A program made the translations under genes and the position numbers. Positions 1 to 64,000 of a stretch of DNA of 64,000 nt are shown piece after piece. Source of the DNA: Euryarchaeota archaeon UBA552 (GTDB lineage Archaea; Thermoplasmatota; Poseidoniia; Poseidoniales; Thalassarchaeaceae); the NCBI GenBank assembly GCA_002499585.1, contig DAMH01000027.1:63789-127788 (forward strand), read 5' to 3'. The notes beneath the pieces were generated by a model that was given only the letters and a program-made list of their open reading frames with translations, was not told the origin of the DNA and did no database searches. Within the stretch, counting starts at the first letter, position 1. The number at the start of each line of letters is the position of its first letter.

Positions 1-16
1 ACCATGTGGGAAGACC

Positions 17-718
17 GTGGATGTTCGCGTAATTGCGCTGGGAGGATCTCTTCTGAGTGATGATTCTATCGTGTTTGAAAAATGGATGGAAGGTCTTGCC
101 GAGATATTGAAGAAGCGTTCTGATCAAGAATCGAAGACGGTCCTCGTTGTAGGTGGCGGGGCTGTCGCGAGGAATGCCATAAATGTGGTTTCCAAAACAA
201 CCAGAGACAGGGATTCGCTTGACAGGGTCGGTATTTCAGCCACCCGTTTGAATGCCACCATCATAAGGGAGAAGCTCCTTTCACTTGGAGTTCACGTCTC
301 CAGAGAGGAACCGACCTCTGTACAGGATGCGATACGAAACACAGGACATGAACTACTTGTGATGGGCGGGACTGAACCGGGCCATACGACCGATTGCGTG
401 GCGATTGAAATTGCAATCGGAATCAAGGCCCAGTCCTGTCTAATAGCAACAAATGTCTCTCATGTATACACAAGTGATCCGAGCACGGATCCGAATGCTA
501 CTCCAATATCGACTATGAGCCATGAAGATCTCAGAGTTCTTGTTGGTGAGCCAAAGGATCACAAAGCTGGGGGAAGGTCAGTTGTCGATCCTGTAGGCGC
601 CAAGATAGCAAGAGAATCTGACCTTGACCTAGACATTGTGGATGGTCGAGACCATTCAGCGATGAGTAATGCGCTTGCAGGATTGAAGTTCAATGGAACG
701 CAGATAAGCGTCAAGTGA
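17..718 (+). CDS. pyrH: UMP kinase (archaeal type)
   Basis: Amino-acid-kinase fold motifs: VIALGGS, VVVGGGAVAR, GGTEPGHTTD, ATNVSHVYTSDP, VVDPVGA. Confidence 0.93.
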   Translation: MDVRVIALGGSLLSDDSIVFEKWMEGLAEILKKRSDQESKTVLVVGGGAVARNAINVVSKTTRDRDSLDRVGISATRLNATIIREKLLSLGVHVSREEPTSVQDAIRNTGHELLVMGGTEPGHTTDCVAIEIAIGIKAQSCLIATNVSHVYTSDPSTDPNATPISTMSHEDLRVLVGEPKDHKAGGRSVVDPVGAKIARESDLDLDIVDGRDHSAMSNALAGLKFNGTQISVK

Positions 719-722
719 TTGG

Positions 723-950
723 GTGAATGTGATGAGTCAGGGGAATAGAGGTCGAAATACAATGACTCCTCACCGGCACTGCATAGTTTGTTGGACCCCG
801 ATACCACTTGACAGAGACCCGGCGATATGCAGGGCCGATGAATGTGCAAAGATAAACGTCAAGAGGGAAGCTTCCAGAAAGCGGTTTACCGTAATGCTAT
901 ACCTATTCCCTGCCATAGCTCTAGTTCTTGCCTTCCTATCAGCTGTGTAA
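723..950 (+). CDS. DUF2116-like Zn-ribbon small membrane protein
   Basis: PHRHCIVCWTPIP...C...C motif followed by a basic stretch and a C-terminal hydrophobic helix; directly follows pyrH. Confidence 0.75.
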   Translation: MNVMSQGNRGRNTMTPHRHCIVCWTPIPLDRDPAICRADECAKINVKREASRKRFTVMLYLFPAIALVLAFLSAV

Positions 951-988
951 GCGCAAGCGTCATTTTTGTATGCGTCTAGCGAACTGCC

Positions 989-1573
989 ATGCGGGTAGTC
1001 CGTATCCTCTCTGTTTTGCCCGGCGCAGTCGGAGTGTTCTGTCTTTTAATCGGCGGAATTAGCATGCTTGGGATCGGTCTGGATACGGAGCGCACCCAGA
1101 TACCAGTGGTTCCATGCACAGAGGTTTCTGATGAAGGGTGTTTGGTTGGCATGACCGGATCTGATCTCACCGTACCGGGAGGCTTTGTGATCCTTGATGT
1201 TAGGATGGACATAGCATGGAGTGAACCATCAAAAAGTTGGATTGGTGTTGTTGACGCAAGTTTTGCAGAAAAATGTCCCCCTGACGCTGATGGTTTAACT
1301 ACATGCAACAAAGATGATTTTGAATACGTTTCAGGGGGGCCTGAATCATCCGGGGACTTTGTGTTTGACCTACAACCAGGGGCATACAGGTTCGTCTCGG
1401 CCGGCAGAGAGGGTGCTGACCTTGACGAGCAGCTAGTGACGATAAGTTCAGAATTAGCGATTGCACCTCTATTCGAGTTGATTTTCGTCGCTGTAGGTGC
1501 CGTGCTTCTTTTGTGCGCGATCGAGATGATCTATCCCGTGGAAGTGCTGTGGAAACGATTCATAAAACAGTGA
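989..1573 (+). CDS. Hypothetical membrane protein (N- and C-terminal hydrophobic segments around an extracellular Cys-containing domain)
   Basis: 194-aa ORF, two hydrophobic termini, acidic central region with two Cys pairs. Confidence 0.7.
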   Translation: MRVVRILSVLPGAVGVFCLLIGGISMLGIGLDTERTQIPVVPCTEVSDEGCLVGMTGSDLTVPGGFVILDVRMDIAWSEPSKSWIGVVDASFAEKCPPDADGLTTCNKDDFEYVSGGPESSGDFVFDLQPGAYRFVSAGREGADLDEQLVTISSELAIAPLFELIFVAVGAVLLLCAIEMIYPVEVLWKRFIKQ

Positions 1574-1617
1574 TTATTTGCGCTTTGTTGAATAACTATG
1601 GGTCTTACGTGATTGCC

Positions 1618-1737
1618 ATGAGGTCTCAAAAGTGCGCCAACTGCAACACCCCGGTGGAGGTTGAAGGCCTTCCCAGGTCATTCGGTGGTTTCTACATTTA
1701 CTGCAAGGTTTGCGGCCATAACTGGTTAGTCGAATGA
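1618..1737 (+). CDS. Small zinc-finger protein (39 aa, CxxC...CxxC)
   Basis: ATG at 1618 in the frame of ORF 1513-1737 gives MRSQKCANCNTPVEVEGLPRSFGGFYIYCKVCGHNWLVE; AT-rich box about 25-30 nt upstream. Confidence 0.65.
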   Translation: MRSQKCANCNTPVEVEGLPRSFGGFYIYCKVCGHNWLVE

Positions 1738-2781
1738 TTCCTCTTCTACGCCAGTAAACTGTCGTGGCCAATCATCTGGTAACTCCAAAGGATCTCCCAC
1801 AGCGTCAGCGTCAATCATCTTGATTGTTCTAGCCCTGAGATCCTCTAGTCCGTCTGACTCGATTGAACTTACCTTTATGGCCCCTGGAATATCTCTTTTC
1901 GATGGCAAATCGGACTTGGAGTGCAGAACAATCATCTTCTTGGCACTCATTAGCGACTCAACTTCCTCAAGCAAGTTGAGTTGGTCTCTCAGGGGCGTTC
2001 CTCCGGATTCCGAGGGATCGACGAGAAACAATACCAAGTCTCCTATGTTTTCTAGGGCCGCTATGGCCTGCATCTCAATTTGGTTGCGTTTCGTATTTGG
2101 ACGGTCGAGTAGGCCCGGTGTGTCGACCATCTGATATTTTCTTCTCCTATGGTTGAAGTGCCCCAGATGTAGCCTCTTCGTTGTGAACGGGTACGCGGCC
2201 ACTTCTGGTTCTCCGGAGGAAAGTGCGGAAATCAATGCAGATTTACCAACATTTGGGGCACCGGCCACGACAATACATGGATCACCAGGATCAATGGATG
2301 GGAGCTCTCTCAACACATCTCTCGCATTGTTTAGCCATTCAAGCTCTTGAGATAGTTGTTCGAGGACTGAAGCGAATCTTCCGTATGCGGCTCTTCTACT
2401 TACATGGAAGCCGTCTATATCTCTGATCCTCAGCATTTCTGACTGGATTCTGCCTCCAATTTTTCTTATTTGCTGCGCGCCCCACTGGATGGCTCCCAAA
2501 TTTCTACGATATTCGTCCGCACCGACCGACGCATCTATCAATGCCTGATCAAATACAGACAGGGAATTCAAACTTGGCCACCTGTCGACCCAATCTAACA
2601 AGGTTGTCGCGATTGTGTCGGAGGCAGATTGGACCATTCTATTCATCTGTTTTCTCACCCTGTGATATTTGTCGGGGTCGTCCACCAAGCCCGATAATTT
2701 GCTTGCGCGGCGAAAGGCCTTGTCTATGATCTCTTGAGGAAGGAGGACTGTCGGAATTCTACGCCATTCCGCCGTTACCAT
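1726..2781 (-). CDS. NOG1-family (Obg-like) archaeal GTP-binding protein
   Basis: IPTV N-terminus, GAPNVGKS, YPFTTK, DTPGLLDRP, RNQIE, SKSD. Start placed at ATG 2781 (the ORF track starts at 2844). Confidence 0.9.
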   Translation of the reverse strand: MVTAEWRRIPTVLLPQEIIDKAFRRASKLSGLVDDPDKYHRVRKQMNRMVQSASDTIATTLLDWVDRWPSLNSLSVFDQALIDASVGADEYRRNLGAIQWGAQQIRKIGGRIQSEMLRIRDIDGFHVSRRAAYGRFASVLEQLSQELEWLNNARDVLRELPSIDPGDPCIVVAGAPNVGKSALISALSSGEPEVAAYPFTTKRLHLGHFNHRRRKYQMVDTPGLLDRPNTKRNQIEMQAIAALENIGDLVLFLVDPSESGGTPLRDQLNLLEEVESLMSAKKMIVLHSKSDLPSKRDIPGAIKVSSIESDGLEDLRARTIKMIDADAVGDPLELPDDWPRQFTGVEEESFD

Positions 2782-2886
2782 GTCATTACCCTTGGGAGGC
2801 CGCTTGTTAACATGGTCTTGAACTGCTTGGCTGTAAACCAACAAGATTACGTTTTACTTAATTAGGCAGGGTATTGAGCGAAGGGT

Positions 2887-3336
2887 ATGCCAACCACAGA
2901 CGGGACCCGATCTGCGAGTCTTCCCGACTGGGCAGAGGAGTTCTACACATCACATGGCCGCCCAGACATCACTTCATTCGGAGACGTCTACGTGGGTCCT
3001 CTGATGGGAAGGAAATCCGGCCTCAGGAAGGATGACTTGGTTGAAATGGTCATCGATGCAAGGTCGGTCAAGGCTGATCAGCCAAACATAATCAGAGGCA
3101 TGCTAATATCCACAGGCAGGAGTTCCATAGATATGCTAGATGAGGCTGGGTTGTTTCGATCCTTCTCGAGAGACGTGGTAGTTGAAATACGGCTAATTGC
3201 CCACATGAGGCCTCAGTATATCGACGACGAGGAGTTGTTATTTTTCGAGCGAGAGGATATGCGGAGAAGAACAAGTGTGAGTGAGCAGGCCGAACGACTT
3301 GCAGATGGGCATGATGACTCGCACGTCTGGGGGTGA
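2887..3336 (+). CDS. Hypothetical protein
   Basis: 149-aa ORF with AT-rich box about 25 nt upstream; first gene of a tightly packed three-gene run. Confidence 0.7.
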   Translation: MPTTDGTRSASLPDWAEEFYTSHGRPDITSFGDVYVGPLMGRKSGLRKDDLVEMVIDARSVKADQPNIIRGMLISTGRSSIDMLDEAGLFRSFSRDVVVEIRLIAHMRPQYIDDEELLFFEREDMRRRTSVSEQAERLADGHDDSHVWG

Positions 3337-3342
3337 ATTACA

Positions 3343-3669
3343 ATGACAGAACTGAACAAGAAGACATGCGTACCATGCCAAGGTGGCGTCCCGCCAATGA
3401 GTGGGGATGCGATATCAAAACTAATGCCTGAAATCGATGCTGCATGGAGCGTGGTGGACCAGCATCACCTCGTAAGAACATGGGGTTTTCCAGATTTCAT
3501 CACGGCGCTTGAATTTCTTAACTCAGCAGGAGCTATCTGCGAACTTGAGGGGCACCATGCAGATTTTGAGATTGGTTGGGGTAGGGTAGTGGCACAGATC
3601 TGGACACACAAGATCGATGGGCTCACAGAGTCAGATTTCATACTGGCTGCGAAGTTGGACCAGCTTTGA
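3343..3669 (+). CDS. phhB: Pterin-4-alpha-carbinolamine dehydratase
   Basis: CVPCQGG N-terminus, WGFPDF, EGHHADF, WTHKIDGLTESDFILAAK. Confidence 0.92.
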   Translation: MTELNKKTCVPCQGGVPPMSGDAISKLMPEIDAAWSVVDQHHLVRTWGFPDFITALEFLNSAGAICELEGHHADFEIGWGRVVAQIWTHKIDGLTESDFILAAKLDQL

Positions 3670-3680
3670 CAGGTGGCATC

Positions 3681-4253
3681 ATGAGTGATGTACAGAAAAA
3701 CATCATCTCAAGACGCACGGTTTACAAGTTCGATCAGCGGGAAGTACCGGCGACTGTCCTAGAGATTGCATTTGAAGCCGCGAGGCATGCTCCGAATCAC
3801 AAGCATACCCATCCGTGGAAGTTCTACGTACTAGGTCAAGAGGCGAGGTCCTCGATACTACCAGAGGTTAAGAGGTTGGCAGAATTGAAATCCTTGAGAT
3901 TAGGGAGATCATCCTCGGATGAAGGTATGAAAAAGGCAATCGCGAAGATAACCTCTCCACCGATTCTGATAGTGGTGACCTCCGCGAGGACTATTGGTGA
4001 TAAATTCAGAGAAATGGAAGATTATGCCGCAACTGTATGCGCAATACACAACCTGACTTTATCATTGTGGGACCAAGGGGTCGGGTTACAGTGGTCGACC
4101 GGAGGCATAACAAGATCAGATTATGTCTATGATAAACTTGGAATCTCGAAAGGGGAAGAGAACATAATTGGTTTCCTGAAAGTAGGGTACCCCGCCTCAG
4201 TGCCAAACATTCAGAAAAAACCATTGAAGGATATCAGGTTGTATTTGGAGTGA
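3681..4253 (+). CDS. Nitroreductase family protein
   Basis: SRRTVYKF, AARHAPNHKHTHPWKF, GVGLQWSTG motifs; AGGTGG RBS before ATG 3681. Confidence 0.9.
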   Translation: MSDVQKNIISRRTVYKFDQREVPATVLEIAFEAARHAPNHKHTHPWKFYVLGQEARSSILPEVKRLAELKSLRLGRSSSDEGMKKAIAKITSPPILIVVTSARTIGDKFREMEDYAATVCAIHNLTLSLWDQGVGLQWSTGGITRSDYVYDKLGISKGEENIIGFLKVGYPASVPNIQKKPLKDIRLYLE

Positions 4254-4256
4254 CAA

Positions 4257-5429
4257 TCATCCGATAAGGACGACTTGACCTGTCCAATGGAAGACCAGTA
4301 GATCATCTGAAAGGGATTTTCCAAAGCCAACTATCATTCCCCCACTGGTGCCGATGTATTCTTCGGACCAGACCCCAGATTGTTCACGGAGGACCCAAAT
4401 TGAACCTGTGCAGAAGTCTCCATAGAGGAAACCCTCTTGCAGTATTTCGGGACCCCAATCCATCCAGAACCCGCCTGTTATGGAGCAATTTCCATTCTCA
4501 TGAGGATATACTACGACAGGATCGGTGTAGTTAGGTCCAACTTCTGGTTGGCTGGGTCTGCATTTTCCATCATCGGCGAACTCATAGAAACCCTCCCTGT
4601 CGGACCATCCGAGGTTAGCCGGAACGGTAAGATTCACCAAATTGACCTCTTCCCAGCAGGCTTGTCCGACATCCGCTATCCACAGTCCTCCGTCTGGGTC
4701 TAAGTCGAATCTCCATGGGTTCCTCAGCCCATGATGAAGGACATATGGATCACCGGCTCCAGTATCAACAGCTGGCGACACCGTGTTGTCTTCGAATTTA
4801 ACGTAATACATGGTCCCCAGTGGATTTGACGAATTTTGCCCGTTCAACAAGGGGTCGTCAGAGCTGCCACCATCTCCGATGCCCCAAAGGAAATTGTTGT
4901 CACCTGCGTGTATTAGGTGCCCTCCATTGTGGTTCCTGTATGGTTGGTTAACCCTCAATAGTACCGTTAGTGTGTCAAGATCAAAGGTATCCATTTCGTC
5001 GATTTTAATTGAGGCGAGGATCAGGTCGGATTGGTTCGGCCCCTCGCAGGTACCGTCCTCGATGTACGAGATCAGTACAGTCCCCGTGTTCTCAAAATCT
5101 GCCTCTAAGGCCATTCCAAGCAGGCCCTGTTCCATGTGACATCTATTCACCACTTCACTGAGGTCAACGGCCCAGTCGAGAGTTTGCCCGTCCCAGGATT
5201 TAACATATCCATTCAGGTAGAGGATCCACTGGTTACCAGTGAGAGGGTTGATCAAAGACCGGTGGGGGGTCTCGGATCCCTCTATGATAGTTGTGCAACC
5301 AAGCTCGTCCAATTCCAATTCGCATTCTGAACTTGTAGGTTCCGGCCATTGAAAGCCGTCATCTTCCTCAAAACATCCTGAGAATGCTGCAGATATGATT
5401 AGTAACGCTACTGCTGCATTGACCCTCAT
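4257..5429 (-). CDS. PQQ-dependent sugar dehydrogenase (GSDH/HHIP-like beta-propeller) lipoprotein
   Basis: Lipobox-like FSGC, EQGLLGMAL, NHNGG, GLRNPWRF, DVGQ..WEEVN, SITGG, YGDFCTG. Start at ATG 5429 behind a GGGTGAGGGGG RBS. Confidence 0.85.
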   Translation of the reverse strand: MRVNAAVALLIISAAFSGCFEEDDGFQWPEPTSSECELELDELGCTTIIEGSETPHRSLINPLTGNQWILYLNGYVKSWDGQTLDWAVDLSEVVNRCHMEQGLLGMALEADFENTGTVLISYIEDGTCEGPNQSDLILASIKIDEMDTFDLDTLTVLLRVNQPYRNHNGGHLIHAGDNNFLWGIGDGGSSDDPLLNGQNSSNPLGTMYYVKFEDNTVSPAVDTGAGDPYVLHHGLRNPWRFDLDPDGGLWIADVGQACWEEVNLVNLTVPANLGWSDREGFYEFADDGKCRPSQPEVGPNYTDPVVVYPHENGNCSITGGFWMDWGPEILQEGFLYGDFCTGSIWVLREQSGVWSEEYIGTSGGMIVGFGKSLSDDLLVFHWTGQVVLIG

Positions 5430-5436
5430 ATCCCCC

Positions 5437-6513
5437 TCACCCAAAGTAAGCTTGGATGCCCGGGACATTTGATACTGCTGCTCCGTAGGTTCCCAAGTGG
5501 TCCTCAGCTGTGGTAGGTATCATGTCATCAGTGTAGAGAAGATCCCAGAGAATTTCCTTTCCTTCTGCGTCATCGCTCAATGACCCGAGGGCGGTCTGTA
5601 CAAGTGCAACAGCGTCAGCATCGAGGTAATTCGGGGCATTCACATCCGGGTTGTACAACGCGGGGTGACTTGGTGCTTGCCCAAATGGTTCCAACATCAC
5701 AACCTCGTCACGATCTAGGCACCAATCGTATGCATCGCTTCCCGTGCAGTATGAGTCATAGACAGTATCTTTGATGAGGGCTATATCGCCCGTTCCATCC
5801 ATCATACATCTCATGGCTCCCTTGTACGAAGAATAGGGGGTGCTGCCTCTGGGTATACTGGAATCAGGAGAGAAAAAGCCATGGACAGTAGCTTCCAAGG
5901 AATCTATTTCTGACGGGTCGCCCTTGACTTCAGCGTATCCGTTACCGATGAGGTATCCCATAGGTATCAGCATTCCTGCAGATTTGAGCCATCCTGTGTG
6001 GCATGATTTCTTGCCCCTCATCAGCTCAAACGGGTCGGTGTCGGGGTCGTCATCCAAGTAAGCGGCTGCCATATCAGAATCAGCTTTGACCCATGCTGCT
6101 GCATTGTAGTATGTTCTACCGTCTGATTTTGTCTCGGCAGCTAGGACGCCGAGGTCGTACACCTCCCAAGCCAGCCAGCCAGCTGCGCCGTCGACGAAGC
6201 CGATATCGGCATTGCCTTTGTCGATCGCCTCTATCAATGGTACGGAATCGGTCACAGGATATATCTCTACGTCCCAATCATCGCCCATTAGGGAACTCAT
6301 TTTATCGGCGAGTTGTTGTGGGTTGGTGTCCCAAACCTGGTAATCTTCTTGCACTTGGTATGCTATGGTCAAACAATTTTTGTCAGGATCGCATTCCTCG
6401 TAATCGGGTTCGTAGACCAAGAGGTAGAAACCACCACCTCCGAGGACGAGCATTACAGCGATTGATATGGCTTTGTTGGCGGCGGCCCACTGTGCCGCAT
6501 TCTTCAGAATCAT
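5437..6513 (-). CDS. Membrane-anchored single-lobe transferrin-like binding protein (PhnD/SsuA/transferrin superfamily)
   Basis: N-terminal TM anchor; motifs FVDG, TYYNAAAWVK, KKSCHTGWLKSAGMLIP, YSSYKGAMRC..DG.GDIALIK, PSH and DLLYTD match transferrin lobe motifs. Confidence 0.85.
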   Translation of the reverse strand: MILKNAAQWAAANKAISIAVMLVLGGGGFYLLVYEPDYEECDPDKNCLTIAYQVQEDYQVWDTNPQQLADKMSSLMGDDWDVEIYPVTDSVPLIEAIDKGNADIGFVDGAAGWLAWEVYDLGVLAAETKSDGRTYYNAAAWVKADSDMAAAYLDDDPDTDPFELMRGKKSCHTGWLKSAGMLIPMGYLIGNGYAEVKGDPSEIDSLEATVHGFFSPDSSIPRGSTPYSSYKGAMRCMMDGTGDIALIKDTVYDSYCTGSDAYDWCLDRDEVVMLEPFGQAPSHPALYNPDVNAPNYLDADAVALVQTALGSLSDDAEGKEILWDLLYTDDMIPTTAEDHLGTYGAAVSNVPGIQAYFG

Positions 6514-6534
6514 GCCTATCCCACATAGGGGGGT

Positions 6535-6542
6535 GAAATAAA
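6535..6542 (-). promoter_or_regulatory. Putative TATA box of the transferrin-like gene
   Basis: TTTATTTC on the minus strand, about 22-29 nt upstream of ATG 6513; spacing fits a leaderless or short-leader archaeal promoter. Confidence 0.55.
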
Positions 6543-6561
6543 TTTTAGGCTTCCCTAAAAT
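6542..6561. promoter_or_regulatory. DtxR/SirR/MntR-type operator (ATTTTAGG-cttc-CCTAAAAT)
   Basis: Perfect 8-bp inverted repeat with a 4-nt spacer containing the TTAGG-N4-CCTAA core; abuts the TATA box and covers the BRE position. Confidence 0.75.
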
Positions 6562-6587
6562 AACAAATGTGGTCTTGACAGATTACA

Positions 6588-8060
6588 CTAAGGATCGGTG
6601 AGAAGACTGGTTTCTGTGAAGAGGCTCGGCCCACTGGCCAAGTAGGCCATAACGCCCCTCCTGGATCTGGAGTCTTCGGGCGTGGAGTTATTTCCTGTGG
6701 CACACGATCCTGTGCAGCCGTCAGCAAAAGAGATGAAGATCCGTCCTTCCCTATCTATGTGTAGGTCGTTGAAATCTAGTAAATTACGATTCGACCCACC
6801 TATATCACGGCAATCACCACTGTTGAGGCAGATACTGCCGATCTGGACAGGGTCACTGGTTACCCTGTATGTGTGAAAAGTCGGTTTCTCATCAAGGGCA
6901 TTGAGACTGATTGTCACGTATAGGTGGTAACTGACATTTGCGTTTGCGAAGTGGGCATTGCCGTCCCATTCCTGGCCATCAATGTCTGGTTGACCTAGTT
7001 CGCCTGAGTCTTCGCTCCCTAGGTATGTGACTGCGATCCTCCCTGGGTCCCCGGCGTCAACCTGTGGGAAAACTGAGGAGATGATCTCCACCGGGCTGAT
7101 TCGGGTACTAGTTTGGTCCCATGTTAAACCCGAGTCTATGCTCCTAGACATGTACACCCCCTCGTCTGAGCCTGTCCATATGTGGTATGCATTGGACTGA
7201 GTGTCCGTTGCAACCTCCGAGTTTTTTCTGGGATAGGGTGTGCCGGCATCTTCACCCATTGTCTCTGCGAACCAAGAAAATCCGTTGTCCTTGGATACTA
7301 TTACTGTTGGAGTCTCGACTCTGGGGGTTACATAGACCGTACCGTCCGGGGCGGAAGTTATTGCCCCATGCAGGCCTCCGTCGGTCGTGGCCAGCCCGAT
7401 TATTTGTCCACCAGCCTCGAACGATGCACCGCCATCGAAGCTGGTGAAGCAGAATATTCCAGCCAATTTGTTGTAACAGTAGTAAACTGCTTGCTCGTAG
7501 ATTTGCTGGGAAAATTGGCCCGCTAAACCATACCCGATATCAGTCCACGGACCTGTTGCCAGCTTGATGTGGTCATTGATTGGCGTGGTTCCAGAGTCGT
7601 GTGGATTACCTAACCAGGTTTCACCGTCATCGTCGCTCCAGCAAATCCATGATGTCTCCAATCCCTGCATTTGGACGTTGAATATTCGGTCTGTAACGGG
7701 GTCGACCCAACCCCAAGGATCATTGGTCTGAAATGCGCACATTGGCCCTTTCACGTCTTCCCAAGATCCGCCGTAATCGCACGACCTCATGACCTTCTCG
7801 AAAGCAATGAAAAACACACAACCTGATGATGTAACCCCTATGCTGGGCTCCGCTCCATCCTGTCCTACGTCACTGAGGTTGAAGTTTAGCTGCAACGGGA
7901 GATTATCCGACGGCAGCCCGTCTGGACCAGTGACGAATATTCCTTCATTGCCTGTCTCTGGATCTGTTTGAATCGGGGTGTCTTCATTTTGAATACATCC
8001 CGAGACGGCCATTGTGGCCATCATCAAAGAGAAGGTCAAGGCGATCAAGGGGTGCTGCAT
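6588..8060 (-). CDS. Secreted BNR/Asp-box repeat beta-propeller lipoprotein (sialidase-like fold)
   Basis: Lipobox VSGC; five Asp boxes (SCDYGGSW, SDDDGETW, SFDGGASF, SKDNGFSW, SIDSGLTW). Confidence 0.85.
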   Translation of the reverse strand: MQHPLIALTFSLMMATMAVSGCIQNEDTPIQTDPETGNEGIFVTGPDGLPSDNLPLQLNFNLSDVGQDGAEPSIGVTSSGCVFFIAFEKVMRSCDYGGSWEDVKGPMCAFQTNDPWGWVDPVTDRIFNVQMQGLETSWICWSDDDGETWLGNPHDSGTTPINDHIKLATGPWTDIGYGLAGQFSQQIYEQAVYYCYNKLAGIFCFTSFDGGASFEAGGQIIGLATTDGGLHGAITSAPDGTVYVTPRVETPTVIVSKDNGFSWFAETMGEDAGTPYPRKNSEVATDTQSNAYHIWTGSDEGVYMSRSIDSGLTWDQTSTRISPVEIISSVFPQVDAGDPGRIAVTYLGSEDSGELGQPDIDGQEWDGNAHFANANVSYHLYVTISLNALDEKPTFHTYRVTSDPVQIGSICLNSGDCRDIGGSNRNLLDFNDLHIDREGRIFISFADGCTGSCATGNNSTPEDSRSRRGVMAYLASGPSLFTETSLLTDP

Positions 8061-8142
8061 AGTCCCCTCTAAAGATGGTCAAACTTGAAGCCTACGAAGA
8101 AATGTGGACGAAACTTTTCAATCAACGCCACCATAGCGATCT

Positions 8143-9084
8143 ATGGGCGACGATTTTGAAGTAGTCACCGGATCGCTCGGATATTCCGGGAGATGGATAA
8201 CGAAAAGATTGTTAGAAAAGGGGGTCAATGTAAAGACTCTGACTAACGCTGTTGGCCGTGAAAATCCTTTTGGAAACAGAATAGAAATCGCGCCCCTCGA
8301 TTTCAGAGATATTGATAATCTAGCCAAGTCAATGCAAGGTGCGAAGGTACTGTACAATACTTACTGGGTTAGGTACAAGAAAGAAAAACACGGTTACGAC
8401 CATGAAATCGCCACCAGAAATAGTTCTATTTTGTTTGAAGCAGCCGCTATGGCCAATGTTGAGAAAGTCGTTCACTTCAGCGTGTCCAAGGTGAATGATG
8501 CCCCTGATTGGCCTTACTTCAGTGGAAAGGCAAAAACAGAGCAGATCTTGATAAGCTCCGGTCTAAATTATTCAATCCTCAGGCCGACGTTATTTTTCGG
8601 GGGTCAGCGTAATGTTTTGGTGAATAACATAGCATGGATCCTCAGGAAGTCGCCTGTGTTCGGAATATTTGGGACCGGGGACTACAGTGTTCAGCCTATT
8701 CATATCGACGACGTAGCGAAAATATCGATTGATGCTGCTCAAGATGAACGAAACAGTATACTCGAGGTCGCAGGGCCTGAGACTTTCTCATACAGGGAGT
8801 TCGTCAGTTTGATATCCCGTGGAATAGGGGTTCGAAGAATATTCATATCAATCCCGCCTCGAATGGGTTGGCTAGTGGGTAGAGGGATTGGGGCATTCCT
8901 CAGGGACGATGTGATAACTATGGCAGAAATAAATGGTTTAATGCAGGGCCTCATGGCTTCAGACGGTCCTCCGATGGGCTCCACAAAGTTCTCTAATTGG
9001 CTTCTCGAAAATGGTAAGCACTTGGGCACCAGATACAAGAATGATATTTCGGAAAGAAGATATGACGCCCGGCAGCCTAGATGA
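8143..9084 (+). CDS. NAD-dependent epimerase/dehydratase (atypical SDR, NDUFA9-like)
   Basis: VTGSLGYSG Rossmann motif, YFSGKAKTE, LRPTLFFG, QPIHIDDVA, EVAGPE. Confidence 0.85.
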   Translation: MGDDFEVVTGSLGYSGRWITKRLLEKGVNVKTLTNAVGRENPFGNRIEIAPLDFRDIDNLAKSMQGAKVLYNTYWVRYKKEKHGYDHEIATRNSSILFEAAAMANVEKVVHFSVSKVNDAPDWPYFSGKAKTEQILISSGLNYSILRPTLFFGGQRNVLVNNIAWILRKSPVFGIFGTGDYSVQPIHIDDVAKISIDAAQDERNSILEVAGPETFSYREFVSLISRGIGVRRIFISIPPRMGWLVGRGIGAFLRDDVITMAEINGLMQGLMASDGPPMGSTKFSNWLLENGKHLGTRYKNDISERRYDARQPR

Positions 9085-9154
9085 AGGGGTGCCTTTGCAG
9101 CCGAGCGCCTCCTCCCGGGAAGTCCCCCTAGTACCCTTAGGTCGTTTTCTATTT

Positions 9155-9565
9155 TCAGAGTCGCACGGGACGTGTAGCCCCACAGGCCTGGCACTTAAGC
9201 AAGGTCGTTCTGTCTTCCTTGATGAATCTCGTGTCGGGTGCACGACACTGATCGCACAATATGAAGGTCTTCACGTAGGAAACAATCTTTTCTTTGATTC
9301 TCTTGGGAGGTACTCTGCCTTTCAGCAGGATCCTTGTGTTTTCTTGGGTGCCTGAGGTCCCAAGTTCGTTGATTAGAAATTGGTACACATGGTTTGCATC
9401 CCTGTCCATTGAATCGACTATCGATGAGAAGTTACGTAATATTGTCTGGTTGCCCTCCAACAGTATTTCGGGCTCAGGCATTGTCCACCTGGCCCTCTCA
9501 CTGATGTCTTTGGGAATTAGTTCCCTAGCCCTGTCGAGCAGGGACTCATAATCAAATGAGGTCAT
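9155..9565 (-). CDS. eif2b: Translation initiation factor aIF-2 beta subunit
   Basis: YESLLDRA, GNQTILRNF, C-terminal CDQCRAPDT...CQACGA zinc ribbon. Confidence 0.95.
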   Translation of the reverse strand: MTSFDYESLLDRARELIPKDISERARWTMPEPEILLEGNQTILRNFSSIVDSMDRDANHVYQFLINELGTSGTQENTRILLKGRVPPKRIKEKIVSYVKTFILCDQCRAPDTRFIKEDRTTLLKCQACGATRPVRL

Positions 9566-9635
9566 GGCCGGTCGTAGCGCCTTGCCTTTTTCACCTCACC
9601 GGAGAGGATATGGGCAGGATCCGGGTGCGCCGTAC

Positions 9636-10085
9636 ATGGATGTCGCCGTCGAGGTAAAGGTCGTTAGGACGCATGAGGATGCCGTTTTGCCAGAGAAAGG
9701 GTCGGAATATGCAGCGGGATGGGACATCAGAGCAGTAGAGCAAACAGAAGTCACATTTCGAAGTTCCACAATGGTGCCGACGGGGCTCAAAGTTGCAATC
9801 CCAGAAGGATATGAGGGCCAAATAAGGGCCAGATCGTCCCTTGGAAAAAGGGGGCTGATACTACCCCATAGCATTGGCACAATAGATGCTGATTACAGGG
9901 GGGAATTGTTCGTGCTCATGACTTGGATTGGAGAAGGTTCCTCTTACATAATTCAAAAAGGAGAGCGGATAGCGCAAATAGTCATCGCTCCGATTCCGAA
10001 TGTTGAGTTCACAGAGGTTAGTACTGATGGATTAGGAGATACCACTAGGGGTTCCGGCGGTTTTGGATCAACTGGTCGATTCTAG
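9636..10085 (+). CDS. dut: dUTP diphosphatase (trimeric type)
   Basis: Motifs AGWDI, RARSSLG, GTIDADYRGE, GERIAQ, RGSGGFGSTG; probable start ATG 9636. Confidence 0.95.
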   Translation: MDVAVEVKVVRTHEDAVLPEKGSEYAAGWDIRAVEQTEVTFRSSTMVPTGLKVAIPEGYEGQIRARSSLGKRGLILPHSIGTIDADYRGELFVLMTWIGEGSSYIIQKGERIAQIVIAPIPNVEFTEVSTDGLGDTTRGSGGFGSTGRF

Positions 10086-10142
10086 ACGCAAATACACCAT
10101 TATTGACGAAGCATTCTTGTCCCATGGTGTTGGGATAGTATC

Positions 10143-10727
10143 ATGCCCCCACAGTCAATCGATGAACTACGCTCCGCAGTGACTACAATGAAGGCGAAGG
10201 GGCTCAATTCCCAACAAATAGCAGATGAGCTATCATTATCCCAAACTACCATTCAGTGGCTGTCATCGAGTCAACAGCCAATGGAGGATCACCCCGCGGA
10301 CATCAGAGTCGGATGGAGATCAATTGCAGTAAAAGGAGAGAGGATAGAATCTGTTTCCGAAGTTCTTGCGGATATCATGGTAGAAGAAATCGGTACGGAG
10401 GTAGAAACAATAGTAGGGATATCAATCAATGGGATTCCGTTTGCAACCTGCATTGCCGCTGGCATGGACCTAGAACTGAGCGTTGCACGAAGCATCAGCG
10501 AAGAGGAAGGGGGCCACTTATCCGAGGTGTTTGCCGGAGTTGAAGGCAAAAGAGTGGTCGTCATAGATGATGTCGTTTCTTCTGGATTGACTATGAGGAA
10601 GACCATTCAGCGCCTCAGGAATGCTGGGGCAGAGGCCGTCTTGTGTTTGGCGCTCGTCAACAAGACATGGATGGATGACATCGATGGCATCCCCCTGAGA
10701 GCGTTAGTTAGGGCCGCAAGGATATGA
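10143..10727 (+). CDS. gfcR: Orotate-PRTase-like HTH transcriptional regulator (GfcR family)
   Basis: N-terminal HTH (GLNSQQIADELSLSQTTIQWL) plus a PRT domain (VVIDDVVSSG). Confidence 0.85.
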   Translation: MPPQSIDELRSAVTTMKAKGLNSQQIADELSLSQTTIQWLSSSQQPMEDHPADIRVGWRSIAVKGERIESVSEVLADIMVEEIGTEVETIVGISINGIPFATCIAAGMDLELSVARSISEEEGGHLSEVFAGVEGKRVVVIDDVVSSGLTMRKTIQRLRNAGAEAVLCLALVNKTWMDDIDGIPLRALVRAARI

Positions 10728-10739
10728 GAGTGTAGGCAT

Positions 10740-12308
10740 ATGCACTGGGCTGATCACGCGGCTAAATTACTAGCCTCGAGGGGAAATCAACAAACAATCG
10801 CCTCAGGTATAACACCATCAGGTAGCTTCCATATCGGCCACTTGCGCGAGATTCTGTCTGCTGAGATGATTCACAGAAGTTGTCTAGACCTCGGACTCGA
10901 ATCACGTTATATCTTCATAGTTGACAGCATGGATCCTTTGAGAAGAGTTTACTCGTTTCTTGACCAGTCATATGAGAGATACATCGGGCATCCACTCGCA
11001 TTCGTACCTGCACCAAACCAAAACGGCATGCCTGATCCGAAGTTAGGCAATTATTGTGATTTTTTCTTGGGCCCGTTTCTCAAGGCATTAGAGGAAATCG
11101 GGGTAAAACCCCAATTAATCATGAATCATGAGGTCTATTCATCTGGCGTTTTGGAGGATCTGATACACGAAGCGATGTCTCGTCGAGAGGACATAAAGGG
11201 CATAATAGAGTCTATTTCAGGCAGGGAATTAGGATCAGAGTGGTTCCCCTACAATCCACTAAACTCTGATGGCTCGTTTGACAATGTCACAATCATTGAT
11301 TACAATCGCCCATTTGTAAGATGGATAGATGGTAATGGAATTGAAGGTGTTTCAGACATAAGAAAGGCAGACGGGAAAATGCCGTGGAGAGTAGACTGGG
11401 CAGCGAGGTGGGGCCTTCACGGCATTACCTGTGAGCCGGCCGGCAAGGACCATGGTGCATCAGGCGGTTCATATGACACGGCCATTCCGATTTCCAAGAT
11501 TCTCGGTTACGAACCTCCACCCAAAATGGTCTATGAATGGATTCAAATCAAAGGCGGAGGCCCGATGTCAAGTTCTACAGGCAACACAATAGGGCCAATC
11601 GAAGCCCTCAATATAGTTCCACCAGAGATTTTGAGATACCTGATTGCAAGATCGAAGATGTCAAAACACATTGATTTCAACACAGGTAAAATGCTTTTTG
11701 ATATCGCCGACGAATATGAGAGGATCGCTTCATTTCCTCCAACAATAGAACCCGATATGCCCAGGAGGAAGAGAGTAGCGGCAGAAACTTCGTTAGGCGC
11801 ACTGAGGATGAGTCAGAAAAACAGGAATGGAGGAGTTTCTGGGAGCCAAGTTCCCCTACGTCATCTCGCTTTATTGGCTCAGATCAGGAAAGACGATGAT
11901 CAGATATGGGAATCCCTTAGAAACTCGGGCCATATACCTGAACATCCGACAGAGGATCTTGTTTTGAAATTAAAAAGGCTGAGAAATTGGATTGAAAGTG
12001 ATCACTTTCCAACTGATTTCAGGATAGAGGTGACTGATGTTGTTACAGAAAAAATAAGACACTCCCTGTCAAGTTCCCAACTATCTTTTCTAAAAGCGCT
12101 GGGTGATCGGCTCAATGGCGCAGATTGGAATGATGATGCAATCAACTCAGCAATCGCCGTCGCCATTCAGAACTGCGAAACTCGCGTCTCAGACTGCTAT
12201 GAAGCCCTATACACACTGCTGGTTGGCAAGTCAAAGGGGCCAAAAGTATCCACAATGATGGCAGAGTTGGATCAAAAATCAGTCCTATTACTCTTCGATT
12301 CGCTCTAG
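10740..12308 (+). CDS. lysS: Lysyl-tRNA synthetase, class I
   Basis: MHWAD, SGITPSGSFHIGHLRE, KMPWRVDWAARW, EPAGKDH, MSSSTG, GPK. Confidence 0.96.
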   Translation: MHWADHAAKLLASRGNQQTIASGITPSGSFHIGHLREILSAEMIHRSCLDLGLESRYIFIVDSMDPLRRVYSFLDQSYERYIGHPLAFVPAPNQNGMPDPKLGNYCDFFLGPFLKALEEIGVKPQLIMNHEVYSSGVLEDLIHEAMSRREDIKGIIESISGRELGSEWFPYNPLNSDGSFDNVTIIDYNRPFVRWIDGNGIEGVSDIRKADGKMPWRVDWAARWGLHGITCEPAGKDHGASGGSYDTAIPISKILGYEPPPKMVYEWIQIKGGGPMSSSTGNTIGPIEALNIVPPEILRYLIARSKMSKHIDFNTGKMLFDIADEYERIASFPPTIEPDMPRRKRVAAETSLGALRMSQKNRNGGVSGSQVPLRHLALLAQIRKDDDQIWESLRNSGHIPEHPTEDLVLKLKRLRNWIESDHFPTDFRIEVTDVVTEKIRHSLSSSQLSFLKALGDRLNGADWNDDAINSAIAVAIQNCETRVSDCYEALYTLLVGKSKGPKVSTMMAELDQKSVLLLFDSL

Positions 12309-15300
12309 ACGGTTCCTATTGTCAAACTTCGCGGTTCTGGCACACCTTTCCTGAGTTCAGATATAGCCAAAACCTCCATTTTCGCACCTGACAATGTTGT
12401 GACAAACGGAATATTTAGCTCAACCGCCAACCTCCTCATCATGTTTCCATCCAGAACTGCTCCACCTGAGCTCGTGGGCGTGTTGATAATGAGTTGAATT
12501 TTGCCTTGTCTCATCAAATCAAGTGCATCTGGCGACCCCTGTTCAGCGATTCTGTAAGCTGTGTTGACAGGCAATTTTCCAGCCTCTCTGAGGACGTCGG
12601 CAGTTCCTCGTGTTGCGTATAATACGAATCCCAATTTGTCGAGTGATTTTGCCATGTCCATGATTGAGTCTTTGTCCTCGTCTTTCACGGTGAGGTATAC
12701 ACCGCCATGCGTGGGAACCGGAATTTCAGTTGCCATTCTAGCCTTCAGATATGCTGCCGCCGCTGTCTTATGAGAGCCCATGACCTCTCCAGTAGATTTC
12801 ATTTCGGGCCCTGGTGCTGGATCTAGCCCCCTGAGTTTGATGAACGGGAAAACGGGGGCCTTCACAGCAACAGCGTCTACCTGCCTTGCCGGAATTGGAA
12901 GATCTGAAAGCTTGTCTCCCATGGTTATTCTTGCTGCAATTCGTGCAAGAGGTATACCTGTAGACTTGGCTACAAATGGGAATGTCCTAGAGCCACGCGG
13001 GTTTACCTCGAGCACGAAAAGTTCCTTACCTCTTATTGCGAACTGTATATTATAACAGCCGATGATTCCGAGTTCCAAACCGATTGTTTTTGTCCAATCT
13101 TCCACCATTTTCAGCATGTCTTGTGATACATTTTGAGTAGGTATGAAGCAGGTTGAATCCCCGGAATGAATTCCTGCCTCTTCAAGATGCTCCATGATAG
13201 CTCCAATTAGAACGTCGGTTCCATCACACACCGCATCAACGTCCAATTCAATCGCATTACCGAGGTACTCATCCACAAGCAGTGGTTTTTCTGGCGCAAT
13301 AAATGCCTCTTGCATGTATGCCTCAAGCTGTGATTTTCCTGTAAGGACCTCCATCCCACGGCCACCAAGAACATACGATGGCCTGATGAGGACTGGAAAT
13401 CCAATTTCTCCAACTGCCTCTCTGACTTCCGCAGGGCTAATGGCGGTTGCTCCCCTGGGCATCAAAAGATTGTTTTTCGCTGCGAATTTCTCGAATCGAT
13501 ACCTATCACTGGCCTCGTCAATTGAATCAGGAGAAGTCCCTGACATTTTTAGATTGACACCCATATCCTTCAAGTGATTTAGTTGATTTTCTAGTGGGAC
13601 AGCCAGATTGATGGCTGTCTGCCCGCCAAATTGGAGTAAAATCCCGTCTGCATTCTCTCTTAGGAGTATCTCGATAACGGATTCTAGTGTCAGTGGATCA
13701 AAATAAAGCCTATCACTTGTGTCAAAATCCGTAGATACCGTTTCGGGATTGTTGTTAATAATTACGGCCTCATGACCCATGTCCCTTATCGCGCCAACTG
13801 CATGAACGCACCCGTAATCGAATTCAATGCCTTGGCCGATTCTGATAGGTCCTGATCCGATCACGACCATCCTCTTGGATTTGCTATTGTTATTTTTTGC
13901 GACCCTATCAACCCCTTCGAAGGTATTACCGCCTTCATATGTTGAGTAATAGTAAGGGGTAACCGCAGCGAATTCTGCTGCACACGAGTCCACCATTCTG
14001 TAGACAGGATGAATGAGCATACTATGCCGTAATTTGGTTATTTCAATCTGTCCTTCATACAAATTATTTTGGGAAAAATTCGAAATTGCATCGTGGATAT
14101 GAGCGTCTGAAAATCCGAAACCCTTCCAGTTTCTGATTTGAATCGGAGACAGGTCATTAAGATTATTTTTTAACCCAAAATCAATTATTTCCCTCTCAAC
14201 CCGGGCCATTGATTGAAATCTGTGAAGGAACCACCTTGTCACGCCCCCGGTTACCTCTCTGACCCTGTCAATTTCCCAACCTCTCCTGAAGGCTTCAAAC
14301 AACGCCCCCATCCTACGATCTGAAGGGACTGCGAGCCAATCTTCCAGAGTCTTATCGTCGAGGGGTGTTGACGATCTCTGGTCCATTGTTTCCCCACCAG
14401 AAGCATCGGCCATTGTTAGCGGTCTTGGATGAGGATGGCCATACTCCAAACTGGACCATGCCTTCAAAAATGCCTCTTCGAACCTTCGCCCAATAGCCAT
14501 CACCTCCCCAGTGGATTTCATGGAAGTGCCGATGGTTCGGTCTGCTGTCCTAAACTTGTCAAAGGGCCATCTAGGGATTTTTACAACACAATAGTCTAGC
14601 GTCGGCTCGAACGCCGCAGTTGTCCCTTCACCTGTTATTGGATTTGGCAATTCATCCAGAGTATAGCCCACAGCGATCAACGCGGCCATCCTTGCTATTG
14701 GGTATCCTGTCGCTTTTGAGGCAAGAGCAGACGATCTGCTTACTCTTGGATTCACCTCGATAACTCTGTATTCTCCTGTAGATTGCTCTACCGCGAATTG
14801 AACGTTACAACCGCCCTTTATATTCAGCCTCCTGATCAGTTTAAGCGCAGCATCGCGGAGATTCTGGTGATCACGGTCAGACAGTGTTTGTTGAGGAGCG
14901 ACAACTACTGACTCACCTGTATGTACTCCCATTGGATCTAGATTCTCCATTGTACAAACGATGATCGCGTTGTCTGAGGCATCCCTCATCACTTCATATT
15001 CGTGTTCCTGCCAACCCAGTATACTCTCCTCAATCAAAACCTGTCCAATCGACGAGTGCAAAATTCCCTGTCGGGCAATTTCAACTAGTTCACCTGTGTT
15101 AAATGCAGTGCCTCCTCCAAGCCCGCCCAAAGTGAAAGCGGGACGAATCAACAGTGGAAATGAGCCCAACTTGTCTGCAGCTGTCAAAACCTCATCGATC
15201 GAACTACATGCGATAGCTTTGCATACCGGCAAGTCAATTTCCTCGCAGACTTTCTTGAATCGGTCCCTGTCTTCAGCGTCATCAATGGCATCCAGGTCAC

Positions 15301-15652
15301 ACCCTATCAACTCGACGCCCAAGCGGGCCAAGGTGCCGTCGTGAGCGAGTGCTGTGGCAATATTTAGAGCAGTTTGACCGCCCATCCCCGCAAGCAAAGC
15401 ATCAGGGGACTCTATCTCCAAAATTCTAGCAACGACCTCGGGCAATAGGGGTTCGATGTATATCTTGTCAGCCATTTCTGGGTCATTCTGAATCGTCGCA
15501 GGGTTGGAGTTGATTAAAATGACTTCAAATCCGTCATTTCGCAGAGCTCGACAAGCCTGTGAACCAGAGAAATCGAACTCGGCCGCTTGTCCAATCCTGA
15601 TAGGTCCAGACCCTAGGATTACGATCCTTTCGAGATCGTTCCTTCTTGGCAT
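12305..15652 (-). CDS. carB: Carbamoyl-phosphate synthase large subunit
   Basis: Duplicated GSGPIRIGQ halves, two ATP-grasp domains, C-terminal MGS domain. Confidence 0.98.
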   Translation of the reverse strand: MPRRNDLERIVILGSGPIRIGQAAEFDFSGSQACRALRNDGFEVILINSNPATIQNDPEMADKIYIEPLLPEVVARILEIESPDALLAGMGGQTALNIATALAHDGTLARLGVELIGCDLDAIDDAEDRDRFKKVCEEIDLPVCKAIACSSIDEVLTAADKLGSFPLLIRPAFTLGGLGGGTAFNTGELVEIARQGILHSSIGQVLIEESILGWQEHEYEVMRDASDNAIIVCTMENLDPMGVHTGESVVVAPQQTLSDRDHQNLRDAALKLIRRLNIKGGCNVQFAVEQSTGEYRVIEVNPRVSRSSALASKATGYPIARMAALIAVGYTLDELPNPITGEGTTAAFEPTLDYCVVKIPRWPFDKFRTADRTIGTSMKSTGEVMAIGRRFEEAFLKAWSSLEYGHPHPRPLTMADASGGETMDQRSSTPLDDKTLEDWLAVPSDRRMGALFEAFRRGWEIDRVREVTGGVTRWFLHRFQSMARVEREIIDFGLKNNLNDLSPIQIRNWKGFGFSDAHIHDAISNFSQNNLYEGQIEITKLRHSMLIHPVYRMVDSCAAEFAAVTPYYYSTYEGGNTFEGVDRVAKNNNSKSKRMVVIGSGPIRIGQGIEFDYGCVHAVGAIRDMGHEAVIINNNPETVSTDFDTSDRLYFDPLTLESVIEILLRENADGILLQFGGQTAINLAVPLENQLNHLKDMGVNLKMSGTSPDSIDEASDRYRFEKFAAKNNLLMPRGATAISPAEVREAVGEIGFPVLIRPSYVLGGRGMEVLTGKSQLEAYMQEAFIAPEKPLLVDEYLGNAIELDVDAVCDGTDVLIGAIMEHLEEAGIHSGDSTCFIPTQNVSQDMLKMVEDWTKTIGLELGIIGCYNIQFAIRGKELFVLEVNPRGSRTFPFVAKSTGIPLARIAARITMGDKLSDLPIPARQVDAVAVKAPVFPFIKLRGLDPAPGPEMKSTGEVMGSHKTAAAAYLKARMATEIPVPTHGGVYLTVKDEDKDSIMDMAKSLDKLGFVLYATRGTADVLREAGKLPVNTAYRIAEQGSPDALDLMRQGKIQLIINTPTSSGGAVLDGNMMRRLAVELNIPFVTTLSGAKMEVLAISELRKGVPEPRSLTIGTV

Positions 15653-16974
15653 CAGGCCCTACTCCTTAGCTCTTGGTGGGATTTGATGTTGTCATCGACC
15701 GTGGTCGAGAAACGATCAAACAACAATGAGGCGTCATGAGGGCCGGGGCAAGCCTCAGGATGGAATTGGATGGTGAAACATGGCCTGTTAATGAGATCCA
15801 AGCCTTCGACAGTGCCGTCATTCGCGTTGATGTATCTAACTGTAAATTCACTGTTCAATATGTTCTCTCCAGTGTCTGAAAGGGCTCCGGAGGGGTGAGG
15901 AGCCAACATGCCCCGAGATGGATCCTCAACCGCAAAACCATGGTTCTGACTCGTTATGTGAACTTTGTTTGACTGGAGGTCCAACACCGGCTGATTCGCC
16001 CCGCGATGGCCGTACCTGAGTTTGTAGGTTCTCAGACCGGCAGCCAAGCCCATTAGCTGATGTCCCAAGCATATCCCCATGACTGGTAATCCTTGGCGTA
16101 CAGCTCCTGCGAGTGTTTCTTTTGCTTTTCTTGCCGCTCCCGGATGTGCAGGGTCGCCCGGTCCGTTTGAGGCAAAAAGCGCATCTGGAGACCATAAAGT
16201 CATGATATCCTGTAATTCCATGTCTGCTGGACACCACATTACCTCAAACCTATTACATAGCTCTCTGAGAATATTAAATTTGATTCCACAATCCAGAACA
16301 GCTAACTTTCTGAGGGGGCTCCCGGAGGCGGAAAGTGCGCCAGGGTTGATTACGACGGGTTTTGTGATTGTAACCTCTGCCACGAGATCGTTTTTATCCG
16401 GAGGTTCCATCTGGTCCAATAAAACCGACATTTCCTCTTCTTGTTCCGAGGGTCCAAATATAGCCAGCATCGTACCATGTTCCCTCACTTTGCGAGTAAG
16501 TGATCGGGTATCTATATCGCAGATTCCCGGGACGTTATGTGCGGCTAGGAACTCATGTACGCTTCCTATTGAATCACGATGGTCGGGATTCAGCATAAGT
16601 TCCCGACATACAATGCCGCGTGGGTGCAATCCGGACGACTCGCTCATGCCTCTGTGGATGCCATAATTTCCGAGCAAAGGCCATGTGAAGGTCAAGATTT
16701 GTCCTCTGAAAGACGGGTCGGTCATACTTTCTTGATATCCACACATACCCGTAGTGAACACTATTTCTCCTTGGCCTATGCCACAGGATCCGAACAACCT
16801 TCCTTGCATCCTTGTTCCATCTGCCAATAACAGAACTCCAGTAGGCCCGGAGAATGGATCTAGCGACTTGGTATCCACTAACTTGTCGGCTGCATCGGGA
16901 AAGTGGGGAGGGTCTGATACCCCAGATTGGCCCCGGCCCGGACTGAACCCGGCATGGCCCGACTCCTCCGACAT
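15652..16974 (-). CDS. carA: Carbamoyl-phosphate synthase small subunit
   Basis: GEIVFTTGMCGYQE, SNGPGDP, GICLGHQ (catalytic Cys), QNHGF, QFHPEA; about 40-aa N-terminal extension. Confidence 0.97.
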   Translation of the reverse strand: MSEESGHAGFSPGRGQSGVSDPPHFPDAADKLVDTKSLDPFSGPTGVLLLADGTRMQGRLFGSCGIGQGEIVFTTGMCGYQESMTDPSFRGQILTFTWPLLGNYGIHRGMSESSGLHPRGIVCRELMLNPDHRDSIGSVHEFLAAHNVPGICDIDTRSLTRKVREHGTMLAIFGPSEQEEEMSVLLDQMEPPDKNDLVAEVTITKPVVINPGALSASGSPLRKLAVLDCGIKFNILRELCNRFEVMWCPADMELQDIMTLWSPDALFASNGPGDPAHPGAARKAKETLAGAVRQGLPVMGICLGHQLMGLAAGLRTYKLRYGHRGANQPVLDLQSNKVHITSQNHGFAVEDPSRGMLAPHPSGALSDTGENILNSEFTVRYINANDGTVEGLDLINRPCFTIQFHPEACPGPHDASLLFDRFSTTVDDNIKSHQELRSRA

Positions 16975-17019
16975 CGATTATGATGGCTGGATACGATTCT
17001 TATACATTGACAAACAGCC

Positions 17020-17580
17020 CTATTCTCTTTCGATGATTGACTTACCCCTTTCAGATGGTAAAATCTCGATTTGTGGATTGAAAAATTTCCCTTTTGTAGC
17101 CACAGATTTGTGCCACTCATTGAGCGCTATCGCGAGGGCGGCGACCTCGGAGTGTGGTTGATTTCCGACAGAAACGTTGTAATCTGCAATACTAAACAAC
17201 TCCCCTGGGACTTTAGTGCCTCCAACGACGAAGGCAATTGGCCTGTCCCGCCTGATTTTTGGAAATGTTTCCCTGTAGTCTTCTCCGTACATGGTGAGGT
17301 GAACGACAGTTCCGGGTTTGAATTTTCCAGAACCCGACTTAAACGATCTCAGATACTTGATTGGGCTTTTTCCAAAACTCGCGCTGAACGAGCCTCCGAA
17401 CCTTTCAACAACGTCATCAAGAGATTGGATAAGTCCAGGGTCCTCATCACCGAAAACAACTATACTATCGGCTCCGAGAGCTCTTGCAGTCAGCCCCAGA
17501 TGAGAGGTAATCCTCTTGTCTCGATCTATTCTATGTCCGAGTCTTATGACATCCAAGTGAGGCAGCCCTGTGTTATCCAC
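17020..17580 (-). CDS. trm56: tRNA (cytidine(56)-2'-O)-methyltransferase
   Basis: RLGHRIDRDKRITSHLGLTARALGA, VHLTMYG, VVGGTKVP, VGNQPHSEVAALA. Confidence 0.95.
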   Translation of the reverse strand: MDNTGLPHLDVIRLGHRIDRDKRITSHLGLTARALGADSIVVFGDEDPGLIQSLDDVVERFGGSFSASFGKSPIKYLRSFKSGSGKFKPGTVVHLTMYGEDYRETFPKIRRDRPIAFVVGGTKVPGELFSIADYNVSVGNQPHSEVAALAIALNEWHKSVATKGKFFNPQIEILPSERGKSIIERE

Positions 17581-17583
17581 GTG

Positions 17584-18216
17584 CTACGGGATAGGTGATG
17601 ACACATCATCCTCTCCCTCCTTGTACCCCTTGACAACCTCAAAAACATCGAATGGGAGATAGTGGTGCTGACCAAGGACCCATGAGAGCAGAATGGCACT
17701 TATACCGCTCATAACAGCCAGATATGTCAGGAGGGAAAGTACTGCCAGCCTCGCCGTTGCTGCCAAGGCGGTTGTCACCTCATCAATTGAACCGACAACC
17801 AGAAGGCCCATTGGCTCGATTGTGAGGTACGCCACAAGCAATGCTGTACCACCTCCAAACAGTAGGGCACCTGGAGTCCCTCTGTAACTGCCGAATACAA
17901 ATACGGCAGTTGAAAGGAGTACCAAAATTGGGACTACAATGCTTGCCGTGCTGAAATCCAAACCCAATAATGAGTCGGGTATGTCAGAATCCCCTAATTG
18001 TGAGCCGCCCTTGGCCACGGTAATCCACCACACCAATCCAGCCGCCATTGCGTATGCACCGGATAGCAAACCTGCATTTGTCATCAGGCTCCTCATGTGG
18101 TGAGAGTCTGATGGATTATGCCTCAAAACAATAGATTGCATAAGCTCAACGGTCTCTGGCGGAAGCGTACTTTCTCCGGGCTGACCGGCATTGCCCTCTT
18201 CCATCTTGGAGAGCAT
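17584..18216 (-). CDS. Hypothetical multi-pass membrane protein
   Basis: 210-aa ORF with about 4 hydrophobic segments, co-oriented with and 3 nt from trm56. Confidence 0.7.
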   Translation of the reverse strand: MLSKMEEGNAGQPGESTLPPETVELMQSIVLRHNPSDSHHMRSLMTNAGLLSGAYAMAAGLVWWITVAKGGSQLGDSDIPDSLLGLDFSTASIVVPILVLLSTAVFVFGSYRGTPGALLFGGGTALLVAYLTIEPMGLLVVGSIDEVTTALAATARLAVLSLLTYLAVMSGISAILLSWVLGQHHYLPFDVFEVVKGYKEGEDDVSSPIP

Positions 18217-18263
18217 CGCATTCCATCACATCATAAAGCCAACGTCGTTTCCGGGGCCAATGG

Positions 18264-19115
18264 GTGCGTACTTTGGGGGATGAGGCGTTCGCCGGAGGAG
18301 GGGCGTTACCAGCCTTGATGGGCGTAGTAAATGTCACGCCAGACTCATTTTTTCCCAAATCCAGGTCATCCACAATCGATGAGGCGGTAACGAATGGGCT
18401 GAGGATGTTAGACGAGGGTGCGTCCATAATTGACATCGGTGGCGAATCGACGCGACCGGGGGCTGAGCCTGTTGATTCGGAATCTGAGGCTCAGAGAGTA
18501 TTGCCAGTTATCGAAGGCATCCTGAAGGCTCGGCCGGACGCTTTCATTTCGATAGATACCATGAAACCTGATGTGGCTAGGAAAGCTGTCGCTATCGGTT
18601 GTAAAATGATAAATGACGTGTCGGGCGCAGAAAACCCCCAAATGATGAGTTTGGTCGCTTCGACAAACGTCTGGTTGTGTGTGATGCACAAAAAGGGGGA
18701 CCCGGGGACCATGCAAAATTATCCGGTATACGGCAACGTAGTAACCGAGGTCGGAGATTATCTCGCGTCTAGGGTTGCAGACCTGGAATCCAATGGTGTC
18801 GAACCATCCAAAATACTGATCGATCCGGGCATAGGTTTCGGTAAGACGCTTGATCATAATCTTCAGTTGTTGAGGATTGGTAAGGATCTGATCCCTAGGG
18901 ATGATGTAAGAATCCTATGGGGAGTCAGCAGAAAGAGAATGTTTGCCGACCTACTGGGGCGGGAGATGCCCTCAGAAAGATTGGAAGGTACCCTAGGAGT
19001 GGCAGCAACCGCGTTTATGATGGGTATCGATGTTCTCAGGGTCCATGACGTCAAAGAACACAATGATCTCCTAACTTCGATGTTGCATTGTTCAAAGGAT
19101 GTGGTTATCAAATGA
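18264..19115 (+). CDS. folP: Dihydropteroate synthase (bacterial type)
   Basis: MGVVNVTPDSF, IDIGGESTRPGA, INDVSG, IDPGIGFGK, GVSRKR, RVHDV. Confidence 0.96.
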   Translation: MRTLGDEAFAGGGALPALMGVVNVTPDSFFPKSRSSTIDEAVTNGLRMLDEGASIIDIGGESTRPGAEPVDSESEAQRVLPVIEGILKARPDAFISIDTMKPDVARKAVAIGCKMINDVSGAENPQMMSLVASTNVWLCVMHKKGDPGTMQNYPVYGNVVTEVGDYLASRVADLESNGVEPSKILIDPGIGFGKTLDHNLQLLRIGKDLIPRDDVRILWGVSRKRMFADLLGREMPSERLEGTLGVAATAFMMGIDVLRVHDVKEHNDLLTSMLHCSKDVVIK

Positions 19116-20275
19116 GTATTCCAATTATTGATTTGACTAAGAAAATAAGAGTCGTTGGTACCGCACATATCAGCAGATCTTCAATAGATCTTGTTCAAGA
19201 ACAAATAGAGGATTTCGATCCAGATGTAATTGCAGTGGAACTTTGTGAGTCACGATTGAACTCTCTCCAAAACCCCTCAGCTTTAGATGATGAAGATCTG
19301 TTGTCAATCATAAAGGACGGTAGATCCGGGATGATACTTCTGCAATCCGCCTTGGCAAGTCAGCAAAGACGCATGGGCATTGAGCACGGAGAAAGCCCCG
19401 GGGCTGAATTACTCCGGGCTATCGATCTAGCCATCGAGAATGAAATTCCTGTTGAATTGATTGACCGGGATATCGTGACCACCTTGAAGAGAGCGTGGAA
19501 GAATATGGGTTTCTTTGAGAAATTTAGAGTATTGAACGCATTACTATGGGATGATGAGGCAGAAGAGCCTGAGGACATTGAAGCACTTCTGGAGGATTCT
19601 GATATGTTAACGAAGGTACTGGAGGAAGCTAGGGACGTTGCTCCAAAGGCAGGTTCAGTACTCATAGATGAAAGAGATCAGTACATGGCGAATAAAATTA
19701 GATTGTTATCTGAAAGAGGCCGGGTTTTGGCCGTTGTCGGGGCCGGTCATCTCGCTGGCATCGAACGAGCGTGGAACATTTCGTCCTCAATCGACTCAGA
19801 AGCCCTCATAACCGATTTGGATACCTTGCCAAAAGCCCCCCGCTGGCCGAAAATCACAGTCGGACTGATACCCTTGGTCCTTGTAGGAATAGTAGCTTGG
19901 ATGTGGTATGAAGGAGATCTAGAGGGCATCGGAGACACCATTGGATACTGGATGATAGCAAATGCAGGTCTTGCTGGCTTGGGCGTTGCCTTAGCAGGTG
20001 GGCATCCTCTATCTGTGTTTGTTGGTGCAATTGCTTCCCCTTTCACGTCATTGAATCCCGCACTCGCCGCAGGCTGGTTTGCGGGCTACACGCAATACAA
20101 GATGCAAAGGCCGACAGGTCTTGATGCGTCTGAGTTCCTCGTGGTTGATGACATCAGGGGGCTCTGGAAAAACAGAGTGGGCAGGATTTTGCTCGTAACT
20201 GCTTTTGGGAACCTAGGATCTTCTCTTGGTGCATGGCTGGCAGGTGCTGCCATTGTAGGATCAATCATTGGCTAG
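19112..20275 (+). CDS. TraB-domain (TraB/GumN, pheromone-shutdown-like) membrane protein
   Basis: VGTAHIS, VELCESR, PGAE, LIDERDQYMA, AVVGAGH; C-terminal TMs with SLNPALAAGWFAG. ATGA overlap with the folP stop. Confidence 0.9.
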   Translation: MSIPIIDLTKKIRVVGTAHISRSSIDLVQEQIEDFDPDVIAVELCESRLNSLQNPSALDDEDLLSIIKDGRSGMILLQSALASQQRRMGIEHGESPGAELLRAIDLAIENEIPVELIDRDIVTTLKRAWKNMGFFEKFRVLNALLWDDEAEEPEDIEALLEDSDMLTKVLEEARDVAPKAGSVLIDERDQYMANKIRLLSERGRVLAVVGAGHLAGIERAWNISSSIDSEALITDLDTLPKAPRWPKITVGLIPLVLVGIVAWMWYEGDLEGIGDTIGYWMIANAGLAGLGVALAGGHPLSVFVGAIASPFTSLNPALAAGWFAGYTQYKMQRPTGLDASEFLVVDDIRGLWKNRVGRILLVTAFGNLGSSLGAWLAGAAIVGSIIG

Positions 20276-20532
20276 GATGATTTTGGGTCTGCTTCTAGCC
20301 CCCAGTCCAATTTAGCCCAACCACGCTCATGGAAATAATAGAGTACGATCTTTGTAACCACTTCTAGACTAGCAACCGTTGCAGCCAAACTCGTTGCATC
20401 TGAAAAGGTCATCCCTAGGTCTTCACCGAAATAATTCGCAGCGAAAAAGGTGAGAAGGAATGTATCAGTGGTCGCGATCAATCGCCAGGTGATGGTTTTA
20501 GCGAAACTGCGGAAGGGGGATGCATGATCCAT
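20272..20532 (-). CDS. DUF2061 family small membrane protein
   Basis: RSFAKTITWRLIAT...KIVLYYFHERGW. Confidence 0.85.
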   Translation of the reverse strand: MDHASPFRSFAKTITWRLIATTDTFLLTFFAANYFGEDLGMTFSDATSLAATVASLEVVTKIVLYYFHERGWAKLDWGLEADPKSS

Positions 20533-20570
20533 AGACTACTGTAGTGACGAGGATGATATTTGTGTTTTGG

Positions 20571-21815
20571 CTACATTGACTCGATCACAACGGCTATTCC
20601 TTGCCCGCCTCCGATGCAGGCTGTCGCAACCCCGTAGCCTCCCCCAGACCGTTTTAGTTCAAGACCCAGAGTGAGGAGAAGCCTCGTTCCAGTAGCGGCA
20701 AGTGGATGGCCTAGGCCTACTGCCCCGCCATTGACATTGACTATATCCTCGTTGATCCCGAGGTCCTTGATACAAGCCACTGATTGGCCAGCAAAGGCCT
20801 CGTTGATCTCCCACCTAGAAATGTCATCGATAGTTAGCCCTGCCTTGTTTAATGCCTTTCTGGACGAGGGTACAGGACCATAAGCCATTATCGCCGGCTC
20901 AAGCCCTACAATGCCCCATGATACTATCCTAGCCAATGGCTCATCTCCGTCATCACGGGCTCTGTCAGCAGACTTGACTACAACCGCAGCCGCCCCATCA
21001 ACGATTCCCGAGGCGTTTCCAGCGGTTACTAGTGAGTCAGGTCCGAAGTGAGTTCTCAACTCCGAGAGGGATTGTATGGTTGTTCCTGGCACCACGTGAT
21101 CCTCGTCTTCATGCCCTACCATGCCTTGGGGGGCCTCGATTGGTACAATTTCCTCTTTCCACAATCCCGAGGATATGCTTCTTTCTGTTCTTTGATGGCT
21201 TAGTGCCGCAAACGCATCCGCATTGGCCCTGGAGACCTCCATCCTTCTACAAAGCTCATCGCTAGTTTGTGCCATGAAACTATTCGATACACTATCAAGA
21301 AGGTTGGTAAACAAGTAATCTTCCATATCCCTGTCGAGGTTTTCACCTTGCTTTGGAGGTCTTCCGAGTCTATGTTTCGCACGCGTTCCCCGCAGAACCA
21401 TCGGCGCCTGGCTCAGGTTTTCCATTCCACCTGCGACAACAACTTCGGCCTCTCCCAACAATATCATTTGCGCTGCCGTTACCACACTCTGGGCCCCACT
21501 GCCGCAGAGGCGATTCAAAGTGAGCATGGGTGTTTCTTGTGGTATTCCTGCTCTGAGCCCTGCGTGTCTTGCCCCAAAGATGGCCTGTCCTGATGTTTGA
21601 AGTGCATGTCCCATGACAACATGGTCTACCGTCTTGGGATCAGTGGATGTGTGTTTCAGTGCCCCTTCAATGACCGATGTTCCCAATTCCTCGGCTGACA
21701 CGGATGACAGCAGACCACCTGGTTTGCCATCGCCCCTCTTACCACCAGACCACTCACAAAAAGGCGTCCTCTTCCCGCCTACGATCACAACTTCATCAGC
21801 CATGTCAGTCCGCAT
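20571..21815 (-). CDS. Thiolase (acetyl-CoA C-acyltransferase)
   Basis: NRLCGSG, VTAGNASGIVDGAAA, EINEAF, GHPLAATG, CIGGGQG; the start may be 21803. Confidence 0.95.
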   Translation of the reverse strand: MRTDMADEVVIVGGKRTPFCEWSGGKRGDGKPGGLLSSVSAEELGTSVIEGALKHTSTDPKTVDHVVMGHALQTSGQAIFGARHAGLRAGIPQETPMLTLNRLCGSGAQSVVTAAQMILLGEAEVVVAGGMENLSQAPMVLRGTRAKHRLGRPPKQGENLDRDMEDYLFTNLLDSVSNSFMAQTSDELCRRMEVSRANADAFAALSHQRTERSISSGLWKEEIVPIEAPQGMVGHEDEDHVVPGTTIQSLSELRTHFGPDSLVTAGNASGIVDGAAAVVVKSADRARDDGDEPLARIVSWGIVGLEPAIMAYGPVPSSRKALNKAGLTIDDISRWEINEAFAGQSVACIKDLGINEDIVNVNGGAVGLGHPLAATGTRLLLTLGLELKRSGGGYGVATACIGGGQGIAVVIESM

Positions 21816-21824
21816 GTGTATCGG

Positions 21825-22811
21825 CTACATGAGGATAGCGAGGGCTGTGTATGTGGATACCATGACGAATAGTGTCGAAAAAAGCCCTGCTAATAGAACA
21901 CTGCGGGACAAATTAATGAGTTCATTGGGTCTTATGCCTACTCCGATCAAGACTAAGACGGGCACCATGATTATGCCGCCAATCATCTCAAGGTTGTTTG
22001 ATAGTTCGGACGGAAGTATGAACGTTGCAACCATTGATGCAAGCATAAAACCGGGGAGGAAAAGCGGTATGTTTGGGACACCTAAACCTAATTTCCCGGG
22101 TTTGGTTGATGTTCCCTTCGAGAACAAAGTAGCTGCAGGTACCACAATCAAAAGACCAATTACTCTGGTAAGTTTGGTTCCAGATGCCAGACTCATGGCC
22201 TCACTCCCCAATGCCTCGCCTGCCGCCACAGCCTGGGGAACTGCATGAACAGTTGCCCCAGCCCATATTCCTGCAGCATCGATGTCCATACTCAGCCCGC
22301 GAGAAAGAAGCGGGATTGAAAGGAAAGTCAAGAGACCAAGGAAATTAACAACGGCGACTATAGCACCTGTTTGTTTGTTGGAAAGGTTCAGTGTGGGCGC
22401 GACGGCGAGCACTGCACTCGTACCGCAAATCGCGCCACCCGCCCCAAGTGCAAAGGCTTGGGGTTTTTCGATGCCCAAGATTTTTGAAATCATGAACGTA
22501 GACGCAAATGCCGTGAAAATCGAGGTCAATATCGCAATTAACCCGACAAGACCGACCTCGTCATTGGAAATCCGCTCTATATCTAGGCCAAATCCCAATA
22601 ATACGATGGCTATTGGAAGAAGAATGTTGATACAACTTTTCGTGATCTGCTCTTGATCCCTTTTGATCTTCGAGGAGTAGGATATTCCGAGCAAAAGACC
22701 GATGGTTCCTGCTCCCAACGAGAAGGGTCCAGCCCTGTCTAGTACAAAATCTAAGATTAGAGCCAAGGAGGTTAGCAGTGCAATTGGGAGAAACAGGGAT
22801 AGTCGAGTCAA
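21825..22811 (-). CDS. YeiH-like putative sulfate exporter family transporter
   Basis: AIVLLGF, GGAICGTSAVLA, GATVHAVPQAVAAG, KLTRV; about 10 TMs. Confidence 0.88.
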   Translation of the reverse strand: MTRLSLFLPIALLTSLALILDFVLDRAGPFSLGAGTIGLLLGISYSSKIKRDQEQITKSCINILLPIAIVLLGFGLDIERISNDEVGLVGLIAILTSIFTAFASTFMISKILGIEKPQAFALGAGGAICGTSAVLAVAPTLNLSNKQTGAIVAVVNFLGLLTFLSIPLLSRGLSMDIDAAGIWAGATVHAVPQAVAAGEALGSEAMSLASGTKLTRVIGLLIVVPAATLFSKGTSTKPGKLGLGVPNIPLFLPGFMLASMVATFILPSELSNNLEMIGGIIMVPVLVLIGVGIRPNELINLSRSVLLAGLFSTLFVMVSTYTALAILM

Positions 22812-22827
22812 CGACTCACCATTTCTC

Positions 22828-24306
22828 TCACTGGTCTTCTTCTGCAGTCATCGTGCCGAGGTACTGCGGAAGGTCCACACCTGCGTTCTTGGCAACGTCA
22901 TGCAATGGCGGCAGGCTCTTGACGAGGCTGCTGATGAAGTCCGAGGTGGCAGAGCCATCTTGGCTTCCACCGCCATCCCAGACAGTAATGCTGTCGATCT
23001 TCAAGTTCTTTATTGCCTCTACCTGGGCAGAAACCATTGCTTCTATTTTCTCCACCATTAACAGTGTTGCTGCGGCTTTTGCGTCGCCGCCTGCGCTCTT
23101 AACGAGATTTGCATACCCGGTCGCCTTTGCCTCTAGGACCTTCTGGACACCGGCTGCTTCCGCCTCATACTGCATTAGGACGGCGTCAGCTTGACCAGAA
23201 GCGATTCTACGTTGCCTCTCGGCTTCAGCCTCTGCTGCTATCTCTATCTGCTGCTTCTGGATATTCTCTCTTACAATATCGCTTGCACGGAGCCTTTCCT
23301 CCTCTTCGACGTACCTTGACTTCTGGATTTCAGCCTCTGCCTGTGCCTTTGCGATTTCTGCCCTTTGTTTGGCGATGGCCTCTGCTTCGGCGAGATCAGC
23401 ATTGACCTTTGCTATTTGGGCTTGGGATGAGTTTTCACCTTCAACGGCTATGGCTTCCTGCTCATTTACGTATACACGTTGGTCTGCTTCTGCCGCCTTC
23501 TTTCCCTTTTCGGCCTGAGCTTGGTTCTCTGCAACCTGAATCTCTCTCGCCCTGTCAGCCTCTGCAGAACCTACGGCCCCATCCCTCTCAGCATTCGCTA
23601 CGTCTACGCGGGCTCTCTCTACCGCCTCAGATGCAGCTTTCTTACCAATGCTCTCGATGTAGTTTGACTCATCAGTGATATCAACAATGTTGACGTTGAT
23701 GAGGTAAAGACCGACTTTGTTCAGCTCGGCATCGACATTAGTCCGGATTAGGTCAAGGAATGCATCACGGTCTTGGTTGATCTGTTCGATCGTGAGCGTG
23801 GCGACAGTTAGCCTTAGTTGGCCAAAAATGATTTCTTTTGCCATTTCCTCAACCTGGTCCAGGTTCAGTTCAAGCAACCTTTCTGCTGCTGAGCTCATGA
23901 TCCTTGGGTCAGTGGATACACCTATTGTGAACGTGCTTGGGACGTTGATCCTGATGTTCTGTTGTGAAAGAGCGTTTCGCATGTCGATGTTGATCGTCAT
24001 AGGCGTCAAGGAGATGTAACTGTAGTCCTGTATTAACGGCCAGACAAGGGTCGCACCCCCATGGATAACCTTCGATGCCTCGGACCCGGCGGTCCTACCG
24101 TAGATCACCATGATTTTATCGGGAGGGCACCGCTTGTACCTCTGAGCGAAGAAGATAACGACCGCAACTAGGAGAAGGATGCTTACGAACATCAGGACTC
24201 CGACTGCAGCGGCTGGACTAGAATCATCATCTTGGGCAGAAGCGATTGGAACCAGCATGAGGGCGTTCAGTATCGTGAACAGGGCTACGCGGCCACGAAG
24301 GGACAT
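22828..24306 (-). CDS. Flotillin-like SPFH-domain protein
   Basis: RYKRCPPDKIMVIYG, SPFH core (GQLRLTVATLTIEQIN.DR), AE-rich coiled coil. Start 24306 chosen for its signal peptide and upstream TTCATAT box; the ORF track starts at 24375. Confidence 0.92.
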   Translation of the reverse strand: MSLRGRVALFTILNALMLVPIASAQDDDSSPAAAVGVLMFVSILLLVAVVIFFAQRYKRCPPDKIMVIYGRTAGSEASKVIHGGATLVWPLIQDYSYISLTPMTINIDMRNALSQQNIRINVPSTFTIGVSTDPRIMSSAAERLLELNLDQVEEMAKEIIFGQLRLTVATLTIEQINQDRDAFLDLIRTNVDAELNKVGLYLINVNIVDITDESNYIESIGKKAASEAVERARVDVANAERDGAVGSAEADRAREIQVAENQAQAEKGKKAAEADQRVYVNEQEAIAVEGENSSQAQIAKVNADLAEAEAIAKQRAEIAKAQAEAEIQKSRYVEEEERLRASDIVRENIQKQQIEIAAEAEAERQRRIASGQADAVLMQYEAEAAGVQKVLEAKATGYANLVKSAGGDAKAAATLLMVEKIEAMVSAQVEAIKNLKIDSITVWDGGGSQDGSATSDFISSLVKSLPPLHDVAKNAGVDLPQYLGTMTAEEDQ

Positions 24307-24371
24307 GATGTACCCTAGGCGGGGATGGATATGAAGCCTCTGCCGGCATTGCGTGGTTTGATGGTGGAACT

Positions 24372-24980
24372 TCATTCTTCCTCGGGGGCATAAACTACGG
24401 GTTCGACCATCAACAGAGTCCCCACAACTGCCCTTACCCTCACTGTTTCCTCATTGGGAATCATTGTACCATCAACCGACTTAGCGTCATATTGCCTGAG
24501 TGATCCCTTGATACTGACTGATACCTGGCCCGTCCCTCCTTCAGGTATCCTGAGGTAGACCGTTCCACTTTGTCCGACCGCGTCATCGATCTCAATGGTG
24601 CCCTCTGCTTGAAGTGCGATGAAAAATTGGAATACTTTTCCCGTGGCAACCATGGACGCGCCCCCCGAGAGTCCGCCGACGATTATGGCCAATACCTCCG
24701 GCCCCCCGGACTGCATCACTATTATCCCAGTCAAACCGAAGAACATCATGAACGCCATAACTCCTTGGAACGTCAAGGCCTTGAATGAAGCATCGGCGCC
24801 CATGGCATCTATGTCGACACCGAATACTCCTTCGGCAATGTCGCCTATACCCCCAAGGACCACGACTAACACGAGCCACAACAGGAATAGCACTCCTCCG
24901 ATTATCGCAGATGCACCGAACATCAATTCTATGCCCGTGGCATCCAACAGCCCGAATATGAAGTCTATAATTCCAACCAT
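24372..24980 (-). CDS. NfeD-like partner of flotillin
   Basis: Hydrophobic N-terminal half plus C-terminal OB fold (GTVYLRIP...GQVSV...YDAKS); typical neighbour of flotillin genes. Confidence 0.88.
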   Translation of the reverse strand: MVGIIDFIFGLLDATGIELMFGASAIIGGVLFLLWLVLVVVLGGIGDIAEGVFGVDIDAMGADASFKALTFQGVMAFMMFFGLTGIIVMQSGGPEVLAIIVGGLSGGASMVATGKVFQFFIALQAEGTIEIDDAVGQSGTVYLRIPEGGTGQVSVSIKGSLRQYDAKSVDGTMIPNEETVRVRAVVGTLLMVEPVVYAPEEE

Positions 24981-25022
24981 GTTACCTCCAGCAAGGATCG
25001 ACAGATAGTGCTGTCGATTGTT

Positions 25023-25280
25023 TCACTGGCGTTTTATCCACAATCCATACATCTTCTCTAACGTGAGTATTGGACCAACGCTTAGACCCGTAAGGAGGGC
25101 TGAGGCCACAATCGAAATTCCGTGTTCGAACCAAGTAGTCATGAGGGAATATGATGAAAGGCAAATACCCATCAAGAGTAATGGTATCATCACCCTGCGG
25201 AAAAAAATGTAATACCCGCCCAATCCATCAAACGCGGGATTCTCAGTCACCTGATCAATGATTTCCGATGCCCTCGACAA
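25023..25280 (-). CDS. Hypothetical small membrane protein
   Basis: 85-aa ORF with two hydrophobic helices, in a co-oriented run. Confidence 0.6.
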   Translation of the reverse strand: MSRASEIIDQVTENPAFDGLGGYYIFFRRVMIPLLLMGICLSSYSLMTTWFEHGISIVASALLTGLSVGPILTLEKMYGLWIKRQ

Positions 25281-25292
25281 GGAGTGATCACC

Positions 25293-25640
25293 TCAAAAAA
25301 TAATTTTCCTGATTACTTCTACTCCGCCGATCGCGAGGAGCATTATGGGTACAGACCACCAGCCCGCCTTCCTGACAGTTGTTCGGTCATCAACTCTTGT
25401 GAGCTTGCCCTGACTATCATTTTCGAGTCTAGTCTTCTCCAGCTTGGAGTAGGAGCTGTCGAATTCCTTCTGGTACTTGCCAACGGAAGTTAGGAAGTAG
25501 ATAGCAAGAACTGCAGTGGCCCCCCCGGTCACTCCGAATATGTTGCCAGCCACATCTATGGCCTGGTCCTCCAAGTATTGCCACAACATCAACTGGGCAA
25601 TGGCCATGAGGCCGATCATGATGGAGTCCGTGCGGGCCAT
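25293..25640 (-). CDS. Hypothetical membrane protein
   Basis: 115-aa ORF with three hydrophobic segments. Confidence 0.6.
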   Translation of the reverse strand: MARTDSIMIGLMAIAQLMLWQYLEDQAIDVAGNIFGVTGGATAVLAIYFLTSVGKYQKEFDSSYSKLEKTRLENDSQGKLTRVDDRTTVRKAGWWSVPIMLLAIGGVEVIRKIIF

Positions 25641-25681
25641 GTTGCTTTACAGAAGGCACTACTCATGAATTCTTGCCCTAA

Positions 25682-26128
25682 TTATCTCATCTTTAGATGG
25701 TCGGGCCTACCAGGCCATATGGCCCAAGTCCCCCTGGCCATAGCGACGATATCCAAGTTCTGATCAAGAATTTCACCCTTGACATGGGCTATTGTTCGCC
25801 CTCTTCTCATTACCTCAGCTTGACATGTCAACTCACTCCCCAGATGAGCTGCATTCAGGTAGGACAAGTCCAATTGCACTGTCGCGCACCATTCTTCCTC
25901 GTCGAGGCATGAAACCACGGCACCGCCCATAGCAGTGTCAAGAAGTGTTGCGTGTAAGCCGCCATGGGCTACTCCCCCCTTATTCAAGTGAAAAACTTCT
26001 ATTGTGGCCTTTACCACACACCGTCCATCCCGCATGTAGTCGAGAGTGATGCCCAACCTTTCTTGCAATGGTCCAATGTGTGGTTTCGAGGATGATCCCG
26101 ATCCCATATTTTCTAACCTCCGAGACAT
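25682..26128 (-). CDS. PaaI family thioesterase
   Basis: HLNKGGVAHGGLHATLLDTAMG hot-dog motif. Confidence 0.92.
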   Translation of the reverse strand: MSRRLENMGSGSSSKPHIGPLQERLGITLDYMRDGRCVVKATIEVFHLNKGGVAHGGLHATLLDTAMGGAVVSCLDEEEWCATVQLDLSYLNAAHLGSELTCQAEVMRRGRTIAHVKGEILDQNLDIVAMARGTWAIWPGRPDHLKMR

Positions 26129-26140
26129 CTAACAAGGCCT

Positions 26141-27922
26141 TCAAGCCGCCCCTGTTTGGACTTTCCACAGGCGGCTGTACAAACCTGAGGATTTTACCAA
26201 TTCTGAATGTGAGCCCATCTCTGAGATTTCTCCTGCATCCAAGACTGCGATTCGAGTCGCGTTTCTGACGGTTGACAAACGGTGCGCTATGATTATCGTT
26301 GTTCGATTGAGTGATAGTTTCTCAATGGACCTCTGTAGTGCAGCCTCAGTTTCGTTATCCACATTGCTCGTCGCCTCGTCCAATACCAATATGGGAGCGT
26401 CTTTTAGGACCGCCCTAGCTATGGCTAGTCTCTGTCTCTGTCCACCTGACAACCTATGACCATCCTCTCCTACCTCTGTGTCCCACCCATCAGGGAGATT
26501 ATGAATAAAATCCATTGCCTCGGCAACTTCAGCCGAGTTCATAACCTCCTCATCCGTCGCGTCCGGCCTACCGTACAAGATGTTGTCTTTCACTGATCCC
26601 GGAAACAGTGTTGTATTCTGAGAGACCAAAGCAATGGATCCTCTGAGACAGTCCAGCTTGAGTTCACTGACGTCGATTCCGTCAAGCATAACCTTCCCTG
26701 AGAGCGGATCATTGAGCCTCATTAAGAGGTTCATCAATGTGGTTTTTCCAGCGCCTGTGGAGCCGACTATTCCCAGCGTCTCACCCGACTTGATTTTCAG
26801 AGTAAGGCCGGTGTAGACCGGTTCACGCGAGGGGTAGGCGAAAGCCACGTCACGAAATTCAATATCTCCTTTAACCGAATCAATTGTTCGGTCACCTTCT
26901 ACGATTCCTATATCCGTATCCAGCAAATCCAGAACCCGGGTGGTGGACGCCATAGCTCGCTGATACAGGTCGAAAGTTTGGCCAAGACGAGTGAGGGGCC
27001 ACAGGAGTCTTTGGGTGATGAAGACGATCACGCTGTATGCCCCGATAGACAGTTTTCCGTCCAGAGCCATCCAACCCCCGACTAGCATATTTGCAGTGAA
27101 TGCGAACAATATCGCCATCCGGATCAATGGGACAAAGGATGCAGATAGCCTAATCGCGGACTTATTGGCTTCAAGATACGTTACAGAAGCCTCCTTCACT
27201 CTGGCTACCTCCCGTTCCTCTGCCGTGAAGGATTTTATTGTTGTAATTCCGCTAAGGTTATTGTTAAGCAGCGAATTTAGATCCGCGACTTCCTCTCTGA
27301 CCCGGGTATATTTCTCACCTATCCTCCTCTGGAATATGAATGACCCTATGACAATTATCGGAACTGGAATAACAGCCAAGATAGCAACTTCTGGTGCTAT
27401 CATAAACATTATTGCGCCCACTACTATCACAGTGGTCGCTACTTGGAGGAGATCAGTTGCACCCTGGTCCAGGAACCTTTCAAGTTGATTAACATCATCA
27501 TTCATGATAGCCATTAGGCCGCCGGTGGTTTGTTGGGAGAACCATCGCATCTCCAAATCCTGTATGTGTGTGTAAGCCGACATTCTCAGTTCATGTTGAG
27601 CCGCTTGGGCTAGGTTACGCCAAAGAACTGCGTAGAAGTATTCGAAAAGCGACTCTAATATCCAAACTACAACAGTAAGGCTGACTAGGATGTAGAACTG
27701 TTCGCGAGGATTGGCCCAACCTAAGTCTCCGAGGAACGATTCCTCTCTGAGAGCGACGACATCGACAGCCATTCCAATTAGAACAGGGGGCGCAAGATCC
27801 CAAAATTTGTTCATCACTGAGCAGACTGATGCCAGAATAATTCTTCCCCGATGGGACCTCAGTTGCGACATGAGTCTGAACAATGGATGGCGAGGTTGCT
27901 GCACACTTGGTCCGTACAGCAA
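26141..27922 (-). CDS. ABC exporter, fused permease/ATPase (MdlB-like)
   Basis: Six-TM domain, GSTGAGKT, LSGGQRQR, ILVLDEATS, IAHRLST. Confidence 0.95.
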   Translation of the reverse strand: MLYGPSVQQPRHPLFRLMSQLRSHRGRIILASVCSVMNKFWDLAPPVLIGMAVDVVALREESFLGDLGWANPREQFYILVSLTVVVWILESLFEYFYAVLWRNLAQAAQHELRMSAYTHIQDLEMRWFSQQTTGGLMAIMNDDVNQLERFLDQGATDLLQVATTVIVVGAIMFMIAPEVAILAVIPVPIIVIGSFIFQRRIGEKYTRVREEVADLNSLLNNNLSGITTIKSFTAEEREVARVKEASVTYLEANKSAIRLSASFVPLIRMAILFAFTANMLVGGWMALDGKLSIGAYSVIVFITQRLLWPLTRLGQTFDLYQRAMASTTRVLDLLDTDIGIVEGDRTIDSVKGDIEFRDVAFAYPSREPVYTGLTLKIKSGETLGIVGSTGAGKTTLMNLLMRLNDPLSGKVMLDGIDVSELKLDCLRGSIALVSQNTTLFPGSVKDNILYGRPDATDEEVMNSAEVAEAMDFIHNLPDGWDTEVGEDGHRLSGGQRQRLAIARAVLKDAPILVLDEATSNVDNETEAALQRSIEKLSLNRTTIIIAHRLSTVRNATRIAVLDAGEISEMGSHSELVKSSGLYSRLWKVQTGAA

Positions 27923-27962
27923 GTGTTACATTGCTATTTTGGCTAAACAAGCCTTAGATCTT

Positions 27963-29024
27963 TCACTGGAAGACAGTTCCAGCCCATGCCTCTGCCCACA
28001 AGTCCCAAATCCCTGCACCGATGGTGCCTTCAGCATCCGTCCTGAGTGTGACACGGTCCCCTGATGATAGGAGGCCATCCCCATTGGAGTCGTACCACTC
28101 CATGTCCCACCATGAGCCTCGGTCATCTGTTATGTTCATCGGACCCTCGCTCAGAAGGAAGGAAACTCCCGGGACTAGCGTCTCGTTATTGGTGATAAGT
28201 CCGATAATTTCTATCTCATCTGGTCGAACTTCCAGAATAAATCCTGGCGGCACTACAGTCGTCCATTCCGTCACATTTCCAATCAAATAGGGCTGGGGTG
28301 GAAAGACAATCGATGTTGGAATCCTAGGAATGTCATCTCTCACTTCAATGGCGACACCCTCTCCCAATTCTATGTCCAGTCGGAACGAACTGCTAACTTC
28401 CAAGTCATACATTTGGACTCCTATGATTGCTGGTGGATCACCTGATAGCTCCAAGATAACTGAAATTTCCTCATTTTCAGATGTTGCGATTTGTTGAGTA
28501 GAGGTCGGATCAGCCGTGATTGTCCAGTCCATCCCCGAGAAAACCGATGGATCGAAACCAAACGGAGGATAGGTGCCGAGCGGGTCTGCATTCGACTGCA
28601 GGGCGAGCAGGACGAACGGGTCTACATATTCCGGGGATGCGTCTCTCCCCTGAAACCATGCAGACCCAACCCTGATGTTCGTTTTATTTCCAGCGACGAC
28701 CTCGCTGGTGTCCAGTTGCGTCCCCTGCATGCTGATTGCCATACTGATCTGAGATCTCTCGAGGACATCGTCTTTAGCTACGTTCCACCTAATGGAACCC
28801 TGCTGGCCATCTGTACTGGAGTACACCTCTGTGAGAGTTGTGATTCTCAATCGATCGTTGTCTTCTGAGAGAGTTAGGACGTCCAAAGCCCCGGGATTAG
28901 ATAGAATGTCATTCAAACCCTCAGAATCTAGTTTCCAACACTCAATCTCGCATTCTTGTTGATTAGTAAGACATCCGCAAACGAGTGAAGCGAGGACTAT
29001 TCCAGTCAACAACACCGCGCGCAT
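27963..29024 (-). CDS. Hypothetical secreted lipoprotein
   Basis: Signal peptide ending LVCGC; acidic body; DSNGDG calcium-loop-like motif near the C-terminus. Confidence 0.75.
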   Translation of the reverse strand: MRAVLLTGIVLASLVCGCLTNQQECEIECWKLDSEGLNDILSNPGALDVLTLSEDNDRLRITTLTEVYSSTDGQQGSIRWNVAKDDVLERSQISMAISMQGTQLDTSEVVAGNKTNIRVGSAWFQGRDASPEYVDPFVLLALQSNADPLGTYPPFGFDPSVFSGMDWTITADPTSTQQIATSENEEISVILELSGDPPAIIGVQMYDLEVSSSFRLDIELGEGVAIEVRDDIPRIPTSIVFPPQPYLIGNVTEWTTVVPPGFILEVRPDEIEIIGLITNNETLVPGVSFLLSEGPMNITDDRGSWWDMEWYDSNGDGLLSSGDRVTLRTDAEGTIGAGIWDLWAEAWAGTVFQ

Positions 29025-29112
29025 GTTACATCCAACAGGGATTCGATCAAGAGTGTTCTGAATGGGCGTTCGTTTGATATCATGCAGTCATTTCGCCAGA
29101 GTCGGGATTGGC

Positions 29113-29997
29113 ATGAACCGACTTCTGGTAGTATTCAAAAAAAACCACGAGAAGGTGCATGACGGCGCTCTAAATGTCGTTACGAACGCGCTGGAGTCTG
29201 CCAAGAAGGAATCTAAGTTTGTGTATACAACCGTCGCAAGAGAAGAAGTATGCAGAAACGACTTCCTCGGCCCGGATATAGTAATTGTACTCGGGGGCGA
29301 TGGTACCTTGACCTCCATAGCACATTCGGTAGACGACAAGGCATTGGTGATGGGAGTCAACAGTCATCCAATGAACGGCTCAGGAGAGGGATCATACGGA
29401 TTTTTCATGGGCAGTGACCCAACCAGGTTCCCATCCGACCTCAAGAAGGTTCTGAGCGGACGTTGTATTGTCAACACATTGCCTAGGCTACAAGCAGAAA
29501 TTTTGACCACTTCTGGTAATGTTATACGGTCAGACCCCGCATTAAATGATCTACTTGTTGCAAATACCCATCAGTATCAACCCTCAAAATACCGTCTGGA
29601 AAGACGCGGTAATGGTGTTGGGAATGGTATTGACATCCAGCAATCCTCATCAGGTATGCTATTTTCAACATTCCTCGGGCAGGGCGCCTGGTTCAGACAC
29701 GCTATCGACATAGAAGATAAGAAATTCTCCAAATCGGAGATTGACGATCACTACCTCGCCCTTTCTAGAGACCTGCCCCTAAACATGCGAGAGAACAACG
29801 GTTCCCACTGGGCCTGGACGAATCGACCAACCGTTTTGACGAGCGACATGCATAGGGGTTATGTTGTAGCAGACGGGTGGGATGAGATTCACTTCACAAG
29901 AGGTGCCAGAATAACGGTGGACAATAACGGACCAAAATTGAGATTGATTACGTTCGATGAAGAGATATACAAAAGGGTCTCAAATCTACGAGTTTGA
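29113..29997 (+). CDS. NAD(H) kinase family protein, divergent
   Basis: GGDGT, GVNSHP, ALND, SSG; probable start ATG 29113. Confidence 0.8.
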   Translation: MNRLLVVFKKNHEKVHDGALNVVTNALESAKKESKFVYTTVAREEVCRNDFLGPDIVIVLGGDGTLTSIAHSVDDKALVMGVNSHPMNGSGEGSYGFFMGSDPTRFPSDLKKVLSGRCIVNTLPRLQAEILTTSGNVIRSDPALNDLLVANTHQYQPSKYRLERRGNGVGNGIDIQQSSSGMLFSTFLGQGAWFRHAIDIEDKKFSKSEIDDHYLALSRDLPLNMRENNGSHWAWTNRPTVLTSDMHRGYVVADGWDEIHFTRGARITVDNNGPKLRLITFDEEIYKRVSNLRV

Positions 29998-30015
29998 ATT
30001 CAAATCAATTCACAT

Positions 30016-30759
30016 TCAAAGTATTTGATTCAAAAACAACTTCGTCCTCTCATGTTTTGGGTTTGTGAAAAATTCTGCAGGAGGGGCCTCTTCAATGAGG
30101 TGTCCCTCATCAAACAGGATACATCTGTCACCTACCTCTTTTGCAAAACCCATCTCATGGGTGACAACAATCATTGTGATGTCCCTGCCTGCCAGATCCT
30201 TCATCACATCTAGGACCTCTTTGATCATCTCTGGATCGAGTGCGCTAGTTGGTTCGTCAAATAGCATAATCTTGGGGTCCATAGCAAGTGCCCTGGCAAT
30301 AGCAACCCTCTGTTGTTGTCCACCGGAAAGGCCGCTCGGATATTTGTAAGCTTGCTCAGGTATGCCGACCCGCTCCAGAAGTTCCATAGCTTTACGCTCC
30401 GCATCTCTTTTACTCATACGATTGACTTTCATTGGCGCCAACGTAATGTTTTCCATGATGGTCAGATGTGGGAAAAGTTCGAATTGTTGGAACACGAAAC
30501 CAACCTCAGATCTTATGTGTTTCAAATCGGCGACGCTGGTTTCCTCATCGACTGTTATGCCATCTACGACAATCGTTCCTCCACTGTGAGGTTGAAGGCG
30601 ATTCAGGGTCCTAATAAAAGTCGATTTTCCGGACCCTGAAGGCCCAAGTATGACGATTATCTCTCCTTTCTTCACAGTTATGTCTATTCCCTTCAGGGCC
30701 CAGAAATCCCCGAAATTCACCTTTACACCCTTCGTATCAATTATCACTTCTTCACTCAT
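30016..30759 (-). CDS. aapP: Amino-acid ABC transporter ATP-binding protein
   Basis: [41 protein letters not shown]. Confidence 0.95.
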
Positions 30760-32273
30760 GTCATCTCTCCTCCAGTTGTTGATTTTAGACCTAGGTTTTT
30801 CTCTATGCCCAAGGATATTCGAGAAAGGTAAAACGCAATGATCCAGAATACAAACGCTGCCAAATAGAGGGGTTCCATGATATCAAGTGCAAACTCTAAG
30901 TCTGTGGTTGGAAGGTCTTTGGCTATTTTGAAGAAATCGAAGATCCCTATTATGAAAATCAACGTCGTATCCTTCCAGAGCCCGATGAGTAAGCTGACCA
31001 AGGAAGGGAGGGTGGTTCTCACAGCATTTGGTAGGATCACGGTTGTTTTTATTTGATTGGGGTTCATTCCCAAGGCTGTAGCAGCCTCTATTTGGCCGCT
31101 GTTGATGGACTGTATGCCGCCCCTAAGAATCTCCGCTGTGTAACATCCTCCAAAGAATGCGAACATGAAGAGAGTGCGCATAATCGAATCTGCGTCTGAG
31201 AAGGGAACTATGACATCTTCAAGTAGATATTTCGCAAAATACAGCCAAGCCACCATGGGACCTGCTCTGACGATCTCAATAAGCATGGTTGATGGCCATT
31301 TGAATATAGGTAGGTTGCTCTGTCTTCCGAAGGCCAATACGACTCCGATGCCCAGCCCCAGAACACCTCCGGCCGTCGCAAGTACCAAATTAACGAACAA
31401 ACCGCCCCAAAGGGCTGGTTCTATGCCCTCTTCCATCAGACCACGCTCCACAACACTGTCTGGCGGATTCATAACGAATAGGGAAAAGAAGAACGTGAAA
31501 ATACCGAGGATTGCAGTCAATTTCTTCAGTTTGTTTATCTGAAACTCTTCAGATCTCTCACAATACCACCTTGATACCATGAATGCAACAAGTCCCAACA
31601 CTGAACATCCACAGATTTTGACGATTGGCCAGAAAGGTTCGTAATTTTGATTCTCCGGGTACCATGCGAAAGATATCAAAATTAATGTCAGGGTGGTGTA
31701 ATACAACCCGAAGCGCCTAGCACTGATTCCCGATGTGCCATATGCAATGCATATGGTCGAGGTCAGCACGAACAACGAAGACCATAATCTCCACATCTGA
31801 TTAGTTTGTCCTTCGACTGCCATGAAGAAGTTCATCTCATGTCCAGCGAACAATTGAACTCGACTCGCCCAGACAACTCCCCACCTCGCCTCGATAAGGA
31901 TGAACTCCAGAAGCCAATGGCAAAGGAACATGATAGACGAAGCTGCGATTATTCCGAGTAAGGCATTGAAAGTTGATTTGAAAATTGTGCCTTTGAGTAC
32001 TGAAATCAAGATGCACCAGGATAACAAAAACATGGCAAATCCTGCTGCGATAGAGAACAACAAGCCAGTGGGCGCTATCCCACCGTAAATGACAATCTCA
32101 TCATTCACTGCAACTATTCCTGCAAGGATAGAAAGTGACAGGCATGCGATCGAGGTTGTTTTATTCAGAACCTCGTGTTTTGAGATTCTCTTCAGGGGTT
32201 TGCCTGAGACAAATTGTTCCCATTGGTTGACCCTTTGAATGAAGCTCGGAGTATTTCGTTCTGAGCTCATCAT
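30756..32273 (-). CDS. aapM: Amino-acid ABC transporter permease (AapM/BztC-like) with N-terminal extension
   Basis: WGGLFVNL...[27 protein letters not shown] loop. Confidence 0.85.
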
Positions 32274-34117
32274 ATTTTCACCTTCGTGACTCTCGCGTTG
32301 TAGATATTCATGATGACGGAAATCGTCAAACTGCCGATCTGATAAATCACAAGCAATAATATGAACAGAGGGATTAATTTGCCGACATTGTTCATCATGA
32401 CAAGAGTGATGTAGAATATATCGCTATAGGCCACTATGATGGCCAGACTGGAATTCTTCCATACATTCATGTATTGACTGTTCAATAAGGGCACCATACT
32501 CCTAAGAGCTTGTGGAAGGATTACGAGTCTCAGACGTTGGAATGGGCTAAGGCCAAGGGAGATCGCTGCCTCAACTTGCCCCCTTGGCAGGGATTGGATG
32601 CTCCCTCGGACGATCTCGGCAACTATCGAGGCTGTGAATAGGGTTAATGACAAAACGAGGGCGACGAATGGGCTGGTAATTTTGAAACCTGTTCCACCCT
32701 CAATATACCACATTCCTGTGCTCGTCTCATTTGGTTTAACCAACTCTGGGACGCTGAAATCACCTGTAAAGAAGACGGCAGCACTTACTAGTATCGCGAG
32801 CCCCCAGAAGGATATACGGCGTATTACCCCCTCATTGGAATCGTCAACACCGTCTCTATCGGCGTACCAAGTATAGATCCTCGCACTCATCAGTATACAC
32901 AATGATATGACTGTGTTCACTGTATCGATGCCGGGTATCCAGTGTCCTTGTTTGCTAATGTAAAACAAATCGAGTACGAAGAACTCATCCCCAAAAGCAG
33001 GTAGTGCCTCTCTAAGTTGTACAGCGACGAAGAAGAGTAGTATTGCTAGGGGGATGTTTCTGAAAAATTCCACATAGCCCGTGGCTAGGCCGGATGCAAG
33101 CTTGTTGTTGGATAGCCTTGTGACTCCGACAAATATTCCCAACAGAGTGCAGAGGACTATTGCAACGAGCGTTGCCCTTACTGAGTTGATTATACCCGCC
33201 CTGTAAAATGTCCAACGACTATCTTCTGTTGGATTGATTTGCCAAGGCCAATTATTGAGCGGGAAGCCTCCTATATCCTCCATAAAATCATATGACAGGG
33301 CCCAATTTTGATCAGTTTTGATCAGGTACATTACCCTGAGCACCAGGAATAGTATGAACGGAGCGGCAAACATGAAAATCGTGGCTGAGAATTTTTTATC
33401 CTGGGTTGATGGCTTGGACCTCTCCAGTGATAGGTCCCATGATGAGTAAAGTCCCATGAATAATGTGAGCAAACAAGCGAATAGAATAGTTCTCGATATT
33501 AGCTCATAGAATGAGTAGGAAAATGCAGGTAGGAAAATAGGAATCAGCAGCGTGGTCAGGTAAATCGAGACAACGACGAGAGTAGCGATGTATCCTTTCC
33601 AATTCTGCCTGATTATGCTGATGCAGTCTAACGGTGATTTTGAAATGGCTACGATGGTCTCGATGATCTCTTGGCAATCGTCAAAAATCAGTATCGTACA
33701 CGAAGTTATGACTCCAAACAAAAACAGCCATTTCTGGATACTAGGTGTGATTTCAACTGCCTCTACAATCAATAACAAGAAGAGGAAACCGATAAGGCCG
33801 ACTATAATCGTGGGATAGCCTCTCCAGTCAGAGGGGGAAGAAAGCAGGTTTCTGTGTTCGTTAGTCGCGAGAATGAACAACAACAAGAAGATGCCGCCGA
33901 CCACTTTGAAAGTGAAATCAAGTGGGTAATATGAGTTGTTTATTTGAATTCCCAGCGGAGTTACGACGCTGACCCCTATTTCCCCGATTATGTCAGCAGA
34001 CAGAGTGAAGAATTTGTCTAGGTATAAGTAAAATAAATAGGACCCGATTATTATTAGTGCATATTTTGGAAGGTCCTCTTTCGTGAAGAGGATTCTTTTT
34101 GGATTGTTAGTTACCAC
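32270..34117 (-). CDS. aapQ: Amino-acid ABC transporter permease (AapQ/BztB-like) with long N-terminal membrane extension
   Basis: RLSNN..GYVEFFRNIPL, AEIVRGSIQSLPRGQVEAA, KNSSLA. Confidence 0.85.
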   Translation of the reverse strand: MVTNNPKRILFTKEDLPKYALIIIGSYLFYLYLDKFFTLSADIIGEIGVSVVTPLGIQINNSYYPLDFTFKVVGGIFLLLFILATNEHRNLLSSPSDWRGYPTIIVGLIGFLFLLLIVEAVEITPSIQKWLFLFGVITSCTILIFDDCQEIIETIVAISKSPLDCISIIRQNWKGYIATLVVVSIYLTTLLIPIFLPAFSYSFYELISRTILFACLLTLFMGLYSSWDLSLERSKPSTQDKKFSATIFMFAAPFILFLVLRVMYLIKTDQNWALSYDFMEDIGGFPLNNWPWQINPTEDSRWTFYRAGIINSVRATLVAIVLCTLLGIFVGVTRLSNNKLASGLATGYVEFFRNIPLAILLFFVAVQLREALPAFGDEFFVLDLFYISKQGHWIPGIDTVNTVISLCILMSARIYTWYADRDGVDDSNEGVIRRISFWGLAILVSAAVFFTGDFSVPELVKPNETSTGMWYIEGGTGFKITSPFVALVLSLTLFTASIVAEIVRGSIQSLPRGQVEAAISLGLSPFQRLRLVILPQALRSMVPLLNSQYMNVWKNSSLAIIVAYSDIFYITLVMMNNVGKLIPLFILLLVIYQIGSLTISVIMNIYNARVTKVKI

Positions 34118-34145
34118 TTACATGCCTCTCGATAATTTATTAGGG

Positions 34146-34171
34146 CCCGGGGAGGCAAACGCCCCCCCGGG
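34146..34171 (-). terminator. Intercistronic GC-rich hairpin between aapJ and aapQ
   Basis: Minus-strand CCCGGGGGGGC-GUUU-GCCUCCCCGGG: 11-bp stem, fully paired only on the minus strand through one G-U pair. Confidence 0.6.
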
Positions 34172-34205
34172 ATTTTGCGTTTTGTCTAATCCTGGGTGCT
34201 AGTTC

Positions 34206-35396
34206 TCAGCGCATTGCTGGAGCATACTGCAGGCCGCCCTCGGATACAAGGGCGTTCTGCGTGCCCTCACGAGGCAGGACACAATTTGTCATGGCGCTCG
34301 AACCGCTGTGGCCGTCATAGTCGCCATCACAGAATGAGTTATCATATGCTTCACCATAGTTTCCTACTGCTGAAAGAACATTTTGGAACCAAGTGTCGAC
34401 GAGTGGGTTGTCGTCGGTTCCCAGACCGAGACGACTGTTCAGCAGTCTGTTGACAGCTGGGTCGCTCATGTCAGCGGAGTCATAGTTCCCTGAGTGGATG
34501 CCCATTTCTTCAGCGGTTACCATTGCGAACCATACCCACTGTACGACTTCTTTCCATTGGGTGTCCATGTCTCTGACAGCGGCCGCCAGAGGCTCTTTCG
34601 AAAGGAGTTCTGGAGCAATCCACAGATCCCATGAAGAGGCGTCTACGTTTTCGATTCCACCGTTCTCCAACTGCCACTTGTACGCTGCCATGGCGGAACC
34701 GTCGCCTGTGTAGGCATCGCATTCATCGCCTGTGAAGGCTGCTCGGGCAGCCGTTGCATCGTCAGCAACGTAGGTAGTCGGAGCAGGTCCCGTGCCACTC
34801 CATGTAGTGATGTAATCCTGTACGTTGCCCTCGGTAGTTGTTCCGGTTGCTACACAGATTACTGCCCCTGATAGGCCGTTGATTGAGTTGCCTGCGTCAG
34901 CCTTCGAAATGGATTCGCCCTTGACCAGGATCGACTGGCCGTCGAAGAAGTTGACTCCGGCGAAGTCTGCATTCAAGTCTGCGTCCCTGGAGGTCGTCCA
35001 AGTTGTCGTCCTGATTAGAACGTCTATCTCGCCGTCTCTGAGTAGGTTGAATCTCTCAGAGCCGCTTGCGTAGACATAGTTTATGTCTTCGCTTGGGTCC
35101 AAGCCGATAGCGGCAGCCACTGCTTTGCAGTATTCTATGTCAAGGCCTTGGTATTCGGAGTTGTCATCGGCCCTGTAGCCCATGCCCCATTGCTCGGTTT
35201 TTACACCGCAGTTCATGGAGCCGCGCGCGATAATCTCATCCAAGGTGCTCACTGGAGTCCCAGCCTCTAGTCCTCGGGCGTATCCGTCCGCATCGGCCTG
35301 ATCTACATCGTCTTGTGTGACGTCAGATCCGGTACAACCCGCAAGGGCCGCAGTCATCATTAACAGCATCATTGTTACAGCGATATGTCGTTGCAT
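34206..35396 (-). CDS. aapJ: Amino-acid ABC transporter substrate-binding lipoprotein (AapJ/BztA-like)
   Basis: Lipobox LAGC, GLDIEYCKAVAAA, RTTTWTTSRD, LSKEPLA, GNYGE, GGLQYAP. Start ATG 35396 behind a CTATATAT box. Confidence 0.93.
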   Translation of the reverse strand: MQRHIAVTMMLLMMTAALAGCTGSDVTQDDVDQADADGYARGLEAGTPVSTLDEIIARGSMNCGVKTEQWGMGYRADDNSEYQGLDIEYCKAVAAAIGLDPSEDINYVYASGSERFNLLRDGEIDVLIRTTTWTTSRDADLNADFAGVNFFDGQSILVKGESISKADAGNSINGLSGAVICVATGTTTEGNVQDYITTWSGTGPAPTTYVADDATAARAAFTGDECDAYTGDGSAMAAYKWQLENGGIENVDASSWDLWIAPELLSKEPLAAAVRDMDTQWKEVVQWVWFAMVTAEEMGIHSGNYDSADMSDPAVNRLLNSRLGLGTDDNPLVDTWFQNVLSAVGNYGEAYDNSFCDGDYDGHSGSSAMTNCVLPREGTQNALVSEGGLQYAPAMR

Positions 35397-35418
35397 CGGT
35401 CTTTTTAGAACTGGTACC

Positions 35419-35426
35419 ATATATAG
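35419..35426 (-). promoter_or_regulatory. Putative TATA box of the aapJQMP operon
   Basis: CTATATAT on the minus strand, 23-30 nt upstream of ATG 35396. Confidence 0.6.
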
Positions 35427-35500
35427 AGATTCGTCCAGATGTTAGAATTTATCCGATTTAGTGGACGAGAATGGGTATGTTTTTCCAGTTTGGGTTGGGC

Positions 35501-35525
35501 GGCGGGGCGGACAAGCCGCCCCGCC
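35501..35525 (-). terminator. Stable hairpin 3' of the 16S rRNA gene (terminator or processing structure)
   Basis: GGCGGGGCGG / CCGCCCCGCC 10-bp perfect stem with a 5-nt loop, about 25 nt past the 16S 3' end; extendable through GGG..TTGG/CCAA.CCC. Confidence 0.6.
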
Positions 35526-35548
35526 AATCCCGGTTTCCAGAGTTACGT

Positions 35549-37020
<1,472 letters not shown>

Positions 37021-37102
37021 TCGCGTGAGCTCAATCACGATCCTTGCTGGAGTTTTGAGTTGTCGTTTGACTATTGAATCTTAAAGTGCTTAGCGGTGAG
37101 AA

Positions 37103-37110
37103 TATTATAT
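37103..37110 (-). promoter_or_regulatory. Putative proximal 16S promoter TATA box
   Basis: ATATAATA on the minus strand, about 85 nt upstream of the mature 16S 5' end. Confidence 0.5.
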
Positions 37111-37186
37111 CTGCACCCTTGCACACCTCCTGAAATCAGGAGGATTTTCGTCGTGGATCACCAATCTAAGTCCCGAACTCGGTTCG

Positions 37187-37292
37187 GGACCGCACTTCCT
37201 CGGCAACATCTGACGTGAATGATGACTTCACGACCCCGAGGGGTTCCGTCTCCAACGCCCGTCAGACGCAGCGCGCCTCCGACTTGCGGTCC
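37187..37292 (-). ncRNA. Candidate structured RNA (pre-16S leader domain or independent ncRNA)
   Basis: Closing stem GGACCGCA/TGCGGTCC; long inner helix with G-U pairs only on the minus strand; a TCTATATC box at 37313-37320 predicts a start at its 5' end. Confidence 0.4.
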
Positions 37293-37351
37293 ATATATCA
37301 ACATGACGCGTCGATATAGACTTTCTATGAGCCCCCACGCAGGGTCTAGCT

Positions 37352-39271
37352 TCATGATGCTCCAAAGAACTCACGTAATACAGGATGCATCTCCATGGCT
37401 TGCTCTTTCTGAATCTGCTCGTATGTACGCAAGATGATTCCCACAGCGAGCAGCAGGCCCGTACCAGTGGCGTTGCCCACCGTTCCCAGTAGATCAGCAC
37501 CGGCTGCTAAGAGTCCGACGAAGGCTCCTGAGAAGAGGGTAACAGGTGGAATGTACCTTTCAAGTATCCTCTCGACGACTTGAGGGTTGTTCCTGAATCC
37601 CGGTATCTGCATTCCTGTCCTTTCGATTTGTTTGGCTACATCTTTGGGGCCCATGTTGGTGGTTTCGATCCAGAATTTGGCAAACACCATACTCCCGAGT
37701 GTCATGAATGTGACATAGGTCAATACGTGAACCATAACTTGTCCAAGGCTGTGGCCGTATGCGTCTCCTGTTTGATTCAATAGGGGAATAAGCCAATCAC
37801 CAACGCCATTCACCATTGAACTGTACCAGGCAAAGCCGTCTGAGGGGGTTGTTGCACCTGGTTCATAGCTTCCAAACCAGTGGGCCTTGGAGCCCCATCC
37901 GTTCCTGCCAAGTATCGGGACGGTCGACAAAACAGGGTGACTCCAAAATAATAAGGTGAACATGTTGACGTTTGCCAATAGTGCAGCCATCAATATCACA
38001 GGAATGTTGCTGGCGTAGACCAGCCTGATAGGGTACTGACCACGATGTCCTCGGACTTTACCGTGAGCAAGTGGTAACTCCAACTTTGATGACTCTGCGT
38101 ATGCCACGACAAGGAAGACTATGATGGAAGATACCAGAGCAGCAATGGGATTCGAGTGATTCAGTAGAATCTGTTCGAAGCCATTCTGGGATACCAGTTG
38201 CGAGTTTGTTGCACTCCGTAATGTGTAAAATATCATTGGGAGAGTGCCTGCGGGTGGATTCTCGAAGGACAGGGGGGCACCGCTCACCGTTGGCAATGGG
38301 GAGAGTGTTCCGACGAACGTGGATTGGGCCACTCCTGCTGCGATGAAGAGGGAAATCCCGCTGCCAATTCCCCATTTTGAAACCAATTCGTCCAGCAGAA
38401 ACACCAGGTAAGAGCCAATAAATAGCTGAACTACAATAATGGTGTTGGCCCAACCAACACCGAAATCGAGTATTAAACTCTCATGTGGGTCCAAGAATCC
38501 GTAGACTTGTGGAATGGATTCTATTGGAATCATCAGCAAAACAAGGATTTTCTGTATTCCTTGATAGAGCTGTTTATCTGCTGAGTCTTGAAGGTCCAGC
38601 TGTATTATTTTGGCACCTGAGAACAGCTGCATTATGATTGACGCCGTAACGATTGGCCCTATGCCGAGGTGCATTATGGAACCTGATGCTCCGGCCATGA
38701 TTGCCCTGAACGAGGAGAACACATCCAATGTCGAGTCTGATAGTCCCCAAATCATGACGTTTGTCATCATGAAGTATATTATCAGGACTAGAACGGTGGT
38801 CCAGAGTTTCTGGTTAAATCTGACATGACCTTCTGGTTTCACGATTGAAGGGTAGACATCGACCATTCTCTTCAGTGCGTAAAGCCTGCTTGACTCGGGT
38901 CCAGTGTACATCAGGCAGGAGAGCGCAAGCCCGGCTGCAAGTCCTAGAAGAGCTACCCCCACAAGCAAAAAACCGACTGCTTGTTGATCCAACCATCCCC
39001 AGACGACCATGCTAGTGACGGATATCAGCCATACAGATGGTTTGAGCCACCTCCCTAATGCTGAATCGGATAGTGCCTCAGGCAAGTCGTTTGTGACTCC
39101 CCAGATGACAAAACCGACATACGGGAAAGAAACAGCGAGAAGGGTAAGGGCCCATGTTTGATCTGCGGCGTCATCTCCAAACAAACGATCTCTCTGCCAC
39201 CACACCAGAGACCCCCAGTAAATTGACGCTACGATGAGCAGGGCTATCAGATTCGGTTTCCTACCCTCCAT
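37352..39271 (-). CDS. secY: Preprotein translocase subunit SecY with N-terminal 4-TM extension
   Basis: KPEGHV...KLWT, LGIGPIVTASII, LDELVSKWGIGSGISLFI, YASNIPVIL, GTGLLLAVGI. Start ATG 39271 behind a GGGTGA RBS. Confidence 0.96.
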   Translation of the reverse strand: MEGRKPNLIALLIVASIYWGSLVWWQRDRLFGDDAADQTWALTLLAVSFPYVGFVIWGVTNDLPEALSDSALGRWLKPSVWLISVTSMVVWGWLDQQAVGFLLVGVALLGLAAGLALSCLMYTGPESSRLYALKRMVDVYPSIVKPEGHVRFNQKLWTTVLVLIIYFMMTNVMIWGLSDSTLDVFSSFRAIMAGASGSIMHLGIGPIVTASIIMQLFSGAKIIQLDLQDSADKQLYQGIQKILVLLMIPIESIPQVYGFLDPHESLILDFGVGWANTIIVVQLFIGSYLVFLLDELVSKWGIGSGISLFIAAGVAQSTFVGTLSPLPTVSGAPLSFENPPAGTLPMIFYTLRSATNSQLVSQNGFEQILLNHSNPIAALVSSIIVFLVVAYAESSKLELPLAHGKVRGHRGQYPIRLVYASNIPVILMAALLANVNMFTLLFWSHPVLSTVPILGRNGWGSKAHWFGSYEPGATTPSDGFAWYSSMVNGVGDWLIPLLNQTGDAYGHSLGQVMVHVLTYVTFMTLGSMVFAKFWIETTNMGPKDVAKQIERTGMQIPGFRNNPQVVERILERYIPPVTLFSGAFVGLLAAGADLLGTVGNATGTGLLLAVGIILRTYEQIQKEQAMEMHPVLREFFGAS

Positions 39272-39288
39272 TTTAGTCACCCATTCCC

Positions 39289-39708
39289 TTATTCTTCTTC
39301 CCATTCGTCTTGGTCGGATCCAAGGCTCAGAGAACCGCCAGCTGATTCAATCTTCTCAACAGCTTTCGCAGATGCGAAATCAACGACCACATGGACCGGT
39401 TTGGTAATTCTACCCGAACCAAGCAGCTTATCGTATCCCATCGAAGTTAGGTTGATTTTATCATTGTCTTTAGCTATCTGATCCAATTGGGAGACGTTGA
39501 TGCTGTTGTGGACGGTTCTGAGGCTAGGATCCCGATTAAAGCCGTGCATGCCCCAGTGTTTTGGCATGTACTTCAGACGTGTCATGAGGCGATGCTTGTT
39601 CAACCCAGCATTTCCTCTGCCTCCTCTTTTTCCAGCTCCTCTTCCTGCCTTTTTACCTCGTCCGTGATATCGTGATCTGCCTCTGAATTTATTCGTTCGC
39701 GATACCAT
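39289..39708 (-). CDS. rpl15: 50S ribosomal protein uL15
   Basis: RGSRYHGRG..GRGAG.RGGRGNAG, KLLGSG, SAKAVEKIESAGG. Confidence 0.96.
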   Translation of the reverse strand: MVSRTNKFRGRSRYHGRGKKAGRGAGKRGGRGNAGLNKHRLMTRLKYMPKHWGMHGFNRDPSLRTVHNSINVSQLDQIAKDNDKINLTSMGYDKLLGSGRITKPVHVVVDFASAKAVEKIESAGGSLSLGSDQDEWEEE

Positions 39709-39717
39709 AGAAACACC

Positions 39718-40188
39718 TCATACCATCCTTGAAACTAGTTCACCAATTTCCGAGCCTCTGAATCCGAGAGCGCCGCCAGTTGTGTAGGGCCTTTTGATTC
39801 CACCCCAGCCTTTAGACCCGCGTGGGGGGTGCAGCCTGAGAACCGGTTTGAGTCCCTCGACGGACTTCATGGTAGCTTCCCCTGCGGCGAGAGCCTTTGC
39901 GAATGAGTCGACTGAGTCGTACTCACTGCATGCTGATATTACATCGTCATCGACGGACTTGTCGCCTGACATTCGACCCCTGTTCCGAATCAGATCTGCT
40001 ATGGCTGGAGCATCGATTTGCCCCCATGTAATGAAGTCTTTTGCCTTGTGCAACATCCCCTTGTATGTGTCCCTCTCGGGTATGATTGTGGCATGATTGA
40101 CCTTTGTCAGATTCAGCATCGACATAGTCTCGCGGATAGATCGCTCGACGCCACGGTCGCTGCGGACTCGAATAACTAGGTATGTCAA
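39718..40188 (-). CDS. rpl30: 50S ribosomal protein uL30 (archaeal long form)
   Basis: VIRVRS, LNLTKVNH, KDFITWG, LRLHPPRG, GGALG.RG. Confidence 0.95.
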   Translation of the reverse strand: MTYLVIRVRSDRGVERSIRETMSMLNLTKVNHATIIPERDTYKGMLHKAKDFITWGQIDAPAIADLIRNRGRMSGDKSVDDDVISACSEYDSVDSFAKALAAGEATMKSVEGLKPVLRLHPPRGSKGWGGIKRPYTTGGALGFRGSEIGELVSRMV

Positions 40189-40973
40189 ACCGATTCCTCC
40201 CCTTGGGTGATGTGAAGTCTTTGTCTATCCTGTTGGCCGATTCTGGTCATATTGAGTTGTTTGAGTGCATTGAATGTCGCTTGTGCGAAATTAATTGTCG
40301 TTCTAGTCTGGCCCGCAGTTGTGGACCAGACATCTTCAATTCCTGCTTTGCTTAGGACACGTCTTCCTGTGTCTCCGATGACGAGGCCTTTTCCGGCAGG
40401 TGCAGGCATCAGTGTTACTCGGGTTGAGCCCGATCTACCTGTTACTTTTATTGGCACGCTGCGGCCAGGGCCCTGTCCTGATTCCCAAGATCCGTTGCCT
40501 CGCATAACTGGAATCAAGCTCATCTTCGCTTTTGTGATCGCCTTTTGGATGGTGCTCGCCACTTCTTTTCCTTTGCATATTGATAGCCCTACATAGCCAT
40601 CTTGGTTACCTACGACGCAAAGTACATTGAATCTTACTCTCCTGCCGGAGTCGGTCATCCTTTGGATCATATTTACGGCAAGAACGTCCTCTTCCAAGTT
40701 GGGTATGAGTGCATCGATTATCTCAACCTCTCTTATGGGCAGTCCAGAAGAAACAGCCTGATTGTATGAGAGTATCTCACCATTCATGACCATCCTTCCT
40801 AACCTTGTCTTGGGTTCCCATTGCCTGAGTTCTGCGAATCGATCTGGCCCCCCTCGCCGCCTTGTTCCAGATTCAGTTTCTGGGGCATCTGCATATCCAA
40901 AAGCAATTGCAAGGCCAGATGCCAATGTTGGGATTTCCTCCTGATGTTCAGGGGTTTCTGTGTCGTCAGTCAT
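40185..40973 (-). CDS. rps5: 30S ribosomal protein uS5
   Basis: WEPKTRLGRMV, QRMTDSGRR, PAPAGKGLV, GQTRTTINFA. Confidence 0.96.
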   Translation of the reverse strand: MTDDTETPEHQEEIPTLASGLAIAFGYADAPETESGTRRRGGPDRFAELRQWEPKTRLGRMVMNGEILSYNQAVSSGLPIREVEIIDALIPNLEEDVLAVNMIQRMTDSGRRVRFNVLCVVGNQDGYVGLSICKGKEVASTIQKAITKAKMSLIPVMRGNGSWESGQGPGRSVPIKVTGRSGSTRVTLMPAPAGKGLVIGDTGRRVLSKAGIEDVWSTTAGQTRTTINFAQATFNALKQLNMTRIGQQDRQRLHITQGEESV

Positions 40974-41485
40974 GCGTGTTCCTCCTGAATATTCGCCTTT
41001 GTGGCCTCTACAAAAGATTTCATTTCCTCGTTTATATGTTGGCCTGTTATCCTTTCCTCTGTCGGTATTACATCTATTCCATGTGGGATGTCAAGGCCAG
41101 CATCGACCATCCCTTTCAATGCAGAGTAGACCCTATTGCCGGTTGTCGAGGCAGCAAGACCGAGGTCTAGCACTGCATTTTGGATGCCGGCTGCGAGTGC
41201 TTTCTTCCCAACTGCATACCCGGTAAGGTAGCTGGCTGGGACTGATTTGTTGGAAGCCTCAATTGGCCATCCGTATTTCTTTGTTAGAGCGGAGGATTTC
41301 ATCTCGACTATTACTTTGTCTCCGTATGTGGAGTATTCCACGAGTTGACAGGTCGTTTGTGTGTTGCTGACACGGACAACGGCACGAGGTTTACCGCCCT
41401 TCAGCATCCTGAGTCTCCTGCGGTAGTCAGTCAGCCCTTTTTCACGCCTTTTGTACCGGAGTCTCTGGTTCTTCCCTGATGGCAT
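40970..41485 (-). CDS. rpl18: 50S ribosomal protein uL18
   Basis: RRREKGLTDYRRRL, VVRVSN, YLTGY, LKGMVDAGLDIPH. Confidence 0.96.
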   Translation of the reverse strand: MPSGKNQRLRYKRREKGLTDYRRRLRMLKGGKPRAVVRVSNTQTTCQLVEYSTYGDKVIVEMKSSALTKKYGWPIEASNKSVPASYLTGYAVGKKALAAGIQNAVLDLGLAASTTGNRVYSALKGMVDAGLDIPHGIDVIPTEERITGQHINEEMKSFVEATKANIQEEHA

Positions 41486-41961
41486 TATGCTTCACCCCCG
41501 ATTTCGATACCTTCGAGTTGTATGTTGCTCTTGAGGTGGGCCACAGAACGATATGAGCCGCCTTTTGCTTTCCTGTAGAAATGACGATATTGTGAGGCCG
41601 TGATTATATCGTCAGACCTCATTTCCTTCAGAGTTCTTCGCTGAGCGCGGATTGTTTTCATCCACCTGTGTTTCTTAGGATTCCTGGCATTGGAGGTGCC
41701 CTTTCTGGATCCATGTCCCTTCCTTCTGCCCTTTGCCTTCTGAGATTCGGCCTTTCTTGCTCTGCTCCTGCTGTTGCCGACTAGAGGCTTCGCTTTGATG
41801 ATCCCATCATCAATCAATTGTCTGACGTCGTCTTTCTGGACGGCATTTGTGACATCGTCCAGATAGTCTGGATTTACCCAAATTCTGTGTATGCCTACAG
41901 TTCTACCCTCTCTGCGGGATAGTATGTCGGCAGCGAGGCGCTTTTGATTCGAGATGATCAT
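41485..41961 (-). CDS. rpl19e: 50S ribosomal protein eL19
   Basis: QKRLAADIL, RIWVNP, GRRKGHGSRKG, YRKAKGG. Confidence 0.96.
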   Translation of the reverse strand: MIISNQKRLAADILSRREGRTVGIHRIWVNPDYLDDVTNAVQKDDVRQLIDDGIIKAKPLVGNSRSRARKAESQKAKGRRKGHGSRKGTSNARNPKKHRWMKTIRAQRRTLKEMRSDDIITASQYRHFYRKAKGGSYRSVAHLKSNIQLEGIEIGGEA

Positions 41962-42641
41962 CTTAGGTCACCTTTCCTCTGTATTCTTCGCCTGTTGAGA
42001 ACCCTAAGACCGAGTTGGTCTGCTCTGTTGTGGATAACGGTCCTTTTCCGATTACCAACCCCTGCGCCGATTCTTACCGCCTGCTTTTCTGGATCTAAAT
42101 TATCTAGTTGATCAGGAGTGTTGACCAAGATCTCTTCAAACCCTGATGGGTGAAGTCCTCTGACAGAGGCTACTTTCCTGTGGCCGACTCTTACCATGGG
42201 TGTTCTGTATTTCATGTTGAGCCTCTGTTTAGATTGGTATCCCTTGGGCTTTCTCCAACCAGTCCTTGCTAGTCGGTAGTATCGATACCATTCCTGGCGT
42301 CTGAATTTCGGCATGGAGGACCTTTGTGATTTTCTGAGGGCCAGATCTTGTTTCGTTAGATCATCGAGGATGGGTTTTTGTCTGGATTTGTGTTCTTCTT
42401 CGTCGTCCCAGTCATCCTCGAAGAAATCTTCATCAAACTCGTCTGAGTCTTGCATGTCGAACTCCTCGGTAACAAGATCGTCCTGTTTGTCGAGTTCTTC
42501 CATTTCTCCTTCCTTCACAGGGGCATCACCATCACTTTGAGAGAGCCTTTCGATCAACTCAGCTTTCTTACCACCGAGCTTCAAACCTCTGTCGCGAAGT
42601 AGGTCTTTCAATTCAGAAACCGTCATTGATTTGTAGTCCAT
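41958..42641 (-). CDS. rpl32e: 50S ribosomal protein eL32 with N-terminal SAP domain and acidic linker
   Basis: C-terminal FRRQEWYRY..WRKPKG..SKQR, RGLHPSG, AVRIGAGVG; N-terminal MTVSELKDLLRDRGLKLGGKKAELIERL. Confidence 0.95.
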   Translation of the reverse strand: MDYKSMTVSELKDLLRDRGLKLGGKKAELIERLSQSDGDAPVKEGEMEELDKQDDLVTEEFDMQDSDEFDEDFFEDDWDDEEEHKSRQKPILDDLTKQDLALRKSQRSSMPKFRRQEWYRYYRLARTGWRKPKGYQSKQRLNMKYRTPMVRVGHRKVASVRGLHPSGFEEILVNTPDQLDNLDPEKQAVRIGAGVGNRKRTVIHNRADQLGLRVLNRRRIQRKGDLR

Positions 42642-42646
42642 ATTAT

Positions 42647-43201
42647 TCACTCTCCGCCTTTAGAAACAATGTATATGCCGTCTTGAAAGACTCTCCTGTC
42701 TCTCTTTTTTATTTTGCATGCCCTCTCGATGTTAGCGGCTGTCTGGCCTACTTTCTCCCTGTCTGAACCCGATACGATTACGTCTGTTTTGTTCTCCACA
42801 GTTACTTTCACATCTGATGGGCTCCAAGGCAGTGGTGCCTTTCTGGGGACCTTTTCTCCAAACAGATTTGTAATTGTCATGGTGTTGCCGTCGACCTTTA
42901 GTGTCATAGGAAAGTGTGAATAAACTGCCTTGAGTTTGTAGGTGAATCCTGAATCTATGCCCCTTATCATGTTCTTAATGTGTGCTGCCCAGGTACCAGC
43001 GACAGCCTTGTGCTTTCTTCTAGGAAGGTCGCAGAAGACCTTTACCTCGATATCGGAAGTGCTTACAGAAATTCTCGAATGCCTAAACTCCCTCGTGATT
43101 TTCGAATCTCCTTTGCTCACAACCAGGATGTCCCCGTCTTTGGAGGCGCTGACGCCCTCGGGAAGGGGTATGTTGTGTGTGATACTATCTAGTAATGGCA
43201 T
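42647..43201 (-). CDS. rpl6: 50S ribosomal protein uL6
   Basis: IPLPEGV, VYSHFPM, NLFGEK, VGQTAANIE, RDRRVFQDGIY. Confidence 0.96.
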   Translation of the reverse strand: MPLLDSITHNIPLPEGVSASKDGDILVVSKGDSKITREFRHSRISVSTSDIEVKVFCDLPRRKHKAVAGTWAAHIKNMIRGIDSGFTYKLKAVYSHFPMTLKVDGNTMTITNLFGEKVPRKAPLPWSPSDVKVTVENKTDVIVSGSDREKVGQTAANIERACKIKKRDRRVFQDGIYIVSKGGE

Positions 43202-43218
43202 GATTAATCCTCCTTCAT

Positions 43219-43611
43219 TCAGAAAATATACGCGAGCAGTCGGCCGCCGACACGCTCTTTCTTCGCATCGTGGTGATTCATAACTCCTTGATTAGTCGAA
43301 ACGATTAGCAAGCCGAAGTCCCTTGCTGGCAAGTATCTTGATTCCCACTTGTCGAAATCAGCCCTCTTTACTGAGTGTCTTGGTTTGATAACACCGCATC
43401 GGTTTATGGCTCCTACGAGCTCGACTCGGAAAGAGTCCCCTCTACCGTCAGCCACTCTTTCAAATTCCCCAACATATCCTGAAGACTGCATGATTGAAAG
43501 CATGCTTTCCAAAAGTTTGCTGGCTGGATGGATCGATACCTCGTAGTGGCCCGCTTGTTCCGCATTGAATATTCGCACAAAGGCATCAGATAATGGGTCA
43601 AATTGCATCAT
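43219..43611 (-). CDS. rps8: 30S ribosomal protein uS8
   Basis: DPLSDA, INRCGVIKPR, LPARDFGLLIVSTNQGVM. Confidence 0.96.
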   Translation of the reverse strand: MMQFDPLSDAFVRIFNAEQAGHYEVSIHPASKLLESMLSIMQSSGYVGEFERVADGRGDSFRVELVGAINRCGVIKPRHSVKRADFDKWESRYLPARDFGLLIVSTNQGVMNHHDAKKERVGGRLLAYIF

Positions 43612-43617
43612 ATCACC

Positions 43618-43770
43618 TCAATTAAATTTCTTGAATCCTATTTCTGGGGCCATGTCGCGAAAGCATTGTCGGCAAAGACGAAGACCATGTCTCCGAATCA
43701 TGCCTCTTTTCCTTCCACAGCGCCTACATCCGATGGTTCGCCCTATTTCTTCCCCATGTTCACGTGCCAT
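43618..43770 (-). CDS. rps14: 30S ribosomal protein uS14 (type Z); missing from the ORF track
   Basis: Hand translation [50 protein letters not shown] (50 aa, CxxC/CxxC), in the canonical position between rpl5 and rps8. Confidence 0.95.
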
Positions 43771-43773
43771 TTT

Positions 43774-44301
43774 TCACTCCTCCAGTATTGTTATGCCAAA
43801 CGTGTCCTTGACCCATGATTTGCATTCTTCCCTTGAGACTCTGTGTTGCACAGGGAGCCTGCTGGAAGCTTTTCTTCTTCGCTGGACTCTGTGTCCTGGC
43901 CTCTCAAGCACCACATTGACATCGAGACCAAAGATACCAATGTCAGGGTCGTACTTCATCTCCGGGAAGTCAGTGTAATCTGCTATGCCAAAGGATAAGT
44001 TCCCTGAATCATCGAATGACCATTCTTGGATGGTATTCTCTCTGACCCACAGGGCATTCTTCAGGAATTCATGTACTTTCTCTGAGTCTCTGATAGTCAC
44101 CTTACACCCGATGGGGGCACCTATTCTTGTTCCCAAGTCTCTGTTGGTTTTCCTTGATAAGGTCCGAACAGGTTTTTGTTTTGTCAGGGATTCTAGGACC
44201 TTTTCAGCCAGAAGGAGTCTGTTGCCACCCTCTCCGACGCCGATGTTCACCGTGACCTTTGTGATCCTTGGCTTTAGCATTGGGTTTGATTCTGCACTCA
44301 T
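43774..44301 (-). CDS. rpl5: 50S ribosomal protein uL5
   Basis: NPMLKPRITKVTVNIGVGEGG, GNLSFGI, YDPDIGIFGLD. Confidence 0.97.
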   Translation of the reverse strand: MSAESNPMLKPRITKVTVNIGVGEGGNRLLLAEKVLESLTKQKPVRTLSRKTNRDLGTRIGAPIGCKVTIRDSEKVHEFLKNALWVRENTIQEWSFDDSGNLSFGIADYTDFPEMKYDPDIGIFGLDVNVVLERPGHRVQRRRKASSRLPVQHRVSREECKSWVKDTFGITILEE

Positions 44302-44996
44302 GAAGACACCTCCAGTGGCAGGCTCTTTTTGTCGGGTATCACAAATGCGTATGCTGCTATAGTCCCAAAGCCGTCCAGCAAAACCTCGTTTGGCTTAGAC
44401 GATCTCTTGATGTCTATGTTCTTTATCTCGGATGTCTCACCCACGTGTGATCCGCCGGTTAGATAGGCCGTAGAGCCTACTTCGAAACTGAGATGTTCTT
44501 TGACCTGCTGGTCGGGTATGGAAATTACCAGCGTGTCGCCGGTCGAGTAAACATTTGCTTCTTCCATCTTCACGGTACGACCGTCATGGAGGGTGTACTG
44601 TGTCAAACCGCCCTTGATCGTGGTTTTCTTGATTATCCTGCACAATTTAGTCGTAGCTGCCTTTTTTGTGATCGATCTGTATCTCAATTTCCCATTGGTG
44701 TCCAGTACACATCTGTAGTGTTCATCACCGACAGTTAAGACATCCATGAGTCCAACCGCACGGGAATGTTTCACCACAACTCTTCCGTCCACCATAACGC
44801 TTCTCGTTGAAAGTATCCTCTTGGATTCCCTTTGACTTCTGGAGAGCGACAATACGTCCCGGAGTATTATCCCGATCGGCATACACATTTCAAGAGGGTG
44901 TCCAGAGGGGTCTGGCTTCTGCACCCAAACATCCGTTTTCCTCGGTAACGGCCATGTTCTGGGCATTGTGAGTCTCTTCATGTGGCTGCTGCTCAT
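44298..44996 (-). CDS. rps4e: 30S ribosomal protein eS4
   Basis: HMKRLTMPRTW, VMVDGRV, VGLMDV, KLCRI, LTGGSHVG. Confidence 0.96.
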   Translation of the reverse strand: MSSSHMKRLTMPRTWPLPRKTDVWVQKPDPSGHPLEMCMPIGIILRDVLSLSRSQRESKRILSTRSVMVDGRVVVKHSRAVGLMDVLTVGDEHYRCVLDTNGKLRYRSITKKAATTKLCRIIKKTTIKGGLTQYTLHDGRTVKMEEANVYSTGDTLVISIPDQQVKEHLSFEVGSTAYLTGGSHVGETSEIKNIDIKRSSKPNEVLLDGFGTIAAYAFVIPDKKSLPLEVSS

Positions 44997-45430
44997 TCTG
45001 AAATCCCTCCTTTTGCTCGCTCAAGAATCCTGCTGATTCGTAGGGGATCGGTGTCATCAAGTGAAACTACGACTATGTTGGAGGCATGAATTGGAAGTGG
45101 CTCTTCTTTCCCGTCTGCTGTTGTGATTGAGACCCCGTCTACGTGTACTGTGCCCGACCCAGTGTTGACCTGAACTATTTTTGCCCTGATTCCACTTTTT
45201 CCTCTTGCCTGTCCGAGTCTTTTGCCGCGGGAGTCAGGCTTTGCGGAGTTCGGGCTGCCGAAATCCCCTCTGAGAACCTCGACTTCATCTCCGACTCGAA
45301 CTGTTACTGTCCTCACACCGGCAAGATCAGGATCCTCTGTCCTGAGTCTTGATCTTATCCTCTTTCTCTTAATGTGAAGAGGTGCGTTGTGTTGTGCCTT
45401 TCTCTGTTTGCCTGGTTGTTTGCTTGACAT
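44993..45430 (-). CDS. rpl24: 50S ribosomal protein uL24
   Basis: SKQPGKQRKAQHNAPLH, VRVGDEVEVLRGD, PIHASN. Confidence 0.95.
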   Translation of the reverse strand: MSSKQPGKQRKAQHNAPLHIKRKRIRSRLRTEDPDLAGVRTVTVRVGDEVEVLRGDFGSPNSAKPDSRGKRLGQARGKSGIRAKIVQVNTGSGTVHVDGVSITTADGKEEPLPIHASNIVVVSLDDTDPLRISRILERAKGGISE

Positions 45431-45442
45431 ATCTCCACCTCC

Positions 45443-45841
45443 TCATACTATCTGTTTGGCCGTTGCTGCTATCCTTGGCCACCTTTCTGCAGCTTCCCTG
45501 CTGACCGGCCCTTTGATATCGGAACCACGTAACTCCCCTTTTTCGTTGGTTATCACGCATGCGTTGTCCTCAAAGGAAACCCATGTGCCGTCGACCCTCC
45601 TGAAGGGTCTCTTTTGCCTTATGATTACTGCTGTGAATATCTGCCGCCGGGTTTCTGGTGTGCCACGGCGGACGGTGACTCTGATTAGGTCCCCTACCCC
45701 GGCAGCAGGAAGTCTCCTTGCAACGCCTCCTTTCCTGAGAACGTTCATCAGTTGTACGATTTTGGCCCCGGTGTTGTCCGCACAGTCCATTCTGGCCTGT
45801 GTTGGAAGCGCGTCGGTGACTGAACTAGATATTCCTTTCAT
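45443..45841 (-). CDS. rpl14: 50S ribosomal protein uL14
   Basis: CADNTGAK, AGVGD, FEDNACV, GPVSREAAERWPRIA. Confidence 0.97.
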   Translation of the reverse strand: MKGISSSVTDALPTQARMDCADNTGAKIVQLMNVLRKGGVARRLPAAGVGDLIRVTVRRGTPETRRQIFTAVIIRQKRPFRRVDGTWVSFEDNACVITNEKGELRGSDIKGPVSREAAERWPRIAATAKQIV

Positions 45842-46182
45842 TCAGATACCCCCTTTTCTATCACGCAGAATTTGATTGTCTTGGACAGCGGTTTGCATTC
45901 CATGATGCGGACTTTGTCTCCGACTGCAACCCCGCCGATGCACGAGGGAAGATGAGCAGAGTATCTGTGGGTCCTCTTTTGATATCGCTCATACTTTGGC
46001 ATGTAACGTGTGGTTTCTCGTTCGAGAACCACTGACCCTGTCATACCCTCGGCAGAAACTATTTTTCCTTCTATTATCTGTCCTCTGACCCTCAGGGTCC
46101 CATAGAAAGGGCAGTTCTCATTTCCATCCCATTCCCCCGCAGGAGTGCTAACGTCGATTCCGATATCTCTAATATTTCCCAT
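45838..46182 (-). CDS. rps17: 30S ribosomal protein uS17
   Basis: CPFYGTLRVRG, KYERY, ECKPLSKT. Confidence 0.96.
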   Translation of the reverse strand: MGNIRDIGIDVSTPAGEWDGNENCPFYGTLRVRGQIIEGKIVSAEGMTGSVVLERETTRYMPKYERYQKRTHRYSAHLPSCIGGVAVGDKVRIMECKPLSKTIKFCVIEKGVSE

Positions 46183-46442
46183 CAGCGTTTCCTCCTGTTT
46201 CTTCGAGCCACCCTATCTTCTGGTCTTTGGGTGACTTTGGATCCTTCGATTATGAAATCGTCTCCATCGAGTTTGAAGGAAATGATGTTTTTGGCGATTA
46301 CGTGAACTCCTTTGGGGGATCTGACTCTCAAGGTACGTTTAGTTTCATCAACTATCATTCCTTCTAGCCCAATCAGGCCGCGGTCTGTGGAGCCCACTAC
46401 GGTGATTGTCCGTGCGAGCCACGGTTGATTTAATGGGCTCAT
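46182..46442 (-). CDS. rnp1: Ribonuclease P protein subunit Rpp29 (Pop4 homolog)
   Basis: GLEGMIVDETKRTL, G..V..RPEDR; canonical position; ATG 46442 overlaps the SUI1 stop. Confidence 0.88.
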   Translation of the reverse strand: MSPLNQPWLARTITVVGSTDRGLIGLEGMIVDETKRTLRVRSPKGVHVIAKNIISFKLDGDDFIIEGSKVTQRPEDRVARRNRRKR

Positions 46443-46741
46443 CAGCGCACCTCCACTCTGTAGCCATTCTGTTCCAAAACTTTGGCAGCTCTTTTTTTGT
46501 GCTCTCCTTGGAGCTCGATGGTTCGGCCCTTGACCGTTCCGCCGCTTGCGCACGCAGATTTCAGGGTCTTAGCAAGGTGGTTTATGTCGATGGCCGCGTC
46601 ATCTATTCCGTCTACTATTGTGACCATCTTACCGTACCTCCTTCTTGCTGTTGATATGACTGCTGTTTGTTGCTCTTTTGCTATCTCCTGACATATGCAT
46701 AATTCCTCTGGTAGACCACATAAATTGCAAATCCCTGCCAT
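46442..46741 (-). CDS. sui1: Translation factor SUI1/aIF1
   Basis: CNLCGLPEELC, RRRYGKMVTIV, ACASGGTVK..IELQGEH. Confidence 0.95.
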   Translation of the reverse strand: MAGICNLCGLPEELCICQEIAKEQQTAVISTARRRYGKMVTIVDGIDDAAIDINHLAKTLKSACASGGTVKGRTIELQGEHKKRAAKVLEQNGYRVEVR

Positions 46742-46748
46742 CTGGGCT

Positions 46749-46952
46749 CTACTCCTTCCTCTCTTTGTTGATGCTTGTCAACAACCTTGCTATGCTTCTT
46801 CGAGTTTGCTTAAATTCGCCAGGGTTGGATGAGGAGCCTCCCAAGGCTTGTTGGGCACGTAGTTGGAGTAACTCCTCTCTGAGCTCTTCGAGTCTGCGCA
46901 GCATTTGCTCGAGTGACATCTTGTCTATTTCGTGCATGGATAGGTGGCTCAT
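46749..46952 (-). CDS. rpl29: 50S ribosomal protein uL29
   Basis: MSHLSMHEIDKMS...NPGEFKQTRRSIARLLT; ATG 46952 behind GGAGGAGTGA. Confidence 0.93.
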   Translation of the reverse strand: MSHLSMHEIDKMSLEQMLRRLEELREELLQLRAQQALGGSSSNPGEFKQTRRSIARLLTSINKERKE

Positions 46953-46953
46953 A

Positions 46954-47649
46954 TCACTCCTCCTCCCCTTGTTTTTTGTCCACATCCGACGAATCTTCTG
47001 TGTTCCATGCCACATCCTCGACAACTGGTGGCAACCCTGCCTCTGCTCTTTCTCTGATGATGATTTCATGCGGAAGCCGAGTTCCGGGGCGCATAATCCT
47101 CACTGTGCATCCAACCGTTCCCAGTTTCTTTACAGCAGTGGCAAATCCACTTTCCATGACATCTAGTGCTGTCTGCCCACAATACTTGATGTGGCCTTTC
47201 TGGAATTTCTGAACTCGGTGTCTCGCTCCCGTAATTTTACCACTCAATATCACGAGGCACCCTCTTGCACCGGCATCCATTATGTTTTGAACTGTGCCAT
47301 GGCCTGCCCTTCTGAAGAACCACCCACGCTCAAGAGAGCTTGCAAGCCTGCTCGCCATAATTTGAGGGTTGAGTCTTGGTTCCTCTATTTCTTCAACCTG
47401 CAACTGTGGTTGGAACAAATCGAAATCGTTCCTCAAACGCTCATTCAACTCACGAATTGTTTTGCCCCTTCTTCCGTAGACTCTTCCGACCATCTCAGCC
47501 TGTATAGTTACCTCAGTTCCCTCCGGCGTCCTGTTGAACTTGAGTCCTCCGTAGCCTGCTCTCTCTGTTTCCCTGAGTAAGTATTCCCGCACTAGTTCCC
47601 TCTCGACATTGCGATGGATTGTTTTACGGATTGTGTTCTGTTTGGCCAT
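46954..47649 (-). CDS. rps3: 30S ribosomal protein uS3
   Basis: RAGYGG, RVYGRRGKTI, LERGWFFRRAG, IMDAGARG, GKITGAR. Confidence 0.96.
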   Translation of the reverse strand: MAKQNTIRKTIHRNVERELVREYLLRETERAGYGGLKFNRTPEGTEVTIQAEMVGRVYGRRGKTIRELNERLRNDFDLFQPQLQVEEIEEPRLNPQIMASRLASSLERGWFFRRAGHGTVQNIMDAGARGCLVILSGKITGARHRVQKFQKGHIKYCGQTALDVMESGFATAVKKLGTVGCTVRIMRPGTRLPHEIIIRERAEAGLPPVVEDVAWNTEDSSDVDKKQGEEE

Positions 47650-47658
47650 AATAATCCC

Positions 47659-48183
47659 TCAGAATTCATCTTCCTCTTCGGTCTCTCCGAAATGCTCGAG
47701 AAATATCTCGAGGTTTACTTGATAGTGGTTTTTTGGAGTCGCACGGCCACGTGCTCTTGGTCTAAAGCCGCGTGATATTTGACCACGATGTGCAGCGATA
47801 TGGGTGATTACCATCTCTTCAGGGTCAATGGTATCATAGCGTTGTCTGGCATTGTCCATTGCGCTGTTTATGAGGCGTATGAATTCCTTTGATGCCTTGT
47901 ATGGGTATGCTCCTGGCCCCATTTTCCCTTTCCTGTGTCCGGCCATTGTGTTGCCGCCCTTTCCCTTCCTAGACCTTCTCGTGTAGGGGATTGCTGCTTG
48001 TTTCTTTGTCACTTTTTCTAGGTGTTCAATGGCCTGAACAGTCGTTTTACCTCGTATGAATTTGGCGATTTGATAACAGTGTTTGTGATGGACGTCTACA
48101 TTCACCGATCTCGCGGTGGTTAGGTATGAGCCCTCGAGCAGTTGGGTGTAACCGCTTTGTGGTTGTCCTTGTTTTCTGCTCAT
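47659..48183 (-). CDS. rpl22: 50S ribosomal protein uL22
   Basis: GAYPYKA, NARQ, HIAAHRG, PRARGRATP; ATG 48183. Confidence 0.94.
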   Translation of the reverse strand: MSRKQGQPQSGYTQLLEGSYLTTARSVNVDVHHKHCYQIAKFIRGKTTVQAIEHLEKVTKKQAAIPYTRRSRKGKGGNTMAGHRKGKMGPGAYPYKASKEFIRLINSAMDNARQRYDTIDPEEMVITHIAAHRGQISRGFRPRARGRATPKNHYQVNLEIFLEHFGETEEEDEF

Positions 48184-48193
48184 ATATCTCACC

Positions 48194-48685
48194 TCACTTC
48201 AACGCTACGTGCTTGGATGAACGGGTAGCTCCCACACCCGGGCCTGTGTGTTTCACAGATTTTCTTGTCGGGGCATATTCCCCCATTGCATGACCTATCA
48301 TTTCTGGCTGTATGTCAACCTTTACGAATTGCCTTCCGTCGTGTACTCCGACTGTCCTGCCGACCATTGATGGGACTATGTACATTCCACGACAGTGAGT
48401 ACGGATAAAGCCGGTTGTCTTGTCAAACTTGTCCAACAGCTTCTCACAATCCTCGGAGAGGCCGCGGGCGTAAGAGCGTCTGGCCCTTGAGGGTAACAAG
48501 GCCACTATACTCAGTGAGTCTGGGTCGTCATCCGGGGGATAAAGGGGCATTTCTCTCAGTTGGTCCATGGAATAGCCCCTCCACAGAAATTCTTTTTTGC
48601 GTCTTTCGGCGACGGTTGATCTTCTCTTCCTAGCTTGGCGCCTAGCAAGTTTGGGGGACCGGAAAACTTTCTTTGATCGTGCCAT
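48194..48685 (-). CDS. rps19: 30S ribosomal protein uS19
   Basis: FLWRGYSMDQL, RTHCRGM, PEMIGHAMGEYAPTR, PGVGATRSSKHVALK. Confidence 0.96.
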   Translation of the reverse strand: MARSKKVFRSPKLARRQARKRRSTVAERRKKEFLWRGYSMDQLREMPLYPPDDDPDSLSIVALLPSRARRSYARGLSEDCEKLLDKFDKTTGFIRTHCRGMYIVPSMVGRTVGVHDGRQFVKVDIQPEMIGHAMGEYAPTRKSVKHTGPGVGATRSSKHVALK

Positions 48686-48694
48686 GATAATACC

Positions 48695-49411
48695 TCACTC
48701 CTTCCTTACCCTTCCTCGCCCGGTTCGGCTGGGTGCGATGTGTCCTACCTTCTGGCCTGGAGGTGCTGTACGAGGAACAGAGTTGGGTCCGTGAACGGCC
48801 TGATGGTTGCCGCCGCCATGGGGGTGATCAACAGGATTCATCGCCACTCCGCTGACAGTTGGGTACAATTTACCTCGTGCTTTGGCCCTTTTATGCGCCG
48901 CCCCAGCTTTCATGATTGGTTTCTCGGTGCGGCCATGTCCGGCCAGAACGCCAATTGTTGCTCTGCAAGATGCTGGCAAGTCTTTCAATCTGCCACTTGG
49001 GAGTCTTACCCGAACCTTGTTGCCCATTCTAGTGTCAACGAAGGCTGAGTTTCCTCCGGATCGCGCGAATTTACCCCCGTCCCCGGGTCTTGCTTCAACA
49101 TTGCATACTGGAGTGCCCTCTGGAATTTTATCCAGCATGGTAACATTGCCGGGTCTGAGTGTGACTTTTGAGGAAAAGGCAATCTTTTGGCCAATGCTGA
49201 TACCGTCGGGTGCGCCCATGTGGCCCAGTGTTCCATCTTCGAATCGTACCTTAGCGAGAGGAGCAGTGTGTGCTGGGCTGTGAACAAGGTCGATTACCTC
49301 GGCCATTTGCTCTGATACCCTGGGAAGGGAGTTCGCTGCTGGGAATCTGTGGCTGGCTACTCTGTTCTTGGGGCTTGATCCACGACGTTGCGAGCGAGTC
49401 CTCTTACCCAT
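48695..49411 (-). CDS. rpl2: 50S ribosomal protein uL2
   Basis: MGKR..SQRRG, RSGGNSA, GVAMNPVDHPHGGG, PPGQKVGHIA. Confidence 0.97.
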   Translation of the reverse strand: MGKRTRSQRRGSSPKNRVASHRFPAANSLPRVSEQMAEVIDLVHSPAHTAPLAKVRFEDGTLGHMGAPDGISIGQKIAFSSKVTLRPGNVTMLDKIPEGTPVCNVEARPGDGGKFARSGGNSAFVDTRMGNKVRVRLPSGRLKDLPASCRATIGVLAGHGRTEKPIMKAGAAHKRAKARGKLYPTVSGVAMNPVDHPHGGGNHQAVHGPNSVPRTAPPGQKVGHIAPSRTGRGRVRKE

Positions 49412-49425
49412 GTCAATCACCCAGA

Positions 49426-49716
49426 TCAGAACGCTCCCAACTTCAACGCAGCTTCTTCTGCATCGTATCCTTCTGCTAGCCTCACACTCGCGTGTTTGCC
49501 AGTTCTTGTGATTTTCGTGTTTACTTTTGCCACTTTAACATCCAATAATGACTCTACTGCAGCCTTGATTTGTGGTTTCGTGGATTCTCTTCTGACGATG
49601 AACTCCAACCTGTTGCTGTTTTGTTGCCTTCTATCATCTCCGTCAGATACTCTACGTGCGTCGAGTGTCTTCTCTGTGATCCATGGCATCTGGATTATGG
49701 AATAGGGGTCTTTCAT
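49426..49716 (-). CDS. rpl23: 50S ribosomal protein uL23
   Basis: PWITEK, LEFIV, KPQIKAAVE, VNTKIT..GK.A.V.L. Confidence 0.95.
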   Translation of the reverse strand: MKDPYSIIQMPWITEKTLDARRVSDGDDRRQQNSNRLEFIVRRESTKPQIKAAVESLLDVKVAKVNTKITRTGKHASVRLAEGYDAEEAALKLGAF

Positions 49717-49721
49717 TTCTT

Positions 49722-50600
49722 TCACCTAATCTCCTCGATAGCCTTGGTTGTCCACACAGTGAGCCTTCCCAAATCACCGCCCGGTGCTAAGTGCTCAGCA
49801 GAAAGATCCTTTGCAGACACAACATCTACTCCTGGTACATTCCTAGCAGCCTTTGCAAGTGATCCCATATCTGAAACCACGAGGAGTACGGATTTGGGCG
49901 TCCTTCTCTTCCTGCCCCTCATTTTTCCCTTCCCTGCTCGTATGGATCTTCCGTTCTTGGCCCGGTAAAGATCCGCGCCGATACCAATTCCGTCCATTAT
50001 GGCTACGAATTTTCTCGTGGCGTGTGAGATTGGGATCGACTCGAGGTCATGTGTCTCGCTGGCCCCATCTTTTTCTTCGACATAAGAATCCAGAACCACT
50101 GGGAATCGTAGAGCGCTGTCGAACTTGTGCCCTCTCAGTGCGACAAATTCCGGGTTAGAGCTTGCTGCAATCGCAGAATCTCTTGCGATCCTTTTCTGCT
50201 TAGAGTTCATTTTCATTGCCCAATCTTTCTCTACCATTGGACCATGCGCCCTTCGTCCGCCTCTCGTGTGTGGGTTTTGAGCAGCCGTTCTTTGACCGGT
50301 CTTTCTCATAATCCGTGATACGCCGCGGCCTTTGCCCCACCATTCGACTGAATGTTTCATCCCGGCTTGAGGAGCCCTCTTGCCCCCGTGATTTCTGTGA
50401 CCGTATGGTTGTCTCCGATTAGCTCGTGAGGAATGAACTGCATCTCTGACGATGTCTTCTCTTATTTCGGAGGAAAACGCTGAAGGAAGTTCCATTTTGG
50501 ACCCTTTTCCTACTGATACGGCATAAGATTCGGACTGAAGTCCCGCGTCGACCTCTGTCTGCGAGATTGTGTTTTTCAGAGAATATGTTACCGCTTCCAT
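49722..50600 (-). CDS. rpl4: 50S ribosomal protein uL4
   Basis: WWGKGRGVSRI, GGRRAHGP, RAGKGKMRGR, NVPGVD, HLAPGG..GRLTVWT. Confidence 0.96.
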   Translation of the reverse strand: MEAVTYSLKNTISQTEVDAGLQSESYAVSVGKGSKMELPSAFSSEIREDIVRDAVHSSRANRRQPYGHRNHGGKRAPQAGMKHSVEWWGKGRGVSRIMRKTGQRTAAQNPHTRGGRRAHGPMVEKDWAMKMNSKQKRIARDSAIAASSNPEFVALRGHKFDSALRFPVVLDSYVEEKDGASETHDLESIPISHATRKFVAIMDGIGIGADLYRAKNGRSIRAGKGKMRGRKRRTPKSVLLVVSDMGSLAKAARNVPGVDVVSAKDLSAEHLAPGGDLGRLTVWTTKAIEEIR

Positions 50601-50604
50601 GTTA

Positions 50605-51681
50605 TCACACTCCCTGCTTTGATGCGGTGCTGACGTAAGTCAGATCTATTGGATGGCTGTTCTTTCGAGGCCTGATAGGATCTCTTAGCCTGAGTAACCT
50701 CTTGGCCGGACCGGGTAGACTGCCTTGAACAAGAACGTAGGCATTCTTCACCTCTCCGTAGTTGAGGAATCCTCCAGCAGGAGTTATTTCGTTGGTTAGC
50801 GGGGTTGATATTCGTAGTAGTCTTTTATTCAATTCGGTCCTCTGATGGTAACCCATCTGCCCGGCCTGGGGTACGGTCGACCTGACATAGCCCGTACCGA
50901 AGTCACCAAGGTTTCCGGCTTGCCGTCTTTTCTTACTATTCTTGTGACTTAGGAGTTTAACACCCCATCTCTTAACTGAACCTTGGAAACCCTTGCCTTT
51001 TGTGATTCCGATCACGTCAATTTCCTGCCCATCTTCCCAAACGTCTTCAATTGTAATCTCTGCCCCGAGCCGTTCCTTCGCCCACTCAAGTTTCTCGACA
51101 GGCGTCCCACCGACAAGATTCAATTCCATTATCTCGGAAGTTTTGCTGGGGGATCCAGATACCAAATTAGGTTGAGTGGCCGCAATGATTCTTACCTCGA
51201 TCAAATCTGCGGAGGTTAGGGCGTCGTAGGCTGTTTGGTTGAATCCCGTAGATCGTGATGGTATTCTACCTCCCCTCTTTGCAGGCTTCCTTCCTTCTGA
51301 GGCGTCTCTTTCTCCGCGAGTTGCGTTGGCGAGTCTAGGTACGATTCCTGGGGGCAAATCGTCTGGCTCGCACCAAACCTCTCCAGCAGTCCTGAGCCCA
51401 TAGGGATCCATCGAGTAACCTCTGACTCCCAGAATTCTCATAGGGGGTGTCTCGACAACTGTTACTGCTTTTCGAACCTCCTGACCTGCGCTGGTGGACG
51501 TTGGGTTCGTGTTTTTTACCAGAACGTGAGTCATTCCTGCTTTCCAACCGGCGAAACCCTGGACTCGTATTCCTTGGGCATTGGTGTCTGGCCAAGCAGT
51601 GACAGTACCATAGGGGCGGTTAGCACGCTTGCGCGGGCTAAAGCCCATGCTTCCCCTTCGAGGTCGGTGTTTGTCTGCCAT
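50605..51681 (-). CDS. rpl3: 50S ribosomal protein uL3
   Basis: HRPRRGSMGFSPRKRA, GWKAGMTH, TKGKGFQGSVKRWG, PQAGQMGYHQRTELNKR, GSLPGP.KR. Confidence 0.97.
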   Translation of the reverse strand: MADKHRPRRGSMGFSPRKRANRPYGTVTAWPDTNAQGIRVQGFAGWKAGMTHVLVKNTNPTSTSAGQEVRKAVTVVETPPMRILGVRGYSMDPYGLRTAGEVWCEPDDLPPGIVPRLANATRGERDASEGRKPAKRGGRIPSRSTGFNQTAYDALTSADLIEVRIIAATQPNLVSGSPSKTSEIMELNLVGGTPVEKLEWAKERLGAEITIEDVWEDGQEIDVIGITKGKGFQGSVKRWGVKLLSHKNSKKRRQAGNLGDFGTGYVRSTVPQAGQMGYHQRTELNKRLLRISTPLTNEITPAGGFLNYGEVKNAYVLVQGSLPGPAKRLLRLRDPIRPRKNSHPIDLTYVSTASKQGV

Positions 51682-51710
51682 GTTATGGTCTCCGTGTTTT
51701 TTACCGGTTT

Positions 51711-51862
51711 AGGTCGCTGATGCGACGGTCGCCGGGCGCGTAGCGAAAGGAGAGGACCGTGACATCGGACCTCGTCGCCAGATTGGGCGACGCGGACCTC
51801 GGGGTGCATTTGCAGAGCCCTGTTATGTCTGGTACTCCTCGTTACGAGCGGCCCTGCGACCT
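51711..51862 (-). promoter_or_regulatory. Candidate structured 5' leader of the rpl3 super-operon (putative r-leader)
   Basis: GC-rich non-coding region with nested inverted repeats (51711-17/51856-62, 51725-30/51755-60, 51773-79/51786-92, 51838-41/51845-48). Confidence 0.4.
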
Positions 51863-51962
51863 GCCATTCATTTATGAAAGAATCGGATGCAGTGACTCAT
51901 TCCAAACAGCTCTTCGTTCCATTGTAATGCTTTAGAACCGCGCGCGAAAGGAACTCCCTGCG

Positions 51963-53702
51963 ATGATCCCCCACGTGATCCACCCCTTACTTCGCAAAGA
52001 TGTCATCGAGGCACGTGCGTATCAGCTGGAAGGAGTAGCGGAGACCCTTGAAGCATCGACTCTATTGATTTATCCGACGGCAGCAGGCAAAACAGTCGTC
52101 TCTGCCATGGTTGTGGCTGAAAAGATTCACCAGGAAAGCGGATTTGCAGTGCTATTGGCACCTACAGTGGGGTTGGTTGATCAACACTACAAGACGTTCA
52201 AAAATTGGTTTTCAGAAGACATCAGGGTCAATACTCTGACTGGATCCCAACCCGCTAAACGAAGGAAAGGCGTATGGCAATCTTCGGATCTTGTGGTTGC
52301 AACCCCTCAGGTCTTTCGGAACGACGTTCAAAACGGCCTGTTGGATCCTAGTGACCTCTCCATGCTTGTATTGGATGAGGCCCATCACTCAGTCGGCAAT
52401 CATGCCATGGGGCAGTCAGCTGACCTTTACGTCGATTGTAGTGACTCCCGCATCTTGGCTATGACAGCCAGTCCCGGTTACTCAAAACGGCATGTCCAAG
52501 ACCTTTGCAAAAGGTTGGCCATCAATAGAATTCACATGAGGTCTTCCTCGGACTCCAGCGTGAAGAAATACCTCTCTGAATTAGATATCCTTGAAATCAG
52601 AGTTGACGTCCCCGTTGACTTGAAGAAATTAGCTCATCCTTTCAATGAATGGCAAGAGAGCCTCGTGGACGTGGAAAGAAGGCTTGGAAGATATGTACAT
52701 GAAGGCAGGATAGGCTATGCTGGCCTTTCTGGTGCGATGGACAGAGCAAAAGGAGCTATCAGAAGGGGGGATGGTTCTGCATATGCATCAGTCTCCAGAT
52801 TAGCACTAGCAATGACGCTCAACCACCTCATTAATCATCTACTATCCCAAGGAGTGGGTGCAGCGCGGGAATTCTTATCCAGAAAGGCCATGGGCGAATC
52901 CAGAACAAAGAAATCAGGCCGGGATTTTCTCAAAGATCACAGAGTTTCTACCCTAATGAGCCAGCTGGACGGATTGACCGAGATTCATAGCAAGATAGGT
53001 ACGGTAAGAAGGCTTGTGGTAGAGAGGTTAAGGAGGAATCCAAAATCAAAAATCATCATTTTTGCCACATTCAGAGACACAGTATCGTCTATTCACAAAG
53101 CGATCGAGAACATTGATGATGTGAAGGCGCTAAAATTTGTGGGTCAGGCCAAAAAGAACGGCGTGGGCCTTACCTCCTCCCAGCAAATCGAAACGATAGA
53201 CCTCTTTAGGAAAGGGGATGCGAACGTTCTGGTTGCCACCTCTGTCGGCGAAGAAGGACTAGACATACCATCTGCCGACCTCGTGGTCTTCTATGAGCCC
53301 GTGGGAAGTGAGATAAGGACCATTCAAAGAAGGGGTCGAACTGGCAGGAGGAGGCAGGGAGACGTAATTGTTCTCATAGCTGAAGGAACTCGGGACGAGG
53401 GTGCTGCGAACTCTTCCCAGAGAAGGGAAGAGGCGATGTTAAGATCAATCCATTCGGTGCGCAGAAGCTTGTTAGTTGGTCCAATTGACTATAGCGTTCT
53501 AGATTCGTTCTCGGTTTCAAGTGAACAGGGTTTGATCGATGCGTCTTCATTTATTCAGGAAGAAAGGGAGAGGTACAAACATAAATTTTCCATTTCAGAC
53601 ACCTCAAATGAGGGGGCATCTCCCCGAGTTCCTGAATCAGCTGGAGGGCTTGATGCCAAGACTTTCAGACCCTGGGGCCAGTCTGGGTTGGATGACTTTT
53701 GA
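51963..53702 (+). CDS. hef: Hef/FANCM-like SF2 helicase without an ERCC4 nuclease domain
   Basis: PTAAGKT, DEAHH, TASPG, VATSVGEEGLDIP, QRRGRTGR; ends in QSGLDDF. Confidence 0.9.
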   Translation: MIPHVIHPLLRKDVIEARAYQLEGVAETLEASTLLIYPTAAGKTVVSAMVVAEKIHQESGFAVLLAPTVGLVDQHYKTFKNWFSEDIRVNTLTGSQPAKRRKGVWQSSDLVVATPQVFRNDVQNGLLDPSDLSMLVLDEAHHSVGNHAMGQSADLYVDCSDSRILAMTASPGYSKRHVQDLCKRLAINRIHMRSSSDSSVKKYLSELDILEIRVDVPVDLKKLAHPFNEWQESLVDVERRLGRYVHEGRIGYAGLSGAMDRAKGAIRRGDGSAYASVSRLALAMTLNHLINHLLSQGVGAAREFLSRKAMGESRTKKSGRDFLKDHRVSTLMSQLDGLTEIHSKIGTVRRLVVERLRRNPKSKIIIFATFRDTVSSIHKAIENIDDVKALKFVGQAKKNGVGLTSSQQIETIDLFRKGDANVLVATSVGEEGLDIPSADLVVFYEPVGSEIRTIQRRGRTGRRRQGDVIVLIAEGTRDEGAANSSQRREEAMLRSIHSVRRSLLVGPIDYSVLDSFSVSSEQGLIDASSFIQEERERYKHKFSISDTSNEGASPRVPESAGGLDAKTFRPWGQSGLDDF

Positions 53703-53714
53703 GCCTCAGGTACT

Positions 53715-54575
53715 TCAGTCGCCGATTACTGCTACTCGTGTCTTGAGCATCGCAAGCCTCGTTGGGAAGTTGCCTGTCAAGAAGGCTATGTATTCGCAAA
53801 AGTGGATTACAGGAATGTTGGTGTTTAGACCTGTTGACCTGGACGCCTTTCCTTGATAGATGTCCAGAACCCCGTGGGACAGCGTGCAAGCGCTTATTAT
53901 CATCTGAGCACCCATTGATTTGGCATCGGAGAGTATCGTTGCGGATTGCCTCAGAACGGTATTTTCCTCTGAGAATATCCCCGGTGTTCCTGCTGATGAT
54001 GTCCTGGAGGTATATCTGATCGGCGTACCTCCTGAAGACTCTATTATCGATTCCATGTACCATGGATCAAAAATATCATCGCCGCCTACAAGCCCTTCCT
54101 GCTGGAGGTTCGGGCCATAATAAGGTCCTAGTCTGGATGATATTGGGTTCTTCACCTTCTTCAGGAAATTATCCAGCCCTAGATCTTCGACTATGACATG
54201 CAAGAAATGTCTAATTTTTATTGACCCTTCGAGGGATCTTCCAGTAGTTTTTTGCAGTGTCTTGTTGACTTCCCCCATTAGGCTCGGGTCAGATTTCATC
54301 ATTTCCAAGTCCTCATGCAAGGTGGCTGCAGTCGTGGCACACGGGGTGATGATATCCAGCCCCAGATCCTCTGCCATGGACATGGTCCTTGCATTGAGTG
54401 TTATCTGCAAACGCCTGTTCGCCTGGCCCAATATACCTGCACCGCAGCTGGTTGCACCAGGCATGTCTATCAAGTCTACATCTAGGGATCTGCAGGCTGC
54501 ACGCATCGTCTCATCCACCTCTGGAGCGCTGCTGTGGGCAACATTTCCGGGGTGGTATGCGTACCGAACCGGCAT
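53715..54575 (-). CDS. HdrB/SdhE-like double CCG-domain protein with degenerate cysteine motifs
   Basis: YHPGN (cf. YYPGC), SCGAG (CCGAG), LNART, TPCATT, YYGP (YYGC), SAG (CCG), SACTLSH (TACPxCH), IPVIH. Confidence 0.85.
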   Translation of the reverse strand: MPVRYAYHPGNVAHSSAPEVDETMRAACRSLDVDLIDMPGATSCGAGILGQANRRLQITLNARTMSMAEDLGLDIITPCATTAATLHEDLEMMKSDPSLMGEVNKTLQKTTGRSLEGSIKIRHFLHVIVEDLGLDNFLKKVKNPISSRLGPYYGPNLQQEGLVGGDDIFDPWYMESIIESSGGTPIRYTSRTSSAGTPGIFSEENTVLRQSATILSDAKSMGAQMIISACTLSHGVLDIYQGKASRSTGLNTNIPVIHFCEYIAFLTGNFPTRLAMLKTRVAVIGD

Positions 54576-54587
54576 TCCAATTTCTCC

Positions 54588-56798
54588 TCAGAATCTGCGA
54601 TCAAGGGTGTTAAAGATAGATACTACTTCATAGTGCTTGTCCACTCTCTTGTTGAATTGTTTGGGCATCTTACCAATTCCAGCTGGAGGTACTACCAGTC
54701 CGAGGATGTCGTTGACCATCTTACCACCGGTTCTTGTGAAACCGGTCAGCATTCTTGCTGTGACGCCGGAGGTCAGGTTCGAGAGTAGTCCAAGGGGACC
54801 TAGAACTTGCCTGTAGAGTACCGTATCATTTACTCTTCCGCTGCTTTTGAGAGTCCATGCATACCACCACACATGTTTCCCATGACGACCGTTGTACCCA
54901 TTTGATTCCAATGCACTGGTTCTGGCTTCCGAAAGGGCATTTTGAACGCCTCTGCCGGCAAGGGGTTGTCTGGCCATCGGAGCTAAGTCGGTTTCAGCCA
55001 GTATCGCATCTGGTCCGCTCAGGATTTTGTCGATTTGTTTGATCTTCTTGTCAGAGGTTCTGGAATCGGACTTCTTGATCCAAAGGTCTAGACATACCGA
55101 CGGACCGAGGTAGGAGTTAGCATAGGCTACAGAGTCTGAGCAGGAATGCAATATCTGGGATCCGAATCTGTTTGACATGGCATGTAGCTTCGTGGCTTCG
55201 ACAGCACTCATTGGCCCGATAAGGGTCCCCTGATCAGTCCTCAGGGCCTCCCTTGTCTTAGACACATGCCAGACTGATGCTTCTTGTCTTTTCTTTGTAA
55301 GCGCACTGAAATCCACGCATAAGTCCCTTACAACGTCGTAACCGGGAAGTGGCTCAATTTTCATAACAATCGAACCGGGGCGCCCGTTGGAGAGTTGCTC
55401 TATCCGGGTGATGCCGGGGAGAGTTATGCGTCCATTGACGGATATGGCGGTGTTGGGGTCATGTGGAGCTCCGTCTGTGAAACACAAACTGCCGTCATGT
55501 GTCCTTTGGATGGACCTGAGGGCCTCGAGCAAGGTCATGTGGCCTGGGAGCGAGCATAACCAAGTGTCGAGTCCACTCGTTTTCTCATGAGGGTCGTACC
55601 TGAACACTCCCAGTTGAATTTCGACTTCTTCGCCGTGCAAGTCTGGGATGCTGAAGCCGTCTTCACCATCGGCTACCACTGCACCGCCATCAGCCATGTC
55701 GCGTATGGAATCAATGAGCTCTTCGTGCAAGTTTCCTGAGTCATCGACTGCCGAGAGCATGGTTAGGGCTTCAGAGGCCCATTCCGATGCTACGGCCTCA
55801 TAGTCCACATCGCAGTCTACGCGGGCTGCCACGCGCCTTGCACCTAACTCTTCCAACTTGTTGTCCCAATCTTTTCCTGATTGGCAAAACAACTCGTATG
55901 AGGTGTCTCCGAGAGCGAGTACCGAGAAGGAAACGCCGTCCATTTTTGGGGCGCTTCCCGAGGAGGCGGCCAACCAAAGGGCCTCTGCATTGTCTGGCAT
56001 CTCTCCTTCGCCCCATGTCGAGCAGATGATGGCGACTCTTTTCATCGACGCCATGGCATTGATGTCAAAGCCGTCCATGTCATGAACGATTCCTTTCAAT
56101 CCATAATTTTCAGCTCTCTTTGCGAAATTGGATGCTAGTTGTTCGGAATTCCCCGATTGAGAACCAAAGAATATGTTCAGTGTTCTGTCTCCGGTTCCGA
56201 GTAAATCCTCAAGGCCGCCTCCAACGGCAATTTTATCCTTATTTTGATCCGTTTCGATCGCTTTTTCATCAGGGGTCTCTGGGACAGATCGGACTTCTCC
56301 TATTTTGCTTGGGTCGTAGGCTCCCGACGAGTCTACTACGGATAGGTGGGAAAGTGCTTCTGAAGTAAATAGTGCTGCAGGCTTATCATAATCTACGTCA
56401 CAATCAACCCTAGTGACCAGCCTATTTGCTCCTTGTTTTTCGAACCATTGGTCCCAGTCTTTTCCAGATTGACAGAAAAGATCGTATGACGAATCCCCTA
56501 GGGAACATACTGCAAAATGGCAGGTGGTCAAGGAGGGGAGGGAATCGCCTTGGGCTTGCTGCCAAAGATCCTCTGCATTGTCAGGCATCTCCCCCTCACC
56601 CCATGTGCTGCAGTAAATTAGGACCCTGTTGTAACTAGATAGGTCGGAAATTTTTATTTCGTCCATCCCTTTTACGATCGGTTCAAGGCCGTGTGATTTG
56701 GCTTCTTTGGCGGCTTTGGTGCAGAGGTCCTCAGCGTTGCCGGACTGGGATCCGTAAAGTATCAGCAAGGGAAGTTCGGAGGACATTGTAATCACCAT
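54588..56798 (-). CDS. Tandem flavodoxin-flavodoxin fused to a cysteine-less SdhB/FrdB-like domain
   Basis: Two FMN-binding domains (GSQSGN, STWGEGEMPDNA, LGD.SY.LFCQSG). These are followed by the SdhB landmarks VFRYDP, TLLEAL..I...DGSL.F, VNG, IEPLPGYDVVRDLCVD, YLGP and DSR. Confidence 0.88.
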   Translation of the reverse strand: MVITMSSELPLLILYGSQSGNAEDLCTKAAKEAKSHGLEPIVKGMDEIKISDLSSYNRVLIYCSTWGEGEMPDNAEDLWQQAQGDSLPSLTTCHFAVCSLGDSSYDLFCQSGKDWDQWFEKQGANRLVTRVDCDVDYDKPAALFTSEALSHLSVVDSSGAYDPSKIGEVRSVPETPDEKAIETDQNKDKIAVGGGLEDLLGTGDRTLNIFFGSQSGNSEQLASNFAKRAENYGLKGIVHDMDGFDINAMASMKRVAIICSTWGEGEMPDNAEALWLAASSGSAPKMDGVSFSVLALGDTSYELFCQSGKDWDNKLEELGARRVAARVDCDVDYEAVASEWASEALTMLSAVDDSGNLHEELIDSIRDMADGGAVVADGEDGFSIPDLHGEEVEIQLGVFRYDPHEKTSGLDTWLCSLPGHMTLLEALRSIQRTHDGSLCFTDGAPHDPNTAISVNGRITLPGITRIEQLSNGRPGSIVMKIEPLPGYDVVRDLCVDFSALTKKRQEASVWHVSKTREALRTDQGTLIGPMSAVEATKLHAMSNRFGSQILHSCSDSVAYANSYLGPSVCLDLWIKKSDSRTSDKKIKQIDKILSGPDAILAETDLAPMARQPLAGRGVQNALSEARTSALESNGYNGRHGKHVWWYAWTLKSSGRVNDTVLYRQVLGPLGLLSNLTSGVTARMLTGFTRTGGKMVNDILGLVVPPAGIGKMPKQFNKRVDKHYEVVSIFNTLDRRF

Positions 56799-57008
56799 AC
56801 CTTGCGGTTGTAATATGAGGGAACATATGGCGATTATTGAACATGTGGATCCTAGGGTAATCGAAAAGCGTCTGTTGCGGTGATTCTACGGTCTCGAGGG
56901 AACATTCCAAATCATGCTCTACATTGGATTTTGAGAAGTTTCACGGTTTCAGGAATTTGGGCTTCAGGATTTTTCCACTGTGTTTGGTAGTCGATCATGG
57001 AGGGGGAG

Positions 57009-58619
57009 TTACATGTCCATTCCATCAAACTCGCCGCCCATTTCTGGGGCTCCTCCCTTGCTGGAAATGACGTCATCAATCCTGAGTATCATAACAGCGG
57101 TCTCGCTGGCAGACTGTATTGCCTGTTCTACTACCCTGGTGGGTTCGTAAACGTCCCCAGCCCCCATGTCTACCACTCCTCCATCATAGACATTGACACC
57201 ATACCTCGATTTCCCCTCGGAGTGGGCCTTTCTCAGGGCTATGATTGTATTTACCGGGTCCAGTCCAGCATTCTCTGCCAGTGTCCGTGGGATCACCTCC
57301 ATAGCTCCAGCAAAGGCCTCTATGGCCATTTGTTCACGTCCACCGACGCCCTCTGCGAAAGATCGCAGGTCCCTGCTTAGCGCAGCGAGTACGGATCCGC
57401 CTCCGGTCAGGACTGTTCCATCCTCATGGGCTACGGAAACCACCCCTATGGCATCGTCGAACGCCCGCCGTATTTCATCAACTACATGTTCTGTGCCTCC
57501 TCGGAGGAGTACGGATACGGCTTTTGCCTGATTGCAGCCAGTTATGAAAACCATGTCTGAATCCCCTATCTTCCTTTCATCTACCTTGGCCGCTTCTCCT
57601 AGGTCGTCCTTGGATAGATCTTCTAGGGTGGTGACTATTCTTCCACCTGTGGCTTTTGAGAGGCCCTCCATGTCACTCTTTTTGGCTCTCCTTATTGCGA
57701 ATATGCCGGCTTTTGCCATGTGGTGTTGTGCGAGGTCGTCTATCCCTTTCTGGCAGACCACTACATTTGCGCCTGACGATGAGATGGTTTCTACCAAACC
57801 TTTGATGTATGACTCCTCTTCATCTAGAAACTGGGAGAGCATACTAGGATCCGTGATCTGTATTTTAGCATCGACCTCGGTCTTTTTGACCTCGATGGCA
57901 GAGTTGACGAGTGCTATTTTAGCTCCTTCGACGGACCTAGGCATGCCTGAGTGAACTCTTTCCTTGTCGAGAATTATGCCGTTGACGAGAGAGCTGTCTT
58001 TGATCGATCCGCCTTGCTTTTTCTCCACCTTAACATCATCCAGGTCGACGAGTATGCCATCACTATCTTCCTGTGCGACGGCCAATACCGCCTTGACGCA
58101 AATATCTGATAGGAACTCCTTGACAGCACCTGCACTTTTGCCAGTAAGGGCTGTTTTGGCGACCTCAGTCAGAGTTTTTTTGTCTACTTCGATGGAGTGG
58201 TCCTCTATTAGCTCTATTGCCTTGTCAGATGCAAGGCGGAACCCCTCGCATATTACCGTAGGGTGAACGTTTTGCTCGATAAGATCCTCTGACCGCTTCA
58301 ACAGCTCTCCAGCCAGAACAACAGCGGTGGTCGTTCCATCGAAGCAATGTTGTTCTTGTGTCTTTGCGATTTCAATTATCATTTTAGCAGCGGGGTGCTC
58401 AATGTCCATCTCTTTGAGTATTGTAGCACCGTCATTTGTGATTACGACGTCACCCATGCTGTCAACAAGCATTTTGTCCATACCCTTGGGGCCAAGCGTG
58501 GAGCGGACTGCTTCAGCAACAGCTTTGGCAGCGGCGATGTTGTTACTTTGCGCTGTTCTACCGCTTGTTCTCGTCGTACCCTCTTTGAGAATGAATATTG
58601 GTTGCTGTCCATTTGTCAT
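57009..58619 (-). CDS. ths: Thermosome (group II chaperonin) subunit
   Basis: [40 protein letters not shown]. Confidence 0.98.
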
Positions 58620-58685
58620 GGCAATGCCTCGTATGTGCTACCGACACGACTTGACGTCATAAGGGCTGCCACTCGTTGGTGAGGT

Positions 58686-61600
58686 TCATTCCTGGTCCTC
58701 GGGTTCAGATGGAAGGTTTGTTGGCTGGCTGAATATTTCTTGTGCCCCGCCTAGCGCTGAGTTAGCTATGTGATCATGGATGGGCAAATCTGGAGGGAGG
58801 CCAAGTGGTTCAAAATTTGTGTACTCCTCCATAGGGCCGCCAGCTCCGCGCACGATCCTTACAGCCGTGAATAGAATGGCCAGTGCCCCTATCACACCAA
58901 CAGCGATGAGAAGATAGTTCCCCAGAGTAAGGCCAATCTCCTCTACGTTGGGACCTTCATCCACGGGATTGGATTTTAGCATTGTTAGAGGGGTGCTGCT
59001 ACTGGTTTTGTCAATGTCAGTGTCAACAAGCAGCGTCAGCGCAAATAGCATGGAGTTATCCTCAAGATTTCGAAGGTTGTCTTCGTCGATTACGAGGGTG
59101 ACTTTGACTAGTCGAGTCTCATCTGAGCCCAGAACGAAGTCTCTGTCACTGGTATCAACTCGGGCGTCGAAGACGTTGAAGAATAGGTCAGACTGCCTGT
59201 CGATGTCGGCACGTACCAACTGTTCGTACGAGGGGTGAAGGTTCCGTATCGAGAAGAATAAGTCGTAAGATCCCTCTTCGGATATGGTGGTCATAGCTTG
59301 TTCTGGGAATATTTGGAGCCATCCTACGGAGCCAACATCAAAAACAGCTGAACCGGAATCCTCCACAACTACATTCCTCTGTGCCGCAAGGTCCGATTTG
59401 GCCACCATCGAGACTACTCTCTCGCCAAAGGTGTCCGAATCAAAGCTGTATGAGACAGTGACGTTGTATGAAGAGCCAGCAGGTATCCAAGGAGTCAGGT
59501 CGCCATCTTCCCCGCTCTCCACAGTGACATCGGTAAGATGATCAAATGATAGTCTGTAACGGTCCATCTGATTTCCTCGGTTCCAGACCTCCCACCTCAG
59601 AGTTCTCGGTTCATCGCCCCCCCTGTAGACCTCGTCCGACATATCCAGTTCGGCTACTTCCACAAGCTGTGTTGAGGGCACTGTCAGGGTCATGGTTGTC
59701 TGCACTTCATACAAGGGGTTTGACTGACTTCGTGCAGTAACCCTCAGCAAGTATGTTTCATTATCCACGCCATAGGGCATGGGTAACAAAAGGAGTACGG
59801 ACGTATCCCCTCCGAAGGGGTCGATCCCAAGTGTCGAGGGCGTGCTGAGTCTGGCCCTTAAGGATGGGTCGGCGGTCACAAAGAGATCGTATGCCTCCTC
59901 TGAGTTGCCATTGTTGATTATTACTAGTTCCACTATGCGGGACGCGTTGTCCGCCGGAATCGTCCGCTCTCTGAACTCGGGGATTATCTCTAACTCGAAC
60001 TTATTGAGCACCTCAATCCGCAGAACTCTGTCAGCAGGGAAATTATTGGGTGCCTTTCCGTTGACATCAAGCCTGAGGTCATATATTCCGGGGATGGCAT
60101 CCTCGGGAACTGAGACATGAGGTATTAGATCGATTTCGTCTCCGATAGAGGTGAATATCGTTTCGATTGTGGCTCCTGTTTCATTGGACCATCTGATAAG
60201 AGTTGATGGGTCCCAGTTGGGTTCGTCAAGGTAGACGCCTCCGAGGTTCCAACTCCCAATTTGATTGCCGGTGTTGCTGAATGTGAGAGGAACACTGCCT
60301 GAATCCCCTGGATACAATTGAAGATGCGGATTGCCGCCAGAGGGATTGAAATCTAGGTCTATGAAACCGGAATATGATGGTTGAACATCGACGTATTGCA
60401 CTATTGGCTCCCCGAGTTCAAGCTTTGAAGCGTTAGTCAAGCCGTCATTGATGTGTATGTGCCATTCTAGTGACTCGACAGTTACAGATGCGGGAATGGA
60501 CAGATTAAACCACGCGGGCATTGTTGTTTGAGCTTTTATGATTTTAGTGACAATGAAAGAGTCTTTGTCGTTTGTACCTGGAGTATCGATTCTGATTAAA
60601 TCAGGCCAAGAGGAGTTGGTGACTTCGCTGTAGATCCTTAGAGTTATGTCGACGTATCCGTTGTTTGTTATGCCGCAAGCTAATTCGATAGGGTCCCCAA
60701 CTGGGATGACGGGATGAGCTTCTATCCCCTCTTTGTAATCTCCAGCGCAGTCCACGGAAATGGTGTATTCGGGGATCTTTTGGATAGCGAAGAGGAGGAA
60801 ACCGTCAATCTCTATCCCCGGGGTGGCACTCGTGCCATCGCTTCTAAAGAGGTATGAAAGTCGGTATTCTTGCTGAGCATGCACATCTGACATGTCCCAA
60901 ATTACCTGTTCCCACGAGTCATTGGAAGGCAATGTCATGTTTGTGAAATTTAATTCTTTGACATCAAGGCCTGAGACTGCTTGGAGTGTGACTGAGTCTC
61001 CCTGCCCCATCGCGCCTCTCGCGTTGGTGACTAACTGCATGGAATAAAATTGGTAACCGCGCACAACAGCGCCGCACATGAAAGCATCATGCACCGTACT
61101 GATTTGTGTATCCAAACTGCCGGCACCAAGTCCGTGTCCTGTATCACTGCATGCGGTATCGGCGGCCCTGAAACCTAGATGCAGCCTGTCAATCCTGCCA
61201 CTGGCGTAATCTAGCTGGCTATTTCCCGATATCCTCCAATGTGAGTCCCCGACGGCTGATGTGGTATTTGAGTAGTCTAGCCTCCAATGGCCTGCGTCAT
61301 CCGGGTCAGTGGAAAGTGTTCCGTCAGAATCGTAACCAGCAGTTAGCCATATCAAACCCAAATTGGGGGGATTGGGGCAGTTGATAACACCGTCTCCATC
61401 GACATCTGAGCACCACCCTTCATCCAGAGGGTCGTCAATCACGGCCACGGGAATTTCTCGCGATAGTACGTCATTGGATGGATCTTCATCAATACCGACT
61501 CCAGAATCTATTTCTACAGATACCAACAAGCCCCCACTCAAGGCCCCTTCCGGGGAAAGGACACTGTGAGAATAATTCGGGACATAGGTGAACGACTCTT

Positions 61601-61973
61601 GTTTGGCCTCTCCTCCTGTGAGGGTAACATTGGCTGAGAATTCTGCTAATGATATGCCAACTGGGTGGGTTACATTGACGTAGTAATCCGCATATTGCCC
61701 CTGCGCTCCTATTCCGAGTTGAGTGATTCTCACAGTTATGGTGAGGGTTTCGTCTCTTACGATGTATTCAGCGAGTTCCCCATCAGGTTGTTGCCAGATT
61801 GGTAAAGAGCTAGATGCAGAGGAAAATTCTATTGTCGTGACTTCGAAATCAGTCACAGCCCTAGCTGAAACGTGTGATTTTACATCTCCGCCTGAATCAC
61901 TCAATGCAACTCCTTGAACGGGCAATATCAACGCTGCGAGGAGCAGGGGCAACACGGCCGAGCGACCAGACAT
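58686..61973 (-). CDS. Large cell-surface protein (signal peptide, Ig-like/NEW3-type repeats, C-terminal TM anchor)
   Basis: 1095 aa, acidic and beta-rich; repeated N.GN..D/E.Y.L motifs; C-terminal hydrophobic helix with a short tail. Confidence 0.8.
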   Translation of the reverse strand: MSGRSAVLPLLLAALILPVQGVALSDSGGDVKSHVSARAVTDFEVTTIEFSSASSSLPIWQQPDGELAEYIVRDETLTITVRITQLGIGAQGQYADYYVNVTHPVGISLAEFSANVTLTGGEAKQESFTYVPNYSHSVLSPEGALSGGLLVSVEIDSGVGIDEDPSNDVLSREIPVAVIDDPLDEGWCSDVDGDGVINCPNPPNLGLIWLTAGYDSDGTLSTDPDDAGHWRLDYSNTTSAVGDSHWRISGNSQLDYASGRIDRLHLGFRAADTACSDTGHGLGAGSLDTQISTVHDAFMCGAVVRGYQFYSMQLVTNARGAMGQGDSVTLQAVSGLDVKELNFTNMTLPSNDSWEQVIWDMSDVHAQQEYRLSYLFRSDGTSATPGIEIDGFLLFAIQKIPEYTISVDCAGDYKEGIEAHPVIPVGDPIELACGITNNGYVDITLRIYSEVTNSSWPDLIRIDTPGTNDKDSFIVTKIIKAQTTMPAWFNLSIPASVTVESLEWHIHINDGLTNASKLELGEPIVQYVDVQPSYSGFIDLDFNPSGGNPHLQLYPGDSGSVPLTFSNTGNQIGSWNLGGVYLDEPNWDPSTLIRWSNETGATIETIFTSIGDEIDLIPHVSVPEDAIPGIYDLRLDVNGKAPNNFPADRVLRIEVLNKFELEIIPEFRERTIPADNASRIVELVIINNGNSEEAYDLFVTADPSLRARLSTPSTLGIDPFGGDTSVLLLLPMPYGVDNETYLLRVTARSQSNPLYEVQTTMTLTVPSTQLVEVAELDMSDEVYRGGDEPRTLRWEVWNRGNQMDRYRLSFDHLTDVTVESGEDGDLTPWIPAGSSYNVTVSYSFDSDTFGERVVSMVAKSDLAAQRNVVVEDSGSAVFDVGSVGWLQIFPEQAMTTISEEGSYDLFFSIRNLHPSYEQLVRADIDRQSDLFFNVFDARVDTSDRDFVLGSDETRLVKVTLVIDEDNLRNLEDNSMLFALTLLVDTDIDKTSSSTPLTMLKSNPVDEGPNVEEIGLTLGNYLLIAVGVIGALAILFTAVRIVRGAGGPMEEYTNFEPLGLPPDLPIHDHIANSALGGAQEIFSQPTNLPSEPEDQE

Positions 61974-62076
61974 GGCCCAACCCGCTGATCATGCCACAAA
62001 TAGAGGTTCTCACATTATGACTGGACGTGGTGGGAGAGATAATCCCCCCTAAGCAGGCCCCTGAGCGGCTAAAGAG

Positions 62077-63102
62077 ATGAAGACCTTATCCGTCTTGAAC
62101 AATCCAGCCGGCTCTATGCTGACGCAGAACAGCCGCCACAGGGTGTTCTTGATGTTAGTCGTCCTGGGGCAAATTTCATTTGTTCCAATTGTCATATTCG
62201 GGCTTACGAGGTTTGTTGAAACCGGCTGGACTGACGGGAGCCCCTACTTACTGTTCAGATGGGATCTCATCCCCTGGATTTGCTCAACCGGCATTTTCTA
62301 TGGAATGATATCGTTGATTTTGGCAATCGTGATGAGCGGTTGGATGCCCTCCGCCATTGCCATGAGGGGCGGATGGCTGGCATTCCTGGGGTTGTGGGGC
62401 CGCAGCAGGGACCCAAGAAAGATAGACAGGGCTTCGACAAGCCTATCCTCCAGCCCCTATGGACTACTCGCAACAGTTACTTCCAGACAAAGGGACCGAT
62501 TTGACCTTATATTCGTCCACGGGGGCCTTCAGACTCTCGCTATACCGATACAGGCCGTCTTAATCGCTCTCCCGATTATGGCCATCGAATATCTCCCCGA
62601 AGGAATCGTCAGGGGCGATGCCACACTTGAGCTTGTCAGCTTGGTCTATCTTGTGTCCCTGTGGATTGGTATGAGAATCCAGGTTGCGTATTCTCAGAAA
62701 CTTGTTGTTCCAGCTACTTACATGCGGCGATTCCTCGGAAGAACAGCGCAACTATCATGGGTGCTGCCCGTGATTGTGTATTGGTTTGTAGCGAGGACGA
62801 TCCTCGGATTCTTGCTAGGTGCAATGGGGATCGACTTGGGAGATCAGACCATAGAATTCGATATCTTGATCCTGGAGGAAATACTACCGGTGGAGCAGGA
62901 TGAAGCTGGAACTCCGTTAATTGATTTGATAGTCGCAATGGGTGTGCTTCCAGTTGCGACATTTACCACAATTTCCGTGTTGGCTGGAGGATATGAGATA
63001 CCAGAGTGGATGGATCCAAATAAGTTGGTTGGGAATATGAGGGATGGTATGTTGACTGAGGGTGAACAAGCGCCCCTCACGTTTGAAGATCAGAATTCCT
63101 GA
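62077..63102 (+). CDS. Hypothetical multi-pass membrane protein
   Basis: 341-aa ORF with about 6-7 hydrophobic segments. Confidence 0.75.
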   Translation: MKTLSVLNNPAGSMLTQNSRHRVFLMLVVLGQISFVPIVIFGLTRFVETGWTDGSPYLLFRWDLIPWICSTGIFYGMISLILAIVMSGWMPSAIAMRGGWLAFLGLWGRSRDPRKIDRASTSLSSSPYGLLATVTSRQRDRFDLIFVHGGLQTLAIPIQAVLIALPIMAIEYLPEGIVRGDATLELVSLVYLVSLWIGMRIQVAYSQKLVVPATYMRRFLGRTAQLSWVLPVIVYWFVARTILGFLLGAMGIDLGDQTIEFDILILEEILPVEQDEAGTPLIDLIVAMGVLPVATFTTISVLAGGYEIPEWMDPNKLVGNMRDGMLTEGEQAPLTFEDQNS

Positions 63103-64000
63103 GTCTGGTGATCACTTTCTCCACGCGGTCCATACCCCTCTCTATCTCTGACGTAGGGATGGTGTAAGCGAATCTGAGATGCCCCTCCCCTGATTTGCCG
63201 AATGCCGAACCGGGGCTGCACAGTACACCCTCAGACAACATTTCTATTGCTAACTCTTCGCTTGTTAATCCCTTCACTTCTATCTTGGGGAAGACATAGA
63301 AAGCGCCTTTCGGAACGTGACAAGAAACGCCATCCATGTTGTTTAGTCTACGTGAAATTATATCTCTGCGGGATTGGAACTCGTCCCTCATTGTGTTTGG
63401 ATAGTCTGATGCGTTGTTCATCGCCTCGAGAACCGCATATTGCATTGCATCGTTCGAACAAGCAGTGACGTAATATTGCATTTTGGTTACCTGCTCCATG
63501 GCATGTTTGTTCGGAGAGAGCACATAGCCGATTCGCCAACCAGTCATGGCGAATGTCTTTGAAAATGAATTCAGCATAATGACTTGGTCATACCCTGCTC
63601 CGAGGAAAGAAACATGGTCATCGCCGTACACTATCTTATCATAAACTTCGTCTGTGACGATCCAAAGGTCATGACGTTTGGCGAATGATATCAGGTCATC
63701 CCTTTGTTTTTTATCGACTGTCGCACCGGTCGGGTTGCTTGGGAAATTGTACAATATTGCAACTGTCTTTTCGTTGACTAGGTTTTCTAGATCATTGACC
63801 TGCGGGACAAACTCGTTCTCGAACTTACATGGATATGTCACCGGCGTTCCTCCGCATATTGTTACGTCTGGGGGGTACAGGGGGAAGTAGGGTTCCGGGA
63901 TTAGGACCTCATCACCCGGATTCACGATTGCCAAAAATATGTCCAATAGCGCGTTGGTTCCGCTCATGGTCATGCAGACACTGGTTTCGTCCAACTCTGG
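63077..64000 (-). CDS. Class I/II PLP-dependent aminotransferase (5' end outside the window)
   Basis: NFPSNPTG, VTDEVY, NSFSKTFAMTGWRIG, PKGAFY, LRFAY; the frame is open to the window edge. Confidence 0.92.
   Translation of the reverse strand, partial: PELDETSVCMTMSGTNALLDIFLAIVNPGDEVLIPEPYFPLYPPDVTICGGTPVTYPCKFENEFVPQVNDLENLVNEKTVAILYNFPSNPTGATVDKKQRDDLISFAKRHDLWIVTDEVYDKIVYGDDHVSFLGAGYDQVIMLNSFSKTFAMTGWRIGYVLSPNKHAMEQVTKMQYYVTACSNDAMQYAVLEAMNNASDYPNTMRDEFQSRRDIISRRLNNMDGVSCHVPKGAFYVFPKIEVKGLTSEELAIEMLSEGVLCSPGSAFGKSGEGHLRFAYTIPTSEIERGMDRVEKVITRLRNSDLQT

What the first reader, a model, noticed from the sequence alone, without database searches (positions are those of the whole stretch)
54588..56798. 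Flavodoxin-flavodoxin-'pseudo-SdhB' fusion with all cluster ligands substituted in register
Seen: aa ~9-155 and ~205-352 are near-duplicate CysJ/CPR-type flavodoxins with intact FMN motifs; aa ~391-630 follow SdhB. The [2Fe-2S] loop FRRSCREGICGSCAMNING reads FTDGAPHDPNTAISVNG, and LAC reads LPG. The [4Fe-4S] motif aligns without gaps to E. coli [20 protein letters not shown] as KLHAMSNRFGSQILHSCSDS (ligand positions R544, S547, L550, S554). The third motif CHSIMNCVSVCPKG aligns as ETDLAPMARQPLAG (E602, M608, P612). The Cys residues left in this part (C415, C439, C494, C553, C569) are off-ligand. Flanking residues (FRYDP, IEPLP, RDLCVD, YLGP, DSR) are kept, which suggests selection on the fold rather than decay. 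Reference sequences are from memory.
Basis: partly seen in the sequence, partly recalled or inferred. Interest (0 to 1): 0.85.

Follow-up and report, generated by a model that had tools for sequence, protein, structure and literature searches.

The report
Cluster-less SdhB with tethered flavodoxins
A core gene of the abundant ocean archaea Marine Group II encodes two flavodoxin domains fused to a succinate-dehydrogenase iron-sulfur subunit that has lost every cluster-binding cysteine yet stays under strong selection. With its equally eroded HdrB/SdhE-like partner it is predicted to form an iron-sulfur-free redox module of unknown function.

Summary
The gene lies on the minus strand (54588-56798, 736 aa). 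It encodes two CysJ-type flavodoxin domains (54% identical to each other) and a long-form (type-E) SdhB. All 11 conserved Fe-S ligand positions, and a twelfth type-E position, are non-cysteine in register. The AlphaFold model still matches FrdB/SdhB structures (TM 0.72).

It is not decay. The family is single-copy in 150 of 151 Poseidoniales genomes and absent from the rest of the phylum. Non-synonymous change is far below synonymous change. S554 and E602 at former ligand sites are invariant.

The gene always sits directly upstream of an HdrB/SdhE-like CCG protein (53715-54575), which keeps 3 of 10 cysteines here. The nearest cysteine-intact relatives lie in sdhA-sdhB-sdhE operons.

Across the order the N-terminal carriers vary: ferredoxin-flavodoxin, flavodoxin-flavodoxin, flavodoxin alone, or ferredoxin-ferredoxin. 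The partner's first CCG cluster site was lost twice independently.

My best reading is a cluster-less SdhB/SdhE scaffold carrying mobile tethered electron carriers, with no predicted Fe-S cluster in this genome. The substrate and partners are unknown. An orphan TfrA-like flavoprotein nearby is excluded as the obligate partner. I found no paper describing the family, and public annotations mislabel both proteins.

The parts
54588..56798 (-). Whole gene: Fld-Fld-SdhB*-C-extension fusion protein, 736 aa (P0001). Public gene calls start 4 codons later (732 aa).
56334..56774 (-). Flavodoxin domain 1 (aa 9-155), CysJ/CPR-type FMN domain. The GSQSGNAE, STWGEGEMPDNA and LGDSSY..FC loops are conserved.
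   Evidence: Pfam Flavodoxin_1; near-invariant FMN-loop residues; pLDDT about 90; replaced by a Fer4_13 ferredoxin domain in a same-genus relative
56190..56333 (-). Linker 1 (aa 156-203): acidic, poorly conserved and predicted disordered. Candidate flexible tether.
   Evidence: column entropy 1.9-2.5; pLDDT 24-29
55743..56189 (-). Flavodoxin domain 2 (aa 204-352). Present in 28 of the 29 genomes compared across the order; one has two ferredoxin domains instead.
   Evidence: structure match to the E. coli CysJ FMN domain 1ykg, TM 0.93, 41% identity
55629..55742 (-). Linker 2 (aa 353-390), partly disordered.
   Evidence: pLDDT below 50 for aa 371-387
55299..55628 (-). SdhB* N-domain (aa 391-500): Fer2_3 fold without [2Fe-2S] ligands (A444, 2-residue deletion, T450, G462). 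The former cluster loop DGSLxFxDG..D.xT.xxVNGR is highly conserved.
   Evidence: pLDDT 82-93
54894..55298 (-). SdhB* helical domain (aa 501-635), formerly holding the [4Fe-4S] and [3Fe-4S]/second [4Fe-4S] clusters. Ligand positions are R544, S547, L550, S554, E602, L605, M608 and P612. S554 and E602 are invariant, and the D578-x-R580 (DSR) motif is kept.
   Evidence: Foldseek alignment spans the whole FrdB/SdhB chain
54591..54893 (-). C-terminal extension (aa 636-736). It is the most conserved part of the protein, is homologous to the extension of long-form (type-E) SdhB, and carries a family-specific insert GFTRTGG...PPAGIGKMP. It is not confidently modelled alone and probably forms the interface to the CCG partner.
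   Evidence: entropy 0.22-0.33; pN 0.033; hhalign runs to template residue 322 of 328; pLDDT below 50; no Pfam hit; no solved structure covers it
53715..54575 (-). Partner gene (P0002, 286 aa), 12 nt downstream: an HdrB/SdhE-like protein with two CCG domains that keeps only C44, C79 and C230 of the 10 motif cysteines.
   Evidence: directly downstream in all 28 other genomes compared and

Best explanation
The gene encodes a working protein, not a decaying one. A long-form (type-E) SdhB lost all three Fe-S clusters at the origin of the order Poseidoniales and now serves as a structural scaffold. Through its very conserved C-terminal extension it pairs with the co-transcribed HdrB/SdhE-like CCG protein.

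Redox capacity now sits in small carrier domains fused to the N-terminus through disordered acidic linkers. In this genome these are two FMN-binding flavodoxin domains. In relatives they are ferredoxin-flavodoxin, a single flavodoxin, or two ferredoxins.

These tethered domains most likely act as mobile shuttles, as the FMN domain does in diflavin reductases. They would carry electrons between an external low-potential donor, such as the genome's 2-oxoacid:ferredoxin oxidoreductase, and an acceptor site on or docked to the SdhB*/CCG* scaffold. In this genome the two-protein module is predicted to hold no Fe-S cluster at all, only FMN.

Shown: fold, homology, ligand loss, conservation, gene pairing, domain swapping, and the order of the losses.
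Inferred: FMN binding, physical pairing through the C-extension, the shuttle mechanism, and the donor and acceptor.
For: - Fold and homology.
- All 11 ligand columns are non-Cys in 29 genomes of 22 genera, with S554 and E602 invariant.
- Single copy in 150 of 151 genomes of the order and 58 of 58 high-quality ones. Absent from the sister order and the rest of the phylum.
- Purifying selection: pN 0.03-0.16 against pS above 0.8.
- FMN loops are nearly invariant in both flavodoxin domains.
- The linkers are the least conserved and are disordered.
- The CCG gene is always directly downstream, with overlapping stop and start in relatives.
- The three nearest Cys-intact relatives examined sit in (sdhA-)sdhB-sdhE operons; two contigs show sdhA and the third begins at sdhB. 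The fused carriers therefore occupy the place of sdhA.
- The N-terminal module swaps between sister genomes: own Fld-Fld against same-genus Fdx-Fld, with Fld-only forms verified by tblastn.
- The genome encodes an OFOR alpha subunit and a free flavodoxin.
Against:
- The relative placement of the domains is not predicted (pTM 0.33).
- No donor, acceptor or substrate is identified, and the gene neighbourhood (thermosome, Hef helicase, ribosomal operon) is uninformative.
- In Fld-only lineages without CCG cysteines the whole module would hold a single FMN. That makes an internal electron path hard to picture and leaves a non-redox role open.
- The C-extension to CCG contact is inferred only from conservation and gene order.
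Confidence: 0.6

Rival explanations
1. Iron-free alternative SdhB. SdhB* docks onto the canonical SdhA, or onto the orphan TfrA-like flavoprotein, and the flavodoxin FMNs replace the Fe-S wire. The result would be a soluble, Fe-S-free fumarate reductase or succinate dehydrogenase used under iron scarcity.
For: - It descends from an SdhB whose ancestral operon began with sdhA.
- The former [2Fe-2S] loop, which faces SdhA in complex II, is one of the most conserved stretches.
- A canonical SdhA was found in 68 of 70 genomes of the order.
- A TfrA-like flavoprotein lies 14 kb away in this genome.
Against: - The TfrA-like gene has close orthologues in only 3 of 70 genomes.
- This genome keeps a canonical, fully cysteine-ligated SdhB next to its SdhA, so no replacement is needed.
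- There is no synteny with any sdhA.
- SdhB lost its clusters in every lineage, including those that keep a ferredoxin domain and an intact CCG cluster site. Iron economy alone therefore did not drive that loss.
- Flavodoxin potentials suit fumarate reduction only, which is odd for aerobic heterotrophs.
Confidence: 0.15
2. Non-redox or regulatory role. The SdhB*/CCG* pair is a pseudo-enzyme scaffold, sensor or assembly factor. The flavodoxin and ferredoxin domains report cellular redox state rather than passing electrons to a substrate.
For: - All internal electron-transfer cofactors are lost.
- The N-terminal module is dispensable or swappable.
- The most conserved part is a cofactor-free extension.
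Against: - Every variant keeps at least one intact carrier domain with conserved cofactor motifs.
- Ten of 29 genomes keep a complete five-Cys CCG cluster site in the partner. That points to an ancestral catalytic redox function.
Confidence: 0.12
3. The clusters are still bound through non-cysteine ligands (Ser, Glu, Asp, His).
For: S554 and E602 are invariant at two former ligand positions of the same (third) cluster, and H551, D555 and D604 nearby are nearly invariant.
Against: - Seven of the other nine ligand columns vary freely or hold non-ligating residues (Gly, Leu, Ile, Pro, Phe, Arg and others).
- Two columns hold Gly or Asp and Thr or Ser.
- The [2Fe-2S] loop has a 2-residue deletion.
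- At most two ligands per site remain.
Confidence: 0.03
4. A decaying gene remnant or an annotation artefact.
For: Loss of every defining cofactor ligand.
Against: An intact 736-codon frame, universal single-copy presence, strong purifying selection and 39 invariant columns across 29-100% identity.
Confidence: 0.01

Closest known systems
Type-E ('non-classical') succinate:quinone reductase / methylmenaquinol:fumarate reductase, subunits SdhB (long form; NCBIfam PRK12576, PRK12577, NF042952) and SdhE (CCG protein), as in Sulfolobus/Acidianus SdhABEF and Wolinella/Campylobacter MfrABE (PMC2754724, PMC2680327)
   Same: - SdhB fold with a homologous C-terminal extension (hhalign 99.9%, 301 columns).
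- A two-CCG-domain protein encoded immediately downstream.
- No transmembrane segment in either protein.
   Different: - All SdhB cluster ligands are lost.
- The CCG partner keeps 3 of 10 cysteines here.
- There is no sdhA in the operon. One or two ferredoxin or flavodoxin domains are fused in its place.
- The extension carries an extra 22-residue insert.
- The genome has a separate canonical SDH.
Thiol:fumarate reductase subunit TfrB (NCBIfam PRK06259) and HdrB of heterodisulfide reductase (PDB 5odc, 8rvv)
   Same: - The same domain content as a split TfrB (SdhB-like plus HdrB-like).
- P0002 matches HdrB structures at E 4e-32 to 1e-31 over nearly its full length.
   Different: - Two genes instead of one.
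- No non-cubane cluster ligand set in this genome.
- The TfrA-like gene is present in only 3 of 70 genomes.
- The organisms are aerobic heterotrophs and not methanogens.
FMN domains of diflavin reductases (CysJ, cytochrome P450 reductase, NDOR1) and short-chain flavodoxins (MioC)
   Same: - Both N-terminal domains score as Flavodoxin_1 and as CysJ FMN domains.
- The model superposes on the E. coli CysJ FMN domain with TM 0.93.
- A flexible tether suggests a swinging-domain mechanism.
   Different: - There is no FAD/NADPH (FNR-like) domain. The CysJ model scores 279 bits against a cut-off of 668.
- The public K00380/cysJ label is therefore wrong.
Ferredoxin-to-flavodoxin substitution under iron limitation (isiB/fldA in cyanobacteria, diatoms and enterobacteria; established knowledge)
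   Same: A [4Fe-4S] ferredoxin module and a flavodoxin module occupy the same position in close relatives, even within one genus.
   Different: The swap is a hard-wired domain replacement inside a fusion protein, not a regulated choice between two free carriers. Any link to iron supply is untested.

Membership tests
SdhB/FrdB iron-sulfur subunit (PF13085 Fer2_3 + Fer4_8/17; TIGR00384) | Two-domain SdhB fold | tested here: met
   Foldseek top 23 hits are SdhB/FrdB, E about 5e-12, target TM 0.66-0.74. PF13085 scores 39 bits against a cut-off of 27.
SdhB/FrdB iron-sulfur subunit | Four Cys ligands of the [2Fe-2S] cluster | tested here: not met
   A444, a deletion, T450 and G462. No Cys (apart from one isolated residue) in these columns in 29 genomes.
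SdhB/FrdB iron-sulfur subunit | CxxCxxCxxxCP and CxxxxxCxxxCP ligands of the [4Fe-4S] and [3Fe-4S] clusters | tested here: not met
   R544, S547, L550, S554, E602, M608 and P612. No Fer4 Pfam hit. TIGR00384 scores 44.8 bits against a cut-off of 88.
SdhB/FrdB iron-sulfur subunit | Encoded with, and bound to, an SdhA/FrdA flavoprotein | tested here: not met
   No FAD_binding_2 gene lies in the conserved neighbourhood. The nearby TfrA-like gene is present in 3 of 70 genomes. Physical binding could not be tested.
Long-form (type-E) SdhB paired with SdhE | C-terminal extension beyond the roughly 240-aa SdhB core | tested here: met
   hhalign aligns query 12-349 to template 17-322 of 328. The reference proteins hit NF042952, PRK12576 and PRK12577.
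Long-form (type-E) SdhB paired with SdhE | CCG-domain gene directly downstream | tested here: met
   Window 53715-54575, all 28 other genomes, and the reference operons.
Long-form (type-E) SdhB paired with SdhE | Extra Cys that converts the [3Fe-4S] site into a second [4Fe-4S] | tested here: not met
   L605 at that position.
Flavodoxin_1 (PF00258) | HMM score over the cut-off and conserved FMN phosphate and isoalloxazine loops | tested here: met
   209.6 bits over two stretches. GSQSGN, STWGEGE.PDNA and LGD(S/T)SY..FC are nearly invariant in both copies.
Flavodoxin_1 (PF00258) | Actual FMN binding | not testable with these tools
   Needs purified protein (UV-vis, HPLC of the released flavin).
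CysJ / diflavin reductase (TIGR01931, K00380) | FAD- and NADPH-binding FNR-like domain C-terminal to the FMN domain | tested here: not met
   Only profile positions 59-204 of 597 are matched. The score is 279 bits against a cut-off of 668.
HdrB/SdhE CCG proteins (PF02754), for the partner P0002 | Two CX31-39CCX35-36CXXC motifs (10 Cys) binding the cluster(s) | tested here: not met
   The motif positions read N11, S43, C44, C79, T82 and P155, S194, A195, C230, S233. Domain 1 is complete in 10 of 29 related genomes. Domain 2 is incomplete in all.
HdrB/SdhE CCG proteins (PF02754), for the partner P0002 | Overall sequence homology to HdrB/SdhE | tested here: met
   E 3.7e-32 to PDB 8rvv_B over residues 5-268. 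TIGR03288 gives 8e-34 and MFR SdhE gives 6e-25, both below their cut-offs.

The most novel reading that the evidence does not exclude
The pair is an Fe-S-free respiratory entry module peculiar to Marine Group II. Tethered flavodoxins, or ferredoxin in iron-richer lineages, would take electrons from 2-oxoacid:ferredoxin oxidoreductases. They would deliver them at the SdhB*/SdhE* scaffold to a quinone or a disulfide.

This would answer how these aerobic archaea re-oxidise reduced ferredoxin. Tully 2019 (PMC6336850) notes that they lack RnfACDEG. It would also be a natural example of a complex II electron wire being rebuilt without iron.
Probability: 0.2. Interest if true: 0.88.

Novelty: new variant of a known kind. 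Interest (0 to 1): 0.72.

Why it matters
Poseidoniales (Marine Group II) are among the most abundant archaea of the surface ocean and have no cultured member. A universal, strongly conserved gene pair of unknown function in them is a real gap in their bioenergetic map.

The family is also an unusually clean natural experiment in cofactor loss. A three-cluster Fe-S subunit was kept as a fold with none of its clusters. Its partner lost a cluster site twice independently. A ferredoxin domain was repeatedly replaced by a flavodoxin domain or dropped, ending in a module with no predicted iron.

If the module is redox-active, it would show how an Fe-S electron wire can be replaced by mobile flavin carriers, which bears on iron economy in the iron-poor ocean.

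In practice, public databases label these proteins as CysJ (K00380), as 'succinate dehydrogenase/fumarate reductase-like Fe-S protein', as 'heterodisulfide reductase iron-sulfur subunit B' or as 'cytochrome b subunit'. Such labels would mislead metabolic reconstructions of sulfur assimilation, complex II and Hdr in MGII.

Tried and rejected
- **Orphan TfrA-like flavoprotein as the missing partner.** It lies at C18:133764-135521, 14 kb from the gene. I rejected it as the obligate partner because close orthologues occur in only 3 of 70 genomes of the order, while the SdhB* gene is universal.
- **The gene as the genome's only SdhB.** Rejected, because a canonical sdhA-sdhB operon with all cysteines intact lies on contig C9.
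- **Relatives with intact clusters that would date the loss.** The exhaustive search of 1.8 billion representatives found only 15 clusters at E<1e-30, and the members examined all lack the ligand cysteines. The next hits (E 1e-6 to 1e-3) are ordinary long-form SdhBs. The origin therefore cannot be placed more closely than 'type-E-like SdhB'.
- **dN/dS.** Synonymous sites are saturated even against the same-genus orthologue (pS 0.81-0.89), so only pN and pS are reported.
- **Pfam scan of the C-terminal extension alone.** Nothing was found at E up to 1. No solved structure covers the long-form extension either.
- **Domain docking and filling of the cluster cavities.** The AF2 full-length model has pTM 0.33 and coordinates are not exposed, so neither could be examined.
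- **Literature.** Six searches found no description of this family. Two MGII genome papers do not mention it.
- **The 997-aa in-frame fusion of the two genes in genome G019.** It results from a deletion that removes about 30 highly conserved residues. I treat it as a probable assembly or MAG artefact and not as Rosetta-stone evidence.
Full report
**What is there.** The finding's coordinates hold one ORF on the minus strand (54588-56798, 736 aa). Neighbouring genes include a thermosome subunit, archaeal L3 and L4, and Hef. Named homologues come from Candidatus Thalassarchaeaceae and Marine Group II. The organism is therefore a Poseidoniales archaeon. The assembly is 1.36 Mb in 30 contigs and about 79% complete.

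**Domain content.**
- Pfam finds two Flavodoxin_1 domains (E 2.6e-62) and a Fer2_3 domain at aa 396-500 (39 bits against a cut-off of 27).
- NCBIfam places both flavodoxins with the FMN domain of CysJ. No FAD/NADPH part is present (279 bits against a cut-off of 668).
- NCBIfam aligns SdhB models to aa 392-585 and the long MFR-type SdhB model to aa 421-660. All of these SdhB scores are below the curated cut-offs.
- The two flavodoxin domains are 54% identical to each other.

**Checking the ligand map.**
- I aligned the C-terminal half with five cysteine-intact long-form SdhBs recovered by an exhaustive HMMER search. All 11 columns where the references have cluster cysteines are non-Cys here.
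  - [2Fe-2S] ligands: A444, a 2-residue deletion, T450 and G462.
  - First [4Fe-4S] motif: R544, S547, L550 and S554.
  - Second motif: E602, M608 and P612. L605 sits at the extra type-E cysteine.
- Profile-profile comparison of the family with the intact SdhBs gives probability 99.9% and E 1.3e-35 over 301 columns. The alignment runs through the C-terminal extension to template residue 322 of 328.
- An AlphaFold2 model built from 129 sequences has mean pLDDT 73.6. The flavodoxins and the SdhB N-domain are around 90.
- The model's best PDB matches are FrdB and SdhB chains, for example 6awf_F with E 5e-12, target TM 0.72 and 244 columns. The flavodoxin part matches the E. coli CysJ FMN domain with TM 0.93.

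**Not decay.**
- The C-terminal half has a single-copy match in 150 of 151 genomes sampled across the order. That includes 58 of 58 high-quality genomes and 22 of 22 genera.
- Outside the order it has no true match in the same class or in the rest of the phylum. Only three weak hits to ordinary SdhBs appear.
- The 1.8-billion-protein representative library holds only 15 clusters at E<1e-30.
- Thirty-nine columns are invariant down to 29% identity. They include S554 and E602, which were both ligands of the same (third) cluster, and the D578-x-R580 motif.
- Against the same-genus orthologue, synonymous sites are saturated (pS 0.81-0.89). pN is 0.094 in flavodoxin 2, 0.155 in SdhB* and 0.033 in the C-terminal extension.
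- Alternative ligands cannot rebuild the clusters. Seven of the other nine ligand columns vary freely or hold Gly, Leu, Ile, Pro, Phe or Arg. Two hold Gly or Asp and Thr or Ser.

**The partner and the origin.**
- Twelve nucleotides downstream lies a 286-aa protein (53715-54575, minus strand). It matches HdrB structures at E 4e-32 and SdhE models at 6e-25.
- Its ten CCG-motif positions read N11, S43, C44, C79, T82 and P155, S194, A195, C230, S233, so three of ten cysteines remain.
- This gene follows the fusion gene in all 28 other genomes I fetched and in three public contigs. Stop and start often overlap.
- The three nearest cysteine-intact SdhB relatives I looked up sit in sdhA-sdhB-sdhE (type-E or MFR-like) operons. 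One of the three contigs begins at sdhB.
- The pair therefore descends from the B and E subunits of a type-E complex II. In that enzyme SdhE binds a [4Fe-4S] cluster and a zinc site through its CCG cysteines (PMC2754724). The fused carriers now stand where sdhA stood.
- No solved structure covers the long-form extension. It is the most conserved part of this protein and AF2 cannot place it on its own. Both points suggest that it folds against a partner, most simply the CCG protein.

**A graded series of Fe-S loss across the order.** I fetched the locus from 28 genomes of 22 genera.

| Feature | What the 29 genomes show |
|---|---|
| SdhB* cluster ligands | Absent in every genome |
| N-terminal carriers | Ferredoxin (Fer4_13, four Cys)-flavodoxin in most, including all sampled genomes of family f3 and one genome of this window's own genus |
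| | Flavodoxin-flavodoxin in this genome and five other genera |
| | Single flavodoxin in three genomes, confirmed by tblastn |
| | Ferredoxin-ferredoxin in one genome |
| Partner's first CCG domain | All five cysteines kept in 10 of 29 genomes |
| | Cysteines lost in two well-supported clades with different replacement patterns: N-S-C-C-T in family f1 and N-S-D-C-S/A in family f3 |
| Partner's second CCG domain | Degenerate everywhere; only C79 and C230 are invariant |

- The two different replacement patterns in the first CCG domain imply two independent losses.
- Flavodoxin-flavodoxin and flavodoxin-only forms occur only inside the f1 clade that had already lost the CCG cluster site. Within that clade, sister genomes differ in architecture.
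- The inferred order of events is: SdhB clusters first (ancient), then the CCG cluster, then the ferredoxin domain.
- This window is an end state, with no predicted Fe-S cluster in the module.

**What it does.**
- A simple iron-free SdhB that partners a flavoprotein is not supported.
  - The genome has a canonical sdhA-sdhB operon with every cysteine intact.
  - The orphan TfrA-like flavoprotein 14 kb away has close orthologues in only 3 of 70 genomes of the order.
- Three conserved features stand out:
  - at least one intact carrier domain;
  - disordered, fast-evolving acidic linkers;
  - the cofactor-free scaffold with its extension and CCG partner.
- Three clusters span roughly 30-40 Å in complex II (established knowledge). 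Without them, electrons cannot tunnel through SdhB*.
- The most economical mechanism is therefore a swinging, tethered carrier, like the FMN domain of diflavin reductases. It would shuttle between an external donor and a site on or docked to the scaffold.
- The genome encodes a 2-oxoacid:ferredoxin oxidoreductase and a free flavodoxin.
- Tully 2019 (PMC6336850) noted that MGII carry RnfB but lack RnfACDEG. How they return ferredoxin electrons to the chain is thus open.
- A ferredoxin/flavodoxin-to-quinone or -disulfide role is attractive but untested. Neither protein has a transmembrane segment.

**Novelty and limits.**
- Six literature searches and two MGII genome papers gave no description of the family.
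- Database names (K00380/cysJ, 'SDH/FRD-like Fe-S protein', 'HdrB family', 'cytochrome b subunit') are misleading.
- Earlier notes of this same scan describe the family in other MGII genomes with the same general reading. They are not independent evidence, but everything they claim that I re-tested held.
- Model coordinates are not exposed, so cavity filling, domain docking and the geometry of C44, C79 and C230 remain open.

Noticed in passing
own genome C18:133764-135521 (L013:6765-8522), about 6 kb beyond the window's end: An orphan 585-aa SdhA/FrdA-family flavoprotein whose best match is TfrA (E 7e-167, below the cut-off). It has no Fe-S subunit gene beside it and is flanked by GlnII and an FEA1-related (iron-assimilation-like) lipoprotein. 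Close orthologues occur in only 3 of 70 Poseidoniales genomes.
   Followed up: partly
window 58686-61973 (-): A 1095-aa ORF with no Pfam or NCBIfam hit, just upstream of the thermosome gene. A similar 1158-1172-aa gene without any family holds the same position in other MGII contigs (L016, L017, L018).
   Followed up: no
window 62077-63102 (+): A 341-aa ORF with no Pfam or NCBIfam hit. A 360-365-aa gene without a family sits at the same place in the related contigs.
   Followed up: no
L048 (G019:C27:8300-12600), nt 2446-2800: In one genome the fusion gene and the CCG gene are joined in frame (997-aa ORF). A deletion removes about 30 highly conserved C-terminal residues (...VAPPA|DGRKIL|MPLKYSYHPGN...). 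This is probably a MAG or assembly artefact.
   Followed up: partly
own genome C9:36380-40143 (L012:2381-6144): The canonical SDH operon. It holds a 273-aa multi-pass membrane protein with no NCBIfam hit, then SdhA (part of it reads N because the stretch is withheld), then a 262-aa SdhB with all cluster cysteines.
   Followed up: partly
own genome C7:53439-53810 and C18:144530-144901: Two further Flavodoxin_1 domains. One lies in a 620-aa open frame, possibly a true diflavin reductase and the source of the CysJ-type domains. The other lies in a 159-aa free flavodoxin.
   Followed up: no
L016:13061-13480: In one relative a DCC1-like thiol-disulfide oxidoreductase gene (PF04134) is inserted right after the CCG gene. 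It is absent from the window and from L017 and L018.
   Followed up: no
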